This document shows, piece by piece, positions 1 to 63,043 of a DNA stretch of 63,043 nucleotides. Source of the DNA: a virus. Its lineage: Duplodnaviria > Caudoviricetes. Under the pieces are notes generated by a model. That model had not been told where the DNA came from, did not search any database, and worked only from the letters and a program-made list of their open reading frames with translations. The position numbers and the translations under genes are program-made. The stretch lies in the IMG/VR virus record IMGVR_UViG_3300036945_000174, positions 1 through 63,043 of that record; one strand, 5' to 3'. Numbering within the stretch: the first letter of the stretch is position 1; each line of letters opens with the position of its first letter.

Positions 1-172
1 TTATCTACTCCATTATCTGTTGTACCACCTAATAATAAATCTCCATAAATAGCAGTAGTTGTTGTTGAGCTATTACCTAATACAGTTGTGTTTGAACCTA
101 AGCCTGTTGCATCGTGTCCTATTACTATTTGATTAGTTTGGTTGTTTGCTAATGCTTTTGAAAAATAACCTA
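1..172. repeat. Terminal direct repeat, copy 1 (circular assembly overlap)
   Basis: 1-172 equals 62872-63043 except A45 vs G62916; the last 127 nt match exactly. Confidence 0.95.
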
Positions 173-1556
173 TATATATAGAGTTGTTTGTAATTGTATT
201 TTCTAAAATACCTGAAATATGCCTACCTGCTTGATGACCAATAGCAACATTATATATGCCAGTAGTGTTAGAGAATAAAGCCTGGCGACCAACACCAACA
301 TTTTGACTTCCAGTAGTGTTTGAATTTAAAGAATTTTGACCAACAGAAACGTTATCTGAACCTGTTGTATTTGATATTAATGATTGATGCCCAAAAGCTG
401 AATTATTATTTCCACTTGTGTTAGATTGCAAAGAAGATGTTCCAACAGAAGTATTATTACCGCCAGTAGTATTAGCATTTAAAGCACTTGACCCTACCCT
501 TGTGTTAGAAGCAATTGCTCCACCACCTCTACCAATATTAACACTATTAATAGTAGCATCAGCAGTAGTAGTTAAAGCACCTTGCACTCTTGCAGTTCCG
601 TTAACATCTAATCTAAAACCAGCATCTGTAAATGTACCTCCGCTTTGTATTAATACGTTTCCATTTGCAAATGTTGTAAGTCTTGCAGCACCATTTGTAG
701 ATAAACTTAAAGTACCAGTTGAATTATTAGAAAGATTAACATTTCCAGAATTAGCCTGTAATTGAGCTATATTAACTCCGCCTTCTTGTAAAAATATCCT
801 ACTATCTGAAGTTCTATTAATAATTAATCTGTCACTAGCAAATGTAAAGTTACTGCTTCCAGTTATTGAACTTGTACCATTCCAAAAAGCAACTTGACTT
901 GACGCTCCTGTTCCTGATACCGGTGTGAAACCTAACCACTCAGCAATTGTTTTATTTACCCATAATGTTCCGTTGTAACCAAGCACATCTCCATTGATAG
1001 GCACATCGGTTTTAATGTCTACATCGTGAATCTCGTTTAATTCAAAACCGTTTTGTACGTTTATGAATATCTCTCCGTTGTTAGAATTTACTCTAGTGAC
1101 AACTCCGATAAAAACTAAGTGAGCAGGAGCATAAGGTTTATTTGCTAAGCCGTAAATAAGATTACCATTAGTGCCTAACCATACAGGATCCCCAACTATT
1201 GCAGTTGATGTATCCAACCCGGCTAATCTACCTATTTGTACAACATCGGCAAAACCATTAATAGCAACTGTAGCATTAAGTAATCCTAAAGTTTTTGAAG
1301 ATGTAGCCTCAGTAGTATTTGATGCCAACCCCACAATTATATTAGTTCCGTCAGCGCTAGTTACATAAACAGCCTGCCCTTTATTTATAGCGACACCTGC
1401 CTTAACTTGGTTCTGAACATCACTAGCAACTCCTATGTCCGAATTAATCCAGCTAACTGTTGCTCCATTTGAAGATAGTACTTGGCCTGAAGTACCATTG
1501 GAGCCTGAAGAATCCTTCAGACCCGCTTGGACCTCTATATCGCTTTTAAATTTCAT
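1..1556 (-). CDS. N-terminal part of a large tail fibre / receptor-binding protein; continues across the contig join into 62871..60126 (about 1433 aa total)
   Basis: Not in the ORF track. ATG at 1556 (MKFKSDIEVQAGLKDSSGSNGTSGQVLSS...) is open to base 1, contains NTTG..N.A.G beta-roll-like repeats, and is in frame with 60126..62609 through the terminal repeat. Confidence 0.85.
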   Translation of the reverse strand, partial: MKFKSDIEVQAGLKDSSGSNGTSGQVLSSNGATVSWINSDIGVASDVQNQVKAGVAINKGQAVYVTSADGTNIIVGLASNTTEATSSKTLGLLNATVAINGFADVVQIGRLAGLDTSTAIVGDPVWLGTNGNLIYGLANKPYAPAHLVFIGVVTRVNSNNGEIFINVQNGFELNEIHDVDIKTDVPINGDVLGYNGTLWVNKTIAEWLGFTPVSGTGASSQVAFWNGTSSITGSSNFTFASDRLIINRTSDSRIFLQEGGVNIAQLQANSGNVNLSNNSTGTLSLSTNGAARLTTFANGNVLIQSGGTFTDAGFRLDVNGTARVQGALTTTADATINSVNIGRGGGAIASNTRVGSSALNANTTGGNNTSVGTSSLQSNTSGNNNSAFGHQSLISNTTGSDNVSVGQNSLNSNTTGSQNVGVGRQALFSNTTGIYNVAIGHQAGRHISGILENTITNNSIYIGYFSKALANNQTNQIVIGHDATGLGSNTTVLGNSSTTTTAIYGDLLLGGTTDNGVD

Positions 1557-1569
1557 ATATTATATTTTA

Positions 1570-3531
1570 TTATCCAATTTTTTGTAACAATGCTCTTACT
1601 GTATTTATTGCTTGCGTTTGTGCAAATGTAATTGTAATCAATCCAGCAGCACCTCTTGTAACGTCAGCATAAACAGTTTCGCCAGTTGCAACTAAAACTA
1701 ATTGAACCATTATCAATGATGAATCTGATCCAAGCCAGTGAGTAGCAGCAGAAATTGTGTAAGATGTTCCGGCAGCAGCAGGGCCTGTATTTGAGAATGA
1801 TGTTGCAGCATTAACTTTAGTAGCTAAATTAGCAATTGTTATTCTTTTATTTGTTGTAACGCTTACATCATAAATAGGTAATGAATCCGCTACGTCTGAG
1901 CCAGCATTAATATCTGCTAAGGTATCAATACTCAATCCAGCTACTACAGCTCCTGTTGTTGGCGTTATACCTAAACCTAATCTATTATTTACTGCCGATG
2001 CAGAAACTGACGTTACTGGAGTTGTATCTGTCCAAGGAACGTTAACAACCATTTGATTAGAAGCATTCAACTGAACTCCATAAGTTCTAGAAGCCGTAGT
2101 TGAAACCGCATTCCCCGCTACTGTTTGTACAGTATCAGAAAACAACTCAACTCCTCCTAATGTTGTTGATGTTGCTACCGGTAATGTATAAGTTGGATTA
2201 ACCCAAGTCCCATCACCTCTTAAGAATGTTGTATTAGCACCCCCTGAAGGTACAATACCTAAATTAGATCCTCCTGCATATATATCAGCAGAAACCCAAC
2301 CATTAGCAGTTACGTTAAAGTGAGCAGAGTTGAATCCAGCAATACCTTTTGTAGTTGCTCCATCAGTCGCTCCTTCTCCAGCAATATCTTGTCCTGATTG
2401 AACTACTGTCCAGTTTGCAAATGTAGCACCTGGATTATCTTGGTTAGCATAAATTAAATCTCCAGGCTGTACTGTTTCAGCAAAGAATGTACCTGTATTT
2501 GTTACTGCCCAAAACCATCCTTTTTTAATTAATGCAGACGGAGCCACATCTAAATCAGGAACGTTTGTAGCAGCATTATATCCTCCTTGGAATACTGATT
2601 GACCAACGTTTGATTGATCAACATAGCTTTTTGAAGCTGCGTCAGTTAAGGCAACTGGAGTTGTTGGAATTGTTACTTGTCCTCCAAAGCTTGATTGTCC
2701 TGTTCCAGAAACAGTTAAAGCTCCTGTAACAGTAACATCGTTTGGTAATCCAATAACAATTGTTCCGTTATTACCTGTTGTTTCAGTTACCTCAATCTCA
2801 TTTGTTGTTCCACTAAATGTAACAGAAGACGCAACACCAGAACCACTACCTCCAGCGGTTAAGTTGATTACAGCTGTATTAGCAGCTCCAGCAGCAACCG
2901 GTAATGTATATGTTGTATTTGTGTCTGGATTTGGTGGTAATGTAACTGTCTTTAAGTTTAAAGCAGTTATATGCCCTTGTGCATTACTAGTAACACTATC
3001 TACTGCAGTAAATGTACCTCCAAAAGCAGGAGATGCTGATGAAGATGTATCCGCTCTTGTAACAGATGCGTGGTTAATAGTAATAGTATCTGTTGCGCTT
3101 GCAACTGTAGATATTGCAGTGCCTCCTAATATACTAACTATATCTCCAGAATCTATTGATTGTGGAGTTCCTGTATTACCAGATAACGTCCATCCAGCGT
3201 ACTGTAATGGAGCAGCCCAAGTATTATCTCCTCTTAAGAATTTTGTATTGTCTGGAGTCCCAGTGGCATTTAAACTTGCCTCTAAACTAATGACATTACT
3301 TCCTGTAGCGCTTAAATTAGATAGGTTAATAAATGTACTGTTGTTTAAGTTTAATTGCTTTAAACCTATCCATTGTGATCCATCATGATATTTGAATGTG
3401 TTTACATTCGTTGTACTGTCTAAGTATATTTGTCCCTTAGCAGCTGTTGGCGCCGTAGACGCAACTTGAACCTTTGCATTTAGCAGTTGGTTGTCGTTGA
3501 GGTTTAGATTGTTTAAAAACTGTATTGCCAT
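1570..3531 (-). CDS. Virion structural / fibre-like protein
   Basis: 653 aa, T/A/G/S-rich, fibre-like motifs (FLRGDGTW twice, YTLPVA); late-gene context. Confidence 0.7.
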   Translation of the reverse strand: MAIQFLNNLNLNDNQLLNAKVQVASTAPTAAKGQIYLDSTTNVNTFKYHDGSQWIGLKQLNLNNSTFINLSNLSATGSNVISLEASLNATGTPDNTKFLRGDNTWAAPLQYAGWTLSGNTGTPQSIDSGDIVSILGGTAISTVASATDTITINHASVTRADTSSSASPAFGGTFTAVDSVTSNAQGHITALNLKTVTLPPNPDTNTTYTLPVAAGAANTAVINLTAGGSGSGVASSVTFSGTTNEIEVTETTGNNGTIVIGLPNDVTVTGALTVSGTGQSSFGGQVTIPTTPVALTDAASKSYVDQSNVGQSVFQGGYNAATNVPDLDVAPSALIKKGWFWAVTNTGTFFAETVQPGDLIYANQDNPGATFANWTVVQSGQDIAGEGATDGATTKGIAGFNSAHFNVTANGWVSADIYAGGSNLGIVPSGGANTTFLRGDGTWVNPTYTLPVATSTTLGGVELFSDTVQTVAGNAVSTTASRTYGVQLNASNQMVVNVPWTDTTPVTSVSASAVNNRLGLGITPTTGAVVAGLSIDTLADINAGSDVADSLPIYDVSVTTNKRITIANLATKVNAATSFSNTGPAAAGTSYTISAATHWLGSDSSLIMVQLVLVATGETVYADVTRGAAGLITITFAQTQAINTVRALLQKIG

Positions 3532-3533
3532 AG

Positions 3534-4247
3534 TTAGTTCATATATGCTTTCCCAGATTCATCTCCAGAAAAAGTTATTGTTAAGTTGTTTGCGTCTATA
3601 TAATTAACATCAGCTATACCTACTTGTCCAGTAGATAGCACCATTGTTACTGATGGAAATTTATCAAGATTGTGATTGATTATCCATGGATTAGCAGGAG
3701 TGTCTTGTGTAAATACAAATGTTTTATCTACAGCAGAATCTAAACTAACAAGAGATATCATGTAGTCCTCGTCCTCCTCCATAAAACCATGCCCTGTTCT
3801 ATAATCTACAGTAACAGTAAAGAAGTTAGGTTCATCGTCGTATATTACAATATCAGATATCTTATAAAATCCAAATGAATTAATATCGCTAGATTTAAAT
3901 ATAAGAACCTCACATTTATTTAAGAAATCAAGGAAGTCAGAAACTATGTTCTGCTTCATTGTGTACTTACTAAGAATAAATGTACTTATAGAAGAAAAAT
4001 TGACCGTAGCTCCTCTCTCTGGTATAAATGTCAAGGTTCCGTTAGGTCTAGTTTCTAAAGGATCTAGTGTATAGTACTTATACTGAAGTGGAACTCCAAT
4101 ATTAATAACTTGATTTTCGTTAAAGTACTCGGCTAACTTCTTAGGTGTAAAGTTCTTGGTTCTGTTCTGTTGATTAACATCAGATCCAATCCACTTATCA
4201 AGTGCAGTTATCTTTTCGTCTAATGTATATGTACTTATTTTTGTCAT
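3534..4247 (-). CDS. Putative virion structural protein
   Basis: C-terminal 'WIINHNLDKFPSVTMV...SGKAYMN' module typical of phage structural proteins. Confidence 0.6.
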   Translation of the reverse strand: MTKISTYTLDEKITALDKWIGSDVNQQNRTKNFTPKKLAEYFNENQVINIGVPLQYKYYTLDPLETRPNGTLTFIPERGATVNFSSISTFILSKYTMKQNIVSDFLDFLNKCEVLIFKSSDINSFGFYKISDIVIYDDEPNFFTVTVDYRTGHGFMEEDEDYMISLVSLDSAVDKTFVFTQDTPANPWIINHNLDKFPSVTMVLSTGQVGIADVNYIDANNLTITFSGDESGKAYMN

Positions 4248-4278
4248 ATTACTTTGTCTTAAGATGTTTTTGATTTTA

Positions 4279-4863
4279 CTAAATAAAACATCTTTTTTTT
4301 AATTCGTTTGTTTTTCTTCCAATACACAATGTATTTGACATTTCTGTAATAGAATCATAAAATATACCTGTGTATAAATCACAAACTAACGTTCCGTTAG
4401 CTCTTCTTAATTTATCTAAAACTTCTTTAGCATGAGTTACTTTTTTACCATACATAGGATTGTTTTCTCCCTGCATCCTTAGCGATGAATCATTACATTT
4501 AATCCCTTTATTCCAAGGAATATGACCTTTTTTAGCTTTGCTCATTTTTTCTTTAGATTCTAAAGTATGTTTAAATCCACTTTTCCCTCCATTAAAATAA
4601 TTCTTATTACAAAGATTTTCAAGACCTATTAAATTTATTAAAAATTCTTCTAACTCTAAAGAATCTATTTCTGATAAACTATCCTGTATAATATTTGAGT
4701 AATACCCATATTTTTTTACTGTATTTTTCCAATGTAAATTCCTTCCTGACTTAGATCTATATCTATTTCCCTTACCCTTACCAACGTAGAATATTTTATC
4801 GTCACTTTTTTTTCTATGTAAATAAACATAAAATATGTCTTTATTATCTTCCTTGACCAACAT
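4279..4863 (-). CDS. GIY-YIG homing endonuclease with NUMOD3-type motifs
   Basis: FYVYLH...FYVGKG..R motif; HTLESKEKMSKAKKG, PWNKG, NPMYGK; AT-rich. Confidence 0.85.
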   Translation of the reverse strand: MLVKEDNKDIFYVYLHRKKSDDKIFYVGKGKGNRYRSKSGRNLHWKNTVKKYGYYSNIIQDSLSEIDSLELEEFLINLIGLENLCNKNYFNGGKSGFKHTLESKEKMSKAKKGHIPWNKGIKCNDSSLRMQGENNPMYGKKVTHAKEVLDKLRRANGTLVCDLYTGIFYDSITEMSNTLCIGRKTNELKKRCFI

Positions 4864-4978
4864 ATCTTTTTTTATATTTTTTGCTAGATTTTAATTTAGA
4901 ACATGAATTTTTAGAGTGAACTCCAGGTCTATTAATCTTCTTAGACTCCTTATTGTTTGATTCTGTCTGCTTAGCCAT
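4844..4978 (-). CDS. Small basic protein (44 aa)
   Basis: Hand-translated MAKQTESNNKESKKINRPGVHSK...KKYKKRYVGQGR; start overlaps the upstream stop. Confidence 0.65.
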   Translation of the reverse strand: MAKQTESNNKESKKINRPGVHSKNSCSKLKSSKKYKKRYVGQGR

Positions 4979-5442
4979 TATAAGAATATTTTGTTTTTGA
5001 TCTGTCTATAAACATACATTCCGACAGGTATGAGTAATAACCATAAATAAACAAAATTGTTTACTTTTTTGTCTACCTTTTTTTCGAAAGTTTTTTTAAT
5101 ACCTTCTCTTTTTACATTTAACTTTTTTACAGAAGATACCTTTGAAATTTCTTTTGTTTTATCTATGGTTTCTTTTTTTGATTTCTTGCTATTTATAACT
5201 ACGTTCTTAAAAACCTTTCCGTCAATTTCCATAGGCTTTGACGTATCCTTTGCTGTGTACTCAACCTCATCTGTAGACTCTATTACAACTACGTTATTAT
5301 CTTTAACGTATGTTCCGTCTACCTTTACTTCAGATACGCTATCAACCTTAGTCTCTATAGTCGTTTTAGATACATCTACCTTTCTAGATGCACAAGAATG
5401 AAGTAGTAGTACACTAATAAATAGTATAAGCAGTCTTGCCAT
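4978..5442 (-). CDS. Putative unimolecular spanin-like lipoprotein (start revised to 5442)
   Basis: MARLLILFISVLLLHSC lipoprotein signal, beta-rich middle, C-terminal TM helix; next to the endolysin. Confidence 0.6.
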   Translation of the reverse strand: MARLLILFISVLLLHSCASRKVDVSKTTIETKVDSVSEVKVDGTYVKDNNVVVIESTDEVEYTAKDTSKPMEIDGKVFKNVVINSKKSKKETIDKTKEISKVSSVKKLNVKREGIKKTFEKKVDKKVNNFVYLWLLLIPVGMYVYRQIKNKIFL

Positions 5443-5872
5443 TTTTCTTCGTTGCTTTAAGAACTTGTTTTCTTTGCTTTCCTTTTGACTCATAAGATAC
5501 ATGAACCCAATCAGGATTCTTATCTGTTCCAAACTCCCATATCAACTGATCAAAAACTAGATTGTCTTTTATGTAATTGAATATTTTAGAATTTGTAATG
5601 TCTGTCCCGTCCATATCTAAATCGATTGCTTGACCCAAAAGGTGCTGACTTGATAAAGATCCTTTTATGGCCTTATTTAGAGCTAAACTTCTATATCCGG
5701 AACTTATATGTATCGGAACGTTAAAGTGATCTCTAATAGGCTGAAAAACGTTTACAGCTAGCTTTTTCATGTTCTCTAAGTGTTCTGCTGTAGGCTCGTT
5801 TTTTATACCGTTCCTTTTAGCGGATTCACTACTAATCATTTCTGCTAGAGATAGGTTTTTAGATAGATTCAT
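5414..5872 (-). CDS. Endolysin, peptidase M15 family
   Basis: ISSGYRS, SQH...G.A.D, QLIWE, WVHVS zinc-peptidase motifs. Confidence 0.85.
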   Translation of the reverse strand: MNLSKNLSLAEMISSESAKRNGIKNEPTAEHLENMKKLAVNVFQPIRDHFNVPIHISSGYRSLALNKAIKGSLSSQHLLGQAIDLDMDGTDITNSKIFNYIKDNLVFDQLIWEFGTDKNPDWVHVSYESKGKQRKQVLKATKKNGKTAYTIY

Positions 5873-6165
5873 TATTTTGAAAATATTTTTACTAGTATAG
5901 TACCTAATGATCCTAATATAATAAGCATTACCACCTTAAACTGCTTTACATATACAGACACCTCATTTTTAAATACTTCAAGATCCTCAACACGGTCCTC
6001 TATTTCATTTATCTTGTAAAGCATTCCGTGGTTATTGTTGAGCTCATTGCCAACAATAGCGTTCTTAATGTCGCGGATATTTTCTCCGACAATAGCCAAG
6101 TCTTCAACAAGTTCCTGCTGTTTTTTTTCAAGTCTATCCAATCTCTCTATCTCTAAATTACTCAT
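5872..6165 (-). CDS. Coiled-coil membrane protein (holin/antiholin candidate)
   Basis: Coiled coil plus C-terminal TM helix; lysis cassette. Confidence 0.5.
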   Translation of the reverse strand: MSNLEIERLDRLEKKQQELVEDLAIVGENIRDIKNAIVGNELNNNHGMLYKINEIEDRVEDLEVFKNEVSVYVKQFKVVMLIILGSLGTILVKIFSK

Positions 6166-6349
6166 TTTTTCTTATGGATAATTTTTCGACAATATCTGTA
6201 ACACCTTGAATACTAATATACGCTGTTGCTATTATAACCCAGTCTGAAGATGTTAGTGTGCCTGAGAATAGTCCAGCACATCCTATAAGAAAAACGAAAA
6301 GCTTTCTACTTATCCATCTGTTTATTATTGTATCAAGGTTCTTACGCAT
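6158..6349 (-). CDS. Holin-like small membrane protein
   Basis: SRKLFV followed by two hydrophobic segments; upstream of the endolysin. Confidence 0.55.
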   Translation of the reverse strand: MRKNLDTIINRWISRKLFVFLIGCAGLFSGTLTSSDWVIIATAYISIQGVTDIVEKLSIRKNE

Positions 6350-6350
6350 A

Positions 6351-6611
6351 CTACCAAAGAGCTACTATTCCTGTAGCTGTTGTTGTTGTTGAGAATACAC
6401 GAACTACTTGAATTGGCAATACTACTCCTGCTGGAACAGCATTTAACGTAATGTCATCACCTCCTGCGGTAAGAACTCTAATAATTCCTCCTGATCCAGT
6501 GTATAGTACACACGGATCTGCTTTTTCTGCTCCGTTAACTGAAGGAATATTTACCGTATCAGATTTAACTACTGCTAAGCCTCTTTCGGTCTGTAATTTT
6601 TGATATGCCAT
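6351..6611 (-). CDS. Head spike-base-like protein (resembles the RcGTA Rcc01079 family)
   Basis: LYTGSGGIIRVLTAGGDDITL..VPAG..LPIQV.RVFSTTTTATGIVAL pattern. Confidence 0.65.
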   Translation of the reverse strand: MAYQKLQTERGLAVVKSDTVNIPSVNGAEKADPCVLYTGSGGIIRVLTAGGDDITLNAVPAGVVLPIQVVRVFSTTTTATGIVALW

Positions 6612-6612
6612 C

Positions 6613-6771
6613 TTATTTTAATATTTTGTTTATTAGTAAATTAGGGTTGTTTAGTTTTGCCTTTCTAGCAGCACATCCACAGTCCTTTCCTGTTTTTTCT
6701 GATACCTTGTCTACTACCTTTTTTATTCCTGTCTTAGTAGTAACTAACTCAATTGCGTTTCCTAGTAACAT
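6613..6771 (-). CDS. Small phage protein with CGC motif (start revised)
   Basis: MLLGNAIELVTTKTGIKKVV...KDCGCAARKAKLN. Confidence 0.6.
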   Translation of the reverse strand: MLLGNAIELVTTKTGIKKVVDKVSEKTGKDCGCAARKAKLNNPNLLINKILK

Positions 6772-6772
6772 A

Positions 6773-7048
6773 TTATTTATTTTTTTTGCCTCTAGCTCTT
6801 TTATCTCCAGGCATGTCATTAGTATCACCTCTGTTAACTGACGCCTTCTTCATTACGTACCCCTTCTTCGTGTGTGCTAGGTCCATACCGTTCTTATCTC
6901 CGTATGTTCCTCTTTTACGATTCTCTCGGTTAAGCTCTACTCGTTTAGCTACTTGTTTATCAGATTTATTATATTCCTTCTGATACTCGTTACGCTTTTT
7001 TCTAGCTTCTGGATTCTCTTTGTAATATGTAGCAGTTTTACCTGGCAT
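6773..7048 (-). CDS. Basic protein, possibly a degenerate HNH-like fold
   Basis: K/R-rich; DLAH...VNRG motif. Confidence 0.5.
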   Translation of the reverse strand: MPGKTATYYKENPEARKKRNEYQKEYNKSDKQVAKRVELNRENRKRGTYGDKNGMDLAHTKKGYVMKKASVNRGDTNDMPGDKRARGKKNK

Positions 7049-7185
7049 TATTTCTTCTTTTTTATCTTTTTTTCTTGCTTTAGCATCTCTTTTGTTGGAG
7101 CCTTTCCACTTCCAGCATTAGCTCTAATGTTGTCCCATAGACCTCGTTTAGATACTGATCCGTCTTTTCTTTTCATCATCTTCAT
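7048..7185 (-). CDS. Small basic protein (45 aa)
   Basis: Hand-translated MKMMKRKDGSVSKRGLWDNIRANAGSGKAPTKEMLKQEKKIKKKK; abuts neighbours. Confidence 0.6.
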   Translation of the reverse strand: MKMMKRKDGSVSKRGLWDNIRANAGSGKAPTKEMLKQEKKIKKKK

Positions 7186-7186
7186 A

Positions 7187-7453
7187 CTACCACTTTACTT
7201 TATCTGCCCAGTAAGCCGCACTCGACTTACCTTTAGCTATATTCTTACTGTGTCTCGCCTTGAATGATGCTCTCTTCGCCTTCATTGCGTCGCTCTCTCC
7301 TGCCTTTGGTTTTCCTGCTGTCTTAGCTCCTTGCTCTCCGAATCGGATTATCTTTTCCTTTCCATTAGTACAAGCCTTCACAATGTGAGACTTTGTAGGA
7401 TGACTAGGTGTTCTATTAGGAGTGTTACACTTCATTGACTTCTTATCAACCAT
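7187..7453 (-). CDS. Basic phage protein
   Basis: IIRFGEQG...RASFKARH...SAAYWADKVKW pattern. Confidence 0.7.
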   Translation of the reverse strand: MVDKKSMKCNTPNRTPSHPTKSHIVKACTNGKEKIIRFGEQGAKTAGKPKAGESDAMKAKRASFKARHSKNIAKGKSSAAYWADKVKW

Positions 7454-7454
7454 G

Positions 7455-7586
7455 TTACTTCTTTTTAGACTTTTCTGCCTTTGATAATGCTATAGCTATA
7501 GCCTGCTTTTGAGACTTACCGTGCTTCATCTCTGTTCTTATGTTGGCGCTAATAGTTTTAGCGCTCTTTCCTGACTTTAGTGGCAT
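7455..7586 (-). CDS. Small basic protein (43 aa)
   Basis: Hand-translated MPLKSGKSAKTISANIRTEMKHGKSQKQAIAIALSKAEKSKKK. Confidence 0.65.
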   Translation of the reverse strand: MPLKSGKSAKTISANIRTEMKHGKSQKQAIAIALSKAEKSKKK

Positions 7587-7589
7587 AAT

Positions 7590-7706
7590 TTATTTCTTTA
7601 CGTTACCTTTTAGGTAGCTCATTTTACCATTAAGAGACTTTTTTGACTCGTACTGAGCTGCTTTTTTCTTACTTGCAGCCATGCTTGGTGCGCATTTTTT
7701 CTTCAT
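7590..7706 (-). CDS. Small basic protein (38 aa)
   Basis: Hand-translated MKKKCAPSMAASKKKAAQYESKKSLNGKMSYLKGNVKK; first gene after the minus-strand promoter box. Confidence 0.55.
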   Translation of the reverse strand: MKKKCAPSMAASKKKAAQYESKKSLNGKMSYLKGNVKK

Positions 7707-7720
7707 AGCTATAAATTATT

Positions 7721-7736
7721 TATCTTTGCAAAGATA
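7721..7736. promoter_or_regulatory. Palindrome carrying a Bacteroidota -7 promoter box on each strand
   Basis: TATCTTTGCAAAGATA gives TAnnTTTG on both strands between divergent genes. Confidence 0.7.
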
Positions 7737-7751
7737 TTAAATTTAATTCAA

Positions 7752-8345
7752 ATGAAATTTACTAAAATAATAAAGAAAACCTACACAAGAGTCGAACCAA
7801 AGTCAGATTATCTAAAGTACTGGCGCATTGTTCGTATATGGGCAAGAGAAAAACACGGTCTAAGCTACTCAGACCTAGAGATGCTGCTATTTTTACATAG
7901 TGAGAGGCTTTTTAACAAGTCAAAATTTATAGAATTCAACAAGATGATGTCCTGGGACAACGTAAGATTTGCTAGACTGTACCGTGACGGGTGGATTAGC
8001 AAGTGGAGGGAACGTATCGGTAATGAAGCTACGTTATATGAGGTTTCATTGAAGGGTAGAAACCTTATAAAGGCTATCTACAAGAAGCTAGAAGGTGAGC
8101 AGACTATCTCAGAATCACCTAGTGCCAACCCGATGTTTCAAAAAAGAAACAGTGGGTACGCTATGGACCGTGATAAAACTATAATTCGTAAGATGAATCG
8201 TACAAGAAAAGAAAAAAAGAGGCTGTCTGATCTTGCTGAGCAAGAGTACCAGAAGCAGCCTCATGTTATTAAAAGAAGAAAGGAGATAACTCCTTATTTA
8301 GAGTACAAAAAGAGTCTAAAGAACAACGACGATGTCTCGCTCTAA
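7752..8345 (+). CDS. Winged-helix (MarR-like) DNA-binding protein, candidate regulator
   Basis: GLSYSDLEMLLFL...RLYRDGWI...LYEVSLKG pattern; lone plus-strand gene inside the late block. Confidence 0.55.
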   Translation: MKFTKIIKKTYTRVEPKSDYLKYWRIVRIWAREKHGLSYSDLEMLLFLHSERLFNKSKFIEFNKMMSWDNVRFARLYRDGWISKWRERIGNEATLYEVSLKGRNLIKAIYKKLEGEQTISESPSANPMFQKRNSGYAMDRDKTIIRKMNRTRKEKKRLSDLAEQEYQKQPHVIKRRKEITPYLEYKKSLKNNDDVSL

Positions 8346-8573
8346 TATAATCGTATAAGGAGTGTCGTTGATTAGCATGGTGTAACCAGCTCCCTTATCA
8401 TAATATATAAGGTCCCCCTCCTTTACACAGTCTACATTGGTGCCAGGTCGAACGACCTGGCCTTTTTTGTAGCGAAACTTTTCGTTGTCACTCCCTGATA
8501 AAAGCAGTCCAGACTCTGTCTGGATCTGCTCGTCGATTGAATTTATTACTACGTACTTATTTATTGGTTGCAT
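8316..8573 (-). CDS. groES: Co-chaperonin GroES homologue
   Basis: MQPINKYVVI...TESGLLL...G.VV..G...VKEGDLIYY...ILERDIVVVL. Confidence 0.9.
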   Translation of the reverse strand: MQPINKYVVINSIDEQIQTESGLLLSGSDNEKFRYKKGQVVRPGTNVDCVKEGDLIYYDKGAGYTMLINDTPYTIILERDIVVVL

Positions 8574-8574
8574 A

Positions 8575-8961
8575 CTAGTATAGACTCATAGTTAATAATT
8601 CTCTAATTATTTCATTGTCTGGATTAATAGCGTATCCAAGAGCAAATGATGCCGATACTTCGAACGACACGCCTGGTTTTTGCTTTACCCAGAACTCCTT
8701 TACGAATTCAGAGTCAATAATTTCATTTGTTTTCTCGTCTCTTGTTACTGTGAATAGCGCTGCTTTTACTTGTTTCATTTTATTTGATGTTACTGTTAGT
8801 TTTTGATTTGGAAATGGATCTCCCATTCCGACGTTTGATGATGTATTATATATTAGTCCTTGATTTGTAAATCCAGTACCTGTACTTACTCCTAAGTAAC
8901 TACTACTATTTGTATCCTTAAACGTAAGTGTTCCTGATGAATTCATTCTTGCTTGTTCCAT
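8575..8961 (-). CDS. Hypothetical protein between groEL and groES
   Basis: 128-aa ORF abutting both neighbours. Confidence 0.6.
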   Translation of the reverse strand: MEQARMNSSGTLTFKDTNSSSYLGVSTGTGFTNQGLIYNTSSNVGMGDPFPNQKLTVTSNKMKQVKAALFTVTRDEKTNEIIDSEFVKEFWVKQKPGVSFEVSASFALGYAINPDNEIIRELLTMSLY

Positions 8962-10565
8962 TATGCTCTTGCCATTGTTATAATTGCGTTAGTACTAAGC
9001 ACTGTTGTAGATACCGATACGGCATTCTTCAGCGCGTTCTTTGTTACCTTTAATGGATCAATTACACCCATCTTGTACATGTCTCCGGTTGTCATGTTCT
9101 TGATATCGAATCCAACAGTATATCCTTGTAGTCCATCCATCAGCTCGTACCCGTCTAGTCCGGCGTTCTCGAATATCTGTAGTAGTGGTGCCTGAATAGC
9201 TCTTGCCACAATATGCATGGCCGCGTACTGCTCTGCGCTGATGTCCTCGATCATATCGTCTGCATCTGCAATGATCGCGTACGACTCATTAAACAGTGCT
9301 ACTCCGCCACCAGGTAGGATGCCCTCCTCCAGTGCAGATCGTACCGCGCATACCGCATCGTCTACCCTGTCCTTGCGTTCCTTTTGTTCTAGGTCAGAGT
9401 TTCCTCCGACGTGAATCACAGCTATTCCACCTGTCAAGCTGGCAATACGCTCCTTGATAAAGTCCTGGTCGTTCTTTTTATTACTCAAGTCGTGAGCCTG
9501 CCATAACTGAGTTACTCTTTCTTCTACCACGTCAGTGGTCGACTCTGATTTTATAATTGAAGCTGATTCTCTTCCAACTATTACACGCTTAGCCTTACCA
9601 AGTGATTCGATTGTCATAAGACTTAAATCATCTCCAGTCTGCTCTGAGAAGTACTTGGCACCTACTGCCAACGCAATATCGTTCATCAGTTCGTTTCTCT
9701 TATAACCAAACTCAGGTGGTGGGATGTTACAGAACTTAAGTCCTTTCTGTACTACGTTGATTGCCAGTGTGTTAATTACGTTTTGACTGCACGGCCCGAT
9801 GATCAATAGTTTCTTGCCAGTCTGGATCACGTCTCTAAGCACGTTCTCGATTGATAGGATGTTGTTGATCTCTTGATCCGTAACTAGAATGTGTACGTCC
9901 TCTAGTATGCACTCGTCCTTTCTGTGGTCGTTCACGAATAGTTGTGACGTGTATCCTCTGTTTACCTTGATACCGTTAGTGTACTCGCAGTAGGTCTCAG
10001 CCGTCTGTGAGTTCTCAACCGTTACGATACCGGTCTTACCCACCTTGTCGTACGCTTCAGAGATCAAATTACCAATCTCAGAATCGTTATTAGCAGATAT
10101 CGACGCCACGTTGTTTAACGTCTTTCCTGTTACTTTCTTTGAGCGCTTCTCTAGTCGGTTGATTAGCTTGTTTGTTGTGTCGTTGATCTGTCTAATCACC
10201 TCTGTCGTGTTCAGATTACTGGTGATCATGTCCTGACCGTGCTTTACCAGCGCCTCTGTTAGTACGATGGCCGTTGTGGTACCGTCACCAGCGCTTGTCG
10301 CGGTGCGGTCTGCCGCTTCCTTCATCATCTTTACCGCTAGGTTCTCTACTGGATCTAGTAGATCAATTGATTTAGCGACTGTTACACCGTCCTTAGTTAC
10401 TGTAATACCGTGCGTGTGGTTGATTGACTCGATCAGTACGGTCTTTCCGCGCGGTCCTAGTGTGCTCTTTACTGCCTTGGCGATCGTGGTGATGCCGTTG
10501 ATTAATTTTTCTCGTCCTTCTTGTTCAAAGTCTAGAACTTTTGGACTGTATCCGAAGTTTGTCAT
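8961..10565 (-). CDS. groEL: Chaperonin GroEL homologue
   Basis: TLGPRG, VTKDGVTVAK, GDGTTTA, GILPGGGVAL, GVIDPLKVTK; no C-terminal GGM tail. Confidence 0.97.
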   Translation of the reverse strand: MTNFGYSPKVLDFEQEGREKLINGITTIAKAVKSTLGPRGKTVLIESINHTHGITVTKDGVTVAKSIDLLDPVENLAVKMMKEAADRTATSAGDGTTTAIVLTEALVKHGQDMITSNLNTTEVIRQINDTTNKLINRLEKRSKKVTGKTLNNVASISANNDSEIGNLISEAYDKVGKTGIVTVENSQTAETYCEYTNGIKVNRGYTSQLFVNDHRKDECILEDVHILVTDQEINNILSIENVLRDVIQTGKKLLIIGPCSQNVINTLAINVVQKGLKFCNIPPPEFGYKRNELMNDIALAVGAKYFSEQTGDDLSLMTIESLGKAKRVIVGRESASIIKSESTTDVVEERVTQLWQAHDLSNKKNDQDFIKERIASLTGGIAVIHVGGNSDLEQKERKDRVDDAVCAVRSALEEGILPGGGVALFNESYAIIADADDMIEDISAEQYAAMHIVARAIQAPLLQIFENAGLDGYELMDGLQGYTVGFDIKNMTTGDMYKMGVIDPLKVTKNALKNAVSVSTTVLSTNAIITMARA

Positions 10566-10566
10566 A

Positions 10567-10818
10567 TTAAATTTTTTCGTAAGTTAATTCAAAGATATCT
10601 TTGTCGCATGGGTAGAACTCTCCTTTTATACCTTTAATAATATAGTCCTCTTCATATGCGCGCATGTTCCCTTCTAATGTTTTAACAGATATCTCACCCT
10701 CGTGTATCCATTGATAGTCTATATTATCTCCGGCAAACTCTCTAAGCTTATCTAATTGAGTAAACTCTATGATAAACTGAACCGCTTCGATTTCTATCGG
10801 TTTTTTTCTGTACTTCAT
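10567..10818 (-). CDS. PGDYG-like phage protein
   Basis: KYRKKPIEIEAVQF...KTLEG...DYIIKGIKGEFYPCDKDIFELTYE. Confidence 0.7.
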   Translation of the reverse strand: MKYRKKPIEIEAVQFIIEFTQLDKLREFAGDNIDYQWIHEGEISVKTLEGNMRAYEEDYIIKGIKGEFYPCDKDIFELTYEKI

Positions 10819-10821
10819 TTC

Positions 10822-11058
10822 TTAGTATTGAAATGTTAAGACTTTGACTACATTCATCTGCGCATCTAGTATATCACCGATGGCCTTATCAAATAATAGT
10901 CTGCATAGCGGTCTCTCTGAGTTTGGATCCGCGTTTTGATTTAGTAGGTCTGCTAGTTCTGCGCAAAGTTCTTTTGCTCTGTTCACATTAGCATCTCCTG
11001 AAGGGTTAAATGTTAGTCCAACTAACTTTTCTCCGAATGTTAATTCTCTTGTTTCCAT
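10822..11058 (-). CDS. Acb2/Tad1-like helical-hairpin protein (candidate cyclic-nucleotide sponge)
   Basis: TFGEKLVGLTFNPSG...two helices ending AIGDILDAQMNVVKVLTF. Confidence 0.55.
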   Translation of the reverse strand: METRELTFGEKLVGLTFNPSGDANVNRAKELCAELADLLNQNADPNSERPLCRLLFDKAIGDILDAQMNVVKVLTFQY

Positions 11059-11081
11059 AATATATTAGATTTAATTCTCGA

Positions 11082-11089
11082 CAAATATA
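11082..11089 (-). promoter_or_regulatory. Bacteroidota -7 promoter box (TATATTTG) for the sponge/groEL operon
   Basis: Consensus match just downstream of a terminator and upstream of ATG 11058. Confidence 0.65.
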
Positions 11090-11102
11090 CATATTATTTA
11101 TT

Positions 11103-11129
11103 AAAAACAAAAGCACCCGTTAGGGTGCT
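11103..11129 (-). terminator. Intrinsic terminator
   Basis: AGCACCC/GGGTGCT stem followed by a U-rich tract on the minus strand. Confidence 0.8.
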
Positions 11130-11168
11130 CGTTCTAAACAAAAATGTTTAGGCAAAGAATGGAATTTC

Positions 11169-11360
11169 TTATTTTTTCTTACCCTTCATAAAGGACATGG
11201 TCGGCATGGTCTTAGCTAAATTAATGGCGTTAGCCATCGTCATAGATTTTTCCATCATCTCTTTAGCCTCGTGCATGTCTTTTTTAGCCTTGGCCATTCT
11301 GTACAATCCGATCTCCTGTGTTGGCATCGGCTTGTTGTTGTTTTCTAGTTTTATTCCCAT
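11169..11360 (-). CDS. Met/Lys-rich small protein
   Basis: 63-aa ORF overlapping the upstream stop. Confidence 0.55.
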   Translation of the reverse strand: MGIKLENNNKPMPTQEIGLYRMAKAKKDMHEAKEMMEKSMTMANAINLAKTMPTMSFMKGKKK

Positions 11361-11491
11361 CTGATGTGTATACTTATAAATGTTAGATATATTATTAATT
11401 CTCCGTAGTCGAACTCCTCGTCCTTACCGTAGTATCCCCATCCAATTGCTGGACCTACATTAAACCTTGATTGAATTTCTATTTCTGTCAT
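11351..11491 (-). CDS. Small hypothetical protein (46 aa), probably leaderless
   Basis: Hand-translated MTEIEIQSRFNVGPAIGWGYYGKDEEFDYGELIIYLTFISIHIRWE; TACCTTTG box (11496-11503) ends 4 nt before ATG. Confidence 0.6.
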   Translation of the reverse strand: MTEIEIQSRFNVGPAIGWGYYGKDEEFDYGELIIYLTFISIHIRWE

Positions 11492-11762
11492 GCTACAAAG
11501 GTAATAAAATTATTTGATTGTTATTATACACAAAATGTCTAGAAATGTCTAGAATATCGAACATTGTTCATTATATTTGAATGTTCATTGACAATGAACG
11601 CTGATTTTAAATGAACATATCTACCCACCTATATAATAACGGCAATTATCGCCGGTATTTGCCAACGTTATATGCGGTATAGTGCATTTATTGTTGGTAA
11701 AAGCACACATTTATATGTTATATCATATAAAAATGTAGTATAATGCATTATTATATGTAAAA

Positions 11763-11925
11763 GCATCGGCGCCTGGGACATCCCGAGCCTAAACCGATGC
11801 CTTAGCGCCTTTTTGAACGACGTCGAGAAAGCTAACTCTATCTCCTATACGATGAGAACAACCTGAGCGCACTGATCTTACGGGAAGTGTGTTGTGTTTT
11901 ACGATCCACTCGCGAGCGTGGCTGT
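11763..11925 (-). ncRNA. Candidate structured ncRNA (unit C of the array)
   Basis: GC-richer non-coding segment; GCATCGG/CCGATGC stem 11763-11800 plus shorter stems. Confidence 0.5.
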
Positions 11926-11927
11926 TG

Positions 11928-12014
11928 ATACCGGTGAGAGACTCGAACTCTCATCTACTTCTAAAAGTAATGCTTACCCTAGGCAGTATTTATTCCTACT
12001 TACACCAACCGGTA
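11928..12014 (-). tRNA. tRNA-like element with long variable arm and non-canonical anticodon arm
   Basis: Acceptor TACCGGT/ACCGGTA, D-stem GTGT/ATAC, variable arm TACTT/AAGTA, T-arm GAGAG-TTCGAGT-CTCTC. Anticodon arm TGCCTAGGGTAAGCA is 15 nt with no canonical 7-nt loop. Confidence 0.7.
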
Positions 12015-12015
12015 C

Positions 12016-12165
12016 TATTCCACTAAGGCAGCGTCATCCTTAGTCGCACTTCGATAGTTGCTTATAACATGAGCTTCATGTACTATCACGTTTCGAGTTC
12101 TTTATCGACCACCTCTGAAGGTCACTCCGCACGGCGTGTTTTTCCGTTTAACCGCGTAACGCTTA
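12016..12165 (-). ncRNA. Candidate structured ncRNA (unit B)
   Basis: Stems ACTAAGG/CCTTAGT, GATAGT/ACTATC enclosing ACATGA/TCATGT, and GACC/GGTC; no ORF. Confidence 0.55.
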
Positions 12166-12167
12166 TT

Positions 12168-12247
12168 GTGTCAGGGCCGGACTCGAACCGGATAAGCAAC
12201 CAGTATTTCATGGATTCGGGACCATCCCTCATTACACCCACCTGACC
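12168..12247 (-). ncRNA. tRNA-like element (acceptor and T-arm intact, interior non-canonical)
   Basis: GTCAGG/CCTGAC acceptor-like stem, CCGG-TTCGAGT-CCGG T-arm; no standard D or anticodon arm. Confidence 0.6.
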
Positions 12248-12249
12248 TT

Positions 12250-12398
12250 ACGGTTAGTTGTTTAGTAGCATCTGCACCGCTAAGCAGATTTTATTACCGA
12301 TGAACAACTACGTCGAGAGTTTAATATTCACTGCAACTCACAAGCGTTCCCTAACATCAGAGACCAATCTTACAAGTTTAACGTGCATGTAAGAGCAC
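12250..12398 (-). ncRNA. Candidate structured ncRNA (unit A) starting with an H-type pseudoknot
   Basis: GTGC/GCAC crossing TCTTACA/TGTAAGA (12368-12398); TAGTTGTT/AACAACTA enclosing ATCTGC/GCAGAT (12255-12310). Confidence 0.55.
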
Positions 12399-12401
12399 TG
12401 T

Positions 12402-12623
12402 TTATTGTACAACCTTAATTACATTACCGTTTTTACCTATGACTACGGTCAAGTCGAATTGTTTATCCAGGTAGTTCATTATCTCGTGAACATCCCCGTT
12501 CATAAAGAACATGTGGAAGTGATTGAAGTGAATGTTCCTACCCGTCTTCTCTATAAAGTAACGATGGAACCAGCTGATCGGCATGTCGTCCTGCGTTCGT
12601 AACTTAATGTATTCGTCTTTCAT
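12402..12623 (-). CDS. Hypothetical protein heading the ncRNA array, probably leaderless
   Basis: 73 aa; TATATTTG box (12628-12635) ends 4 nt before ATG. Confidence 0.65.
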   Translation of the reverse strand: MKDEYIKLRTQDDMPISWFHRYFIEKTGRNIHFNHFHMFFMNGDVHEIMNYLDKQFDLTVVIGKNGNVIKVVQ

Positions 12624-12899
12624 TTGGCAAATATAATAAAATTTTATCAGATATGCGTAGTGTTTAGGTAATATATAGATATTGCGGATGGGATGCCAAA
12701 ACGAAAACGACTTAAAAATCGAGGGTGGGGTACTGATTTCACTGGACTTGCCGAGAATTTTTGGCTTTTTCTGGACTGCCCTACCCCTACACGCAAGTGT
12801 CTATTATATTACGCGCATACACGTACTACTATACGCGCACGTATACGTACCTATAATTCCTTTTTTTTACGGAGAGTAACCGATCAGATCCATACCAAA

Positions 12900-13169
12900 C
12901 TACTCCAATCGTTTACGTTGCTGGTATAATCTATCTCTCTCGTTGATACGTTCTTTGTTATCAATCTTATACTGCTTATCATACTCTCTCTTTAATTCCT
13001 TGCGCGAGTCTCTGTATTGTTTTAATCGTTCCTTATTGTCAACACCAAAGTATTTGAAATAACTTTTATCACACGTCTTGCAAATAGGTCTCAATCCATC
13101 AACCTTACTCTTGTCCTTTCTGAAATTCGTAGCATCACTTTCAATACTACATTTTGTACATTTTTTCAT
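12900..13169 (-). CDS. Zinc-finger protein resembling the N-terminus of an HNH homing endonuclease (possibly truncated)
   Basis: MKKCTKC...FRKDKSKVDGLRPICKTC then K/R-rich helix; no nuclease motif before the stop. Promoter box TATCTTTG at 13186-13193. Confidence 0.55.
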   Translation of the reverse strand: MKKCTKCSIESDATNFRKDKSKVDGLRPICKTCDKSYFKYFGVDNKERLKQYRDSRKELKREYDKQYKIDNKERINERDRLYQQRKRLE

Positions 13170-13207
13170 ATCATTTATTTTTATGCAAAGATACAACATA
13201 TGTCTGT

Positions 13208-13515
13208 ATGACGATTAAGCACCTAATCCATGACAAGAAATGACGAAATATGACGCCAAATGACAAGATTTAAAATAATTGTCATGGCGCTAGGCCACAC
13301 CAGTAAAGGAAAGTTTACGAAATATGACGCCATGACGTTTTTATCCCTATATAGAGCCTATACGTTTTTATATATATATTATTTTTTTTTTAAATGCATT
13401 TAGGATAGTAAAAAACGACATGTTGACATAAAACGTTAATTATCAGTTAGTTAGCTTAAAATTCTTGACATAAAGTTGTCATATTTTAAGAAAAGTTGTC
13501 ATAAATCCAGTGTTT
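13208..13515. repeat. ATGAC/GTCAT iteron-like array, candidate replication origin
   Basis: ATGAC at 13208, 13230, 13240, 13250, 13260, 13324, 13332, inverted copies downstream, AT-rich tract near 13365-13395; lies at the transcription divergence point. Confidence 0.55.
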
Positions 13516-13800
13516 ACAGGCCTTCCCGCGTCATGAGAATATTTGCGTGTGAATTGGTATTTCGCGTAGATATACAGAGACTTGAAATAGCCACCGCCCC
13601 AACCTTCCCCACACAAATCCAATAGTAAGCAAATACAATACGTAAAACACTGATAATCAACACATTAAACTAACTTCGTTGTTTTTTGTTGAATAATTGT
13701 CAATATCAGGTCCAATTCATTGCATTATTCTCATCAAAATAATCAATTCACTGAGAATATCATAAAAATGCACTAAAAACAAAACTTTTTTTAATTTTTA

Positions 13801-13832
13801 TTTGGTACATTGAAATTGTCGCCATATGTTTG
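13801..13832 (+). promoter_or_regulatory. Early promoter with full Bacteroidota consensus
   Basis: TTTG (13801-13804), 20-nt spacer, TATGTTTG (13825-13832); predicted start near 13837. Confidence 0.8.
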
Positions 13833-13836
13833 CGGT

Positions 13837-14045
13837 GTTCAAATGAACGAGTAGAGAACTTCACTACTAATCAAATCGGTTGAGACCACAGACCTAAGAT
13901 GTGGCGGAGGTGTAGATGTCACCATAACCATCCTACTGAACAAACAGGTGTTATAAGCGGAGTAGTTGCCGTGAAGAGCGAAATGTAAACAGCATCAAAT
14001 AGATGTTATAAAGATTATAAGGCGGGAGTTTTATAATTGGTTTAG
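13837..14045 (+). ncRNA. Structured 5' leader RNA upstream of hammerhead 1
   Basis: Successive stems including GGTTG/TAACC enclosing CCACA/TGTGG and GGTG/CACC, and ATTATAAGGC-GGGA-GTTTTATAAT; no ORF. Confidence 0.55.
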
Positions 14046-14100
14046 AAACGTATATGGATGTGTTATCCATACTGATGAGCTACAGAATAGCGAAACGTTT
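14046..14100 (+). ncRNA. Hammerhead ribozyme, type III (cleavage after GUA, A14052)
   Basis: AAACGT-A, stem I TATGGAT/ATCCATA, core CTGATGA, stem II GCTA/TAGC, GAA, stem III ACGTTT; all core bases and pairs present. Confidence 0.93.
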
Positions 14101-14113
14101 AAACTTAATTATT

Positions 14114-14332
14114 ATGTTAGTAGAAATTTATGTAAATGGAGATTGGAACACGTCATTAGAAGACAACAATGAAGTTGTGATTTATGATAAAGGAACGGTT
14201 TATAAATTAGACGATAGTCTTTATGATTCTTTTATTGATAAATTAGAAGATGAAGGATTTGATTGTTATTTCTGTCCTGAACTATTTAAACATCCTGAAT
14301 GGAATGGAATTATAAAGTATGAGGTTAACTGA
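14114..14332 (+). CDS. Acidic 72-aa early protein bracketed by two hammerheads
   Basis: ATG 14114 after an AT-rich leader (the track start at 14054 lies inside ribozyme stem I); the TGA stop is part of the second CTGATGA core. Confidence 0.7.
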   Translation: MLVEIYVNGDWNTSLEDNNEVVIYDKGTVYKLDDSLYDSFIDKLEDEGFDCYFCPELFKHPEWNGIIKYEVN

Positions 14333-14372
14333 TGAGTCTTAAGTAGACGAAACTCCTTCGGGAGTCTTAACC
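14323..14372 (+). ncRNA. Hammerhead ribozyme, type I (cleavage after GUC, C14366)
   Basis: Stem I GGTTAA/TTAACC, core CTGATGA, stem II GTCT/AGAC, GAA, stem III ACTCC-TTCG-GGAGT, then C. Confidence 0.95.
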
Positions 14373-14390
14373 AATTTAATTATTTATATC

Positions 14391-14633
14391 ATGGAAAAAT
14401 TTGCAAGAAAATGTGACATCACAAACAAAGGAATGAACGAAGGATGGTACTGCGAGTGCTTAGATACTTACATTAAAAACGAAGCAGACGCAATCAATTT
14501 TGTAAACGAACATACGTATGCTGATTTAGAATGTGCATACAATGATGAGTTTATATACTACACAGAGTGGGATGCTGAAGAAGACGAAGATGAATGGTAC
14601 GACGAAAATGGTAAACTATACGAAAATGAATAA
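14391..14633 (+). CDS. Very acidic 80-aa early protein
   Basis: About 24 D/E vs 6 K/R, aromatic-rich. Confidence 0.75.
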   Translation: MEKFARKCDITNKGMNEGWYCECLDTYIKNEADAINFVNEHTYADLECAYNDEFIYYTEWDAEEDEDEWYDENGKLYENE

Positions 14634-14811
14634 GATATACTACCACATTTTAGAGCATGGCTCTTACGGACAAATCGGATGGCAAGGATATTACAAAACA
14701 GAAAGCGAAGCGAAGCAAATAATTAATACACTAAGCGATATGTTTCCGAATCTATACTTTGAAATATTTCTATCCACAAGTAAAAACGAACCACCAATAA
14801 CAACATTATGA
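14626..14811 (+). CDS. Small early protein (start revised to 14626)
   Basis: MNKIYYHILEHGSYGQIGW...; start overlaps the previous gene end. Confidence 0.6.
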   Translation: MNKIYYHILEHGSYGQIGWQGYYKTESEAKQIINTLSDMFPNLYFEIFLSTSKNEPPITTL

Positions 14812-14889
14812 CAAAATCACAAAAACAAGGTAGACTATACCTACAGGTAACAATCGTATTAGCAATAGTAATCTTTAATTTATTAGCAT

Positions 14890-15063
14890 ATGCAGTTAAC
14901 TAACAAATACATCGAGAGTCTATACCTAGACTACGTAAACAACTGGCTCACTGCCTCAAGGTGGCAGGAACACCACGGACTAAACAAGCACCAATCAAAT
15001 TATATACTTAAAAAAGGCAAATCATTATGGCGACAATCATCTCAAAAATCTACGACAAAATAA
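14890..15063 (+). CDS. Small early protein (57 aa)
   Basis: Hand-translated MQLTNKYIESLYLDYVNNWLTASRWQEHHGL... Confidence 0.6.
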   Translation: MQLTNKYIESLYLDYVNNWLTASRWQEHHGLNKHQSNYILKKGKSLWRQSSQKSTTK

Positions 15064-15117
15064 GCTACTTCCTATTCGGAGACAACAAAAACGTAACCTA
15101 TAAACACTTTAATTAAT

Positions 15118-15441
15118 ATGAAAGCAATTTTAAACATCGGACTAAACAACAATCCATTAAGCCAGGAGGCAATCATCAACAAGTTAAGAGAAGACTATGC
15201 GCTAGACACGTACAAGTTTGCCATCGGACGATACGAAGACGAGAACGAACCAACACTAGTAGTGCACATCGAAAGTCCATACGCTAGGACTAGCCACTTC
15301 ATTAAGAAGATTGAAGAGTTGTCCACGATACTAACACAGAACTGCATCGCGGTAAGCACAGACCAGTTCGACATACTAGTGTACGCACAGAACTTCAACG
15401 GACAGAGATATAAGTTTGATAACCAATACTTTATACGATAA
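15118..15441 (+). CDS. Putative SAM lyase (T3 SAMase-like) anti-restriction protein
   Basis: GRY...EPTLVV...LTQNCIAV...LVYA parallels T3 SAMase GCY...EKTVRV...EQDCVLV...LVYA as recalled; early location. Confidence 0.55.
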   Translation: MKAILNIGLNNNPLSQEAIINKLREDYALDTYKFAIGRYEDENEPTLVVHIESPYARTSHFIKKIEELSTILTQNCIAVSTDQFDILVYAQNFNGQRYKFDNQYFIR

Positions 15442-15659
15442 TGACACTACAACTATACCGCAGACAACTAAGCAACAACGCGCTTACTATCGACAATGGT
15501 GGTCAGCCGTTCTTTATCCCGAAGTCATTCGAGCATACGATAGTTAACGACTACCTAGTGATTGTAGACGTACCGAAGTGGTTCGAGGACAAGCACGAGG
15601 ACACACTAAATAGAATTAAAACAAACACCAACCTAACAATAAAAAGACTGACATCATAA
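15441..15659 (+). CDS. Hypothetical early protein
   Basis: 72 aa; FIPKS...VPKWF. Confidence 0.65.
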   Translation: MTLQLYRRQLSNNALTIDNGGQPFFIPKSFEHTIVNDYLVIVDVPKWFEDKHEDTLNRIKTNTNLTIKRLTS

Positions 15660-15662
15660 CTC

Positions 15663-25884: not shown

Positions 25885-27100
25885 AGATTATCAGGTAGAC
25901 ATAGCAAATAAGGCTATTAAGATTTTAAAAGTAAACAAAATTGTTTATTTAGCAGCAGAGGTTCGTTGTGGCAAGACGCTTATGGCGCTTGAAACTGCTA
26001 AGTTATTCGGGGCTAACAAGGTGTTATTCCTTACTAAGAAAAAAGCAATTAGTTCTATCGTTGGAGACTATAATGACTTCAATTATGCACAGCACTTTTC
26101 TTTAGAGGTAATGAATGATGAGTCCATGCACAAACTTATAGGTGATTACGACCTTGTAGTGCACGACGAGAGCCATAGGTTTGGATCATTCCCTAAGCCA
26201 GGTGTTGGAGCTAAGACATTCAAGAAGATGTTTGCTAGTCTACCAATGATATTCCTAAGCGGAACCATGAGTCCTGAGAGTTATAGTCAGTTGTACCATC
26301 AGTTCTGGGTTTCTAACGCATCACCGTTTAGGAAGTATACTAACTTCTATAAATGGGCTAATGACTTCGTAAAGATTAAGAAAAAGTATTTAGGATCGCA
26401 TGAGGTTAACGACTACTCAGATGCCGACAGAGAAAAAGTGATGAGTGTGATAAAAGATTACGTCATCACCTTTACACAGGAGCAGGCCGGATTTAGTTCT
26501 GAAATCGAGGAGGAGATACTTTATGTATTGATGAGTCCGCTAACATACAGCATGTGTAGTCGATTAAAAAAGGATTTGGTAGTCGAAGGTAAGGAGGAAG
26601 TTATTTTAACTGATACACCAGTTAAATTACAGCAGAAGCTACACCAGATGTACTCAGGTACGGTTAAGTTCGAGTCTGGTAACTCCATGGTGTTTGATAC
26701 CTCTAAGGCTGGGTTTATAAAAAATAGGTTTTATGGTAACAAGATAGGTATATTCTATAAGTTTAAGGCAGAGTTAGACGCACTAAAGGAAGTATTCAAG
26801 GATAAATTGACAACTGACATCGACGAGTTTAACGAAACTGACAAGTCTATAGCGTTACAGATCGTATCGGGACGTGAGGGGATTAGTCTTAGAAACGCTG
26901 AGTATTTAGTGTTCTACAATATCGACTTCTCTGCAACCAGCTACTGGCAGGCACGTGATAGGATGACCACTATGGACCGAAAGTTTAATAAAGTCTACTG
27001 GATATTTGCTCAGGGCGGTATAGAGTCGCATGTGTATAAACAAGTACTTAACAAAAAGAACTTTACGTTATCACATTTTAAGGCTGTAGCCTTAAAGTAG
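25868..27100 (+). CDS. Superfamily 2 (SNF2-like) helicase
   Basis: LRDYQ, GKT, DESH, LSGT, GREGISL, QARDR. Confidence 0.88.
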   Translation: MEKKLRDYQVDIANKAIKILKVNKIVYLAAEVRCGKTLMALETAKLFGANKVLFLTKKKAISSIVGDYNDFNYAQHFSLEVMNDESMHKLIGDYDLVVHDESHRFGSFPKPGVGAKTFKKMFASLPMIFLSGTMSPESYSQLYHQFWVSNASPFRKYTNFYKWANDFVKIKKKYLGSHEVNDYSDADREKVMSVIKDYVITFTQEQAGFSSEIEEEILYVLMSPLTYSMCSRLKKDLVVEGKEEVILTDTPVKLQQKLHQMYSGTVKFESGNSMVFDTSKAGFIKNRFYGNKIGIFYKFKAELDALKEVFKDKLTTDIDEFNETDKSIALQIVSGREGISLRNAEYLVFYNIDFSATSYWQARDRMTTMDRKFNKVYWIFAQGGIESHVYKQVLNKKNFTLSHFKAVALK

Positions 27101-27133
27101 TTACGGTAACGTAAGGTTATAACCTTAAAAATT

Positions 27134-27355
27134 ATGACAGAAAAAGAAAAAGCAAAAGAATTAATTGATAAGTTTGCTCCTTATTGCAATTTTAAAAGTC
27201 ATTATGATGATTCTATAGATATGGACATGCGTTTAAGATACGCTAAACAATGTGCATTAATAGCAGTTGATTTAGTATTAGATAATTTAGAAGACCATAC
27301 AGGAGAAGATATTAAGTATTGGCAAGAAGTTAAACAAGAAATAGAAAACTTATGA
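27134..27355 (+). CDS. Hypothetical phage protein
   Basis: KEKAKELI...AKQCALIAVD...YWQEVKQEIE; AT-rich. Confidence 0.7.
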   Translation: MTEKEKAKELIDKFAPYCNFKSHYDDSIDMDMRLRYAKQCALIAVDLVLDNLEDHTGEDIKYWQEVKQEIENL

Positions 27356-27555
27356 AGTATTTAGTTATAATTGCACTATACGAACTAATAAGATCAAAAC
27401 TGATTTGGCTATGGTATTACTTAATAAATAAAGGTAAATAATGAGGCCACTACACAAATTTAATAACTGCGACGGAGCCACTCTGTGCAACAACTGTAGA
27501 GCTATAATTAATTTAGGATTCACTGACACATTATACTGTAATAAATGTAAAGGGT

Positions 27556-27810
27556 ATGGCAAGCAAGCATCAAGCGAAAGTAAAGAAGAAGTACGAGAAC
27601 GAGGGCTGGATAGTGATAAACACGATAAAGCTTAGCGTTAGTGGTTATCCAGATCTGTTCTGCTTCAAGGACGGAAGAACTATTTTTATAGAGTGCAAGG
27701 AGGGTGGAGACACGCTAAAGCCACTACAGAAGTTTAGAATAGATGAATTAATTAAACAAGGTTTTGAGGCGTTCTGCCTACACGACACTAAAGGAAAGAT
27801 ATACCCATGA
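27556..27810 (+). CDS. VRR-NUC domain nuclease
   Basis: GYPDL...FIECK...LKPLQ. Confidence 0.85.
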   Translation: MASKHQAKVKKKYENEGWIVINTIKLSVSGYPDLFCFKDGRTIFIECKEGGDTLKPLQKFRIDELIKQGFEAFCLHDTKGKIYP

Positions 27811-28253
27811 AAAATAAACTAACACAACAAGAGATTACAGATATATCTTCAAAAGTTAAGAAGTATGTTATGTTTGAGTTTAATTTAGACTTAAATTCAA
27901 AGAGCAGGAAGATGGAGTACATAGACGCTAGATCAATATACTATAAGATACTATACGACTTTTATAGTATGACGTACGAAGAGATAGCATCTACTGTTGA
28001 TAAGACGCACGCTACAGTACTCGGATCGGTGTATAACTTTAGGTACCATATAGAGCCTGACAATATTAAAAGACAGAAGTACTTAAAGATACTTCTAGCT
28101 CTTAATCTGATATCAGAAGATGAGAAGGAGTATATGAACTTATCAAATAAAAATGCGAAGCTATCTAAACTTTATAAGATAGTAAGCAGAGTTCCAGAGG
28201 ATAAGGTTGACTTTTTTTACGAAAAGATACACACATTGTTAGAATATTGCTAA
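27807..28253 (+). CDS. DnaA C-terminal-like HTH DNA-binding protein
   Basis: KSRKMEYIDAR...YEEIA...KTHATVL. Confidence 0.7.
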   Translation: MKNKLTQQEITDISSKVKKYVMFEFNLDLNSKSRKMEYIDARSIYYKILYDFYSMTYEEIASTVDKTHATVLGSVYNFRYHIEPDNIKRQKYLKILLALNLISEDEKEYMNLSNKNAKLSKLYKIVSRVPEDKVDFFYEKIHTLLEYC

Positions 28254-28272
28254 TAAATGTTAGTAAGTTATT

Positions 28273-28280
28273 TACATTTG
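28273..28280 (+). promoter_or_regulatory. Bacteroidota -7 promoter box (TACATTTG)
   Basis: Intergenic consensus match. Confidence 0.55.
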
Positions 28281-28450
28281 CTTAAATATATAAGATAATT
28301 TTACAAACAAAAACATGAAAAATATTGAACAGATTATCAAGGACATAAACGATCAAACAGATGCGCTGTATGAAGGAATGTGTGATTCAGAAAAACAAGA
28401 GGTACTTGACGCCATAAATGAATTAAGAAAAATTTTAACTTATATCGAAC

Positions 28451-28876
28451 ATGAAAACAATTAAAAAAGGACAACAGTACAGATGTATTAAGGATTATAT
28501 AATGGATGACGGCACACTAGCGTATAAATCTGGATGGACGTATGAAGCCACAGGTAAAAATATACTACCTTCTTTGTTTGATCCAACACATCAGATGGAT
28601 AAGTCAGATGATTTTAAAGATCACTTCAAGAGAGTAAAAAACAACCCAGAGGCTTATATACAGAACATTCCTGTAATATTTGATACCGTAAAGGTAGACT
28701 CTGTTGTTGAGTCGGTTATAAAAAAATTTAAGAGTAGATCTGATGTGGGAATCAAAAAGTATGGTACCACACTAGCGGGAAATGATAAATTAACAACGCT
28801 ACAATGGATAGATGAGGCTCAAGCTGAAGCTATGGATTTCTGTTTGTATTTGGAACGTCTTAAAAAAGAATTTTAA
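28451..28876 (+). CDS. Two-domain phage protein; C-terminal all-alpha domain possibly nucleotide-related
   Basis: RSDVGIKKYGTTL...W..EAQ.E.MD...YLE. Confidence 0.55.
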   Translation: MKTIKKGQQYRCIKDYIMDDGTLAYKSGWTYEATGKNILPSLFDPTHQMDKSDDFKDHFKRVKNNPEAYIQNIPVIFDTVKVDSVVESVIKKFKSRSDVGIKKYGTTLAGNDKLTTLQWIDEAQAEAMDFCLYLERLKKEF

Positions 28877-29592
28877 TGAACAATAGAAAGGTATATATTT
28901 ACAAAATAACTAATCCTGAAGGTAAAGTATATATTGGATCGACTGTTAATATTAAAGACAGAAAGTATAGATATAAAACAGCTAGGGTTAAAAGCCAAGT
29001 AAAAGTATATAACTCTATATTAAAATATGGTTTTGACAATCACAATTTTGAAATTATATTTGAATGTGATGAATCAAATAGAAATATCTACGAATCATTT
29101 TATGGAGAAAAGTTTGATGTTATAGGAGATAACGGATTAAACTTATCACTTCCAGCTTCAGGTGAATCTTATCCAGCTATGTCTTCAGAAACAAAAGCAA
29201 AAATAGGACTGGCACATAAAGGTAAGAAAATATCAGAATCTCAAAAACTATCTATTTCTAATAGTTCTAAAAAATATTTAGAAAATAATCCTCATCCTAT
29301 GTTAAATAAAACTCCTTGGAATAAAGGAAAGTCCTTTCTAAAAGGAGAATTAAATCCGATGTATGGTGTTAAAAGAAGTTTAGAATGGAAGATAAATCAC
29401 AGCTTATTAACAAAATCAATAGCTAAAAAAGGAGTTGATCATTTTAATTCTAAAATAGTATTAGATACTTACTTAGGTATTTTTTATTATAGCTGTAAGG
29501 AAGTTTCTGAATGCTACAATATAAAATACAGTACTTTAAAAGGAAAGCTTAATGGAACATCAAAAAACAATACTAACTTTAAATACGTATAG
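28876..29592 (+). CDS. GIY-YIG homing endonuclease with NUMOD3-type motifs
   Basis: YIYKITNP.GKVYIGST...R; SSETKAKIG..HKGKK, PWNKG, NPMYG. Confidence 0.9.
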   Translation: MNNRKVYIYKITNPEGKVYIGSTVNIKDRKYRYKTARVKSQVKVYNSILKYGFDNHNFEIIFECDESNRNIYESFYGEKFDVIGDNGLNLSLPASGESYPAMSSETKAKIGLAHKGKKISESQKLSISNSSKKYLENNPHPMLNKTPWNKGKSFLKGELNPMYGVKRSLEWKINHSLLTKSIAKKGVDHFNSKIVLDTYLGIFYYSCKEVSECYNIKYSTLKGKLNGTSKNNTNFKYV

Positions 29593-29594
29593 GT

Positions 29595-29810
29595 ATGGCA
29601 GATATAACGATGTGTAAACCGAAATACTGCGATCTATATAGCAGTTGTTATAGGTATATAACAGAACCGCACTCTATTATGCAGTCATATTTTATTGAAG
29701 AGCCTTACGATAAAAAAACTAAAACATGTGATTACTATTATGAAACAAAGTCCACTACAAAGAATATACAGGGTGATGAGCTATTACTACAAGATGGGCC
29801 ACAACTCTGA
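29595..29810 (+). CDS. Small Cys-rich protein
   Basis: MADITMC...C...CYRY...QSYF. Confidence 0.6.
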   Translation: MADITMCKPKYCDLYSSCYRYITEPHSIMQSYFIEEPYDKKTKTCDYYYETKSTTKNIQGDELLLQDGPQL

Positions 29811-29851
29811 AAGAGTAAATAAAGTTTATAAAAACATTTTAAATAAAAAAT

Positions 29852-31051
29852 ATGGCAAAGAACAAGTATCCTAAAGAAATGCAGGACATGGTCAATGAAC
29901 TTGTAACTAACGGAATGTCAGTTACTAAGTCGGTAAAGAGGGCATGCGCTACTTTTGGTGTAGAGTTTACTGACGGAGTGAGGCGTACGTTTCATGACGT
30001 GGTAAATAAATCCGACACTAATCAGTACAAGAACGAGGTGCAACTATCAGCTATGAAGCCTGACGGAACTGTAATGAATATTGAGGAGTACTGCGTTCAC
30101 TACGGTATACCATTTGAACAAGCTAGGACGTATAAGTTAGTTACACATACTGGGACTCCGTACTATAATATAGCTAGTAATATTTTAAAGGCTGACGATA
30201 TTAGTAAGTTTTTTGATGATCTTCTTAAGGACTTATCAGAGCTTCCTAATAAACCAAAGACAATTGTAAGACAGCGTCCAGTAGATAATGAAACTTATTT
30301 ATTAGTAGTTGACCCAGCTGACTGTCATATTGGTAAGTTGTCCATGAGCTTCGAGACTGGAGAAGATTACAACAATCAGATCGCTGTTAAAAGAGTTAAG
30401 GAAGGTGTAGATGGTATTATAGAGAAGACTAAAGGATTTAATATCGATAAAGTATTATTTATTGGAGGTAATGATATTCTACATATCGATACACCTAAGA
30501 GAACAACTACATCTGGAACTCCACAGGACACTGACGGTATGTGGTATAACAACTTCTTAATCGCAAAGGAACTTTACATAGATGTACTTACTAGGCTTAT
30601 AGAGGTTGCTGATGTTCACTTTGTTTTCAACCCATCAAACCACGACTTTACACATGGATTCTTTTTAGCTAATGTTATTGAGACATACTTTAAGGACTGT
30701 AATAACATTACATTTGACTGTGATATTAAGCATAGAAAGTACTTCAGGTACTACGAAAACTTAATAGGAACAAGTCATGGTGATGGAGCTAAGACTCAGG
30801 ATCTACCGCTACTTATGGCTCAGGAAAGTCCAGAGTGGAGTAGCACTAAGCATAGATACGTTTATACTCATCACGTGCACCACAAGACGTCTAAAGACTT
30901 TATTGGAGTTACAGTTGAGAGTATGAGGAGCCCAAGTAGTGCAGATGGTTGGCACTCTAGAAACGGATACCAGCATGCACCAAAGGCTATTGAAGGATTT
31001 CTACATTCTAAAACTCACGGGCAGATTGCTCGTATAGTACACGTGTTCTAA
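29852..31051 (+). CDS. Calcineurin-like metallophosphoesterase with N-terminal extension
   Basis: DCHIG, GNDILH, SNHD, SHGD, HHVHH. Confidence 0.85.
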   Translation: MAKNKYPKEMQDMVNELVTNGMSVTKSVKRACATFGVEFTDGVRRTFHDVVNKSDTNQYKNEVQLSAMKPDGTVMNIEEYCVHYGIPFEQARTYKLVTHTGTPYYNIASNILKADDISKFFDDLLKDLSELPNKPKTIVRQRPVDNETYLLVVDPADCHIGKLSMSFETGEDYNNQIAVKRVKEGVDGIIEKTKGFNIDKVLFIGGNDILHIDTPKRTTTSGTPQDTDGMWYNNFLIAKELYIDVLTRLIEVADVHFVFNPSNHDFTHGFFLANVIETYFKDCNNITFDCDIKHRKYFRYYENLIGTSHGDGAKTQDLPLLMAQESPEWSSTKHRYVYTHHVHHKTSKDFIGVTVESMRSPSSADGWHSRNGYQHAPKAIEGFLHSKTHGQIARIVHVF

Positions 31052-31052
31052 C

Positions 31053-31271
31053 ATGAGAGTTGGTCTTAATAAAAAATTGAGAAAAAGATTTATGGTAGAC
31101 TACCTTGATGACAGGGTAGTACTACTAGATCTTAATACATTCAATGTGCACTATGCTACATGTACAAGGGACGCGCTTTACCTTATGTTAATTCAAACTA
31201 ACGACAAGGAATCATTAAAAAAAATAATTAAAAAAAAGAACTGGACAGCCAGTCATTTAAGAAGGACATGA
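31053..31271 (+). CDS. Hypothetical protein
   Basis: 72-aa ORF. Confidence 0.5.
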   Translation: MRVGLNKKLRKRFMVDYLDDRVVLLDLNTFNVHYATCTRDALYLMLIQTNDKESLKKIIKKKNWTASHLRRT

Positions 31272-31585
31272 AACAAACATATAGATTATTAGAAACACAG
31301 ATTGAGGAGTGGGCAGAAGAAAAGGGTATACTTAAAAACGGTACCACAATGAAGCAAGCAGAGAAGACGCACGAAGAAGTTCTAGAACTAATCTCTGCTA
31401 TTGATGAAGATAATAGAGAAGAAATAATAGATGCTTTAGGTGATGTCTTTGTCACACTCATCATTCAGGCTAAGATGCAAAACCTTGACCTACTAGAATG
31501 CTTACAATCAGCTTATGACGTGATTAGTAAAAGATCAGGAGTCATGAAGAATGGAATGTTTGTAAAAGAGAAAGCCACTAATTAG
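31268..31585 (+). CDS. MazG-like nucleotide pyrophosphohydrolase
   Basis: EEVLEL...IDALGD...CLQSAYDVISKR.G. Confidence 0.88.
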   Translation: MKQTYRLLETQIEEWAEEKGILKNGTTMKQAEKTHEEVLELISAIDEDNREEIIDALGDVFVTLIIQAKMQNLDLLECLQSAYDVISKRSGVMKNGMFVKEKATN

Positions 31586-31601
31586 TGGCTTTTCTATTTT
31601 T
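31564..31601. terminator. Bidirectional terminator at the convergence of the two transcription blocks
   Basis: Perfect palindrome AAAGCCACTAATTAGTGGCTTT (31571-31592) flanked by A and T tracts. Confidence 0.75.
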
Positions 31602-34600
31602 ATACTTATTGTAGTAGATATCTAAAGCTTTTCTACTTATAGGTCTCTCAGATCTTTTAGATATTTCTTCTAATTCTTTTCGTTCTTCTTCATCAAAACT
31701 ATTTCCGTATCTTTCGTTAAGTTTCATTGCTTGAACTTCTGGAACGTCTTCAAATATAATATCTAAAACTTCTCTATCTGATCCCATATTATTAATATAC
31801 GCCTTATATTTTTTAGCGTATTTCTCTCTATCTATAGGATCAAAGTTGGATTCTATTATCTTTTTAAATCCATTTCTATCAAGTTTATTACCAGAACTGT
31901 ATACTTCTTTTATTTCGTCATATACTTTTTGCTCCTTTTTCCAGATCTCAGTTTCTATTACTGCTTCTTTATATTCAAGTTCGTCTTGTTTTTTGTAGTT
32001 AATAATATTTTTATCAGTATATCTAACGACCTTCTTACCAAAAGCATCAACTACAGTAGACATTGCGCTAGAAACTTCCTTGCCAAAACCGTCCTTTTTA
32101 TGAAATAAACCATCCCAAGCTGAATACATAAGAGGGATAGCAGGATTGGTTGTTTCGGCAGTTATTATTTTTTCTGCCGCAACTTTAGATTTAGCAGGTG
32201 ATAATCCTGTTAATCTACCAAGATCTATATATATCTGATTTGTTTTATTATCAACTTCAGCTTCTGGTAGTATTTTTTTACCTCTAGGTTCTCTAAATAT
32301 TTTCTCTCCGGTAAATGTATCTTTATTTGCCCAATAACTTATAAGAGCTCCAGCTGTAGGGTTTCTACCTAACCATTCTTGAACATCTATAGGGAAAGGT
32401 ATTGATTTTAACGCTGATTGCTTTACTGGATCAGAGTCAAATTCATAATCAACTCCTTTACTATTGAGGAAAGACTTTAATAAAGCCTCTTCACTAGCTG
32501 TGCTTAAAATAGAGAATACAGGTATCTTTTTTATTCTATAATACTCATACTCTCCGTCTTTGTTTTTATTTCCAGTAAAAAATATATGGTAATTAGCTTT
32601 CTCGTAATTACTCACAGACTGCCAAGCTCTAATCATTTCTTTTAAAGATTTTTCATCATCTTCATCATCATTTCTTATACCCATCAATAGCATAGCAAAT
32701 GAAGTTGCAGACAATGCGCCACTCATTGCGGTATATTGAACTATATTTCTTGCAAATCTTCTAGGGTTTTTCGCGGCAAAAACAGCAAATTTTCTAATAC
32801 CCTGTAGACCTGCATTTAAGTATGGCATTAATACATTTGCAGTCTTAGCTAAATCACCTCCCTGATCAAAAGGCATAGTCTCTCTAGATTCTCTTGCGGC
32901 ATCCCACATTATATCGTCTAGTTCTTGACTATTAGGAGTTCTTCCGTTTTGTTTTTCAAATTCCTTTATTAGTTTTTCTTTATACTTGTCGTATACAGCT
33001 AATCTAAATGCGGTTTCTGAAGTATTACCTAAATACGAAAGAAAGTTACCGGTAGCTAACAATCCTTTTTTAACTCCTTTAACTAATTTATTAGTTGTAT
33101 TTCTTGATTCAAGAGCTTGTAATCCATCTCTAGACATTTGGTCTAAAGCTCCTCCGTGAGACAAATATTCTTTATATGTAGAATTATACGTATCATTAAG
33201 TACTGCTTTTTTAACAAAGTTCTTTATAAAGTCTCTAGCTATTTGAACGGTAGCTAAAGGTAAGAATCCAGAATATACATCGGTATTGTATAATACGTTT
33301 TGAAAATCATTAGCTACGTTTCCAAAAATAAATAACGGGTTACCTCCAGTCGCAAAAAACCTAAGTATGCCAGTACCAGATGCAGTACCCAAAATTTCTA
33401 AAGCTCTGTATTTTGTTTTAACGTCTAATAATTGATTAGCATAATTCTTATCTATTATTATATCTTTTTTATTACCATTTTCAAAAAACGAAATTTTTCT
33501 GAATCCATTAGGTAAATCTACAGTGTCATACTTATATTTTAAAGACCCGTCTTTTTTCTTTCCTATTACTGGATTTTCAACAATATAATCAGAAATACTA
33601 TCTTTTTCTTCTTTAGAAAGACTTTCAAATGCTTTATTAAACTCATTTAGCATTTTGTTTTCAAACGCTCTAGTTTTATTGGCATTAATTGTTGTAGCCA
33701 ACAACCATTTAGAGTCCATAATAATAGCATTATCATTTTCGTCTCCAAGTTTCATTATGTCTTTTTTAGCCATACCAAATCTCTTGGCTTCACTATCTAT
33801 CTCTTCAGTAGATGTGTTAGGTGACAATATGTATTTAATTGTTTTAATTGGAGAGTACTCATCGTTTTTAAATGCATCATAAGTTTCTTTTGATATTCTT
33901 CCAGAATCGTAAAGATCTCTAAGTGATTTTCTGTACTCATTAAAATACTCAGAAGCTCTATTGTTTAAATCTTCAAACTTTTTATCTCCCAATTCAGATT
34001 TAATTTTATCTAAATCATTATTTGCGTCTTCTAAAGAATATCCTTTCATACCTTTGTATAAAGGCCTTCCTTCTTTTACTCTTTTTTCATTAATCGACTT
34101 TATCCTTTTAGCGTAAATTATTTTATCCAAATAAGCAAGATCTGATTTTTTTAATCCTCCGTATATTCTTTTAGCAGCTTCTTTAAATTCGAAAGATGCA
34201 TATCCAGAAGCTCCAGACTTAGTAACTAATCTATTATATGCATTCTTGGCGTAAGTATTTCCAAAAGACAACATAAGGTCTTTTATATTTTTTTGTCTAT
34301 CAAATATTCTTCTGTACACATCATTAAGTAATTCTTTGTAGCCTCTAGTTTTTTCTAGATCACGAATAGCTTTATTACTTTCTTCGTAAATCTCATCTAC
34401 AGAAGGTCTATTAGCTTGCTTTCTACTCAAGACACTTTCTCCTAATCCTCCTACAGTATTAAAATAACCAAGAGCTCTAGATTTAGTATCGAAGTTTCCT
34501 TCTTCTACCATTAAATTAGCTAGTCTATTAAGAGTAACTCCATTATCTAATAAATATTGAGTAGCTTCATTGTTAGCAGGAGCATCTTCTTTTATAGAAT

Positions 34601-37600
34601 TAACATAATCATCCAGAACTTCAACCACAAAGCTATCTTTAAATTTCATTCTTAAAGACCTTCTTAATAAGTTTATTTCCTTATCATTTAATTCTCTATT
34701 AAATTCAGATACAGATTGCTTTCTATCCTTCAGCATTGTGTCAGAATCAGATATAACTACTTGCTCTTCCTTTGGCTTATCAGCTGTTTCAGATATTGGA
34801 GTAGCTTTTCTTTCTTCAGCAGTCATATTAGCTCTCTTCTCAACATTGAAAGCTTCTACCTCACCAGCAATAGATCTGTAAAGTTCTTCATCACTTTTAC
34901 TAACTAACTTAGAAAGTTTATCAAGATCTTCTTTTACACTTCCTGGATTTGGTTTAAACAAAGAGTTTTTAATGTTATTAAGAACCTTTCTAACACTAAA
35001 ATTTTTCTCGTACTTAATTCTAGCGTTGTATAAATCTTTAATTGTCTGAGAATTTCCTCCCACAGCAAAACCTTCTTCGTGTTGAATAAAATGTTGAACC
35101 TCATGTAGTAATGTAGATTTAGCTTCACTATCTGATAGACTATTAGATAGCATTATACGATTCTTACTTGGAATGTACATACCTTCAAACTTGTCACTGT
35201 TCATAAAAACAATGTCGATATTTTTAGCTTTAGGATACGCCTTAAATAGCTCAGGATAGTTTATAACTTCCGAAGCCTTACCATTTTTTTTGTTTTTAAA
35301 TTCAACAACACCTTCCTGTAAGTCATACTTCCATTTATTATCAGCTCCTTTTTCCCACCCAGTAGCAATGAATATATCTTCAGCTGATTTATTAGCAGCC
35401 TCCATTTCTTTTGCAGTGTCTAGATTGTTTTGAACCAACTTATCCTTAACGGATTTCTCACCTATAATTTGTTTTCTACCAGGGACATTAAACTCTGCAA
35501 CTTTAGGTATAGCTCCAGCACTACTAGTTACATTCTTTTTATCAAAATCAATATCTTCTGATTTTATAGATGTATTTTCTCCGTTTATATTATACTTTAC
35601 ATAAGAATCAGTAATATCATAAGATTTGTAAAACTCAGTAGGTTGGTATATACCGTTAATTTTCGCTAACAATGAATATCCAAAAGACGGGTGATGATCT
35701 ATATCACTTGGTTTTGTTTTAACTATCTCAAATGTAGAAGGATCAAAATCTACTATACCTATAATTTCACCTCCAGAAACTCCATTATTCAATGGATCCA
35801 TTATTCTATTATAAAATTCCTCTTTGTTTTTAATTCCTATAGCTGATTGAAATTTCTTATTAGAAGCTATGCTATTATTAAGAGCCTTTCTTAAATCAGG
35901 AGAAAGATTATTTTTAATATCTAGTAATTCTACTATTTTTTTAGGATCAGATTCAAAAGAGCTAAAATCATTTATTTTTTCTCCATACTTTTCTGAAAAT
36001 TTAGAGAATTTATCTTTAAGGGCTTCACTTCCTTTTATAGAATTATTAAAGGTATCTATTAATTCTTTATTTGTAAGTATGTTTTTATCTAAAATTAAAT
36101 CTACAAGTTCAGCAAATGTATGTTGTTGGAATTGCCACGATTGAGACTTAGTTCCTGAATGCGGAGCAAATAATTTAGCTCCTGATTTTTCAGCATTTCT
36201 AATAAATGTTTCAGCTTGAGCGTTTGTATTAAATGCTGCTAAGTTAGAAACATCTCCAATCTTTTTACCGTTAAGTTCCATCATATAAGGAACATATCCT
36301 TTACCTCCAAATAAATTTATATTATATCCATTGCCAAGATCAGTTTGACCAGCATTGGTATAGTCATACATATTAGTTATGAATTTACTTCCATTAAACT
36401 CTCTAATATCTATATCTTCAACAAATTTATTGATAAAATTCCTTGGATCGTCTTTTGCTTTTGGAGCTTTAACTGCATTTTGCTGTCTTGATATTTTAAA
36501 TATACCTACAAATCCTCCAGCACCTTCCTGATTAAATAGCTTAACATCTTCATTAGTAATAACCTCACCGCTAGCAACCTTACCGGATAAAGTATTCATA
36601 AAGTCAATAACTTCCTTATCGGTAAATTCTTTTATACCTACTAACTTAGCTAATTGATCTAACCATTCTTTGATTATGTTTTTAGCTGGTTGACTAAGAC
36701 TAGGAAAATTATCAGCTAAATAGCCAACAAGCTCTGCTAGTTTTTCTTCATCCCACAATTCTTTTTGTGAGTCATATCCGTTTTCTACAAAGTCCTGCAA
36801 TTTAGCCTTCATATCTGGAGGTAAAACTTTTTCAATAGCAGTAATCATTGCAGCAGTAACTCTTTGAGCAGCAGGATCAGATTTAACCATGTTCAAAAGA
36901 ACAGCATGGAAAACTTCATGCGCTACAGTTCTATTGTTAGCTCTATTTGGGTTAATATGTATTTTACCACCTACAAAAGCACCTCCGCTATTTTCATCTT
37001 TACCTTCGTTTATTGCGGCTTTATATTCTGCTTCTGTATTGTAAAGAATTATACCTGTGCCAGGAAGTATTTTTGACAAAGCAGTTTTAGCTTTTTGAAC
37101 TAAATCAGACAATTTATTTGTCTTTTCACTCTCATCAATAACTTCTTGTACAGTTACAGGACTTTCTTTTAAAGACTTAGCTTGATTAACAAATCCATCT
37201 CTATAAGCTATAGCATCATCATATCCAGTTTCTGGATCTTTAAATGTTTTTTCTTCAATATCTAATTCGTTATTAGGGTCATAAACCATAGCCACTACAT
37301 CAGGAGTACCATGCTTTTCTTTATTCCATCCTTCTGGAGCGTACTGCTCGTTAAATGGAGTTCTTGAAACTACTCTAAAACCAGCCTTCTCATATTGCTT
37401 AGTAAGGTATCCATCAAAGTTATCTAACTTAATACCTCCAGCCTCTATAGCTTTATTTAGCAAGTTTTGAGCTACGCCTTTTGCTTTAGAAGTTAATTTC
37501 TTAAACACTCCAGCTATATCTCCATCAGGTTTAACTAGCGCAGATCCATCTTCAGTGTCTATAATAGTTCCTTTAGCAGCATCCTCAGGAGATACTTCAC

Positions 37601-40244
37601 TTACAGACCAGTATGTTTCAGGGTCTGACTCTTTAGTTTTAGCTAGTTCCTCAGAATATGTTTGAGCCTGAGTTTTAGAAGGAGATACTATTGTTTCTTC
37701 AACAACATTTTCTTTCTGTAATTCAACAGGAGCTACTTCATTAACAGTTGTTTTTACCTCTGTAGTTTCTACAGGAGTAACTTCTTTGGTTTTTTGCTCT
37801 TGTTTAGATTTGTATAATTCTAAAGCCTTTTTAGATATTTGATCATCAGTTATAGTGATTGATTTATTTCCATCAGGATTTAACTCTTTCATCAAATCTC
37901 TCTGAGCTTCATTTTTTAAGTCTATTAATTCATCAGCAGGCAAAGACTCTAATTGAGCGTAAGGAGAATACTTAGTATTTATCAATGAAGATCTCTCTGT
38001 TTGTAAGTCTCTATATTGATTTTCTAAGTCTTTAAGCAAAGAAGCTTTATTAGGTAAATTTCCATCATTAATTACCTTAGCGTCATCTTTTAATTTAGAA
38101 GCTTGTTTATTAATTTCGTTTACTCTCAAGTAAACACTATCAGGCATATTAGCTACATTATCTATAGTATTAGCCATTATTTTTGAGTTCTCTTCAGTAG
38201 CTTTTTTTATTTGATTTTCAAGTACTGATCTTTCATCATCGCTTAAATCTAAAGTGTTTAAATTTCTTGAGAATTCAATTATTTTTCTAGCATTCTCATC
38301 TAGTAACCCAAGATCAACTTTGCTTTGAAACGGTTTTAACGCCAATCCAGCTAAATGAGGAGATACCTTTAACATAGTAGTTAATGTAAAAGTATCTTTA
38401 AGAACTGTCCCTGTGTTGTCTAGTAATCCTACATTTTTTTTACCAAGTATAAATCTATCAACAAAATTCTGACCTACATTAGTGAATTCTTCCCCGCCTC
38501 CTTCTTTTAATTGATCCTTTGTAAAATCTCTAGCAAATTCTTTTCCTTTTTTAAATGCTGTTTTTGTTAATAAGTCAGGTTGATTTTTAACTATAGCATC
38601 TAAAACTCTACCGCTTTTTTTCAATATAGATAGCGTAGGTAGTTCTGAAGCAATTTCAAATCCCATATAAGCTAATGGAGCTGTAGCCATCTGAATAGGG
38701 GTGTAAGAAGCTTTACCTTCTAATACCTCTTGATTCATTTCAGCATACTTTTGACCTGCTGCTATTGTACCCATTGCGGCAAGACCTTTAGCTCCTATAG
38801 ACGTAACTACTAAATTAGGTATTTGATTTGAGGCAACATCGGAAAAATAATTCAATAATCCTTCAACGCTTTCAACGCTTTCAACCGGTTTTCTTAGTAA
38901 ATCTTTTTGAGAATTTATATAATCATTGGCAGCTATAACATCTCTTTGAACAGACATGTTTTTTTCTTTGTCTCCAATAAGACCTCCAAAACTAGCCGCA
39001 TAATCAAGACCTCCTAATAGACCAACAGCTGCTGATTGAGCCATTAAACCTGTATTCATTAATAAATTCTCTACATCTCCATACTGTCTTTTAAGAAAAT
39101 CAAATTCCTGTTCTACTGTTCCTAAGTCAGATTTATTTTTTAAGAAAGAGTCTTGTCTTTTTTGTATGTTTTTAGAAATATTTTGTATATCAGAATACAA
39201 AGACGTATATCTGTCGTATAGATCTTGAGGAAAAGCAATGCCTTTTTCTTTTAAAGCTTTTAATTGAGTTTCAACTTCCTTATACTCATCTATTTTTTGT
39301 TTTCCAAAGGCAGCATATGCTTGAATTGCTTTTTCGTTTTTTAAGTTTTCTTCTTTTAAATGAACAGCTGTATTAAGTCTGTCTTGTTTTAAAGCTAACT
39401 TATCGTCTTCTGGAAGATCATCTAAGAATGAATTTATACGATCTGTTTCAATATTTTCAACTTGTTTATCTTTATAAACTTGCTTAGCTTTTTCGAGAAT
39501 TTCCTGCTCTGAAAGTTTTACTTGTTCTTTAGCAGCTTGTTGTCTTACTAGTTTCTTTTCGTCAGATAATGGATCTATATCCATAGAAAAACCTAATAAC
39601 CCAGAATTAAGTGGATTACTAGACATTCCTTCTATGACAGTGTTGTATGCGTTTTTAGCAAAAGTTTTTGTTTTATTCCAAATACCAGTATTAGAAAGTA
39701 AATCTTGCAACCTTTTCTCAGCTTCTACTTCAGCAGACGCCTCGTCTTTTGATGATACAAAATCTTGTTCTATTCTATCAAATCTTTCTTTTTCGATCTG
39801 TTTAGTTTGCTGGTCTAACTTAGATACTTCCTCTATCTTTCTATTAACCTCGTCTTGATTTTTAGCTGTAACTTTAGTGTTGGCTAATTCTTTTTTTAAC
39901 TGAGTTTTTTTTATGTAAGGTTTAGCTGTTTGAAATTTATCAGCCTGTTTTTTCTCAGCAGGTTTTAATGCTTCCTCGGCCGTAATATCTACGCCAAGTG
40001 TACGCATTTTAGGAACTGGTCCATTTGAAGTATCCGATTCCTGTTGAGGTTTCTGTTGATCTGTAACCAATGAAGTATACACGTCTTTCTGCTGTGAATT
40101 TGATCCCCAAACACTTTCTTGAACAGTAGACTGTGAATCTTCTTTTTTTTTTACTTCAGAGTATCCGCTTAAATCTAAATTTAATTTACTTCCACCTTTA
40201 TATCCGCTTAAATCTAAATTTAATTTCTTTTTAGGATCTGGCAT
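31578..40244 (-). CDS. Giant (2888 aa) polyvalent internal virion / ejection protein
   Basis: Two HExxH motifs (AHEVFH, LHEVQH...GEVEA), LPD23-like TGWEKGADNKWKY, a GNAT-like segment; follows tail and ejection genes. Confidence 0.75.
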   Translation of the reverse strand: MPDPKKKLNLDLSGYKGGSKLNLDLSGYSEVKKKEDSQSTVQESVWGSNSQQKDVYTSLVTDQQKPQQESDTSNGPVPKMRTLGVDITAEEALKPAEKKQADKFQTAKPYIKKTQLKKELANTKVTAKNQDEVNRKIEEVSKLDQQTKQIEKERFDRIEQDFVSSKDEASAEVEAEKRLQDLLSNTGIWNKTKTFAKNAYNTVIEGMSSNPLNSGLLGFSMDIDPLSDEKKLVRQQAAKEQVKLSEQEILEKAKQVYKDKQVENIETDRINSFLDDLPEDDKLALKQDRLNTAVHLKEENLKNEKAIQAYAAFGKQKIDEYKEVETQLKALKEKGIAFPQDLYDRYTSLYSDIQNISKNIQKRQDSFLKNKSDLGTVEQEFDFLKRQYGDVENLLMNTGLMAQSAAVGLLGGLDYAASFGGLIGDKEKNMSVQRDVIAANDYINSQKDLLRKPVESVESVEGLLNYFSDVASNQIPNLVVTSIGAKGLAAMGTIAAGQKYAEMNQEVLEGKASYTPIQMATAPLAYMGFEIASELPTLSILKKSGRVLDAIVKNQPDLLTKTAFKKGKEFARDFTKDQLKEGGGEEFTNVGQNFVDRFILGKKNVGLLDNTGTVLKDTFTLTTMLKVSPHLAGLALKPFQSKVDLGLLDENARKIIEFSRNLNTLDLSDDERSVLENQIKKATEENSKIMANTIDNVANMPDSVYLRVNEINKQASKLKDDAKVINDGNLPNKASLLKDLENQYRDLQTERSSLINTKYSPYAQLESLPADELIDLKNEAQRDLMKELNPDGNKSITITDDQISKKALELYKSKQEQKTKEVTPVETTEVKTTVNEVAPVELQKENVVEETIVSPSKTQAQTYSEELAKTKESDPETYWSVSEVSPEDAAKGTIIDTEDGSALVKPDGDIAGVFKKLTSKAKGVAQNLLNKAIEAGGIKLDNFDGYLTKQYEKAGFRVVSRTPFNEQYAPEGWNKEKHGTPDVVAMVYDPNNELDIEEKTFKDPETGYDDAIAYRDGFVNQAKSLKESPVTVQEVIDESEKTNKLSDLVQKAKTALSKILPGTGIILYNTEAEYKAAINEGKDENSGGAFVGGKIHINPNRANNRTVAHEVFHAVLLNMVKSDPAAQRVTAAMITAIEKVLPPDMKAKLQDFVENGYDSQKELWDEEKLAELVGYLADNFPSLSQPAKNIIKEWLDQLAKLVGIKEFTDKEVIDFMNTLSGKVASGEVITNEDVKLFNQEGAGGFVGIFKISRQQNAVKAPKAKDDPRNFINKFVEDIDIREFNGSKFITNMYDYTNAGQTDLGNGYNINLFGGKGYVPYMMELNGKKIGDVSNLAAFNTNAQAETFIRNAEKSGAKLFAPHSGTKSQSWQFQQHTFAELVDLILDKNILTNKELIDTFNNSIKGSEALKDKFSKFSEKYGEKINDFSSFESDPKKIVELLDIKNNLSPDLRKALNNSIASNKKFQSAIGIKNKEEFYNRIMDPLNNGVSGGEIIGIVDFDPSTFEIVKTKPSDIDHHPSFGYSLLAKINGIYQPTEFYKSYDITDSYVKYNINGENTSIKSEDIDFDKKNVTSSAGAIPKVAEFNVPGRKQIIGEKSVKDKLVQNNLDTAKEMEAANKSAEDIFIATGWEKGADNKWKYDLQEGVVEFKNKKNGKASEVINYPELFKAYPKAKNIDIVFMNSDKFEGMYIPSKNRIMLSNSLSDSEAKSTLLHEVQHFIQHEEGFAVGGNSQTIKDLYNARIKYEKNFSVRKVLNNIKNSLFKPNPGSVKEDLDKLSKLVSKSDEELYRSIAGEVEAFNVEKRANMTAEERKATPISETADKPKEEQVVISDSDTMLKDRKQSVSEFNRELNDKEINLLRRSLRMKFKDSFVVEVLDDYVNSIKEDAPANNEATQYLLDNGVTLNRLANLMVEEGNFDTKSRALGYFNTVGGLGESVLSRKQANRPSVDEIYEESNKAIRDLEKTRGYKELLNDVYRRIFDRQKNIKDLMLSFGNTYAKNAYNRLVTKSGASGYASFEFKEAAKRIYGGLKKSDLAYLDKIIYAKRIKSINEKRVKEGRPLYKGMKGYSLEDANNDLDKIKSELGDKKFEDLNNRASEYFNEYRKSLRDLYDSGRISKETYDAFKNDEYSPIKTIKYILSPNTSTEEIDSEAKRFGMAKKDIMKLGDENDNAIIMDSKWLLATTINANKTRAFENKMLNEFNKAFESLSKEEKDSISDYIVENPVIGKKKDGSLKYKYDTVDLPNGFRKISFFENGNKKDIIIDKNYANQLLDVKTKYRALEILGTASGTGILRFFATGGNPLFIFGNVANDFQNVLYNTDVYSGFLPLATVQIARDFIKNFVKKAVLNDTYNSTYKEYLSHGGALDQMSRDGLQALESRNTTNKLVKGVKKGLLATGNFLSYLGNTSETAFRLAVYDKYKEKLIKEFEKQNGRTPNSQELDDIMWDAARESRETMPFDQGGDLAKTANVLMPYLNAGLQGIRKFAVFAAKNPRRFARNIVQYTAMSGALSATSFAMLLMGIRNDDEDDEKSLKEMIRAWQSVSNYEKANYHIFFTGNKNKDGEYEYYRIKKIPVFSILSTASEEALLKSFLNSKGVDYEFDSDPVKQSALKSIPFPIDVQEWLGRNPTAGALISYWANKDTFTGEKIFREPRGKKILPEAEVDNKTNQIYIDLGRLTGLSPAKSKVAAEKIITAETTNPAIPLMYSAWDGLFHKKDGFGKEVSSAMSTVVDAFGKKVVRYTDKNIINYKKQDELEYKEAVIETEIWKKEQKVYDEIKEVYSSGNKLDRNGFKKIIESNFDPIDREKYAKKYKAYINNMGSDREVLDIIFEDVPEVQAMKLNERYGNSFDEEERKELEEISKRSERPISRKALDIYYNKYKNRKATN

Positions 40245-40251
40245 ATTATTA

Positions 40252-41733
40252 TTATTTGTTTAATTCCTTTATAATTTGTTCTCTTGTAGCCCCTGGATTT
40301 TGTTTCATCAAATATTGAATTTGACCTTCGGTATATTTATTTTTTGATTGATTAGTATTAGTACCGCCAAATATAGATTTAGCTTCAGCTAAATTAGAAA
40401 TTCTCTTTCCTGTATTTGGATTTATTAAATATTTTAATCTCTTTTTGAACTCTAAATTATTTTCAGAATATCTTTTTGATTCTGTGTCACCAACTATAGA
40501 TCCGTCTCCTATTGAATAAGAATCTTTCTTTGTACCTGTAACTACATCTACAAATAATTTTCCTTTAGAGTCAATACCCCATGTAGGTATATTTTCTAAT
40601 TTTGGACCTATTTTTACATTAACCCCTGACATAGGTATGAATGCTCCTTTACCATTAGCCGGGATTTCAACTTTATAAGCAAACTGTCCTTTAGGAGGAT
40701 TATATTGACCATCTCCTCCAGAACCTCCAGAATCTCCAGATGGTGGTCTATAAGTGTTTTCTTCTTGTCTTATAGTTTTATTTACTTGTGAAAGTATAGC
40801 GTTTTTAACAGTATTCCTTGCTTCTTCTTCTTGTTCAGCAGTAAGCATAGGCTTATTCATCCCTGTAGAAGAATCCCTCTGCATTAATATATTTTCTTTA
40901 CTTGCTTGTTTTGGATCATCAACTAAATTATAATCACCAACCTGGCCAAGTATTGTCGCCATCTTGTATGGATTAGAAACTATAGCACTAGCTGCGTCAT
41001 CTAAGAATTTTTTAAATTCTGGCTTTTCTGCTATATTGTCAGTAGTCCATATACCACCAGCCGGCGGTTTCTGAAGTATATATTCAAATTTACCAAGGTC
41101 TTTAGTATACGGAGCTATCTCTTTAGGTATGTCAACCTTTCCGACAAATGTAGACCCGTTAGTCTTTATCCATGCAGGAGGTTGTAAACTTGATTGATCA
41201 ATTTTTCCGTTAACTATTTTACCAATGTATCCTCTTCCAGTTAATGGATCTACATAAAACTCCTTATTACTTAAGTCTAATGCCTCTCCTTTTTGCTTCT
41301 GATTATAATCATCTATAATAGATGTTTGTCCTTTACTAGACAAGTCCATATATTTTTCGTAGTCTGACTGTAAAGTCTTAACAACATCGTTAATGTCTGT
41401 AAAAGAACCCTTCATGTTGTTTTGTATTTCAGTATAATCTTTTCCGCTTATCTTTCCAGAGGTATATAATTTATAAGCCTCTCCAAGTAAGTTCTTAGAT
41501 TGATAACTAGCATTAGTTATAAATCCATTTAACCCCTGGTTCTGACCAGCGGAAATTTTATTTAACGAATTGTATAGCTCGTTAGTTTCTTGCTTTGCTT
41601 TTTGTCTAGTAGCCTCTCTCCCAGCTTCTTGTTCAGCTAGAGTATCCCTAACATCATTAATAACTGTAGACCAGTCTAATGTTGGATTAGCCTTTGTTTC
41701 GGCTGGATTTACATATCCTAAGTACTCTGCCAT
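40252..41733 (-). CDS. Putative internal virion protein
   Basis: 493 aa, helical; position in the ejection-protein block. Confidence 0.55.
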   Translation of the reverse strand: MAEYLGYVNPAETKANPTLDWSTVINDVRDTLAEQEAGREATRQKAKQETNELYNSLNKISAGQNQGLNGFITNASYQSKNLLGEAYKLYTSGKISGKDYTEIQNNMKGSFTDINDVVKTLQSDYEKYMDLSSKGQTSIIDDYNQKQKGEALDLSNKEFYVDPLTGRGYIGKIVNGKIDQSSLQPPAWIKTNGSTFVGKVDIPKEIAPYTKDLGKFEYILQKPPAGGIWTTDNIAEKPEFKKFLDDAASAIVSNPYKMATILGQVGDYNLVDDPKQASKENILMQRDSSTGMNKPMLTAEQEEEARNTVKNAILSQVNKTIRQEENTYRPPSGDSGGSGGDGQYNPPKGQFAYKVEIPANGKGAFIPMSGVNVKIGPKLENIPTWGIDSKGKLFVDVVTGTKKDSYSIGDGSIVGDTESKRYSENNLEFKKRLKYLINPNTGKRISNLAEAKSIFGGTNTNQSKNKYTEGQIQYLMKQNPGATREQIIKELNK

Positions 41734-41735
41734 AA

Positions 41736-42458
41736 TTAAAATGTAATGTTAGATAAATACCCTAATGTATCAGGCATGCTTACAGCAGCAAATGGGTTTG
41801 ATTGAAATGCGCTTTGTCCAAATCCTATAGGAGCTTGTGGAGCAGCTGGCAATTGAGAAACACCTAGTTGACTAGCGGTCTTAATTTTAGAGTACTCAGG
41901 AATAATACCTCCAATTCCTTTTATTAAATCACCTCCAGCTCCTAGAGCTTTTTGTTGAGCTTGTATTTTGGCCATCTGCGCAGCAGCAGATGCTTCTTGT
42001 GCTCCTTTTAATCTTTCGGCTTCTAATGGAGCAAGTCTTAAGTTTGCTCTTTCAGCAGCTCCCGCCTGAGTCATATCTAAGTTATATAACTTTTCCGCTA
42101 AATTATCAGCAGTATCTGAATTTGCATCTACAGTCGCGGCTTGTACCTTTCCAACACCACCTAAAAGTAATCTAGGATCACCTTCTGTCAGTGCTGATAA
42201 GGCTTGTTGTTGAGCTGCTGTATTTGCTGCAAACTGCTTATCATACGCCTCCATAGGTACTTGTAAGCTAGTATAGAAGTCCTGACTTAACAATCTTTCT
42301 TGCTCTGCTGCTGATTTTTCAGCTTGTCTATCAGCTGCTCTTTGCAGTTCTTTTTGTTTACTGGCTTCAACTAAACTCATACCAATATTTAATCCGGTAC
42401 TAGCTATACCGATAAATGGATTTGCTTTAGTCATAAATGCAGACGCTCCTTGTCCCAT
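41736..42458 (-). CDS. Putative internal virion protein
   Basis: A/Q/G-rich with hydrophobic N-terminus. Confidence 0.6.
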   Translation of the reverse strand: MGQGASAFMTKANPFIGIASTGLNIGMSLVEASKQKELQRAADRQAEKSAAEQERLLSQDFYTSLQVPMEAYDKQFAANTAAQQQALSALTEGDPRLLLGGVGKVQAATVDANSDTADNLAEKLYNLDMTQAGAAERANLRLAPLEAERLKGAQEASAAAQMAKIQAQQKALGAGGDLIKGIGGIIPEYSKIKTASQLGVSQLPAAPQAPIGFGQSAFQSNPFAAVSMPDTLGYLSNITF

Positions 42459-42460
42459 AA

Positions 42461-42856
42461 CTATATTTTTTTTATGTATTCGTTAAGATTCTCTCCTGAA
42501 ATTAAGTATCCGTTATCTTCGAATTTTTTCTTTAGTACAGGAGTTTTACTAACAGTCATTATAAATTTAAATCCAGACTGTTTTAAATATTGTTCTGTAT
42601 ATTTCATTAAGTAATCCAAGGATCCAGAACGTAAAGCCTTAGTACTATTTTTATTCCCTGTTATAAACCCCATCCAGCACACATCAGAATCACTTAAGTA
42701 AACAGGAACAGCGTATAAATCTATTCCTTCATTACTAACTACACATATGTTATTTGGAATGGCATCAATACTCATTAACGGAAATTTCCAGTCCGTCCAC
42801 CACTCACATAATGTGTTGTAAAAATCACGCTTATTCTCTATTCTACAGGAAAACAT
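42461..42856 (-). CDS. GNAT-like virion assembly protein (start revised to 42856)
   Basis: MFSCRIE...; promoter box TATCTTTG at 42865-42872; sits between tail and ejection genes. Confidence 0.5.
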   Translation of the reverse strand: MFSCRIENKRDFYNTLCEWWTDWKFPLMSIDAIPNNICVVSNEGIDLYAVPVYLSDSDVCWMGFITGNKNSTKALRSGSLDYLMKYTEQYLKQSGFKFIMTVSKTPVLKKKFEDNGYLISGENLNEYIKKI

Positions 42857-42878
42857 TTTTTTTACAAAGATAACAAAA

Positions 42879-43625
42879 TTAAGGGTAACTTTTGAAAATA
42901 CTACTTCCAATAGAAAACAACTCAACTCTCGATGTATTACCATTCTCTAATTCAAACTGCATGTAGTATCCTCTAGCTCCATACGACTCTGCTGTGCTAT
43001 TCTTTAAGCATAAAACATAGTCAGATACCGACGGAATATTTCCGCCCGTTACAGTAGTGTTTATAGTAATTGAATTGTTTGATATAGCTGTAATAGGCCC
43101 TAACTTCATAAGAGCTCCAGCGTTATTTTTATAAGCGATGTCTCCTACATTTATAATACTTCCAATACCGAAACTAAATGTCATCACTACCGCAGCAGGA
43201 TTAACTGAGTTTACATTAGAAACTCCACCTATCCCTTGGGCTGATCTCATCGATAAATTAGTATCAGACTCGTACCTTCTTATGTATCCGAAGTAGTCTC
43301 CTTCTTTTAATGTAAAATAAGATGGACTAATAAATCCTGTATCTAAATCAGTAACCACATTGCAGTTCCAAGAGTCGTCACTATTTAATGATATGGTCTT
43401 AAAATTTTTAACCATTCCATTTTCTAAATTAAACACACCGGTTATTTTAGAATTGTACTGTACGCCATAGAAGTTGTTCCTAAGTTCATTAGAGTTATGT
43501 CTGTACAAGTTCCCATTCTTAAACGTATAGAAATACGAGTTCATACCAATCATTTTTTCTGGTATAAAAGAAAAGAACGATGTCCATCCCTTTGAGTCTT
43601 CGCTAAATGATAATGTATATTCCAT
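42879..43625 (-). CDS. Tail structural protein
   Basis: TLSFSE..KGWTSF.SF.PE...GARGYYM. Confidence 0.6.
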   Translation of the reverse strand: MEYTLSFSEDSKGWTSFFSFIPEKMIGMNSYFYTFKNGNLYRHNSNELRNNFYGVQYNSKITGVFNLENGMVKNFKTISLNSDDSWNCNVVTDLDTGFISPSYFTLKEGDYFGYIRRYESDTNLSMRSAQGIGGVSNVNSVNPAAVVMTFSFGIGSIINVGDIAYKNNAGALMKLGPITAISNNSITINTTVTGGNIPSVSDYVLCLKNSTAESYGARGYYMQFELENGNTSRVELFSIGSSIFKSYP

Positions 43626-43626
43626 A

Positions 43627-44013
43627 TTACGCTAAACAAGCACCTAAGTTAGTTATTGAAGCTGATCCGCAAGTTATTGTAGGAGTACTTTGAGCACATA
43701 CATATTCAGTTACACTTGTTGAAAAACTAGCTCCAATTTGTAATACTCCATTACAATCGGTGTATGAATAATTAACATATCCTACACATCCAGGACCATC
43801 GCTAGTACCTACCATTTCATAGTTAAAACAATCAATAGGTGGTGTAGAGCAAGATTCAATAGGAAGTAATAATCCTTCAAACTGCTGTCTATAGTTTCCT
43901 CCAAAAGAATAGTATCCATCAGGAGCTTTTGTTGTTAATGAAGTATTTGTCCATACAGCTGTGGCTGTTGAAAAATCTGCTGTGTCTATGTAATATGTTC
44001 CGCTAATTGCCAT
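43627..44013 (-). CDS. Cys-rich putative structural protein
   Basis: APDGYYS motif and Cys-rich C-terminus. Confidence 0.55.
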   Translation of the reverse strand: MAISGTYYIDTADFSTATAVWTNTSLTTKAPDGYYSFGGNYRQQFEGLLLPIESCSTPPIDCFNYEMVGTSDGPGCVGYVNYSYTDCNGVLQIGASFSTSVTEYVCAQSTPTITCGSASITNLGACLA

Positions 44014-44042
44014 ATTTTTTTATTTTTTTTATTTTTTTTTAT

Positions 44043-47000
44043 TTAAACGTTACAATCGCATGCTAAAGCACTATCGGTAGTGTCGTAACATAAATCAATA
44101 GAATAATGAGGTGTTTCTCCACATAACTCGCATGCTGCAATTCTATCAGTAGCGTCGTAACATAAATCTAAGCTGTAAGCATTTGTTAGATCCCAAACTA
44201 AATATAAATACTGATATCCATTAGGATTATTATAAACAAATGACGACTCGTACTTCCCTGTAACAGGATTAACTATTGGTGTAGCCTCTACTAGTAAAGG
44301 CCTTAATGTATTTATCTGTGATTCTGTATATAATGTATTAGATACTAAGTACTTAAATGAATTTGCTAACGGATCAAAATTAAAAGTATCTGTAATATAC
44401 TTTTCAGATTGCATTTTAACAATACTTCCGATTGCAGGAATAACTCCTACTGAAGGTTGATCAGTATTAGAATCATATAACGACACTCCGTCACTTTCTA
44501 GTAATACAAAGTCTATATTAGTTGGGCTTGTATATCCATCAATAGTCCAGTTATAATTATTATGAATAGTTTCTCCCTCGTTAGATGGAGAGTTAATTAC
44601 CATTCGTATAACTGTTATAGGATCTGCCACGGTGCAATTAGATATAAGAACGTAAGTAGCCTCTTCAGGAGTAATTGTAACAGTTGCAAATGTAGGATTA
44701 ACTTTTGTTTTGTTAAATGTTAATGTGCCTGATCCAGATACAACCTCATCTATAACTGTAATGCCGTCGTAAGATACATCAACATTTGCTGATCCATTTT
44801 CAAAGTTATAGTCAAAAGAAGCCTCTCCAATTACGTTTCCAAACTCTAAATTAAATAGCAACTCTCCATTTGCAGTGTCTTGAGATATAGTAAATCCACA
44901 CTCTAAAACATCTATAGGAGTTGGTAATTTGTTATCAGTTAGAGACAACACGTACTCTTTTAAGTACGGATCATAACCACCTATTTTTTGATAGTTTACT
45001 TTATCTTTGAACTCATCCCTAAACCAACCATTCATTCCTAGTTGAGATATAGGAGTTAAAGCATCAGCTTGAGAGGCTCCACCTTTTAGGTTTATTACAG
45101 ATGTTCTTTTAGAATCTGTAAAATAAATATCCTCTCCCCACGCAGCAAAACTAGCAGCATCATTACTAATTCCGTACTCCTCTATTCTAGTTATCTGAGT
45201 TCCAAGTACCTCAGGAACAGACGTAATAGCTCCACCGCCTGCTGCATCAGAAAGTAAATTCTTCTCTACAAGTACGTAAGATATTTTGTCCTCCTGTAAC
45301 GTTAGTACGTCTTTCTTTCTTCCATGAAGTATGTTAATTGGGCCAAATGATTTTTCACAGTCCTTGAAGTTAGCTAATGCTAGGTTAAATTCATTTAACT
45401 TATTAACGTTAGTTTCTTCATTGTATACTCCACTATATGTTATTCCAGCGTATCTGTGGGCCTCTTTAAAGTCCTCTTGAGATACAGCGGTAACTCTACT
45501 TCCAAGATAGAACGGAGCTCCAGTTAACGAGTCTCCTATCTTATAGCTCTCAACTCCATTGCCAAATGTAAAACAGTCAAAGAAGTTTAAGTTTACAGTT
45601 GCAAAAGCATTAGATATTGATTGATTAACAACGTTACCTTGGTGGTATCCGTCAATAATATCAAATGATTCACTTCCCTCGAAGTAAGTCTCACCATTAG
45701 CTTCAGCAGCTTCTGTTTCAAATACCATTATAGACTCAGCTCTCTGAACCTGAATATGACAAAAAACTCTTGAAACTCTTCTATCTACTCCGCCACAATT
45801 TGGAGTACCACTCTTCATTACAAAGAACAATCTACCATTAGCAGAGTCTTGTTGAAACTGATATTGATTAGTACCTGGAATAGTTGGTATGTTACCAGTA
45901 TATGTTCCTATAGTTTCTAAAAATTCATTTTCATTAACAGTAGCGTCACCTCCGGTTGAATTGCCAGAAGTTAAGTCAATATGATCTCCGGTTATAAATG
46001 CAAATAAGCTATCATAATCTTGAGAGGCTGTAAATGATTTATCAAAAGTATATGTTCTTTCTCCACAACTATCTCCTCTAGAACTTCTAGTTACTTTAAA
46101 GTTTATGTTTATTAAACTTCCAGCAGGGACGTCATAAGGCATAAACTCTAACTCTCCAGGATCTCCAAATAAAGGATTATCTATGTAGCATGGATAGGAT
46201 AAGTTAGCATAGTTTCCACCTTCACTTATCTCCCCTTCATCTATAAAAGAATTTTCAGTATAATTAGCAGAGAAGTTTGAAGGTTTAAGTTTCATATACA
46301 AACCAGCGGGCTCTATAATATCTTTCTCTGCTGCATTCTTATTTCCTTCAATAAAGTCTTTACCTTTAGCTTCTAATGCAAGGACCTTTGTTTTTACTAA
46401 ATTTCTAAGAACACCATTCGAATCTGCTTTTACAATTAGAGTAGAGTTTTCTTGAACCTTACTTCTATTATCACCTTCTAATTTAAACCAAGTAAACCCA
46501 GAGTCTTCTTGAAAATAAATATTAGAGTACACTACTTGGTACTGACTCTTAGACGGCTTTACTACAAACTTATATTTAGTAGCCCAGCTTGGAGCTAAAC
46601 TATTTATGTTTACTCTTATATAGTTCTTTTTATCTGAATTATACGCAGGCACAAAAACTGTATTATTAGTATCGACTAATGCAGTAGAACTACGACCGTA
46701 CTCGTCCATATACACAATTGCAACCTCATAATCCCTATTACTATGCAAGCTTTGTTTTGCCCCTAACTGAGAGAATGTAGCAGATATTATAGCGCTTGAA
46801 AGGTATTCATAAGCATAAACAAATACACCTGGAGAAGTTTCAAAACTAAATTTTAACGCAGGTATTTGAATACCTATCATATCTGATCCTAACGCAGCTG
46901 ATATAACAAAAGATCCGTCTACATTTGATATCCCACTTCCAACCTCATTCCATCCAGACTTAGTAATTATTTGACAATTAAAAAAATCTGTTAATGAAGT

Positions 47001-48407
47001 CCCAGCACAGGCATTAGAATAAACTTCATGAGTAGATATAGCGTCTATAAATTCTTGACTAGTGGCTAATTCATAAACACTTCCGTAATCTCTTTGTATA
47101 TTAAATACAAGATCGTACTCAAAGCTATTCTCAGGTGCGTCAGTATATGTAGCGTCACCTGAATAAGAGTCGTGCTGTAAGTTTATATTTATTGAAATAT
47201 ATGATCCGCTAATTAATGGAACTCCTGCTAAGTCTATATTAAACTGAGAATTATTAACTGTTTTTGTAGTTGACGAATCTATAGTGTATACCGTGCCGTT
47301 AGTTAAATCAACAGGTAACTCAACAAAGCCTACGTCTTCTGATATTAAACTTAAGTCGTAGTCAATATCTATTGTATTACCATTTTCATCAGATATATTA
47401 TACCCATCAACATAGTTTCCGTACATCAACCTATTGCCCATTGTTGTTTGGGCTTTAGCTAATCTAGGAACATTATCAAAAAGACGAAGTAGTTCGCTTT
47501 CTGTTAAAGTAGTATATATTTTTTTATTTGTAAACGATATCTCTTGAGTAGTATTATCAAACCACCCCTCTTGTTTTTTATTATACTTCTCTATAACATT
47601 TATAATGTTAGAGTCAGAAAATTTAAAACAAAGATCGATACCTACTACATTTTTATCTCCAGTATTGAAATTAACATTAACCGAATTAAATATATTTTCC
47701 ATTCCTGAATTTTCGAATGTAGAATAATCTATTCCGAAATTACCAGGTTCAAAGGCTATCTCACTAAATTGAGAAATAGCACTATACTCTCCGTCCTTAT
47801 ATTTATATCTATAAGCAAAAGATATAAACTTATCAGTTATGTAATTCTCTTCGTCTGGAACGAATGCAAGTGTAATATTAGGAGCAGATGATGGAGGAGC
47901 AACTATCACAGATATATCACTCTCATCAATTTGATCTATCCCAGATATCGGTTCAGGATAATTTCTAGTTACGTTTATTTTTCTTGGAGGATTTAAGTTA
48001 TCCGTCCAGAACAATAAATTATCTATTAAGTTTATACCGGTAACTAGGTACTCTGAATTAAAGTTAAGCACATCCTCAGATACAACGTGATACTTTAATA
48101 GTTTCTTGTCAGTATTAAACGACACAACCATATCTACGGCAGGAGATGCAACAAGCCAGTATATGGTCTCGTTAGATCCATCCTCGTACGCTCCAATACA
48201 GGTAGCGTCTACAAGAGGAGATCCGTTATACTGTAAGGTAGTTAATTTTATATTACCCTTAGTATTCTCTACAGCACCTATACTATTGTTCTCGGTAGAT
48301 CCTATTCTAATATTTAACGCATCAATGTACTCCCCAGCAGGGACTACACGCTCGTCAAAATCTTTGTTCATTCTACCGGCAATGAAATTTACATCAGCGT
48401 TTGCCAT
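44043..48407 (-). CDS. Tail stabilisation / nozzle-like protein
   Basis: F..GRMNKD.DER...GEY.DALN...LFWTDNLNPPRKIN; 1454 aa. Confidence 0.75.
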   Translation of the reverse strand: MANADVNFIAGRMNKDFDERVVPAGEYIDALNIRIGSTENNSIGAVENTKGNIKLTTLQYNGSPLVDATCIGAYEDGSNETIYWLVASPAVDMVVSFNTDKKLLKYHVVSEDVLNFNSEYLVTGINLIDNLLFWTDNLNPPRKINVTRNYPEPISGIDQIDESDISVIVAPPSSAPNITLAFVPDEENYITDKFISFAYRYKYKDGEYSAISQFSEIAFEPGNFGIDYSTFENSGMENIFNSVNVNFNTGDKNVVGIDLCFKFSDSNIINVIEKYNKKQEGWFDNTTQEISFTNKKIYTTLTESELLRLFDNVPRLAKAQTTMGNRLMYGNYVDGYNISDENGNTIDIDYDLSLISEDVGFVELPVDLTNGTVYTIDSSTTKTVNNSQFNIDLAGVPLISGSYISININLQHDSYSGDATYTDAPENSFEYDLVFNIQRDYGSVYELATSQEFIDAISTHEVYSNACAGTSLTDFFNCQIITKSGWNEVGSGISNVDGSFVISAALGSDMIGIQIPALKFSFETSPGVFVYAYEYLSSAIISATFSQLGAKQSLHSNRDYEVAIVYMDEYGRSSTALVDTNNTVFVPAYNSDKKNYIRVNINSLAPSWATKYKFVVKPSKSQYQVVYSNIYFQEDSGFTWFKLEGDNRSKVQENSTLIVKADSNGVLRNLVKTKVLALEAKGKDFIEGNKNAAEKDIIEPAGLYMKLKPSNFSANYTENSFIDEGEISEGGNYANLSYPCYIDNPLFGDPGELEFMPYDVPAGSLININFKVTRSSRGDSCGERTYTFDKSFTASQDYDSLFAFITGDHIDLTSGNSTGGDATVNENEFLETIGTYTGNIPTIPGTNQYQFQQDSANGRLFFVMKSGTPNCGGVDRRVSRVFCHIQVQRAESIMVFETEAAEANGETYFEGSESFDIIDGYHQGNVVNQSISNAFATVNLNFFDCFTFGNGVESYKIGDSLTGAPFYLGSRVTAVSQEDFKEAHRYAGITYSGVYNEETNVNKLNEFNLALANFKDCEKSFGPINILHGRKKDVLTLQEDKISYVLVEKNLLSDAAGGGAITSVPEVLGTQITRIEEYGISNDAASFAAWGEDIYFTDSKRTSVINLKGGASQADALTPISQLGMNGWFRDEFKDKVNYQKIGGYDPYLKEYVLSLTDNKLPTPIDVLECGFTISQDTANGELLFNLEFGNVIGEASFDYNFENGSANVDVSYDGITVIDEVVSGSGTLTFNKTKVNPTFATVTITPEEATYVLISNCTVADPITVIRMVINSPSNEGETIHNNYNWTIDGYTSPTNIDFVLLESDGVSLYDSNTDQPSVGVIPAIGSIVKMQSEKYITDTFNFDPLANSFKYLVSNTLYTESQINTLRPLLVEATPIVNPVTGKYESSFVYNNPNGYQYLYLVWDLTNAYSLDLCYDATDRIAACELCGETPHYSIDLCYDTTDSALACDCNV

Positions 48408-48412
48408 ATATA

Positions 48413-49330
48413 TTACTTAATCCATTTATCACGACCTCTCATATTCATCAATAATCTACCAGGATGAATATTACTCAATCTTATTTTTGCGTTTCTTAGA
48501 AGGGCTGTTTTATCCTTCTTGGCTCTATTAACTACGTACTCTTGCACACCGACTTTTGAATTTAGTATAGCATACTTTATATATGCATATATAAACTCTT
48601 CAGCAAGTTTATTAATACTAACCTTGGTATCGTCACCATTCTGCATTCCGTCAGAAATATACTCTAAAATACACAACTCTCCAGCCATTCCAGAACCAAA
48701 ATTAATAACGCCAGATGCTTTATCTATTCTATACGTTGGATTTATATTAGCTGTTTCGGTATTTAAACCGTAGTTGGCTCCAATAGAATAATCGAAGTAC
48801 CAGTTTTGATCTATATTTACACCTTCTCTACCGGCATACAATCCACTTCCAGGGTACATAGTCTTTTGTTTATTTGTAACCCTATCGTAATCTAAAATAG
48901 ATGTACCCTCAAGTACATTACCATCCTGATCAAATAATACCCTACAGTTATTATCTTGCAAGTAACTATTACTATAGTTAGTTTGGATGTTTTCAGTAAG
49001 AGGTCTTAGTACTCCGTCTTTATATAAAGATATTCTAACGTAATTTACGTAGTCGTTTGGTAATATAAACTTAAGATCATCACAAATACTAATCTCTAGT
49101 ACCTTAATCTCCTTAAGAGCATCGTAGTTTATTTCTTGAATTCCTCTCTTTGCGTGGAATAAAACATTATATCTCTGTACATTGTTTATTAACTTATCAT
49201 TACCAACATACATTAGCATAAAGTTATTTACAATATCATCTAAAGATATATACTGGTACGATCCCCAGTTCTCGCTTTCAGGTACATTACCTGAATTCTC
49301 ATAGTATTGATAACCAGTTAAATATGCCAT
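48413..49330 (-). CDS. Structural protein (adaptor/ring-like)
   Basis: LEYISDG motif; downstream of the capsid gene. Confidence 0.65.
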   Translation of the reverse strand: MAYLTGYQYYENSGNVPESENWGSYQYISLDDIVNNFMLMYVGNDKLINNVQRYNVLFHAKRGIQEINYDALKEIKVLEISICDDLKFILPNDYVNYVRISLYKDGVLRPLTENIQTNYSNSYLQDNNCRVLFDQDGNVLEGTSILDYDRVTNKQKTMYPGSGLYAGREGVNIDQNWYFDYSIGANYGLNTETANINPTYRIDKASGVINFGSGMAGELCILEYISDGMQNGDDTKVSINKLAEEFIYAYIKYAILNSKVGVQEYVVNRAKKDKTALLRNAKIRLSNIHPGRLLMNMRGRDKWIK

Positions 49331-49332
49331 TA

Positions 49333-50022
49333 TTATCCTTGAGTTTGTTGATTCTTAACTTCTTCTTGTGTCCCAAAAGTAAACACGTCTCCTTCTCTAA
49401 TAGATATACCAGCAAACTGAAGTATCTTAGCAGTCAGTAACGGTTCATCAGTTAGTGGTAATTCAAAGTCTTGATAGTCAGATGCTGATTGATCAAACAA
49501 AGGCTCTCCGCCTGACAATGAAGTATAAGTCCACTTAGGATCCTTAGGATATCTAATGTACTGAGTACTAACATTTGATGCTATAGACGTAGGATATACC
49601 TTAATACTATCTCCCTCTAAAACATAAGCAGGATATAATACTGAAGGAGCTGTTAGATTAGATGAAAGTAGATTTAGTATCTTATCTTGTGATACCCTGT
49701 CTATCTCTTTTGATCCGTATCTTACAGTATTTAAATAGTAAAAATCATTGGGTAAATTAAATACCGGACTTGAAAATGTTAGCGAAGCTGTCGAAGACAG
49801 ACTGTCAATAACCTCTTCTACGTTCTTAACTATATCTGCATATCCACTTCCAGACTGTCTAGCGTTCTGCTTTAGTATCCATGTATTGTACTGGTAGAAG
49901 TAGTCTTCAAATATATCTAACTGCGCTTGTTTAGCGTACAAGTTAAAATCATCTGGAGTAATATACCCAAAATTATTCTTGTTAGCTACAGACAATACAG
50001 TATTTCTTACTGAGTTTATCAT
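49333..50022 (-). CDS. Structural protein (adaptor/ring-like; start revised to 50022)
   Basis: MINSVRNTVL..NKNNFGYITP..FNLYAKQAQ; promoter box at 50039-50046. Confidence 0.7.
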   Translation of the reverse strand: MINSVRNTVLSVANKNNFGYITPDDFNLYAKQAQLDIFEDYFYQYNTWILKQNARQSGSGYADIVKNVEEVIDSLSSTASLTFSSPVFNLPNDFYYLNTVRYGSKEIDRVSQDKILNLLSSNLTAPSVLYPAYVLEGDSIKVYPTSIASNVSTQYIRYPKDPKWTYTSLSGGEPLFDQSASDYQDFELPLTDEPLLTAKILQFAGISIREGDVFTFGTQEEVKNQQTQG

Positions 50023-50048
50023 TCTTAAAAACTTTTTACAAAGATAAT

Positions 50049-50076
50049 AAAAAAAAGCGCCCTGTAAAAGAGCGCC
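50049..50076 (-). terminator. Intrinsic terminator
   Basis: GGCGCTC/GGGCGCT stem plus T tract on the minus strand. Confidence 0.75.
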
Positions 50077-50100
50077 TTCAAGCATAAAAAGAAAAGTAAT

Positions 50101-50841
50101 TTACTCGATTTTATTTTCAAGTAATCTCAATACTTCAATACCTTCATCTGTCTGTAGGTAAGAAGCTAATATGTAAATATGATTTTCCCCGAAAGGTACT
50201 GTCAATAATTTTTTCTTGTTTTGTGGAAGATTAAAATAGATATCTCTACCTTTATTCTTTAACTTTAATAAGTCATACTCAAAGAATTTAGCACATGTGT
50301 TACGTAACTGCAACATTGGATCATTCAACATCTCTAAGAATGACATTGGATAATTTCTTGCATAAACAAATACGTCACGCTTTAATTCAGCAGTAGACAT
50401 TTTATCAATTTTAGATCCTAATAGAACTCTAGCTACAGCCTCTAAAGAGTCAATATCTAAGTCTCTCGCTGCAATTTGAGCGTCTAATTCATTTGTTAAC
50501 TTATCAATATCAGATGAAGCGTCCTTTTCGGTATTAACTTCTTCGAATACTTGTCCATTACCAGGATGTAGTTCTAAAAAATATTGTAAAACTGGATTTG
50601 TTTTTGAAACTTTTAAAGCTCCGTCCACAAACACAATAGGTTCTAAAATAGCGTTACCATCCTGCTCGTCTTCGAACGGGCTTCTTTGGTTAACTGCATA
50701 TCTTAATGGTCTGTTTGATTTTCCGTCGAAGTGTAGTAACGGAGATCTACGTGTGTTTCTTGATGCTAACATGTAAGATAGCGGGGTGTTTTTTTTCTTA
50801 AGTACGTACATCTTGTCTGTACTTGAAATTTGATTTGCCAT
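50101..50841 (-). CDS. Hypothetical protein downstream of the capsid gene
   Basis: 246-aa ORF. Confidence 0.65.
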   Translation of the reverse strand: MANQISSTDKMYVLKKKNTPLSYMLASRNTRRSPLLHFDGKSNRPLRYAVNQRSPFEDEQDGNAILEPIVFVDGALKVSKTNPVLQYFLELHPGNGQVFEEVNTEKDASSDIDKLTNELDAQIAARDLDIDSLEAVARVLLGSKIDKMSTAELKRDVFVYARNYPMSFLEMLNDPMLQLRNTCAKFFEYDLLKLKNKGRDIYFNLPQNKKKLLTVPFGENHIYILASYLQTDEGIEVLRLLENKIE

Positions 50842-50860
50842 TTGATAAGATTTTAAATTT

Positions 50861-50892
50861 AAAAAAAATAACCAGGGCTGTTACACCCTGGT
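50861..50892 (-). terminator. Intrinsic terminator after the major capsid gene
   Basis: ACCAGGG/CCCTGGT stem plus T tract on the minus strand. Confidence 0.75.
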
Positions 50893-50909
50893 ATATTGTT
50901 AACTATTTT

Positions 50910-52310
50910 CTAGTTCTCGAACAAGAAGAAGTTGTTAGCACCTAAAGTACATAAAGCTCTTTCTGACAAGAAGTGAACTTCCATAGCATCTAAGCTAGAA
51001 GTTTGTGCTCCACCAGCAGAACCAGTAATCCAAGTTTTGTAACGTCTGTCTTCAGTTTCAGAAGCTCTATAACGAACGTGTAAGAATGGACGTTTAGCGT
51101 TTTTACCAAGTACTTGATCGTAAACAGTAGTAGATCCAGCAGGAACTAATACACCATTGATAGCACCTCCAACAACTCCACCTCTAAGTGTAGCGTCGTT
51201 TAGGTATTTCCAGTCAGTTTTGTAGAAATCGTAACCTCTACGGAATCCTGTAAATCCTAAGTTTAATGCCATTTCTTTATCGTTGTCGAACAATCCGTAA
51301 GATGTTCCACCAGCTCCGTAAGAGTTTTGAGCAGCCAACATATCGTCAATATCAAAAGAGAACTGACGGTTGATGAACAATACATTCTCTTCGATAGCTC
51401 CTTGCTTATCTAAACGTTGGATGATAGCATCAAAATCAGATAAAGCAGTTGGGTTACCACCTGACCATACGTTACCTCTTTGTCCTACAGCGTAGAATAA
51501 ACCTTCTGATCCTTTATTTCCAAAAGCAGTATTAGCTACAGCTCCAGAGTTAGCCTCAGCAGGAACAGCTTCGATCATAGACATTTCTAAGTAATCTTCG
51601 AAACGCAAACGAGTTTCGTGCTCAGATTTAATGTACCATAAGTATCCAGTAGCTCCGTTTTCAGTAGTTACTTCAACCCATCCGATTTGAGCCATGTCAG
51701 AACCAGAAACAGCGTACTTCTCTTTGATGATGATTGGGCTGTTTTCGAAGATGTCGTCTTGAGCCTCTAAAGATTCAGTTTGACCTTCAGTTCCTTTTTT
51801 GAATTCAGAACCATAAACGAAAGCAGTTACTGTAGCAGTAGCAGCGAAAGACTGTCCAGCAGCCTCGTAGTAAGCTACGTCAAAAGTACCAGCAGCATAA
51901 TCAACAGAAGTAATGATAGCTTTGTTTGAGTTAGCAGCAGCAGCGTTATCTGATAAGAAAACTGTTTGCCCTGGTTTGAAAGCGATAGATCCTGTTAAAG
52001 TATCATCAACTGTAATTGTAGCAGTATCTCCACCTACAGCTGCATCAGAAGAACAGTCAATGTATTTAGTGTGAAGACGACCTTGTTCTGCCCATTTGAT
52101 AAGGTCTGAGTTAGACGGCATCTCAGCTCCTACTGCTCTTAAGAAAGATGCAACAGAACGATTTCCGTAACGCTCGAATTCTTTCTCATAAGTATCAGGA
52201 AGATACTGATTCAAGAAGTCGAAATTTGTGATGTAGTTAGTGCTTAATGTTTGTCTTGTAGCACTAGGTTGTAATGCAAACCCTGGGGTTGCTTGTACTG
52301 ATCCAGCCAT
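50910..52310 (-). CDS. Major capsid protein
   Basis: 466 aa after portal and scaffold; strongly biased codons; own terminator. Confidence 0.85.
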   Translation of the reverse strand: MAGSVQATPGFALQPSATRQTLSTNYITNFDFLNQYLPDTYEKEFERYGNRSVASFLRAVGAEMPSNSDLIKWAEQGRLHTKYIDCSSDAAVGGDTATITVDDTLTGSIAFKPGQTVFLSDNAAAANSNKAIITSVDYAAGTFDVAYYEAAGQSFAATATVTAFVYGSEFKKGTEGQTESLEAQDDIFENSPIIIKEKYAVSGSDMAQIGWVEVTTENGATGYLWYIKSEHETRLRFEDYLEMSMIEAVPAEANSGAVANTAFGNKGSEGLFYAVGQRGNVWSGGNPTALSDFDAIIQRLDKQGAIEENVLFINRQFSFDIDDMLAAQNSYGAGGTSYGLFDNDKEMALNLGFTGFRRGYDFYKTDWKYLNDATLRGGVVGGAINGVLVPAGSTTVYDQVLGKNAKRPFLHVRYRASETEDRRYKTWITGSAGGAQTSSLDAMEVHFLSERALCTLGANNFFLFEN

Positions 52311-52329
52311 TTTGTTTTAGTTTTGTTTG

Positions 52330-53430
52330 TTATTTTTTATTACTTTTTATTCTTAGTCCTCTTCCGCTATCTCCATCAGATGCAACAACTTTAAATCCAG
52401 ACTGAGCAATTGATTGAGGAGAATTTCTCATCTCCATATCAATATTCTTAATTCTTTTGGTGTTATCTAATAACGCCTCTGCTCTACCTTGTTCGTAAAA
52501 GAACTTAGCAACTTTTTCTGGATTCATAGCGGCAGCTAATGAACGATGATAACCAACGTGGTCTGAAATCAATCCATTCTCATCTAAATACTTAGATATA
52601 AAATTGGTAACATCAGATTGTGCTCTCTTAGTCTCTGTAACGTCTCCTGGTAAAAACTTAATTGTCTTATCTCCTACATTGAAATCAAAACCTTTGAATT
52701 CATCAGAGAAAAGTTCTTCAGTCTTCTTTTGAAAGTATTGAGACTTTCTAAGATTCTCTTCTTGTTGATTACTGGAATCTTGAACATATTTCTTGTAAGC
52801 CTCGTAAGCTTCTTTTTCGTCATCAGAAACAGAACTACCTTTTGACTCAAGAGGCGTCTTATATGTTTCCTTATACTCATCAAAAAACTTCTTAGCTTTA
52901 GCAAGCTCTTTTTTCTTAGCGATTTCCTTTTTCTTGATGTCCTTTGGATCATCAAACTCTTCATCGTAAGCAAACTTATCTTCGATCATATATTGAATAT
53001 CATCTCTGTCTAAGTCCTCTTCTGTTTGAGAGTAGTACTCAACTAATAAATCATCCGGATCCATGTCGTCAAAGTTTCTGTTTAGTTTAACAAAATCTTC
53101 AATTCCACGTCCAGTTTCCTTTTTGTATTTAAAATACGCAGCTACGTCCTCTGGTAAGTCCTCTTTCTTCTCTTCTCTCTCTGAGATAAGATCATTAATA
53201 GAGTTTACTTCCTTTCCGTATCTGTTTTTAATATATGAAAGAACGTCATTATCTTCTAGCTCTGCCCTTGATGGCTCTGCTGGTAATTCTACTTCAGGTT
53301 CGTTTTGAACTTCTACATGCTCTGGTTCAGCAATACTCTCCTCATGCTTATCCAATAACTCTTGTTCAACTTCCTGTACTGATTTTTGCTCGGCGACACC
53401 TAGGTCCCTTACAGTAAAAGTGTTTTCCAT
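52330..53430 (-). CDS. Putative capsid scaffolding protein
   Basis: Acidic and helical; between portal and capsid genes; TAACTTTG box at 53447-53454. Confidence 0.7.
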   Translation of the reverse strand: MENTFTVRDLGVAEQKSVQEVEQELLDKHEESIAEPEHVEVQNEPEVELPAEPSRAELEDNDVLSYIKNRYGKEVNSINDLISEREEKKEDLPEDVAAYFKYKKETGRGIEDFVKLNRNFDDMDPDDLLVEYYSQTEEDLDRDDIQYMIEDKFAYDEEFDDPKDIKKKEIAKKKELAKAKKFFDEYKETYKTPLESKGSSVSDDEKEAYEAYKKYVQDSSNQQEENLRKSQYFQKKTEELFSDEFKGFDFNVGDKTIKFLPGDVTETKRAQSDVTNFISKYLDENGLISDHVGYHRSLAAAMNPEKVAKFFYEQGRAEALLDNTKRIKNIDMEMRNSPQSIAQSGFKVVASDGDSGRGLRIKSNKK

Positions 53431-53472
53431 TTGATTTAATTTTTTGCAAAGTTACTTAATTATAATTTTATA

Positions 53473-55908
53473 CTATCTAGGCTCGAATTCAGCTAGGTCA
53501 AACCCATCTAAACTGTCCTCTGTAGACTCAAAGTTCATTGGAGGAAGATTATTTTTTCGTTGATCAATTAGTTTAGACTGCTGTGTGTTTTGTAGACTTA
53601 TACGTTTGTCTTTAGCTTCTTCTTTTAATTGCTCTTTTGTTTTGGTAGTTTCGAATTCAGCTCCTTTAAGTTGCATCTGCATTTGGAATTCCATCTGCAT
53701 AAGCTCCATCTTTAATTGAGCCTCGCTCTTCATCTTTTCTATTTCATAGGCAACCTCTGCCTGCTTAATCTGCATTTTTGACTGAGTCTCAGCCTGTATA
53801 TTTTGCATTGCAGTCTGAGCTGCCATTTGTTGTGACTGCATTTGGATCTGACCTTGCATTTGTTGCTTAGCCTGCTCGTTCTTTTGCAGTTGCTCTTCCT
53901 TCTTCTTTCTCTTAAGTTTAAGCAACTGATTAGCTAGTTTAAGATTTCTCATCTCTCTAATATCAATCGCATCCTCTAAGTAAATAGAGTCACGAGATAA
54001 TGCCAAACTAATATTCTGTTCTAATTGAGCTTTTTCTTCTTCGTCTGGCGATACCTCGATAAAGATACCAAAGTCATAAATATATAAGTCCTTAATTTCG
54101 TCCAGTATACCTACGTTGTATTTACCAATTTGATTGATAAATTCTTCTTTAAAGTCAGAGTATTCTAAAATATCAGCTACTCTATATGAGATGGCTTCAG
54201 CTAATGATTTAGTAACAAATAAGCTAGACTCTAGTATATGTCTTGTAGCTGTATTAGAATTAAGAGCGGCTAACTTCTGAACACCAACTAATGAGTTAGG
54301 GTCAGGATTTGATCCGTCTCTTGCCTCATTAAGTCCTGTAACATCTCTAATCATACTTAGATAGTGATTATAACTACCTACTAAACTAGCTATTTTACCT
54401 TGTCCACTATTAGAGTTAAGCTCTTGAATTGGAACCCTAGCGTTATTGAATTCTCCATCTCCTGTGTAACTTCTACCAATTACACTACCTGTCTGGAAGT
54501 ATAATCTTAAAGCATCTTCAGGATTGTATGCTGCTCCGTTACCTAAGTCAACCTCGTTTAGTCCGTCAGCGTCAATAAATACACCGTCAGGAACTACCTT
54601 AGCAATAACTTGTTGTAACTTCAAGTGTGTCATCTGAATTAAATCAGCAAAAGGAATCATTCTCTTAACAAGAGACTCTATATTTCCTTTATACATTCTT
54701 GGAGCAACCGCTACGTAATTAGGTATAGCGTGCTGTGAAGCTGATTTAGGTCTAACCATGTTACGAGACAACTCCCACTTCAACATGATATTAGTACCCA
54801 TAACCATTACACCGTCATACCAAACATCGATAGTCTTCTCTATTTTTTCAAAACGACCCTCTTCCATCATCTCTTGTGGAGGATTGAATGTATCGTCTTT
54901 TTCTATCATTTTAAAACTTCCGTCTTCAAGTATCTTTTTCTTATATACTATCTTCTTGGTTGTCTTATAGTTTACATATAATAAAGTAGCCGTATCATTA
55001 CTGAATAAGCTATTATTATAAAATTGAGCCGAATTATAATAATCATACCACGACTGACTGTACTTAGAAATTTCTTCTAAATCTTCATTGGTAAGTGTAG
55101 GATCTATTTTAACAAGTTCTGTAATCGGAACAGTCTTAATTTCCCCCCAATAAAAACAGTCCTTAAAGTAAGGATCCTCTGTGTAGCTATACACTACATT
55201 AGCCGGATCAACATACTCTATTCTTACTCCGTCACCAGGAAGGAACATGTGCTTAGCCATACCGATACCAATTGTAGCGATATCGTAGTCTACTCTCTTT
55301 CTAGTTTCGTTATATTTATTTTCGTCAAGTACAGTATTAATAGCCTCTTCTTCGGCTATCTCAATAGCAGGCTTGTACTTAAGCTGCATATATAATGAAA
55401 GCTCCTCGTCATTCTCAGGTAAGTCATCAGGATTAGTATCAAATGCATTAACACCAAACTGCTCCTTAACTTGAAGTAACATGTCCTTAGATACCATATC
55501 AGCCTGTATCATGTCCTGATACTTAGATCTCTTGTCCATAGACATGGCGTCCTGAGCGTAGGCCTTAGGCTTAAATAATCTATCGTTCATTCCGTTAACA
55601 ACGATGTCAACGAACTTAGGTATAATAGGTACCGGAGTAAAGTCAAGGTTAGTATGAGACAAGTCACCATCAACGGCTATCTGGTCCTTATACTTACCTA
55701 TAGACTGCTCACCCCTTGCGTATAATCTTAGTTTATGGAAGTTACCCCACTGATCATAGAATCTTGAGTTATTCCCGTCCTTTCTAAACCACTCGTACTG
55801 AATACTTTGTGATATCTGCAATCCATACTCAAAGGTTTCCTTTTCCCTGTCTGAAGCAAACTGGTTTGGAAAAGCAGTTGCAGGTATATTTATTTTTACG
55901 TCTTTCAT
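53473..55908 (-). CDS. Portal protein
   Basis: 811 aa after terminase; PVPIIPKFVDIVVNG; Q/M-rich C-terminal coil. Confidence 0.85.
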   Translation of the reverse strand: MKDVKINIPATAFPNQFASDREKETFEYGLQISQSIQYEWFRKDGNNSRFYDQWGNFHKLRLYARGEQSIGKYKDQIAVDGDLSHTNLDFTPVPIIPKFVDIVVNGMNDRLFKPKAYAQDAMSMDKRSKYQDMIQADMVSKDMLLQVKEQFGVNAFDTNPDDLPENDEELSLYMQLKYKPAIEIAEEEAINTVLDENKYNETRKRVDYDIATIGIGMAKHMFLPGDGVRIEYVDPANVVYSYTEDPYFKDCFYWGEIKTVPITELVKIDPTLTNEDLEEISKYSQSWYDYYNSAQFYNNSLFSNDTATLLYVNYKTTKKIVYKKKILEDGSFKMIEKDDTFNPPQEMMEEGRFEKIEKTIDVWYDGVMVMGTNIMLKWELSRNMVRPKSASQHAIPNYVAVAPRMYKGNIESLVKRMIPFADLIQMTHLKLQQVIAKVVPDGVFIDADGLNEVDLGNGAAYNPEDALRLYFQTGSVIGRSYTGDGEFNNARVPIQELNSNSGQGKIASLVGSYNHYLSMIRDVTGLNEARDGSNPDPNSLVGVQKLAALNSNTATRHILESSLFVTKSLAEAISYRVADILEYSDFKEEFINQIGKYNVGILDEIKDLYIYDFGIFIEVSPDEEEKAQLEQNISLALSRDSIYLEDAIDIREMRNLKLANQLLKLKRKKKEEQLQKNEQAKQQMQGQIQMQSQQMAAQTAMQNIQAETQSKMQIKQAEVAYEIEKMKSEAQLKMELMQMEFQMQMQLKGAEFETTKTKEQLKEEAKDKRISLQNTQQSKLIDQRKNNLPPMNFESTEDSLDGFDLAEFEPR

Positions 55909-63043: not shown

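What the first reader, a model, noticed from the sequence alone, without database searches (positions are those of the whole stretch)
11763..12398. Array of structured ncRNAs punctuated by anticodon-defective tRNA-like elements
Seen: 640 nt of GC-richer, ORF-poor sequence downstream of the 12402-12623 gene, ordered on the minus strand as unit A, tRNA-like, unit B, tRNA-like, unit C, with only a few nt between parts. Both tRNA-like parts keep acceptor stem and TTCGAGT T-arm but lack a normal anticodon arm. Established: RNase P and RNase Z recognise mainly the acceptor/T-arm domain. Inference: the mimics serve as processing signals that cut out three unknown RNAs (tRNA punctuation), or the region is one large RNA of the kind found beside phage tRNAs.
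Basis: partly seen in the sequence, partly recalled or inferred. Interest (0 to 1): 0.82.

Follow-up and report, generated by a model that had tools for sequence, protein, structure and literature searches.

The report
Phage RNA operon with tRNA mimics
A freshwater phage carries a non-coding stretch in which folded RNAs of unknown function are separated by tRNA look-alikes that cannot decode, most likely used as cutting signals for the host's tRNA-trimming enzymes, an arrangement known from plant mitochondria and a mouse herpesvirus.

Summary
On the minus strand, 11759-12400 is an ORF-free, GC-richer 3' extension of the 73-aa gene transcript. It holds two tRNA-like elements (12169-12247 and 11928-12014) with acceptor stem, U8 and a TTCGAGT T-arm but no usable anticodon arm. 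ARAGORN and Rfam call neither one.

About 25 related phage contigs carry the same locus as a shuffled set of modules. The spacers (P, B, C, D, E) are conserved and show compensatory base-pair changes. The tRNA-likes keep their acceptor, D and T parts while their centres are replaced wholesale (96-207 nt). A true tRNA-Met is present in 13 of 18 complete arrays and absent from the window.

Metatranscriptome contigs cover the locus. Unit B contigs are roughly 10-30 times deeper than the flanks and stop within 2 nt of the first mimic's discriminator.

Best reading (about 0.5): a tRNA-punctuated ncRNA operon cut by host RNase P and RNase Z, like plant-mitochondrial t-elements or MHV68 TMERs. Cleavage is inferred, not shown, and the function of the released RNAs is unknown. 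The "one large RNA" reading and the decaying-tRNA reading are not supported.

The parts
12628..12635 (-). Promoter-like -7 box (TAnnTTTG type) a few nt before the ATG of the 73-aa ORF. It is the only such box upstream of the array.
   Evidence: minus-strand boxes at 13193, 12635, 11503, 11089 and 10597, and none between 12400 and 11759. That this consensus is the Bacteroidota type is recalled, not tested.
12402..12623 (-). 73-aa ORF of unknown function that always precedes the RNA array.
   Evidence: ORF; 10 viral and 11 metagenome relatives at 75-97% identity. No Pfam or PHROG family. AF2 model is poor, mean pLDDT 58.
12313..12400 (-). Module A1, an optional 88-nt 3'-UTR element.
   Evidence: present in 8 related arrays at 97-100% identity, absent from others (L089, L095, L097). 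Too invariant to test for structure.
12248..12312 (-). Module P, a 65-nt leader directly 5' of the first tRNA-like. It has two nested helices and a possible loop-to-tail pseudoknot.
   Evidence: 10 distinct sequences, 17 pairs, 170 of 170 cells paired, 4 pairs changed on both sides, 0 of 500 shuffles reach the covariation score. The pseudoknot helix shows only one-sided changes.
12169..12247 (-). tRNA-like 1 (tL1): acceptor of 6-7 bp, U8, a long irregular arm in place of the D and anticodon arms, a 4-bp T-stem with a TTCGAGT loop, discriminator A at 12169.
   Evidence: The T-stem C-G is replaced by U-A in L089 and L104, where the acceptor/T geometry becomes 8/4. Never called by ARAGORN or Rfam in the window or in any relative.
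12015..12168 (-). Unit B, a roughly 150-nt structured RNA, the most abundant part in an RNA library. Its 3' hairpin lies at 12023-12043.
   Evidence: the short form in 6 relatives has a pseudoknot plus two hairpins, 20 pairs, 99.2% of cells paired, 5 pairs changed on both sides. X19 contigs of depth 1375-4640 each (bin sums up to 12.9k) against 384-764 for the flanks. A 116-nt contig aligns to 12053-12166 with 2 further letters.
11928..12014 (-). tRNA-like 2 (tL2, subtype tL3a): 7-bp acceptor, U8, 5-bp T-stem with a TTCGAGT loop, discriminator U at 11928. Two small hairpins stand in place of the anticodon arm.
   Evidence: The L093 homologue is a 68-nt near-canonical cloverleaf (Rfam 50.9 bits; ARAGORN Ser-tga). 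The alternative occupant tL3b has a 6-bp stem with an 8-nt loop (ARAGORN 'tRNA-??? aaaa').
11807..11927 (-). Unit C, a 120-nt structured RNA. In relatives it is followed by tRNA-Met; in the window it is followed directly by the terminator.
   Evidence: 7 sequences, 27 predicted pairs, 6 with compensatory changes. One search gives the module map.
11759..11803 (-). Nested hairpin followed by a U-run, the likely intrinsic terminator of the unit.
   Evidence: Seen in the sequence and as the 3' hairpin of the MFE fold. Conserved at 84-98% in 18 related arrays. The simple terminator scan did not list it.
15786..15926 (+). Third tRNA-like of the same kind, standing alone between two protein genes of the plus-strand operon. 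It has a 7-bp acceptor, a class-II-like D-arm, a roughly 75-nt AT-rich centre and a T-arm.
   Evidence: RF00005, 32.3 bits; homologues are 91-170 nt long with conserved ends, a compensatory T-stem change in L005 and a covarying leader hairpin. L017 has a different 71-nt mimic at the same site.

Best explanation
The region is the non-coding 3' part of the transcript that starts at the promoter-like box before the 73-aa gene and ends at the hairpin and U-run at 11759-11803. It is an operon of structured RNAs punctuated by tRNA-derived 't-elements'.

The two mimics keep the acceptor/T-arm minihelix and the elbow. Host RNase P would therefore cut at their 5' ends (about 12247/12246 and 12015/12014), and RNase Z or an equivalent 3' pathway would cut after their discriminators (12169 and 11928).

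That would give four kinds of product:
- the 73-aa mRNA with a structured A1+P 3' end;
- the free mimics;
- a stable unit B RNA of about 150 nt;
- unit C with the terminator.

Shown: the anatomy, the conservation and covariation of the parts, the modular shuffling, presence in RNA libraries, and the higher contig depth of unit B.

Inferred: the cleavages, the enzymes, and that the released RNAs (above all B) act in trans during infection of a Bacteroidota host.
For: 1. tRNA-like anatomy beyond chance: 3 elements against 0.185 expected.

2. Selective conservation. In 11 tLeu-type relatives the last 24 nt are identical and the first 15 nt are 94% identical on average. The centres are 96-207 nt long and about 49% alignable, which I judge near chance; no random control was run. 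Three of the 11 were found with that 24-mer, so for them its identity is by ascertainment. T-stems show compensatory changes in tL1 and in the 15786 family.

3. The spacers are not junk. P, B, D, C and E have 4, 5, 11, 6 and 2 pairs with changes on both sides.

4. The array persists without any real tRNA: 5 of 18 complete arrays, the window included, lack tRNA-Met. The window and G003 have no RF00005 match at all.

5. Relatives' DNA and RNA contigs diverge from the window exactly at 12170, 11927 and 12019, that is, at the mimic ends.

6. RNA libraries. Unit B contigs reach depth 1375-4640 against 188-764 for all other parts in X19. One B contig ends within 2 nt of the discriminator. An X21 contig has a sequencing adapter fused at 12171, read antisense to the minus strand.

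7. There is no promoter-like box inside the array.

8. A solitary mimic sits between two ORFs at 15786. The downstream ORF has no box of its own, which is the t-element situation described for plant mitochondria (PMC1920247, passages read).
Against: - No read-level 5' or 3' ends are available. The tool states that contigs cannot show ends, strand or level, so point 6 is only a hint.
- One X19 contig runs 12 nt from B into the next mimic, and another spans mimic-C-tRNA-Met. Unprocessed forms, or DNA, are therefore present.
- The whole-region fold is not better than shuffles (z = -0.09).
- The alignments hold only 5-10 related sequences, and the structures were derived from those same sequences.
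- Part of the mosaicism could be chimeric metagenome assembly across shared modules.
- tL1 has a weakened acceptor (U-C or a bulge at the seventh pair) and a 4-bp T-stem, so its fitness as an RNase P or RNase Z substrate is unknown.
- No function or target for B was found.
Confidence: 0.5

Rival explanations
1. The tRNA-likes themselves are the product. They would be natural 'tRNA scaffolds' that are processed and stabilised like tRNAs and display a variable RNA domain where the anticodon arm was, or non-decoding tRNAs that are still bound or charged by host enzymes (decoys for tRNA-targeting defences, or substrates of anticodon-independent synthetases). The spacers would be only their leaders and trailers.
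For: - tLeu-type elements keep a class-II, Leu-like D-arm and discriminator A, while the centre is swapped among close relatives at lengths of 96-207 nt. That is a pattern expected under an arms race.
- The tL1 centre is conserved, with a hairpin kept through an A-U to G-U/G-C change.
- Engineered tRNA scaffolds work this way (listing only).
Against: - In X19 the abundant species is spacer B, not the tL1-containing contig (384 against 1375-4640). Structured or modified tRNA-like RNAs are, however, under-sampled by RNA-seq.
- The spacers carry their own covariation, which leaders and trailers would not need.
- Most centres are unalignable and show no shared motif.
Confidence: 0.2
2. The modules that start right after each tRNA or mimic (B, C, D, E) are cis-acting processing devices. 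They could be self-cleaving ribozymes that free the upstream 3' end, as theta (HDV-like) ribozymes do beside phage tRNAs.
For: - Every such module begins 1 nt after the discriminator.
- The phage uses small ribozymes elsewhere: a type III hammerhead at 14045-14101 (40.6 bits, E 1e-6) and similar hits in 4 relatives.
- Theta ribozymes sit next to viral tRNAs (PMC10879173, title and start of abstract seen in the listing).
Against: - No ribozyme family of Rfam 15 matches the array in the window (E<=10) or in 12 relatives (E<=1).
- B-short is a simple H-type pseudoknot plus two hairpins.
- By my inspection, not a formal descriptor search, no helix starts at +1 in B or C, as an HDV-like P1 would.
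- B, C, D and E are four unrelated folds.
- B accumulates to high depth, which is unusual for a spent trailer.
Confidence: 0.07
3. A decaying tRNA gene cluster: former tRNAs losing their anticodon arms, with spacers that look conserved only because the genomes are close.
For: - Relatives carry a real tRNA-Met at the same locus.
- One tL2 homologue (L093) is nearly canonical (50.9 bits). This suggests descent from true tRNAs.
Against: - Changes are not spread evenly. The ends are invariant or compensated, and the centres are replaced.
- The spacers show compensatory changes.
- Modules B, tL1 and C are 95-97% identical between the window and L093, while the adjacent 73-aa gene is 82.5% identical.
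- The array is retained in 5 of 18 arrays that have no tRNA, and it is present in RNA libraries.
Confidence: 0.05
4. One large structured RNA of the kind found beside phage tRNAs (GOLLD, ROOL or similar).
For: A long, ORF-free, GC-richer stretch in a phage, next to tRNA-type sequences.
Against: - No Rfam match at the gathering score or at E<=10.
- The parts occur separately and in 17 different orders among 18 complete arrays.
- L095 joins tL1 directly to C.
- Predicted helices are local to each module.
- The whole-region fold is not special.
Confidence: 0.03

Closest known systems
t-elements of plant mitochondria (tRNA-like processing signals)
   Same: Non-canonical cloverleaves that keep a conserved GGTTCRANYCC-type T-arm. 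They lie beside mRNA ends and are taken to direct RNase P and RNase Z cuts, and the excised t-element can be stable (PMC1920247, abstract and passages read). The mimic at 15786 between two ORFs and the two in the array match this layout.
   Different: Here the carrier is a bacteriophage, and the host enzymes are bacterial. The elements separate structured non-coding RNAs as well as mRNAs. They form families with hypervariable centres that are exchanged between genomes. Ends are not mapped here.
MHV68 TMERs (tRNA-miRNA-encoded RNAs of a mouse gammaherpesvirus)
   Same: A virus-encoded array in which non-decoding tRNA-like elements are fused to other small RNAs that tRNase Z releases. The mechanism is recalled; only titles and abstract starts were seen in the listing.
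   Different: TMERs are RNA polymerase III units, each with its own promoter inside the tRNA-like part, and their cargo is pre-miRNA hairpins. Here there is one bacterial-type transcript, and the cargo is 65-160-nt folded RNAs.
Phage T4 RNAC and RNAD (stable RNAs of the T4 tRNA region)
   Same: Phage-encoded small stable RNAs of still unknown function, linked to the phage's tRNA genes (PMC9697503, passages read: 'RNAs of yet unknown functions'). That they are co-processed with the tRNAs is recalled.
   Different: T4 has eight real tRNAs; the window has none. No sequence comparison with T4 was made.
Engineered tRNA scaffold for recombinant RNA
   Same: An RNA of interest replaces the anticodon arm, and the chimera is processed and protected like a tRNA (concept recalled; listing only). 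The tLeu-type mimics look like natural versions.
   Different: The scaffold is man-made. Whether the natural centres have any function is unknown.
Theta (HDV-like) ribozymes beside phage tRNAs
   Same: Small structured RNAs placed directly next to phage tRNAs and implicated in tRNA processing (PMC10879173, listing only).
   Different: No HDV-like fold or Rfam ribozyme match was found in the array.
allo-tRNAs with 8/4 or 9/3 acceptor/T-stem geometry
   Same: The L089 and L104 versions of tL1 fold with an 8-bp acceptor and a 4-bp T-stem, the geometry reported for these unusual tRNAs in bacteria and phages (PMC5389517, abstract start seen).
   Different: allo-tRNAs have working anticodon arms. 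tL1 has none, and the window copy has a bulge or mismatch in the acceptor.

Membership tests
Canonical tRNA (Rfam RF00005 / ARAGORN) | Score at or above the family threshold (29 bits), or a call by a tRNA finder | tested here: not met
   tL1 and tL2: no RF00005 match at E<=10 or at E<=0.01 in the whole record. ARAGORN finds 0 genes. Only the 15786 element reaches 32.3 bits.
Canonical tRNA (Rfam RF00005 / ARAGORN) | Acceptor stem plus T-arm with a T-loop, and U8 | tested here: met
   tL2 has 7 bp plus 5 bp. tL1 has 6-7 bp plus 4 bp.
Canonical tRNA (Rfam RF00005 / ARAGORN) | Anticodon arm of 5 bp with a 7-nt loop (U33, purine 37) | tested here: not met
   MFE folds and alignments. tL1 has one long irregular arm. 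tL2 has two small hairpins (loops of 3-4 nt). The tL3b relatives have a 6-bp stem with an 8-nt loop ('aaaa').
t-element-type processing signal | tRNA-like fold with a conserved T-arm, placed at the border of functional RNAs | tested here: met
t-element-type processing signal | Transcript ends coincide with the element's ends | tested here: inconclusive
   Contig ends at about 12168 and an adapter junction at 12171. Contigs cannot prove ends, and some contigs bridge the borders.
t-element-type processing signal | Cleavage by RNase P and RNase Z | not testable with these tools
   Needs enzyme assays or read-level end mapping. The RNase Z family search showed only that the phage itself has none.
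Large phage-associated RNAs (GOLLD, ROOL, HEARO and similar, as held in Rfam) | Match to the family covariance model | tested here: not met
   and for 12 relatives.
Self-cleaving ribozymes next to tRNAs (HDV-like/theta, hammerhead, hatchet, pistol, twister) | Match to a family model, or the nested double pseudoknot starting at +1 | tested here: not met
   No match inside the array. The B-short topology is Ha5'-Hb5'-Ha3'-Hb3' plus two hairpins. The absence of a +1 helix rests on inspection only.
tmRNA / two-piece tmRNA | tRNA-like domain plus a tag reading frame, as found by ARAGORN or Rfam | tested here: not met
allo-tRNA (8/4) | 8-bp acceptor plus 4-bp T-stem together with a functional anticodon arm | tested here: not met
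   The 8/4 geometry appears only in the L089 and L104 copies. No copy has an anticodon arm.

The most novel reading that the evidence does not exclude
A so far undescribed class of phage RNA cassette system in phages of Bacteroidota. Anticodon-less tRNA scaffolds would serve at once as RNase P/Z punctuation, as stabilising ends and as carriers of hypervariable RNA domains. They would release a set of exchangeable, highly expressed structured RNAs (B, C, D and the roughly 300-nt module F of relatives). These RNAs would act on the host as riboregulators, protein sponges or counter-defence decoys, in a phylum that is thought to lack the classical sRNA chaperones (recalled). Rapid module shuffling would be the trace of an arms race.
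Probability: 0.3. Interest if true: 0.85.

Novelty: new variant of a known kind. Interest (0 to 1): 0.72.

Why it matters
tRNA-like cutting signals are textbook for mitochondria and are known from one herpesvirus. My literature searches turned up no report of them for a bacteriophage or a bacterial transcript array.

If the reading holds, three things follow:
- phages recruit the host tRNA-maturation machinery to make non-tRNA products;
- sequences that tRNA finders reject as pseudo-tRNAs in phage genomes would have an explanation;
- at least five new covariation-supported RNA folds, one of them very abundant in lake metatranscriptomes, become open to functional study.

It would also be a natural counterpart of the engineered tRNA scaffold.

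Tried and rejected
- Whole-region MFE against shuffles: z = -0.09, uninformative.
- blastn of the region against 50,697 GenBank phage records: no match.
- The simple promoter/terminator scan did not flag the conserved terminator.
- Alternative genetic codes (table 4, TAG=Q): no long ORF.
- Search for antisense targets of the RNAs in the phage genome: only 10-17-nt matches, at E 0.49 or worse, apart from the shared T-arm.
- B motif in 185,579 species genomes: 0 hits. In IMG/VR it occurs in 5 contigs of the same clade only.
- The 21-nt T-arm/acceptor of the tLeu type in the species genomes: 0 hits, so no host donor tRNA was identified.
- P-module pattern in IMG/VR: 7 contigs, all of the same clade.
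- 73-aa protein: no Pfam or PHROG family. The AF2 model is poor (mean pLDDT 58), so no fold search was run.
- The GGGATGTCCC hairpin occurs once in the window, which is chance level.
- The RNase Z family search showed that the phage lacks it but did not say which control genomes pass the cut-off.
- GenBank relatives MW202828.1 and MT497078.1 have no RNA feature annotated in the fetched stretch around groEL, which includes the side corresponding to the array.
- Distant (27-31%) relatives of the 73-aa protein (L110-L114) have no modules or mimics downstream.
- Parts of the laid stretch without RNA contig cover in X20-X22 are not evidence of absence.
- No supplementary files were consulted.
Full report
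WHAT THE WINDOW IS

The window is a complete 63,043-bp IMG/VR phage record. It encodes GroEL at 8961-10565. Its nearest cultured relatives, by primase/helicase and GroEL, infect Flavobacterium, Cellulophaga, Polaribacter and other Flavobacteriia.

Small genes on the minus strand each have a TAnnTTTG box a few nt before the ATG. One such box lies at 12635, before the 73-aa ORF at 12402-12623. That this box is the Bacteroidota promoter type is recalled, not tested.

CHECK OF THE OBSERVATION

The stretch 11759-12400 is GC-richer than its flanks, 0.43-0.50 against 0.30-0.41. It has no minus-strand ORF of 40 aa or more, and none appears under table 4 or TAG=Q.

A scan for acceptor stem, U8 and a T-arm finds three tRNA-like elements in the window: 12169-12247(-), 11929-12014(-) and 15786-15925(+). 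The mean in 200 dinucleotide shuffles is 0.185, and no shuffle reaches three.

ARAGORN calls no tRNA in the window. Rfam's tRNA model does not match the two elements of the finding even at E<=10. It matches only the third element, at 32.3 bits.

Folds show closed acceptor and T arms but no 5-bp/7-nt anticodon arm. The described order A, mimic, B, mimic, C is correct. The whole-region fold energy, however, is no better than that of shuffles (z = -0.09).

RELATIVES

Where the relatives came from:
- GroEL brought 80 loci. Only 7 of them share DNA similarity with the region.
- The 73-aa gene brought 10 viral loci and 16 metagenome loci, 11 of the latter close.
- Motif scans added L085, L115 and L117.

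Between the 73-aa gene and a conserved nested hairpin with a U-run, every relative carries a different combination of the same kit:
- an optional module A1;
- a leader P;
- a first mimic, either tL1 or a Leu-like 'tLeu' type;
- spacer B (short or long form) or spacer D;
- a second mimic (tL3a, as in the window, or tL3b);
- spacer C or D;
- a real tRNA-Met(CAU);
- a hairpin module E;
- the terminator.

Among the 18 arrays that reach the terminator there are 17 different orders. tRNA-Met is present in 13 of them and absent from 5, the window included.

ARAGORN on 24 related loci:
- it calls tRNA-Met in 16;
- it calls tL3b 'tRNA-??? (aaaa)' in 5;
- it calls one tL3a 'Ser(tga)';
- it never calls tL1 or tLeu.

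Rfam on 12 relatives:
- tRNA-Met scores 67-74 bits;
- nine mimics score 36-51 bits;
- tL1 is never matched.

Complete relative genomes hold no tRNA outside this locus.

Relatives also show a roughly 300-nt ORF-free module F and, in L093, a 64-aa ORF inserted at the head of the array.

A caveat applies to all of this. Shared modules could cause chimeric assembly, so part of the mosaic may be artefact. RNA contigs from other samples do independently show the junctions B-to-tL3b and tL3b-C-tRNA-Met.

THE MIMICS ARE MAINTAINED, NOT DECAYING

In 11 tLeu-type copies the last 24 nt are identical and the first 15 nt are 94% identical on average. Total length runs from 96 to 207 nt. The centres align at a median of 49%. 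Three of the 11 copies were found with that 24-mer, so for them its identity is by ascertainment.

Some copies also carry hairpin insertions in the D-loop.

The tL1 T-stem changes from C-G to U-A in L089 and L104. Those copies also gain an eighth acceptor pair, which gives an 8/4 geometry.

The family at 15786 repeats the pattern at a second locus:
- the ends are conserved;
- L005 has a two-pair compensatory change in the T-stem;
- there are three unrelated centres, 91-170 nt long;
- a leader hairpin is kept in structure but not in sequence;
- L017 has a different 71-nt mimic at the same site.

THE SPACERS ARE STRUCTURED RNAs

| Module | Sequences | Pairs | Result |
|---|---|---|---|
| P | 10 | 17 | all 170 cells paired; 4 pairs changed on both sides; 0 of 500 shuffles reach the covariation score |
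| B-short | 6 | 20 | H-type pseudoknot plus two hairpins; 99.2% of cells paired; 5 pairs changed on both sides |
| D | 5 | 44 | 11 pairs compensatory |
| C | 7 | 27 | 6 pairs compensatory |
| E | 6 | 17 | 2 pairs compensatory |

The window's long form of B shares both ends with B-short, including the covarying 3' hairpin at 12023-12043.

These samples are small and related, and the structures were derived from the same sequences. The numbers therefore support structure but are not probabilities.

No Rfam family matches any module. The B motif occurs in 0 of 185,579 species genomes and in only 5 IMG/VR contigs of this clade.

EXPRESSION HINTS

Twenty-four public runs hold part of the locus. Apart from the two shale-gas runs marked as possible sources of this DNA and one invertebrate metagenome, those with a label are freshwater or aquatic; six are metatranscriptomes. 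Four RNA runs were laid as contigs.

In X19:
- contigs over unit B have depths of 1375, 1609 and 4640, with bin sums up to 12.9k;
- the other parts are shallower: 384 for the tL1/P/A1 contig, 764 for the 73-aa gene, 189 for unit C and 544 for the downstream stretch;
- a 116-nt contig aligns to 12053-12166 and has two further letters, so it ends within 2 nt of the tL1 discriminator at 12169.

In X21 a contig has an Illumina adapter fused at 12171 and reads antisense to the minus strand. That fits a minus-strand RNA ending near the 3' end of tL1.

Other contigs leave the window's sequence exactly at 12170, 12019 and 11927, which are the mimic borders.

Against processing, one contig continues 12 nt from B into the next mimic, and one spans mimic-C-tRNA-Met. 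The tool warns that contigs show neither ends nor levels, so I count all of this as a weak hint.

MECHANISM

No promoter-like box lies inside the array. The array is therefore most simply the 3' part of the 73-aa gene transcript.

The parts kept in all the mimics (acceptor, T-arm, elbow) are the parts that RNase P, RNase Z and the CCA-adding enzyme recognise; this is established knowledge, and PMC1920247 gives the t-element precedent (passages read). None of the mimics, nor the real tRNA-Met, encodes CCA. All are followed by C and then A or G.

I therefore commit, at about 0.5, to tRNA punctuation:
- RNase P cuts at the mimics' 5' ends;
- RNase Z or an equivalent cuts after the discriminators;
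- this releases the mRNA with a structured A1+P tail, the mimics, a stable unit B RNA, and unit C with the terminator.

What B does is unknown. No antisense target in the phage was found.

RIVALS

- The mimics are themselves the products, as scaffolds or decoys (0.2).
- The trailers are ribozymes or cis-acting devices (0.07). This is prompted by a type III hammerhead at 14045-14101 and by theta ribozymes beside phage tRNAs (PMC10879173, listing only).
- A decaying tRNA cluster (0.05).
- One large RNA (0.03).

COMPARISON AND NOVELTY

The closest known systems:
- plant-mitochondrial t-elements;
- MHV68 TMERs (listing only; mechanism recalled);
- T4 RNAC and RNAD, 'of yet unknown functions' (PMC9697503, passages read);
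- the engineered tRNA scaffold (listing only).

My searches found no report of anticodon-less tRNA mimics punctuating a phage ncRNA array. That covers only open-access full texts. I rate the finding a new variant of a known kind.

Noticed in passing
window 14045-14101 (+) and 14312-14358 (+): A type III hammerhead ribozyme with an intact CUGAUGAG...CGAAAC core lies at the start of the plus-strand operon (40.6 bits, below the 48.5 gathering score; E 1.1e-6). A second, weak candidate scores 21.4 bits. Near-threshold hammerhead III hits (39.6-45.7 bits) lie at the corresponding place in L090, L092, L094 and L096, along with weaker type I and RAGATH-1 hits.
   Followed up: partly
window 15786-15926 (+): A third anticodon-defective tRNA-like stands alone between ORFs 15441-15659 and 15950-16222. 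The downstream ORF has no TAnnTTTG box of its own, so its 5' end may be made by cleavage.
   Followed up: partly
window 13193, 12635, 11503, 11089 (minus strand); 13825 (plus strand): TAnnTTTG boxes sit 5-15 nt before the start codons of small ORFs. This suggests Bacteroidota-type promoters and nearly leaderless mRNAs.
   Followed up: partly
window 4279-4863 (-), 28876-29592 (+), 24365-24844 (+), 12900-13199 (-): There are several homing-endonuclease-type genes: GIY-YIG/NUMOD3 twice, HNH_3 once, and a 99-aa endonuclease VII/HNH-like ORF just upstream of the RNA operon. They could drive the mosaicism of the locus.
   Followed up: no
window 10822-11058 (-): This 78-aa ORF has a weak match to the Acb2/Tad1 hairpin domain (E 0.0045, 17.6 bits, below the cut-off of 27). 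It could be a sponge for defence signals.
   Followed up: no
L091:2714-3080, L104:~1560-1905, L108:2714-2940: Module F is a roughly 220-360-nt ORF-free element with conserved blocks and an internal TAccTTTG box. It is inserted at the head of the array in three relatives and may be a further ncRNA with its own promoter.
   Followed up: no
window 11768-11790 (-); L085 and L117 D-loop inserts: The inner hairpin of the terminator (about 21 nt, around GGGATGTCCC) recurs at 90% identity as an insertion in the D-loop of tLeu-type mimics of L085 and L117. A similar hairpin lies in the centre of tL1. It could be a small mobile hairpin or a protein-binding hairpin.
   Followed up: partly
L096 and L103 tLeu-type mimics: The roughly 110-nt centre shared by these two copies contains a second copy of the 8-9-nt 3' strand of the D-arm. 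It looks like an insertion flanked by a short direct repeat.
   Followed up: no
L101 (metagenome contig), about 70 nt after the B-short start: The sequence switches to 54% GC DNA unrelated to the phage clade. The contig is probably chimeric, a warning about assemblies at this locus.
   Followed up: no

What the first reader, a model, noticed from the sequence alone, without database searches (positions are those of the whole stretch)
14046..14372. Two hammerhead ribozymes excise the first early gene as a discrete, circularisable 314-nt RNA
Seen: a complete type III hammerhead (cut after GUA at 14052) and a complete type I hammerhead (cut after GUC at 14366) on the same strand, downstream of a consensus promoter, with a single 72-codon ORF between them. 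Established: hammerhead cleavage leaves 5'-OH and 2',3'-cyclic phosphate ends, which RtcB-type ligases join. Ribozymes near small phage genes are known, but their role is largely open. Inference: the earliest transcript cuts itself into leader, ORF cassette (14053-14366) and downstream polycistron, and the cassette could become a stable circular mRNA. By eye the circle junction (GGAGUC/UAUGGAU) restores neither ribozyme's missing stem well, so a circle should resist re-cleavage.
Basis: partly seen in the sequence, partly recalled or inferred. Interest (0 to 1): 0.92.

Follow-up and report, generated by a model that had tools for sequence, protein, structure and literature searches.

The report
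Hammerhead ribozymes punctuating a phage operon
Two self-cutting hammerhead RNAs really do bracket the first small gene of this phage's early operon, but this is a known kind of phage message-cutting design, and nothing supports the idea that the excised piece becomes a circle.

Summary
Both hammerheads are real. A type III hammerhead sits at 14046-14100 (cut after A14052). A type I hammerhead sits at 14323-14372 (cut after C14366). Both have complete catalytic cores, and one 72-codon ORF lies between them.

No Rfam family reaches its curated score. Comparative evidence is strong instead.
- The type III motif recurs in 68 cultured Flavobacterium phage (Elemovirus) records, 25 IMG/VR contigs and 40 metagenome contigs. 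13 of its 17 base pairs show compensatory changes.
- The type I motif recurs in at least 120 viral stretches.

The layout is regular. The type III follows a structured leader and lies about 13 nt before the first ATG. Type I units overlap or abut the upstream stop codon and cut a median 22 nt before the next ATG. The genes between ribozymes vary.

The best reading is transcript punctuation into linear units. Perreault et al. 2011 already described this kind of arrangement. They also raised the circle idea and could not detect circles.

The circle idea has no support here. About half of the relatives lack the second ribozyme. The gene's homologue sits in a four-gene segment elsewhere. The ends do not pair. 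The phage has no RtcB. RNA contigs show no back-joint. This scan holds 613 earlier notes matching a hammerhead/phage-operon word search, on other DNA.

The parts
13801..13832 (+). Bacteroidota-type promoter: TTTG (13801-13804), a 20-nt spacer, then TATGTTTG (13825-13832). The predicted transcript start is about 13838.
   Evidence: Sequence. A loosened form of the -7 box, T[ATC]nn[TC]TTG, is found upstream in 13 of 15 related leaders examined, and the promoter columns align. The consensus itself is recalled from memory. The sigma-70 scan finds nothing here.
13838..14052 (+). ORF-free structured leader of about 215 nt. HH-A would release it with a 2',3'-cyclic phosphate end.
   Evidence: Conserved blocks and covarying hairpins in 12 related leaders. 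There is no Rfam match. The fold is no more stable than shuffles (z -0.92).
14046..14100 (+). HH-A, a type III hammerhead. It cuts between A14052 and U14053, and the ribozyme body stays on the downstream RNA.
   Evidence: Family covariation: 13 of 17 pairs compensatory and 96.4% of cells paired, with 0 of 500 shuffles as high on paired cells or covariation score.
14114..14332 (+). 72-codon ORF, an acidic small protein with no known family. Its TGA stop (14330-14332) lies in the HH-B core.
   Evidence: No Pfam or PHROG family and no Atlas lead. Its homologue is the first ORF after HH-A in L024 (45% identity).
14323..14372 (+). HH-B, a type I hammerhead. It cuts between C14366 and U14367, and the ribozyme body stays on the upstream RNA.
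   Evidence: My own covariance model scores it 67.3 bits, E 9e-16. Family covariation: 10 of 16 pairs compensatory. An identical 50-nt copy in L023 sits behind an unrelated ORF.
14367..14390 (+). 24-nt A/U-rich, G-poor 5' UTR created by the HH-B cut. It starts UUAACCAA and precedes the ATG of the next gene (14391-14633, 80 aa).
   Evidence: In the family the next ATG lies a median 22 nt after the cut, quartiles 20-24, in 161 of 168 units. Composition profile.

Best explanation
Both elements are active cis-cleaving hammerheads. They act as punctuation marks in the first transcript made from the rightward early/replication operon of a 63-kb phage whose host is probably a member of the Bacteroidota.

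HH-A (type III) cuts 7 nt into its own sequence. The ~215-nt structured leader therefore leaves with an almost clean 3' end. The first cistron keeps the folded ribozyme body as a structured 5' end with a 5'-OH, 13 nt ahead of its ATG.

HH-B (type I) starts inside the last codons of the 72-codon ORF and cuts 34 nt after its stop codon. The first cistron therefore ends in two stable hairpins carrying a 2',3'-cyclic phosphate. The next cistron starts with a 24-nt unstructured A/U-rich leader bearing a 5'-OH.

The result is a set of separate linear RNAs whose stability and translation are uncoupled from one another: the leader RNA, a 314-nt single-gene message for a variable accessory gene, and the conserved downstream polycistron.

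Shown here: ribozyme anatomy, family-wide covariation and positional regularity. Inferred: cleavage in vivo, and its effects on stability and translation.
For: Canonical cores and NUH triplets.
- Both window copies have complete cores.
- In the type III family the only core variation is at N7.
- In the 27 HH-A-bearing loci fetched, plus the window, H17 is A, C or U.
- In the 40 metagenome loci H17 is A or C in 39. The single G comes from one off-register row, L178.

Covariation.
- Type III: 23 distinct sequences, found with a pattern that did not specify stem pairing. 96.4% of cells are paired and 13 of 17 pairs are compensatory. The covariation score is 0.505 against 0.196 in shuffles, with 0 of 500 shuffles as high. 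Slid controls score 0.094 or less.
- Type I: 19 sequences, with 10 of 16 pairs compensatory. This set was chosen by a pairing descriptor, so the 100% pairing is by construction.

Recurrence.
- 68 Elemovirus records, 25 IMG/VR loci and 40 metagenome loci carry the type III.
- 15 of 25 IMG/VR loci have 1-3 type I units downstream of the type III on the same strand.

Position.
- The stop codon of the longest upstream ORF lies inside the type I ribozyme in 71 of 154 units. It lies within 8 nt before the ribozyme in 59 more.
- The next ATG lies a median 22 nt after the cut in 161 of 168 units.
- The ATG lies a median 13 nt after the type III 3' end in 32 of 32 units.
- The 3' product starts UUAACCAA and then runs G-poor.

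Cargo and context.
- Cargo between ribozymes is variable, while conserved genes follow the last ribozyme.
- The operon carries an exonuclease, a primase-helicase and a helicase. The opposite block carries terminase and portal.
- Literature: clustered phage hammerheads flanking non-constant genes cleave in vitro and, for one set, in E. coli (Perreault 2011, passages).
Against: - No cleavage assay and no read-level RNA data exist for this phage or its relatives. The only RNA data were assembled contigs of relatives, which cannot show ends.
- Neither ribozyme reaches an Rfam gathering score.
- The stability and translation consequences are pure inference.
- A ribosome terminating at 14330-14332 would cover stem II of HH-B, so cleavage may be conditional rather than constitutive.
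- About half of the relatives manage without any type I unit, so HH-B-type cuts are dispensable.
Confidence: 0.7

Rival explanations
1. After both cuts, the 314-nt cassette is ligated by a host RtcB-type ligase, or by ribozyme reversal, into a stable circular mRNA that resists re-cleavage.
For: The ends would carry the right chemistry (5'-OH and 2',3'-cyclic phosphate); this is established hammerhead chemistry. A first cassette of about 285-340 nt recurs in many relatives. In relatives with two successive type I units that share stem I GGUUAA/UUAACC, the two ends of the intervening piece could rebuild a nicked hammerhead. This holds for 5 of the 8 such pieces I listed.
Against: - In the window the two ends belong to different ribozyme types, and each is locked in its own hairpin. 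They do not pair.
- By my reading, the joined form would give HH-A only two Watson-Crick pairs, a mismatch and three G-U pairs in stem III.
- The phage has no RtcB.
- HH-A occurs without any type I in 10 of 25 IMG/VR loci and in 20 of 40 metagenome loci.
- The homologous gene in L024 lies in a four-ORF segment.
- No joint that goes back was seen in the four runs laid. Two of these were RNA runs, and all were contigs only.
- Perreault 2011 could not detect circular or spliced products in other phage clusters.
Confidence: 0.08
2. Conditional, translation-gated cleavage. The stop codon of the upstream gene lies inside the type I ribozyme, so ribosome traffic controls whether the ribozyme can fold. 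Cutting would then report the translation state of the host or act as a timer.
For: The stop codon lies inside the ribozyme in 71 of 154 type I units and within 8 nt before it in 59 more. In the window the TGA is part of CUGAUGA. Earlier notes of this scan raise the same idea on this and on other DNA.
Against: The tight packing may simply reflect a compact genome. In 63 of 154 units the stop codon lies before the ribozyme. There is no alternative, mutually exclusive conserved fold, although I did not search for one systematically. HH-A has no upstream ORF at all.
Confidence: 0.1
3. The conserved ribozyme sequences serve mainly, or additionally, as DNA-level boundaries at which accessory gene cassettes are exchanged by recombination between related phages. 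RNA cleavage would be secondary.
For: An identical 50-nt type I unit follows unrelated ORFs in the window and in L023. Singleton ORFs cluster between ribozymes, while conserved genes follow them. Stem I is GGUUAA/UUAACC in 15 of 19 distinct type I units, although stems II and III vary freely.
Against: Compensatory changes in stems II and III and an intact core show selection on the RNA fold, not only on DNA identity. Fifty nucleotides is a short target for homologous recombination. The conservation of stem I is also explained by its built-in stop codons (TAA, and TGA with the core) and by ribozyme constraints.
Confidence: 0.1
4. Chance motifs or decayed, inactive ribozymes.
For: Neither element reaches an Rfam gathering score. 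A loose core pattern is not enriched in the window.
Against: The descriptor finds none in 20 shuffles. Cores are complete. Covariation is strong, and the elements recur in hundreds of contigs at fixed positions relative to ORFs.
Confidence: 0.02

Closest known systems
Clustered hammerhead ribozymes flanking single genes or short gene blocks in prophage and phage genomes (Perreault et al. 2011, PMC3088659; passages read)
   Same: Several hammerheads lie on one strand of a phage operon and bracket one or a few small genes whose identity is not constant. The proposed role is processing of a polycistronic RNA into gene-length messages. The same paper raised the circular or spliced product idea.
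   Different: - The lineage is different: uncultivated relatives of the Flavobacterium phage genus Elemovirus.
- The order is fixed here, with a type III unit at the leader junction and type I units at ORF ends.
- Spacing is very regular, with the stop codon in or at the ribozyme and the ATG about 22 nt after the cut.
- I could not see the paper's supplementary alignments, so some of these sequences may already be listed there.
HHphage of haloviruses HF1/HF2 (as described in Perreault et al. 2011; passage read)
   Same: A hammerhead sits 13 nt upstream of the start codon of the first ORF of an early polycistronic transcript. The mapped 5' end lies within 3 nt of the cut site.
   Different: That one is an archaeal virus with a variant core that needs high salt. 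Here the core is canonical, the host is probably bacterial, and a second ribozyme follows the first ORF.
Rfam Hammerhead_3 (RF00008) and RAGATH-1 hammerhead (RF03152)
   Same: The same three-way junction and the same core. HH-A aligns end to end with RF00008. HH-B and the Elemovirus type I unit align with RF03152.
   Different: All scores are below the gathering scores: 40.6 against 48.5, and 21 and 27.8 against 56.3. The loops (GUGUU, CAGAA) and stem I (GGUUAA) define their own subclasses.
Retrozymes and viroid-like hammerhead circular RNAs (de la Pena et al. 2020, PMC7761336, passages read; PMC7229834, abstract seen in the listing)
   Same: Two hammerhead cuts release a unit with a 5'-OH and a 2',3'-cyclic phosphate, ends that a cellular ligase can join.
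   Different: As I recall (not from the passages read), those units are bounded by copies of the same ribozyme, so the ends rebuild it, and they circularise demonstrably. Here the two ribozymes are of different topology, the ends do not pair, and there is no evidence for a circle.
Type I hammerheads in intergenic UTRs of RNA viruses that create the 5' end of a downstream ORF's message (PMC13725137; passages read)
   Same: A type I hammerhead fills a short intergenic region and cuts a few nucleotides upstream of the next start codon.
   Different: Those are eukaryotic RNA viruses, and the cut lies 7 nt before the ATG in the example read. Here it is a DNA phage and the distance is about 22 nt.
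Synthetic ribozyme insulators of the RiboJ type (recalled from memory, not read here)
   Same: HH-A works like one. A type III hammerhead between promoter and first gene removes the leader, so the gene has a fixed 5' end.
   Different: That is an engineered part. Here the element is natural and conserved, and the removed leader is itself conserved and structured.

Membership tests
Hammerhead ribozyme, type III (HH-A) | Three-way junction open at stem III, with stems I and II closed by loops | tested here: met
   Sequence, descriptor, minimum-free-energy fold and the RF00008 alignment covering model positions 1-54.
Hammerhead ribozyme, type III (HH-A) | Core C3 U4 G5 A6 N7 G8 A9, G12 A13 A14, pairs A15.1-U16.1 and G10.1-C11.1, and cleavage triplet NUH | tested here: met
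   CUGAUGA, GAA and GUA are present. In the 27 HH-A-bearing loci fetched, plus the window, only N7 varies and H17 is A, C or U. In 39 of the 40 metagenome loci H17 is A or C; the one G comes from an off-register row, L178.
Hammerhead ribozyme, type III (HH-A) | Base pairs supported by compensatory change in relatives | tested here: met
   13 of 17 pairs are compensatory; 0 of 500 shuffles reach the observed covariation score.
Hammerhead ribozyme, type III (HH-A) | Rfam RF00008 gathering score of 48.5 bits | tested here: not met
   40.6 bits. There is no hit at gathering thresholds.
Hammerhead ribozyme, type I (HH-B) | Junction open at stem I, a complete core, and a GUC triplet | tested here: met
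   My own model scores it 67.3 bits. 10 of 16 pairs are compensatory, in a set chosen by a pairing descriptor.
Hammerhead ribozyme, type I (HH-B) | A curated Rfam family at its gathering score | tested here: not met
   The best scores are 21.4 bits (RF00008, mis-permuted) and 21 bits (RF03152, gathering score 56.3).
Hammerhead ribozymes (both) | Site-specific self-cleavage giving a 5'-OH and a 2',3'-cyclic phosphate | not testable with these tools
   Only assembled RNA contigs of relatives were available, and they cannot show ends.
Clustered phage hammerheads flanking genes (Perreault 2011) | Two or more hammerheads on one strand bracket single genes or short blocks in a phage genome, with cargo not constant among relatives | tested here: met
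   The window has one ORF between two units. Relatives have 1-6 ORFs of different families between units.
Hammerhead-derived circular RNAs (retrozyme or viroid-like) | The ends of the excised unit pair so as to rebuild a hammerhead or a ligase substrate helix | tested here: not met
   The ends lie in separate hairpins. Neither ribozyme's missing strand is restored, by my reading.
Hammerhead-derived circular RNAs (retrozyme or viroid-like) | Back-junction sequences or exonuclease-resistant RNA | tested here: inconclusive
   No backward joint in the 4 runs laid; these were contigs, and the RNA ones come from relatives. I did not run a junction-pattern search, because joined sequence may not be typed.
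Hammerhead-derived circular RNAs (retrozyme or viroid-like) | A ligase (RtcB type) is available | tested here: inconclusive
   None in the phage record. The host genome is unknown. The control genome Bacteroides thetaiotaomicron has one.

The most novel reading that the evidence does not exclude
Ribozyme-bounded cassettes may be the unit of accessory-gene exchange in this phage group. The near-invariant stem I (GGUUAA/UUAACC) of the type I units would make every 5' product compatible with every upstream 3' product. Hammerhead-catalysed or RtcB ligation could then circularise or re-join cassettes at the RNA level in relatives that carry arrays of two to five type I units. The same 50-nt units could act as swap points at the DNA level. 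The window's own type III to type I cassette would be the least ligation-prone member of such a system.
Probability: 0.1. Interest if true: 0.75.

Novelty: new member of a known kind. Interest (0 to 1): 0.4.

Why it matters
What phage hammerheads are for has been an open question since 2011, and recent reviews still call their roles elusive.

This family offers an unusually clean system to test it.
- It has cultured members: Elemovirus phages on Flavobacterium sp. BAL314, 68 records.
- Its layout is strict: leader, type III unit, then variable cassettes each closed by a type I unit whose cut lies about 22 nt before the next start codon.
- Hundreds of natural variants are available for comparison.

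If the punctuation model holds, it shows how phages that probably infect Bacteroidota give each early accessory gene its own message ends without protein nucleases. The fixed choice of topology would also be explained. A type III unit gives the leader a clean 3' end, and a type I unit gives the next gene a clean, unstructured 5' UTR.

It does not open a new category. The circular-mRNA claim that drove the original high score is unsupported.

Tried and rejected
- Rfam at gathering thresholds over the whole window found only a tRNA-like hit and no hammerhead. A loose core pattern was not enriched. Neither result argues against the ribozymes once structure and relatives are considered.
- Public runs: 2 DNA runs hold the whole stretch and may be its source. 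Two metatranscriptome runs hold 5-6% of the sampled words.
- Laying 4 runs gave contigs only. Relatives' RNA contigs cover the 3' part of HH-A and 14806-15600. There was no table of molecule ends and no backward joint. This says nothing for or against cleavage or circles.
- The metagenome scan with the type III pattern was meant to see whether any contig starts at the cut site. None of the 40 does; the nearest match starts at base 63. Most are presumably DNA assemblies, so this is uninformative.
- RtcB family search in the phage: none. The host is unknown, so ligase availability stays open.
- Pfam, PHROGs and the ESM Atlas gave nothing for the 72-aa ORF.
- Three-frame stop idea. I considered that the type I unit is a universal three-frame stop. 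Columns 18-20 are a stop codon in only 97 of 154 units, so the idea holds in part only.
- Leader structure. MAFFT plus RNAalifold recovered only 7 pairs, and the single-sequence fold is not unusually stable. I did not build a model for the leader.
- Other ribozyme classes were sought in 6 loci, five of which lack a type I unit. None was found at E <= 0.05.
- Supplementary files of Perreault 2011 (alignments of all hammerheads) were closed. They may already list members of this family.
- The ORF maps use ATG-only ORFs and an overlap filter. In the window the filter replaced the 80-aa ORF 14391-14633 with an overlapping 89-aa frame, so these maps are approximate.
- Duplicate rows (L002, L009, L012, L016, L020) were dropped before the count. 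L028, a copy of the window, was left out of all counts.
- The IMG/VR and metagenome sets may share contigs, so they should not be added together.

Full report
**What is there.** The window is a complete 63,043-nt virus record. At 14046-14100 the sequence reads as a textbook type III hammerhead:
- a stem III 5' strand ending in GUA (A14052);
- a 7-bp stem I hairpin with loop GUGUU;
- CUGAUGA;
- a 4-bp stem II closed by G-C with loop CAGAA;
- GAA, and then the stem III 3' strand.

At 14323-14372 there is a type I hammerhead:
- stem I GGUUAA/UUAACC;
- CUGAUGA and a 4-bp stem II;
- GAA;
- a 5-bp stem III with a UUCG loop;
- GUC ending at 14366.

The piece between the cuts is 314 nt. It holds one ORF, 14114-14332 (72 codons), whose TGA is part of the second core.

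**Is it more than chance?**
- Rfam gives HH-A 40.6 bits with RF00008 (gathering score 48.5; E 2.5e-7 on 701 nt). HH-B gets only about 21 bits.
- Nothing is reported at gathering thresholds, so neither is a curated-threshold member.
- My structural descriptor finds exactly these two in the window and none in 20 shuffles.
- Both short segments fold into the hammerhead junction as their minimum-free-energy structure.

**Relatives of the type III unit.** A BLAST search of 13700-14700 found one conserved 67-nt stretch, the type III ribozyme itself. It occurs in 68 records of Flavobacterium phage Elemovirus. There it sits in the same place, at the divergent junction just before the first rightward gene.

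A pattern that fixed only the loops and core found 25 IMG/VR contigs and 40 metagenome contigs.
- In 23 distinct sequences, 96.4% of cells are paired.
- 13 of 17 pairs carry compensatory changes.
- 0 of 500 shuffles reach the observed covariation score, and slid controls collapse.
- The core varies only at N7.
- The residue before the cut is A, C or U in the first set of loci and the window. In the 40 metagenome loci it is A or C in 39. The single G comes from one off-register row, L178.

**Relatives of the type I unit.**
- 19 distinct sequences show 10 of 16 compensatory pairs. That set was chosen by a pairing descriptor, so its 100% pairing is by construction.
- A covariance model built from these sequences scores the window copy at 67.3 bits. 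It also finds the Elemovirus copies that the descriptor missed.
Arrays reach five units within 1.7 kb.

**Architecture.** The type III unit always follows an ORF-free leader of about 110-235 nt. That leader lies behind a TAnnTTTG box; the motif is recalled from memory, and a loosened form of it is found upstream in 13 of 15 leaders examined.
- The first ATG lies a median 13 nt after the type III ribozyme (32 of 32 units).
- 15 of 25 IMG/VR loci have one to three type I units downstream on the same strand. So do 20 of 40 metagenome loci.
- The first interval is often about 285-340 nt.
- In 154 unique type I units, the stop codon of the longest upstream ORF lies inside the ribozyme in 71 and within 8 nt before it in 59.
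- The next ATG lies a median 22 nt after the cut, quartiles 20-24, in 161 of 168 units.
- The 3' product begins UUAACCAA and then runs A/U-rich and G-poor.

The choice of topology fits the position. A type III unit leaves its body on the downstream RNA, so the leader gets a clean 3' end. A type I unit leaves its body on the upstream RNA, so the next gene gets a short unstructured leader. That last step is my inference.

**Cargo.**
- The ORFs between ribozymes are mostly singletons. Conserved genes follow the last ribozyme (approximate, ATG-only ORFs).
- The window's type I unit is identical over 50 nt to that of L023, which follows an unrelated ORF.
- The 72-aa protein has no family. It does have a 45%-identical homologue as the first ORF after the type III unit in L024, where three more ORFs precede the next type I unit.
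- The 80-aa protein after HH-B has a homologue in L021 that lies before that locus's type I unit. Ribozyme positions therefore shift relative to homologous genes.
- The operon continues into an exonuclease, a primase-helicase and a helicase. The opposite block encodes terminase, portal and virion proteins. 'Early' is thus an inference from gene order.

**The circle idea.** I found nothing in its favour beyond the end chemistry.
- The two ends of the 314-nt RNA each sit in their own hairpin and do not pair.
- The joined form would restore neither ribozyme well, by my reading.
- The phage has no RtcB.
- The type III unit stands alone in 10 of 25 IMG/VR loci, five of them with more than 5 kb downstream and no other known ribozyme. 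It also stands alone in 6 of 10 metagenome loci with at least 3 kb downstream.
- RNA data were limited to contigs of relatives in two metatranscriptome runs. These show that relatives' sequence around the ribozyme and downstream genes is present in RNA libraries. They show no ends and no backward joints.
- In relatives with successive type I units sharing stem I, the ends of an intervening piece could rebuild a nicked hammerhead. I keep that as the boldest reading still open.

**What is known.**
- Perreault et al. [quoted passage not shown] They note that the gene identities are not constant and that long phage transcripts may be processed into gene-length mRNAs.
- The same paper says spliced or circular products are possible but were not detected. 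It showed cleavage of three tandem sets in vitro and of one set in E. coli.
- The same paper notes a halovirus hammerhead 13 nt before the first early ORF, with a mapped 5' end at the cut.
- Reviews still call the roles open.
- A full-text search for 'hammerhead' together with 'Flavobacterium phage' returned no paper.
- A word search of this scan's earlier notes for hammerhead, ribozyme, phage, operon and flank returned 613 findings in at least 461 genomes. All eight shown name the same paper as closest known.

**Verdict.** The ribozyme and excision parts of the interpretation are supported by comparison. The circular-mRNA part is not supported. This is a new, well-populated member of a known kind. 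Its main value is that it has cultured representatives and a very regular layout.

Noticed in passing
window 13838-14052; L001 2829-3007 and other leaders: The leader removed by HH-A is conserved and structured in relatives. It has a shared block (GAGACCACAG ... GUGGCGGAGGU), a covarying hairpin followed by AUAA, a GCGG...CCGUGAAG element, and an optional hairpin with a G-rich loop. At least two leader classes exist. None matches Rfam.
   Followed up: partly
window 15786-15926: A tRNA-like element, with acceptor stem, D arm and T arm, carries about 60 nt inserted where the anticodon loop should be. Rfam scores it 32.3 bits as tRNA. ARAGORN calls nothing.
   Followed up: partly
L029-L145 (for example L064 1258-2933): Type I hammerheads with the same stem I GGUUAA/UUAACC occur in at least 120 viral stretches, in arrays of up to five in 1.7 kb. 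Stems II and III vary freely. Columns 18-20 (loop II) are a stop codon in 97 of 154 units, so many units stop all three frames.
   Followed up: partly
L043, L063, L069, L074, L105, L126: Type III hammerheads, some of them of other subclasses with different loops, also sit 280-550 nt upstream of type I units. The order 'type III first, then type I' is therefore not tied to one subclass.
   Followed up: no
window 11800-12300: A GC-richer stretch (0.45-0.47 against about 0.33 around it) with no convincing ORF lies on the leftward side of the divergent region.
   Followed up: no
window 8961-10562 (-) and 16596-16835 (+): The phage encodes a GroEL-type chaperonin (phrog_5725, E 3.6e-133) and a small 4Fe-4S ferredoxin-like protein.
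   Followed up: no
window 14054: An ATG two bases after the HH-A cut is in frame with the 72-codon ORF and would give 92 aa. The stem I sequence that provides it is not kept as AUG in many relatives, so it is probably incidental.
   Followed up: yes

Follow-up and report, generated by a model that had tools for sequence, protein, structure and literature searches.

A predicted type I hammerhead ribozyme in a phage operon carries the stop codon of the preceding small gene in its core

Introduction

RiboJ-type 5' hammerheads are used in synthetic biology as ribozyme insulators. In prophages, hammerheads have been found to flank single genes or short gene blocks, and the processing of long transcripts was proposed as their role; one published bracketed gene is an early anti-restriction gene (PMC3088659, Perreault et al., 2011). 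In the 5' UTRs of fungal and plant RNA viruses, type I hammerheads are needed for translation initiation (PMC13725137). A discontinuous hammerhead is located in mammalian Clec2 3' UTRs (summarised in PMC6765202), and the role of bacterial and phage hammerheads is described as still open in the same review. A preprint from 2026 points out that CUGAUGA holds two UGA triplets, within an argument that concerns the origin of the code only (10.64898/2026.03.05.709948).

The window analyzed here, by which the whole stretch of DNA is meant, is a complete virus record of 63,043 bases. Two predicted hammerheads, HH1 and HH2, flank the ORF at 14114-14332 on the coding strand. Because HH1 sits upstream of this 72-aa gene and HH2 at its end, the gene is bracketed, and the gene-flanking arrangement of phage hammerheads as defined by Perreault et al. 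(2011), with at least two hammerheads around a gene, was present. As in the prophages of PMC3088659, the same-strand hammerheads bracket a small phage gene. Unlike there, a type III and a type I hammerhead are paired, the stem I sequence is common to many phages, the stop codon of the preceding ORF is located within the ribozyme and the following start codon is at a constant spacing of ~23 nt. PMC3088659 contains neither 'stop codon' nor 'overlap' in its main text; its supplements may hold members of the family.

The locus also resembles the RiboJ design, since HH1 would trim the upstream RNA, so that the ORF would be preceded by a defined 5' end protected by a hairpin, and the leader supplied by HH2 to the next gene would be independent of context. 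Unlike RiboJ, both elements are natural and reside in a phage, and HH2 overlaps the preceding coding sequence. With the RNA viruses of PMC13725137 the locus shares a type I hammerhead just before a viral ORF, where cleavage makes the translated 5' end; those viruses are eukaryotic, with RNA genomes and cap-independent translation, whereas HH2 is intercistronic and belongs to a DNA phage, probably of Flavobacteriia. In Clec2 the cleavage site likewise lies just 3' of the stop, so that the ribozyme acts on a complete coding mRNA. The Clec2 stop is outside the ribozyme and its cut removes the poly(A) signal, whereas in HH2 the stop is a core triplet and the cut would separate two cistrons.

A literature search of material other than supplements returned no report of a natural ORF with a hammerhead core UGA as its stop. 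Three features seem not to be in print: core or stem triplets that serve as stops, a fixed spacing up to the next start, and cargo genes that are exchanged between one and the same pair of ribozymes. The locus and its family offer a concrete and testable anatomy, with a stop in or against a ribozyme, a predicted cut ~23 nt before the next start and swapped cargo. On the practical side, such elements are missed by Rfam models, and gene callers mis-start ORFs within hammerheads (see P0001 below).

Results and Discussion

Genomic setting

The primase-helicase of the window was closest to those of phages of Flavobacterium, Nonlabens, Cellulophaga, Polaribacter and Bacteroides, and because of this similarity the host of the window phage is probably a member of the Flavobacteriia. 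The coding strand changes from - to + between ~13.2 and 14.0 kb, and the + strand operon is headed by HH1, a 12-nt leader, the 72-aa ORF, HH2, a 24-nt leader and the next ORF, in this order (Table 1). On a crude ORF map the operon was very compact, with a median gap of 1 nt from a stop to the next start and overlaps at 17 of 38 junctions. A recoding of UGA in this phage was considered and dropped, as TGA closes 9 of the 57 long ORFs and is therefore an ordinary stop. Beside the strand switch, the regions ~11500-12400 and 13200-14045 are without a long ORF on either strand, and an Rfam search of these two regions gave no match.

Table 1. Coordinates of the features at the head of the + strand operon.
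Feature	Position in the window	Strand	Basis or remark
HH1, type III hammerhead	14045-14101	+	RF00008 score, fold, compensatory changes
A/U-rich leader, HH1 to ORF start	14102-14113 (12 nt)	+	
72-aa ORF, function unassigned	14114-14332 (ATG 14114, stop 14330-14332)	+	nine database homologues aligned
HH2, type I hammerhead	14323-14372	+	sequence, fold, covariation, model R1
In-frame tandem UGA UGA of the HH2 core	14330-14335	+	first UGA (14330-14332) is the ORF stop
A/U-rich leader, predicted 5'-OH start of the downstream mRNA after the HH2 cut	14367-14390 (24 nt)	+	
Next gene, 80 aa, function unassigned	14391-14633 (ATG 14391)	+	

Anatomy and authenticity of HH2

The initial annotation had described the ORF as ending in GAG GTT AAC TGA, with its last codons forming stem I and its TGA being part of CTGATGA, and the sequence bore this out. 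GAG is located at 14321-14323, GTT at 14324-14326, AAC at 14327-14329 and TGA at 14330-14332. The last base of GAG together with GTT AA constitutes the 5' strand of stem I (14323-14328), and the C of AAC followed by TGA TGA makes up the core (14329-14335). The last two sense codons of the ORF (GTT AAC, encoding Val-Asn) and its stop are thus within HH2, and a second in-frame TGA directly follows the stop at 14333-14335.

The minimum-free-energy fold of 14318-14378 was a three-way hammerhead junction. In this fold, stem I pairs 14323-14328 with 14367-14372, stem II pairs 14336-14339 with 14345-14348 (14336-14348 including the loop), and stem III pairs 14352-14356 with 14361-14365 and is closed by a UUCG loop. 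Stem I is open and stems II and III are loop-capped, which is the topology of a type I hammerhead. The conserved core is complete and consists of CUGAUGA (14329-14335), GAAA (14349-14352) and the cleavage triplet GUC (14364-14366). It agreed with CUGANGA, GAAA, the A15.1-U16.1 pair and NUH, and had no mismatch to the core of the covariance model R1 described below. C17 corresponds to 14366, and cleavage is predicted between 14366 and 14367.

Two observations would fit a chance look-alike that is not a functional ribozyme. The bare motif CTGATGA-N(6-36)-GAAA was present three times in the window against 1.59 expected occurrences, which is not significant, and the Rfam models were weak on HH2: RF00163, the type I model, gave no match to it at E values up to 10, and RF00008 scored it at 21.4 bits, under the gathering score of 48.5. 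Because the bare core was not enriched and Rfam failed to recognize HH2, model R1 was built from 37 hammerheads of other phage contigs, with the window and its close relatives left out. Its match to 14323-14372 scored 69.3 bits (E 1.1e-16); apart from the HH1 core, the window contained no further match better than E 1. In a 44-sequence alignment, compensatory changes were present in 6 of 14 pairs, and these were located in stems II and III. Stem I covaried as well: among the matches listed, 149 of 152 closed stem I, with ~40 different sequences. The score from an independent family model, the covariation in all three stems and the agreement of every core position with the consensus make a chance look-alike extremely improbable, and judged by sequence and covariation HH2 is a genuine conserved hammerhead. 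The Rfam models appear to miss this phage hammerhead family.

Searches of the window with the motif and model R1 revealed no hammerheads other than HH1 and HH2. Candidates at 52789-52826 and at 37936, both on the - strand, were rejected; they were coding-like, and no stem I or III was seen by eye in their flanks. In hammerheads, a tertiary contact of stem I with stem/loop II gives fast cleavage at cellular Mg2+. A pseudoknot that would pair loop II with sequence next to stem I was dropped, as loop II was no more complementary to the 16 nt flanking stem I on each side than in permuted pairings and the helix lengths observed were those of the permuted set.

HH1

HH1 is composed of a stem I hairpin (14053-14071), CUGAUGA (14072-14078), a stem II hairpin (14079-14091) and GAAA (14092-14095), and its cleavage is predicted after GUA, between 14052 and 14053. 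The minimum-free-energy fold of HH1 was a three-way junction. RF00008 matched it at 40.6 bits (E 1.2e-6), under the gathering score of 48.5, and compensatory changes in stems I, II and III were recognized by eye among 17 viral stretches. Across these 17 stretches, at least 12 unrelated small ORFs directly followed HH1.

Two AUGs of HH1, at 14054 in stem I and at 14075 in the core (CUG-AUG-A), share the frame of the ORF, with no stop in between. Their use as start codons was rejected and their presence taken as chance, since in relatives the AUG at 14054 is replaced by UAAGG with a compensatory change and the leader lengths vary. One database protein of 85 aa (P0001) starts at the HH1 core AUG, a mis-start by the gene caller. 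Cultured Flavobacterium phages of the genus Elemovirus also have an HH1 homologue, located at 1501-1571 of L128 (loci of the comparison set are labeled L), which belongs to phage vB_FspP_elemoA_7-9A. It has CUGAAGA, a change at the variable core position, and is followed by an unrelated 71-aa ORF; the record carries no RNA annotation.

The 72-aa ORF and its homologues

The ORF listing gives 14054..14332, starting from an upstream in-frame ATG. The start was set at the ATG at 14114 because the homologues begin at the equivalent of this position. Nine database homologues of the 72-aa ORF were found; the homologues were overall 44-100% identical, and a C-terminal block, DCYFCPELF.HPEWNGIIKYE, is conserved. 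Pfam and PHROGs searches assigned no family to the 72-aa ORF or to the downstream 80-aa gene, and a protein atlas search with the 72-aa ORF gave no usable match.

The gene and HH2 occurred together in four distinct loci, namely the window, L002, L004 and L003 (the same contig as L009 and L066, and counted once), and all four read NAG GTT AAC TGA TGA. Six homologues, in L005, L006, L007, L008, L083 and L230, are without a downstream hammerhead. The Val-Asn end was absent from all six of them, and most stop on a TAA of their own, at most three codons from the conserved KYE-type end. Because the homologues without HH2 end differently, the Val-Asn tail is stem I read as protein rather than a sequence dictated by the protein.

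Between the window (14114-14329) and L002 (3001-3216) the ORF differed by 1 nt, while the flanks around it were 82-90% identical and stems II and III differed at many paired positions. In several freshwater metagenome runs, about one quarter of the 801-nt stretch was present as exact words. These observations suggest that the cassette has spread recently or that its nucleotide sequence is under constraint.

Register of the stop within the ribozyme

The initial annotation had proposed to examine whether the overlap of stop and core is conserved in homologous loci. The overlap was kept in all four loci in which the gene and HH2 co-occur, but it is tied neither to the locus nor to the ribozyme. 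In the syntenic relative L229, a hammerhead identical to HH2 over 50 nt stands behind an unrelated 75-aa ORF that ends on the UAA in stem I, and the stop of a 78-aa ORF in L216 is likewise the UAA in stem I. An 89-aa ORF in L228 reads through the core and ends on a UAA in loop II, and in L031 the stop is a UAG at the edge of the ribozyme. Among the matches listed, the registers were mixed in 16 of the 24 upstream-gene families with at least two members, and 3 of the 11 multi-member families with a core-UGA member were uniform. The conserved register of ORF end and RNA that is expected of a translation-coupled switch was not found, as the register was constant only with the same cargo gene (4 of 4 loci). 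From these comparisons, the core UGA is one of several interchangeable stop registers.

Stops, frames and next starts in the phage family

A scan of viral contigs for the stem I and core of the window gave at least 117 stretches, and a second scan in which stem I was left free gave at least 120 further ones. After a structural filter, 192 type I hammerheads were retained among the matches listed, a sample and not a census. The best ORF of at least 40 aa was taken as the upstream ORF; these ORF calls are crude. The stem I sequence of the window was the commonest, accounting for 54 of 149 matches listed in the stem I-free scan, beside ~40 other sequences.

Among the 192 matches listed, the upstream stop was the first core UGA in 39 cases, lay inside stem I in 33 and at the 5' edge of stem I in 29. 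It preceded the ribozyme by 1-11 nt in 47 cases, was farther upstream in 26 and was deeper within the ribozyme in 6, and the remaining 12 had no upstream ORF. Measured from the core C, the stop was within -19 to +15 nt in 154 of the 192 listed, and it overlapped ribozyme nucleotides in 107 of them. The upstream ORFs of the matches listed fell into 145 families, 33 of which included the core-UGA register.

By frame logic alone, an ORF entering CUGAUGA would be closed by the UGA in one of three frames. Among the matches listed, the ORFs ending near the ribozyme showed a frame preference of 77:56:21 for frames A:B:C (p 1.7e-7), which was 58.9:45.4:18.3 when one ORF per gene family was counted (p 3e-5). 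The two favored frames are those in which conserved ribozyme nucleotides give the stop. In 90 of 243 distinct hammerheads among the matches listed, the 5' half closed every reading frame, compared to 2.1% of random windows; the 3' half did so in 9 of these 243. An ORF of at least 40 aa started with ATG 16-33 nt past the cleavage site in 140 of the 192 matches listed, compared to 8.7% at random positions, and the leaders between the cleavage site and the next ORF start were 75% A+U in the family.

Nearly all of 149 members among the matches listed had, at the 5' end of stem I, an unpaired A at -7 and a G, the first base of the stem, at -6 relative to the core C, and in many loci this A-G doubles as the last letters of UAG or UAA stops. 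In L071, L072, L013 and L022, 3-4 type I hammerheads that share one stem I are arrayed within ~0.8-3.2 kb, with one hammerhead between each pair of small genes. A recurrent variant with an extra U after the core (CUGAUGA-U-GG...), in which position 10.1 is not the usual G, was seen in L003 (3207-3257), L095, L121, L090 and L114.

Probable processing of an early polycistronic RNA

The best explanation, which we regard as probable with some reservation, is that HH2 is an intercistronic processing ribozyme packed flush between two genes and that its core UGA serves as a convenient stop. Hammerheads of the HH2 family would fill the whole spacer between two co-transcribed genes, and predicted self-cleavage after C14366 would cut an early polycistronic RNA. 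The upstream product would comprise the complete ORF with its stop and a 34-nt tail that contains hairpins II and III and carries a 2',3'-cyclic phosphate at its end; the RNA downstream of the cut would begin at U14367 with a 5'-OH and present a 24-nt A/U-rich leader before the next AUG. Together, the cuts of HH1 and HH2 would release the 72-aa gene as a monocistronic RNA of 314 nt (14053-14366). If this is how the locus works, its hammerheads are natural intercistronic insulators.

The position of the stop would follow from the compactness of the genome. Because space in the genome is tight and stops are available in the 5' half of the ribozyme (the tandem UGA of the core, the UAA of stem I and often one in loop II), the ORF may simply run two extra codons, Val-Asn, to the first ready-made stop. 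The median gap of 1 nt and the overlaps at 17 of 38 junctions are enough to explain why the stop falls within the ribozyme or abuts it. At the end of the ORF the ribosome must melt stem I, so that folding and termination would momentarily exclude each other; this is best read as a side effect of packing, not as a demonstrated control device. Against packing as the sole cause stands that the stop was within reach of the ribosome in 154 of the 192 matches listed, which is more regular than packing needs. Selection on terminating within the ribozyme could underlie the regular stop position and the frame bias.

A possible role of the hammerheads as cassette boundaries

It is possible, if somewhat unlikely, that HH1 and HH2 delimit a swappable early-gene slot, with the ribozyme blocks acting as recombination joints. 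Whatever ORF enters the slot would then be stopped by the 5' half of HH2, in as many as three frames, and the next gene would receive a standard leader from the 3' product. Such a role is compatible with the processing model and would add an evolutionary function to it. Several observations point in this direction. Syntenic relatives with flanks 70-85% identical carry unrelated genes between HH1 and HH2, and contigs of four other metagenome runs keep both hammerheads around 188, 255 or 420 other letters, the joints of the foreign slot contents lying at 14079/14116 to 14322. The range of at least 12 unrelated ORFs behind HH1 in the 17 stretches agrees with this, as does the near-identity of the ORF in the window and L002 next to diverged stems II and III and flanks. 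The all-frame stops in 90 of 243 5' halves and the single stem I sequence in 54 of 149 members (both among the matches listed, the latter with stem I not fixed in the search) also fit. However, the identical blocks are short (~14 nt), and the recombination junctions are putative. Phage mosaicism is common without special joints, and the enrichment of stops may come from A/U-rich loops and a stem that contains UAA. Should the slot be real, the hammerheads would provide the first example of self-cleaving ribozymes that mark module boundaries in the evolution of phages. A wider proposal, in which these hammerheads are portable gene-cassette bookends in phages of Bacteroidota and other hosts and combine an all-frame stop, a ~23-nt leader, joints for early genes and a ribosome-delayed cut, is doubtful and in our estimate rather unlikely.

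Proposed coupling of cleavage to translation

In the initial annotation, the embedded stop was taken to couple cleavage to translation of the upstream gene, as a possible timer or sensor of the translation state of the host. The premise of this idea stood, in that a ribosome at the stop would unwind stem I and cover the core, and that the stop was near the core in 154 of the 192 matches listed; the proposed role itself found no positive support, because the register is mixed, the hammerhead-free homologues end elsewhere and no stable alternative fold was found. In bacteria, a ribosome whose A site holds a stop codon covers ~15 nt beyond the P-site codon on the 3' side. This coverage would reach ~14342, so that stem I, the core and half of stem II would be unfolded while the ribosome sits there.

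A translation-gated ribozyme, in which termination in the 5' half is selected and cleavage occurs only in ribosome-free intervals, would tie the separation of the cistrons or the stability of the products to the translation level of the upstream gene. It would draw on the concentration of stops between -19 and +15 nt of the core and on the overlaps with the ribozyme in 107 of the 192 matches listed, as well as on the frame bias toward registers supplied by the ribozyme. In the orthologous slot, all cargo genes seen end inside or touching HH2 (the window, L002, L004, L229, L216, L228 and L031). Stem I would also be easily displaced, because it has only six A/U-rich pairs and is lost in the minimum-free-energy fold of a longer context. 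However, packing alone predicts the same pattern, given the median gap of 1 nt, and the register moves freely between homologous genes. The ribozyme is unchanged where the upstream ORF ends farther away (26 of the 192 matches listed) or is absent (12 of 192). No competing helix that translation could toggle was stable in the 161-nt context, where the ensemble was diffuse (z +0.94), and the two mutually exclusive folds of an attenuator-like switch were not found. Kinetics speak against gating as well. A terminating ribosome stays ~1 second at its site, and natural hammerheads cleave irreversibly within seconds to minutes. With brief occupancy and an irreversible cut, ordinary ribosome spacing should delay cleavage and not prevent it. 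We therefore consider translational gating quite unlikely; were the coupling true, HH2 would be the first self-cleaving ribozyme gated by the ribosome.

Possible fate of the predicted excised RNA

Hammerhead products, with a 5'-OH and a 2',3'-cyclic phosphate, are suited to RtcB-type ligases. That the 314-nt product of HH1 and HH2 is ligated into a retrozyme-like circle would agree with these predicted ends and with a gene bracketed by two ribozymes, but it is very improbable, as the predicted fold does not pair the two ends, the structure of the RNA does not exceed that of shuffles (z -1.03), ribozymes of different types would not re-form one across the joint, and most family members among the matches listed are single intergenic copies.

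A tRNA-like element in the window

At 15786-15926 on the + strand, Rfam reported a tRNA match of 32.3 bits against a gathering score of 29; ARAGORN called no tRNA over the whole window. The element has good acceptor, D and T arms, with ~61 extra nt in place of the anticodon arm, and also contains an additional 20-nt hairpin.
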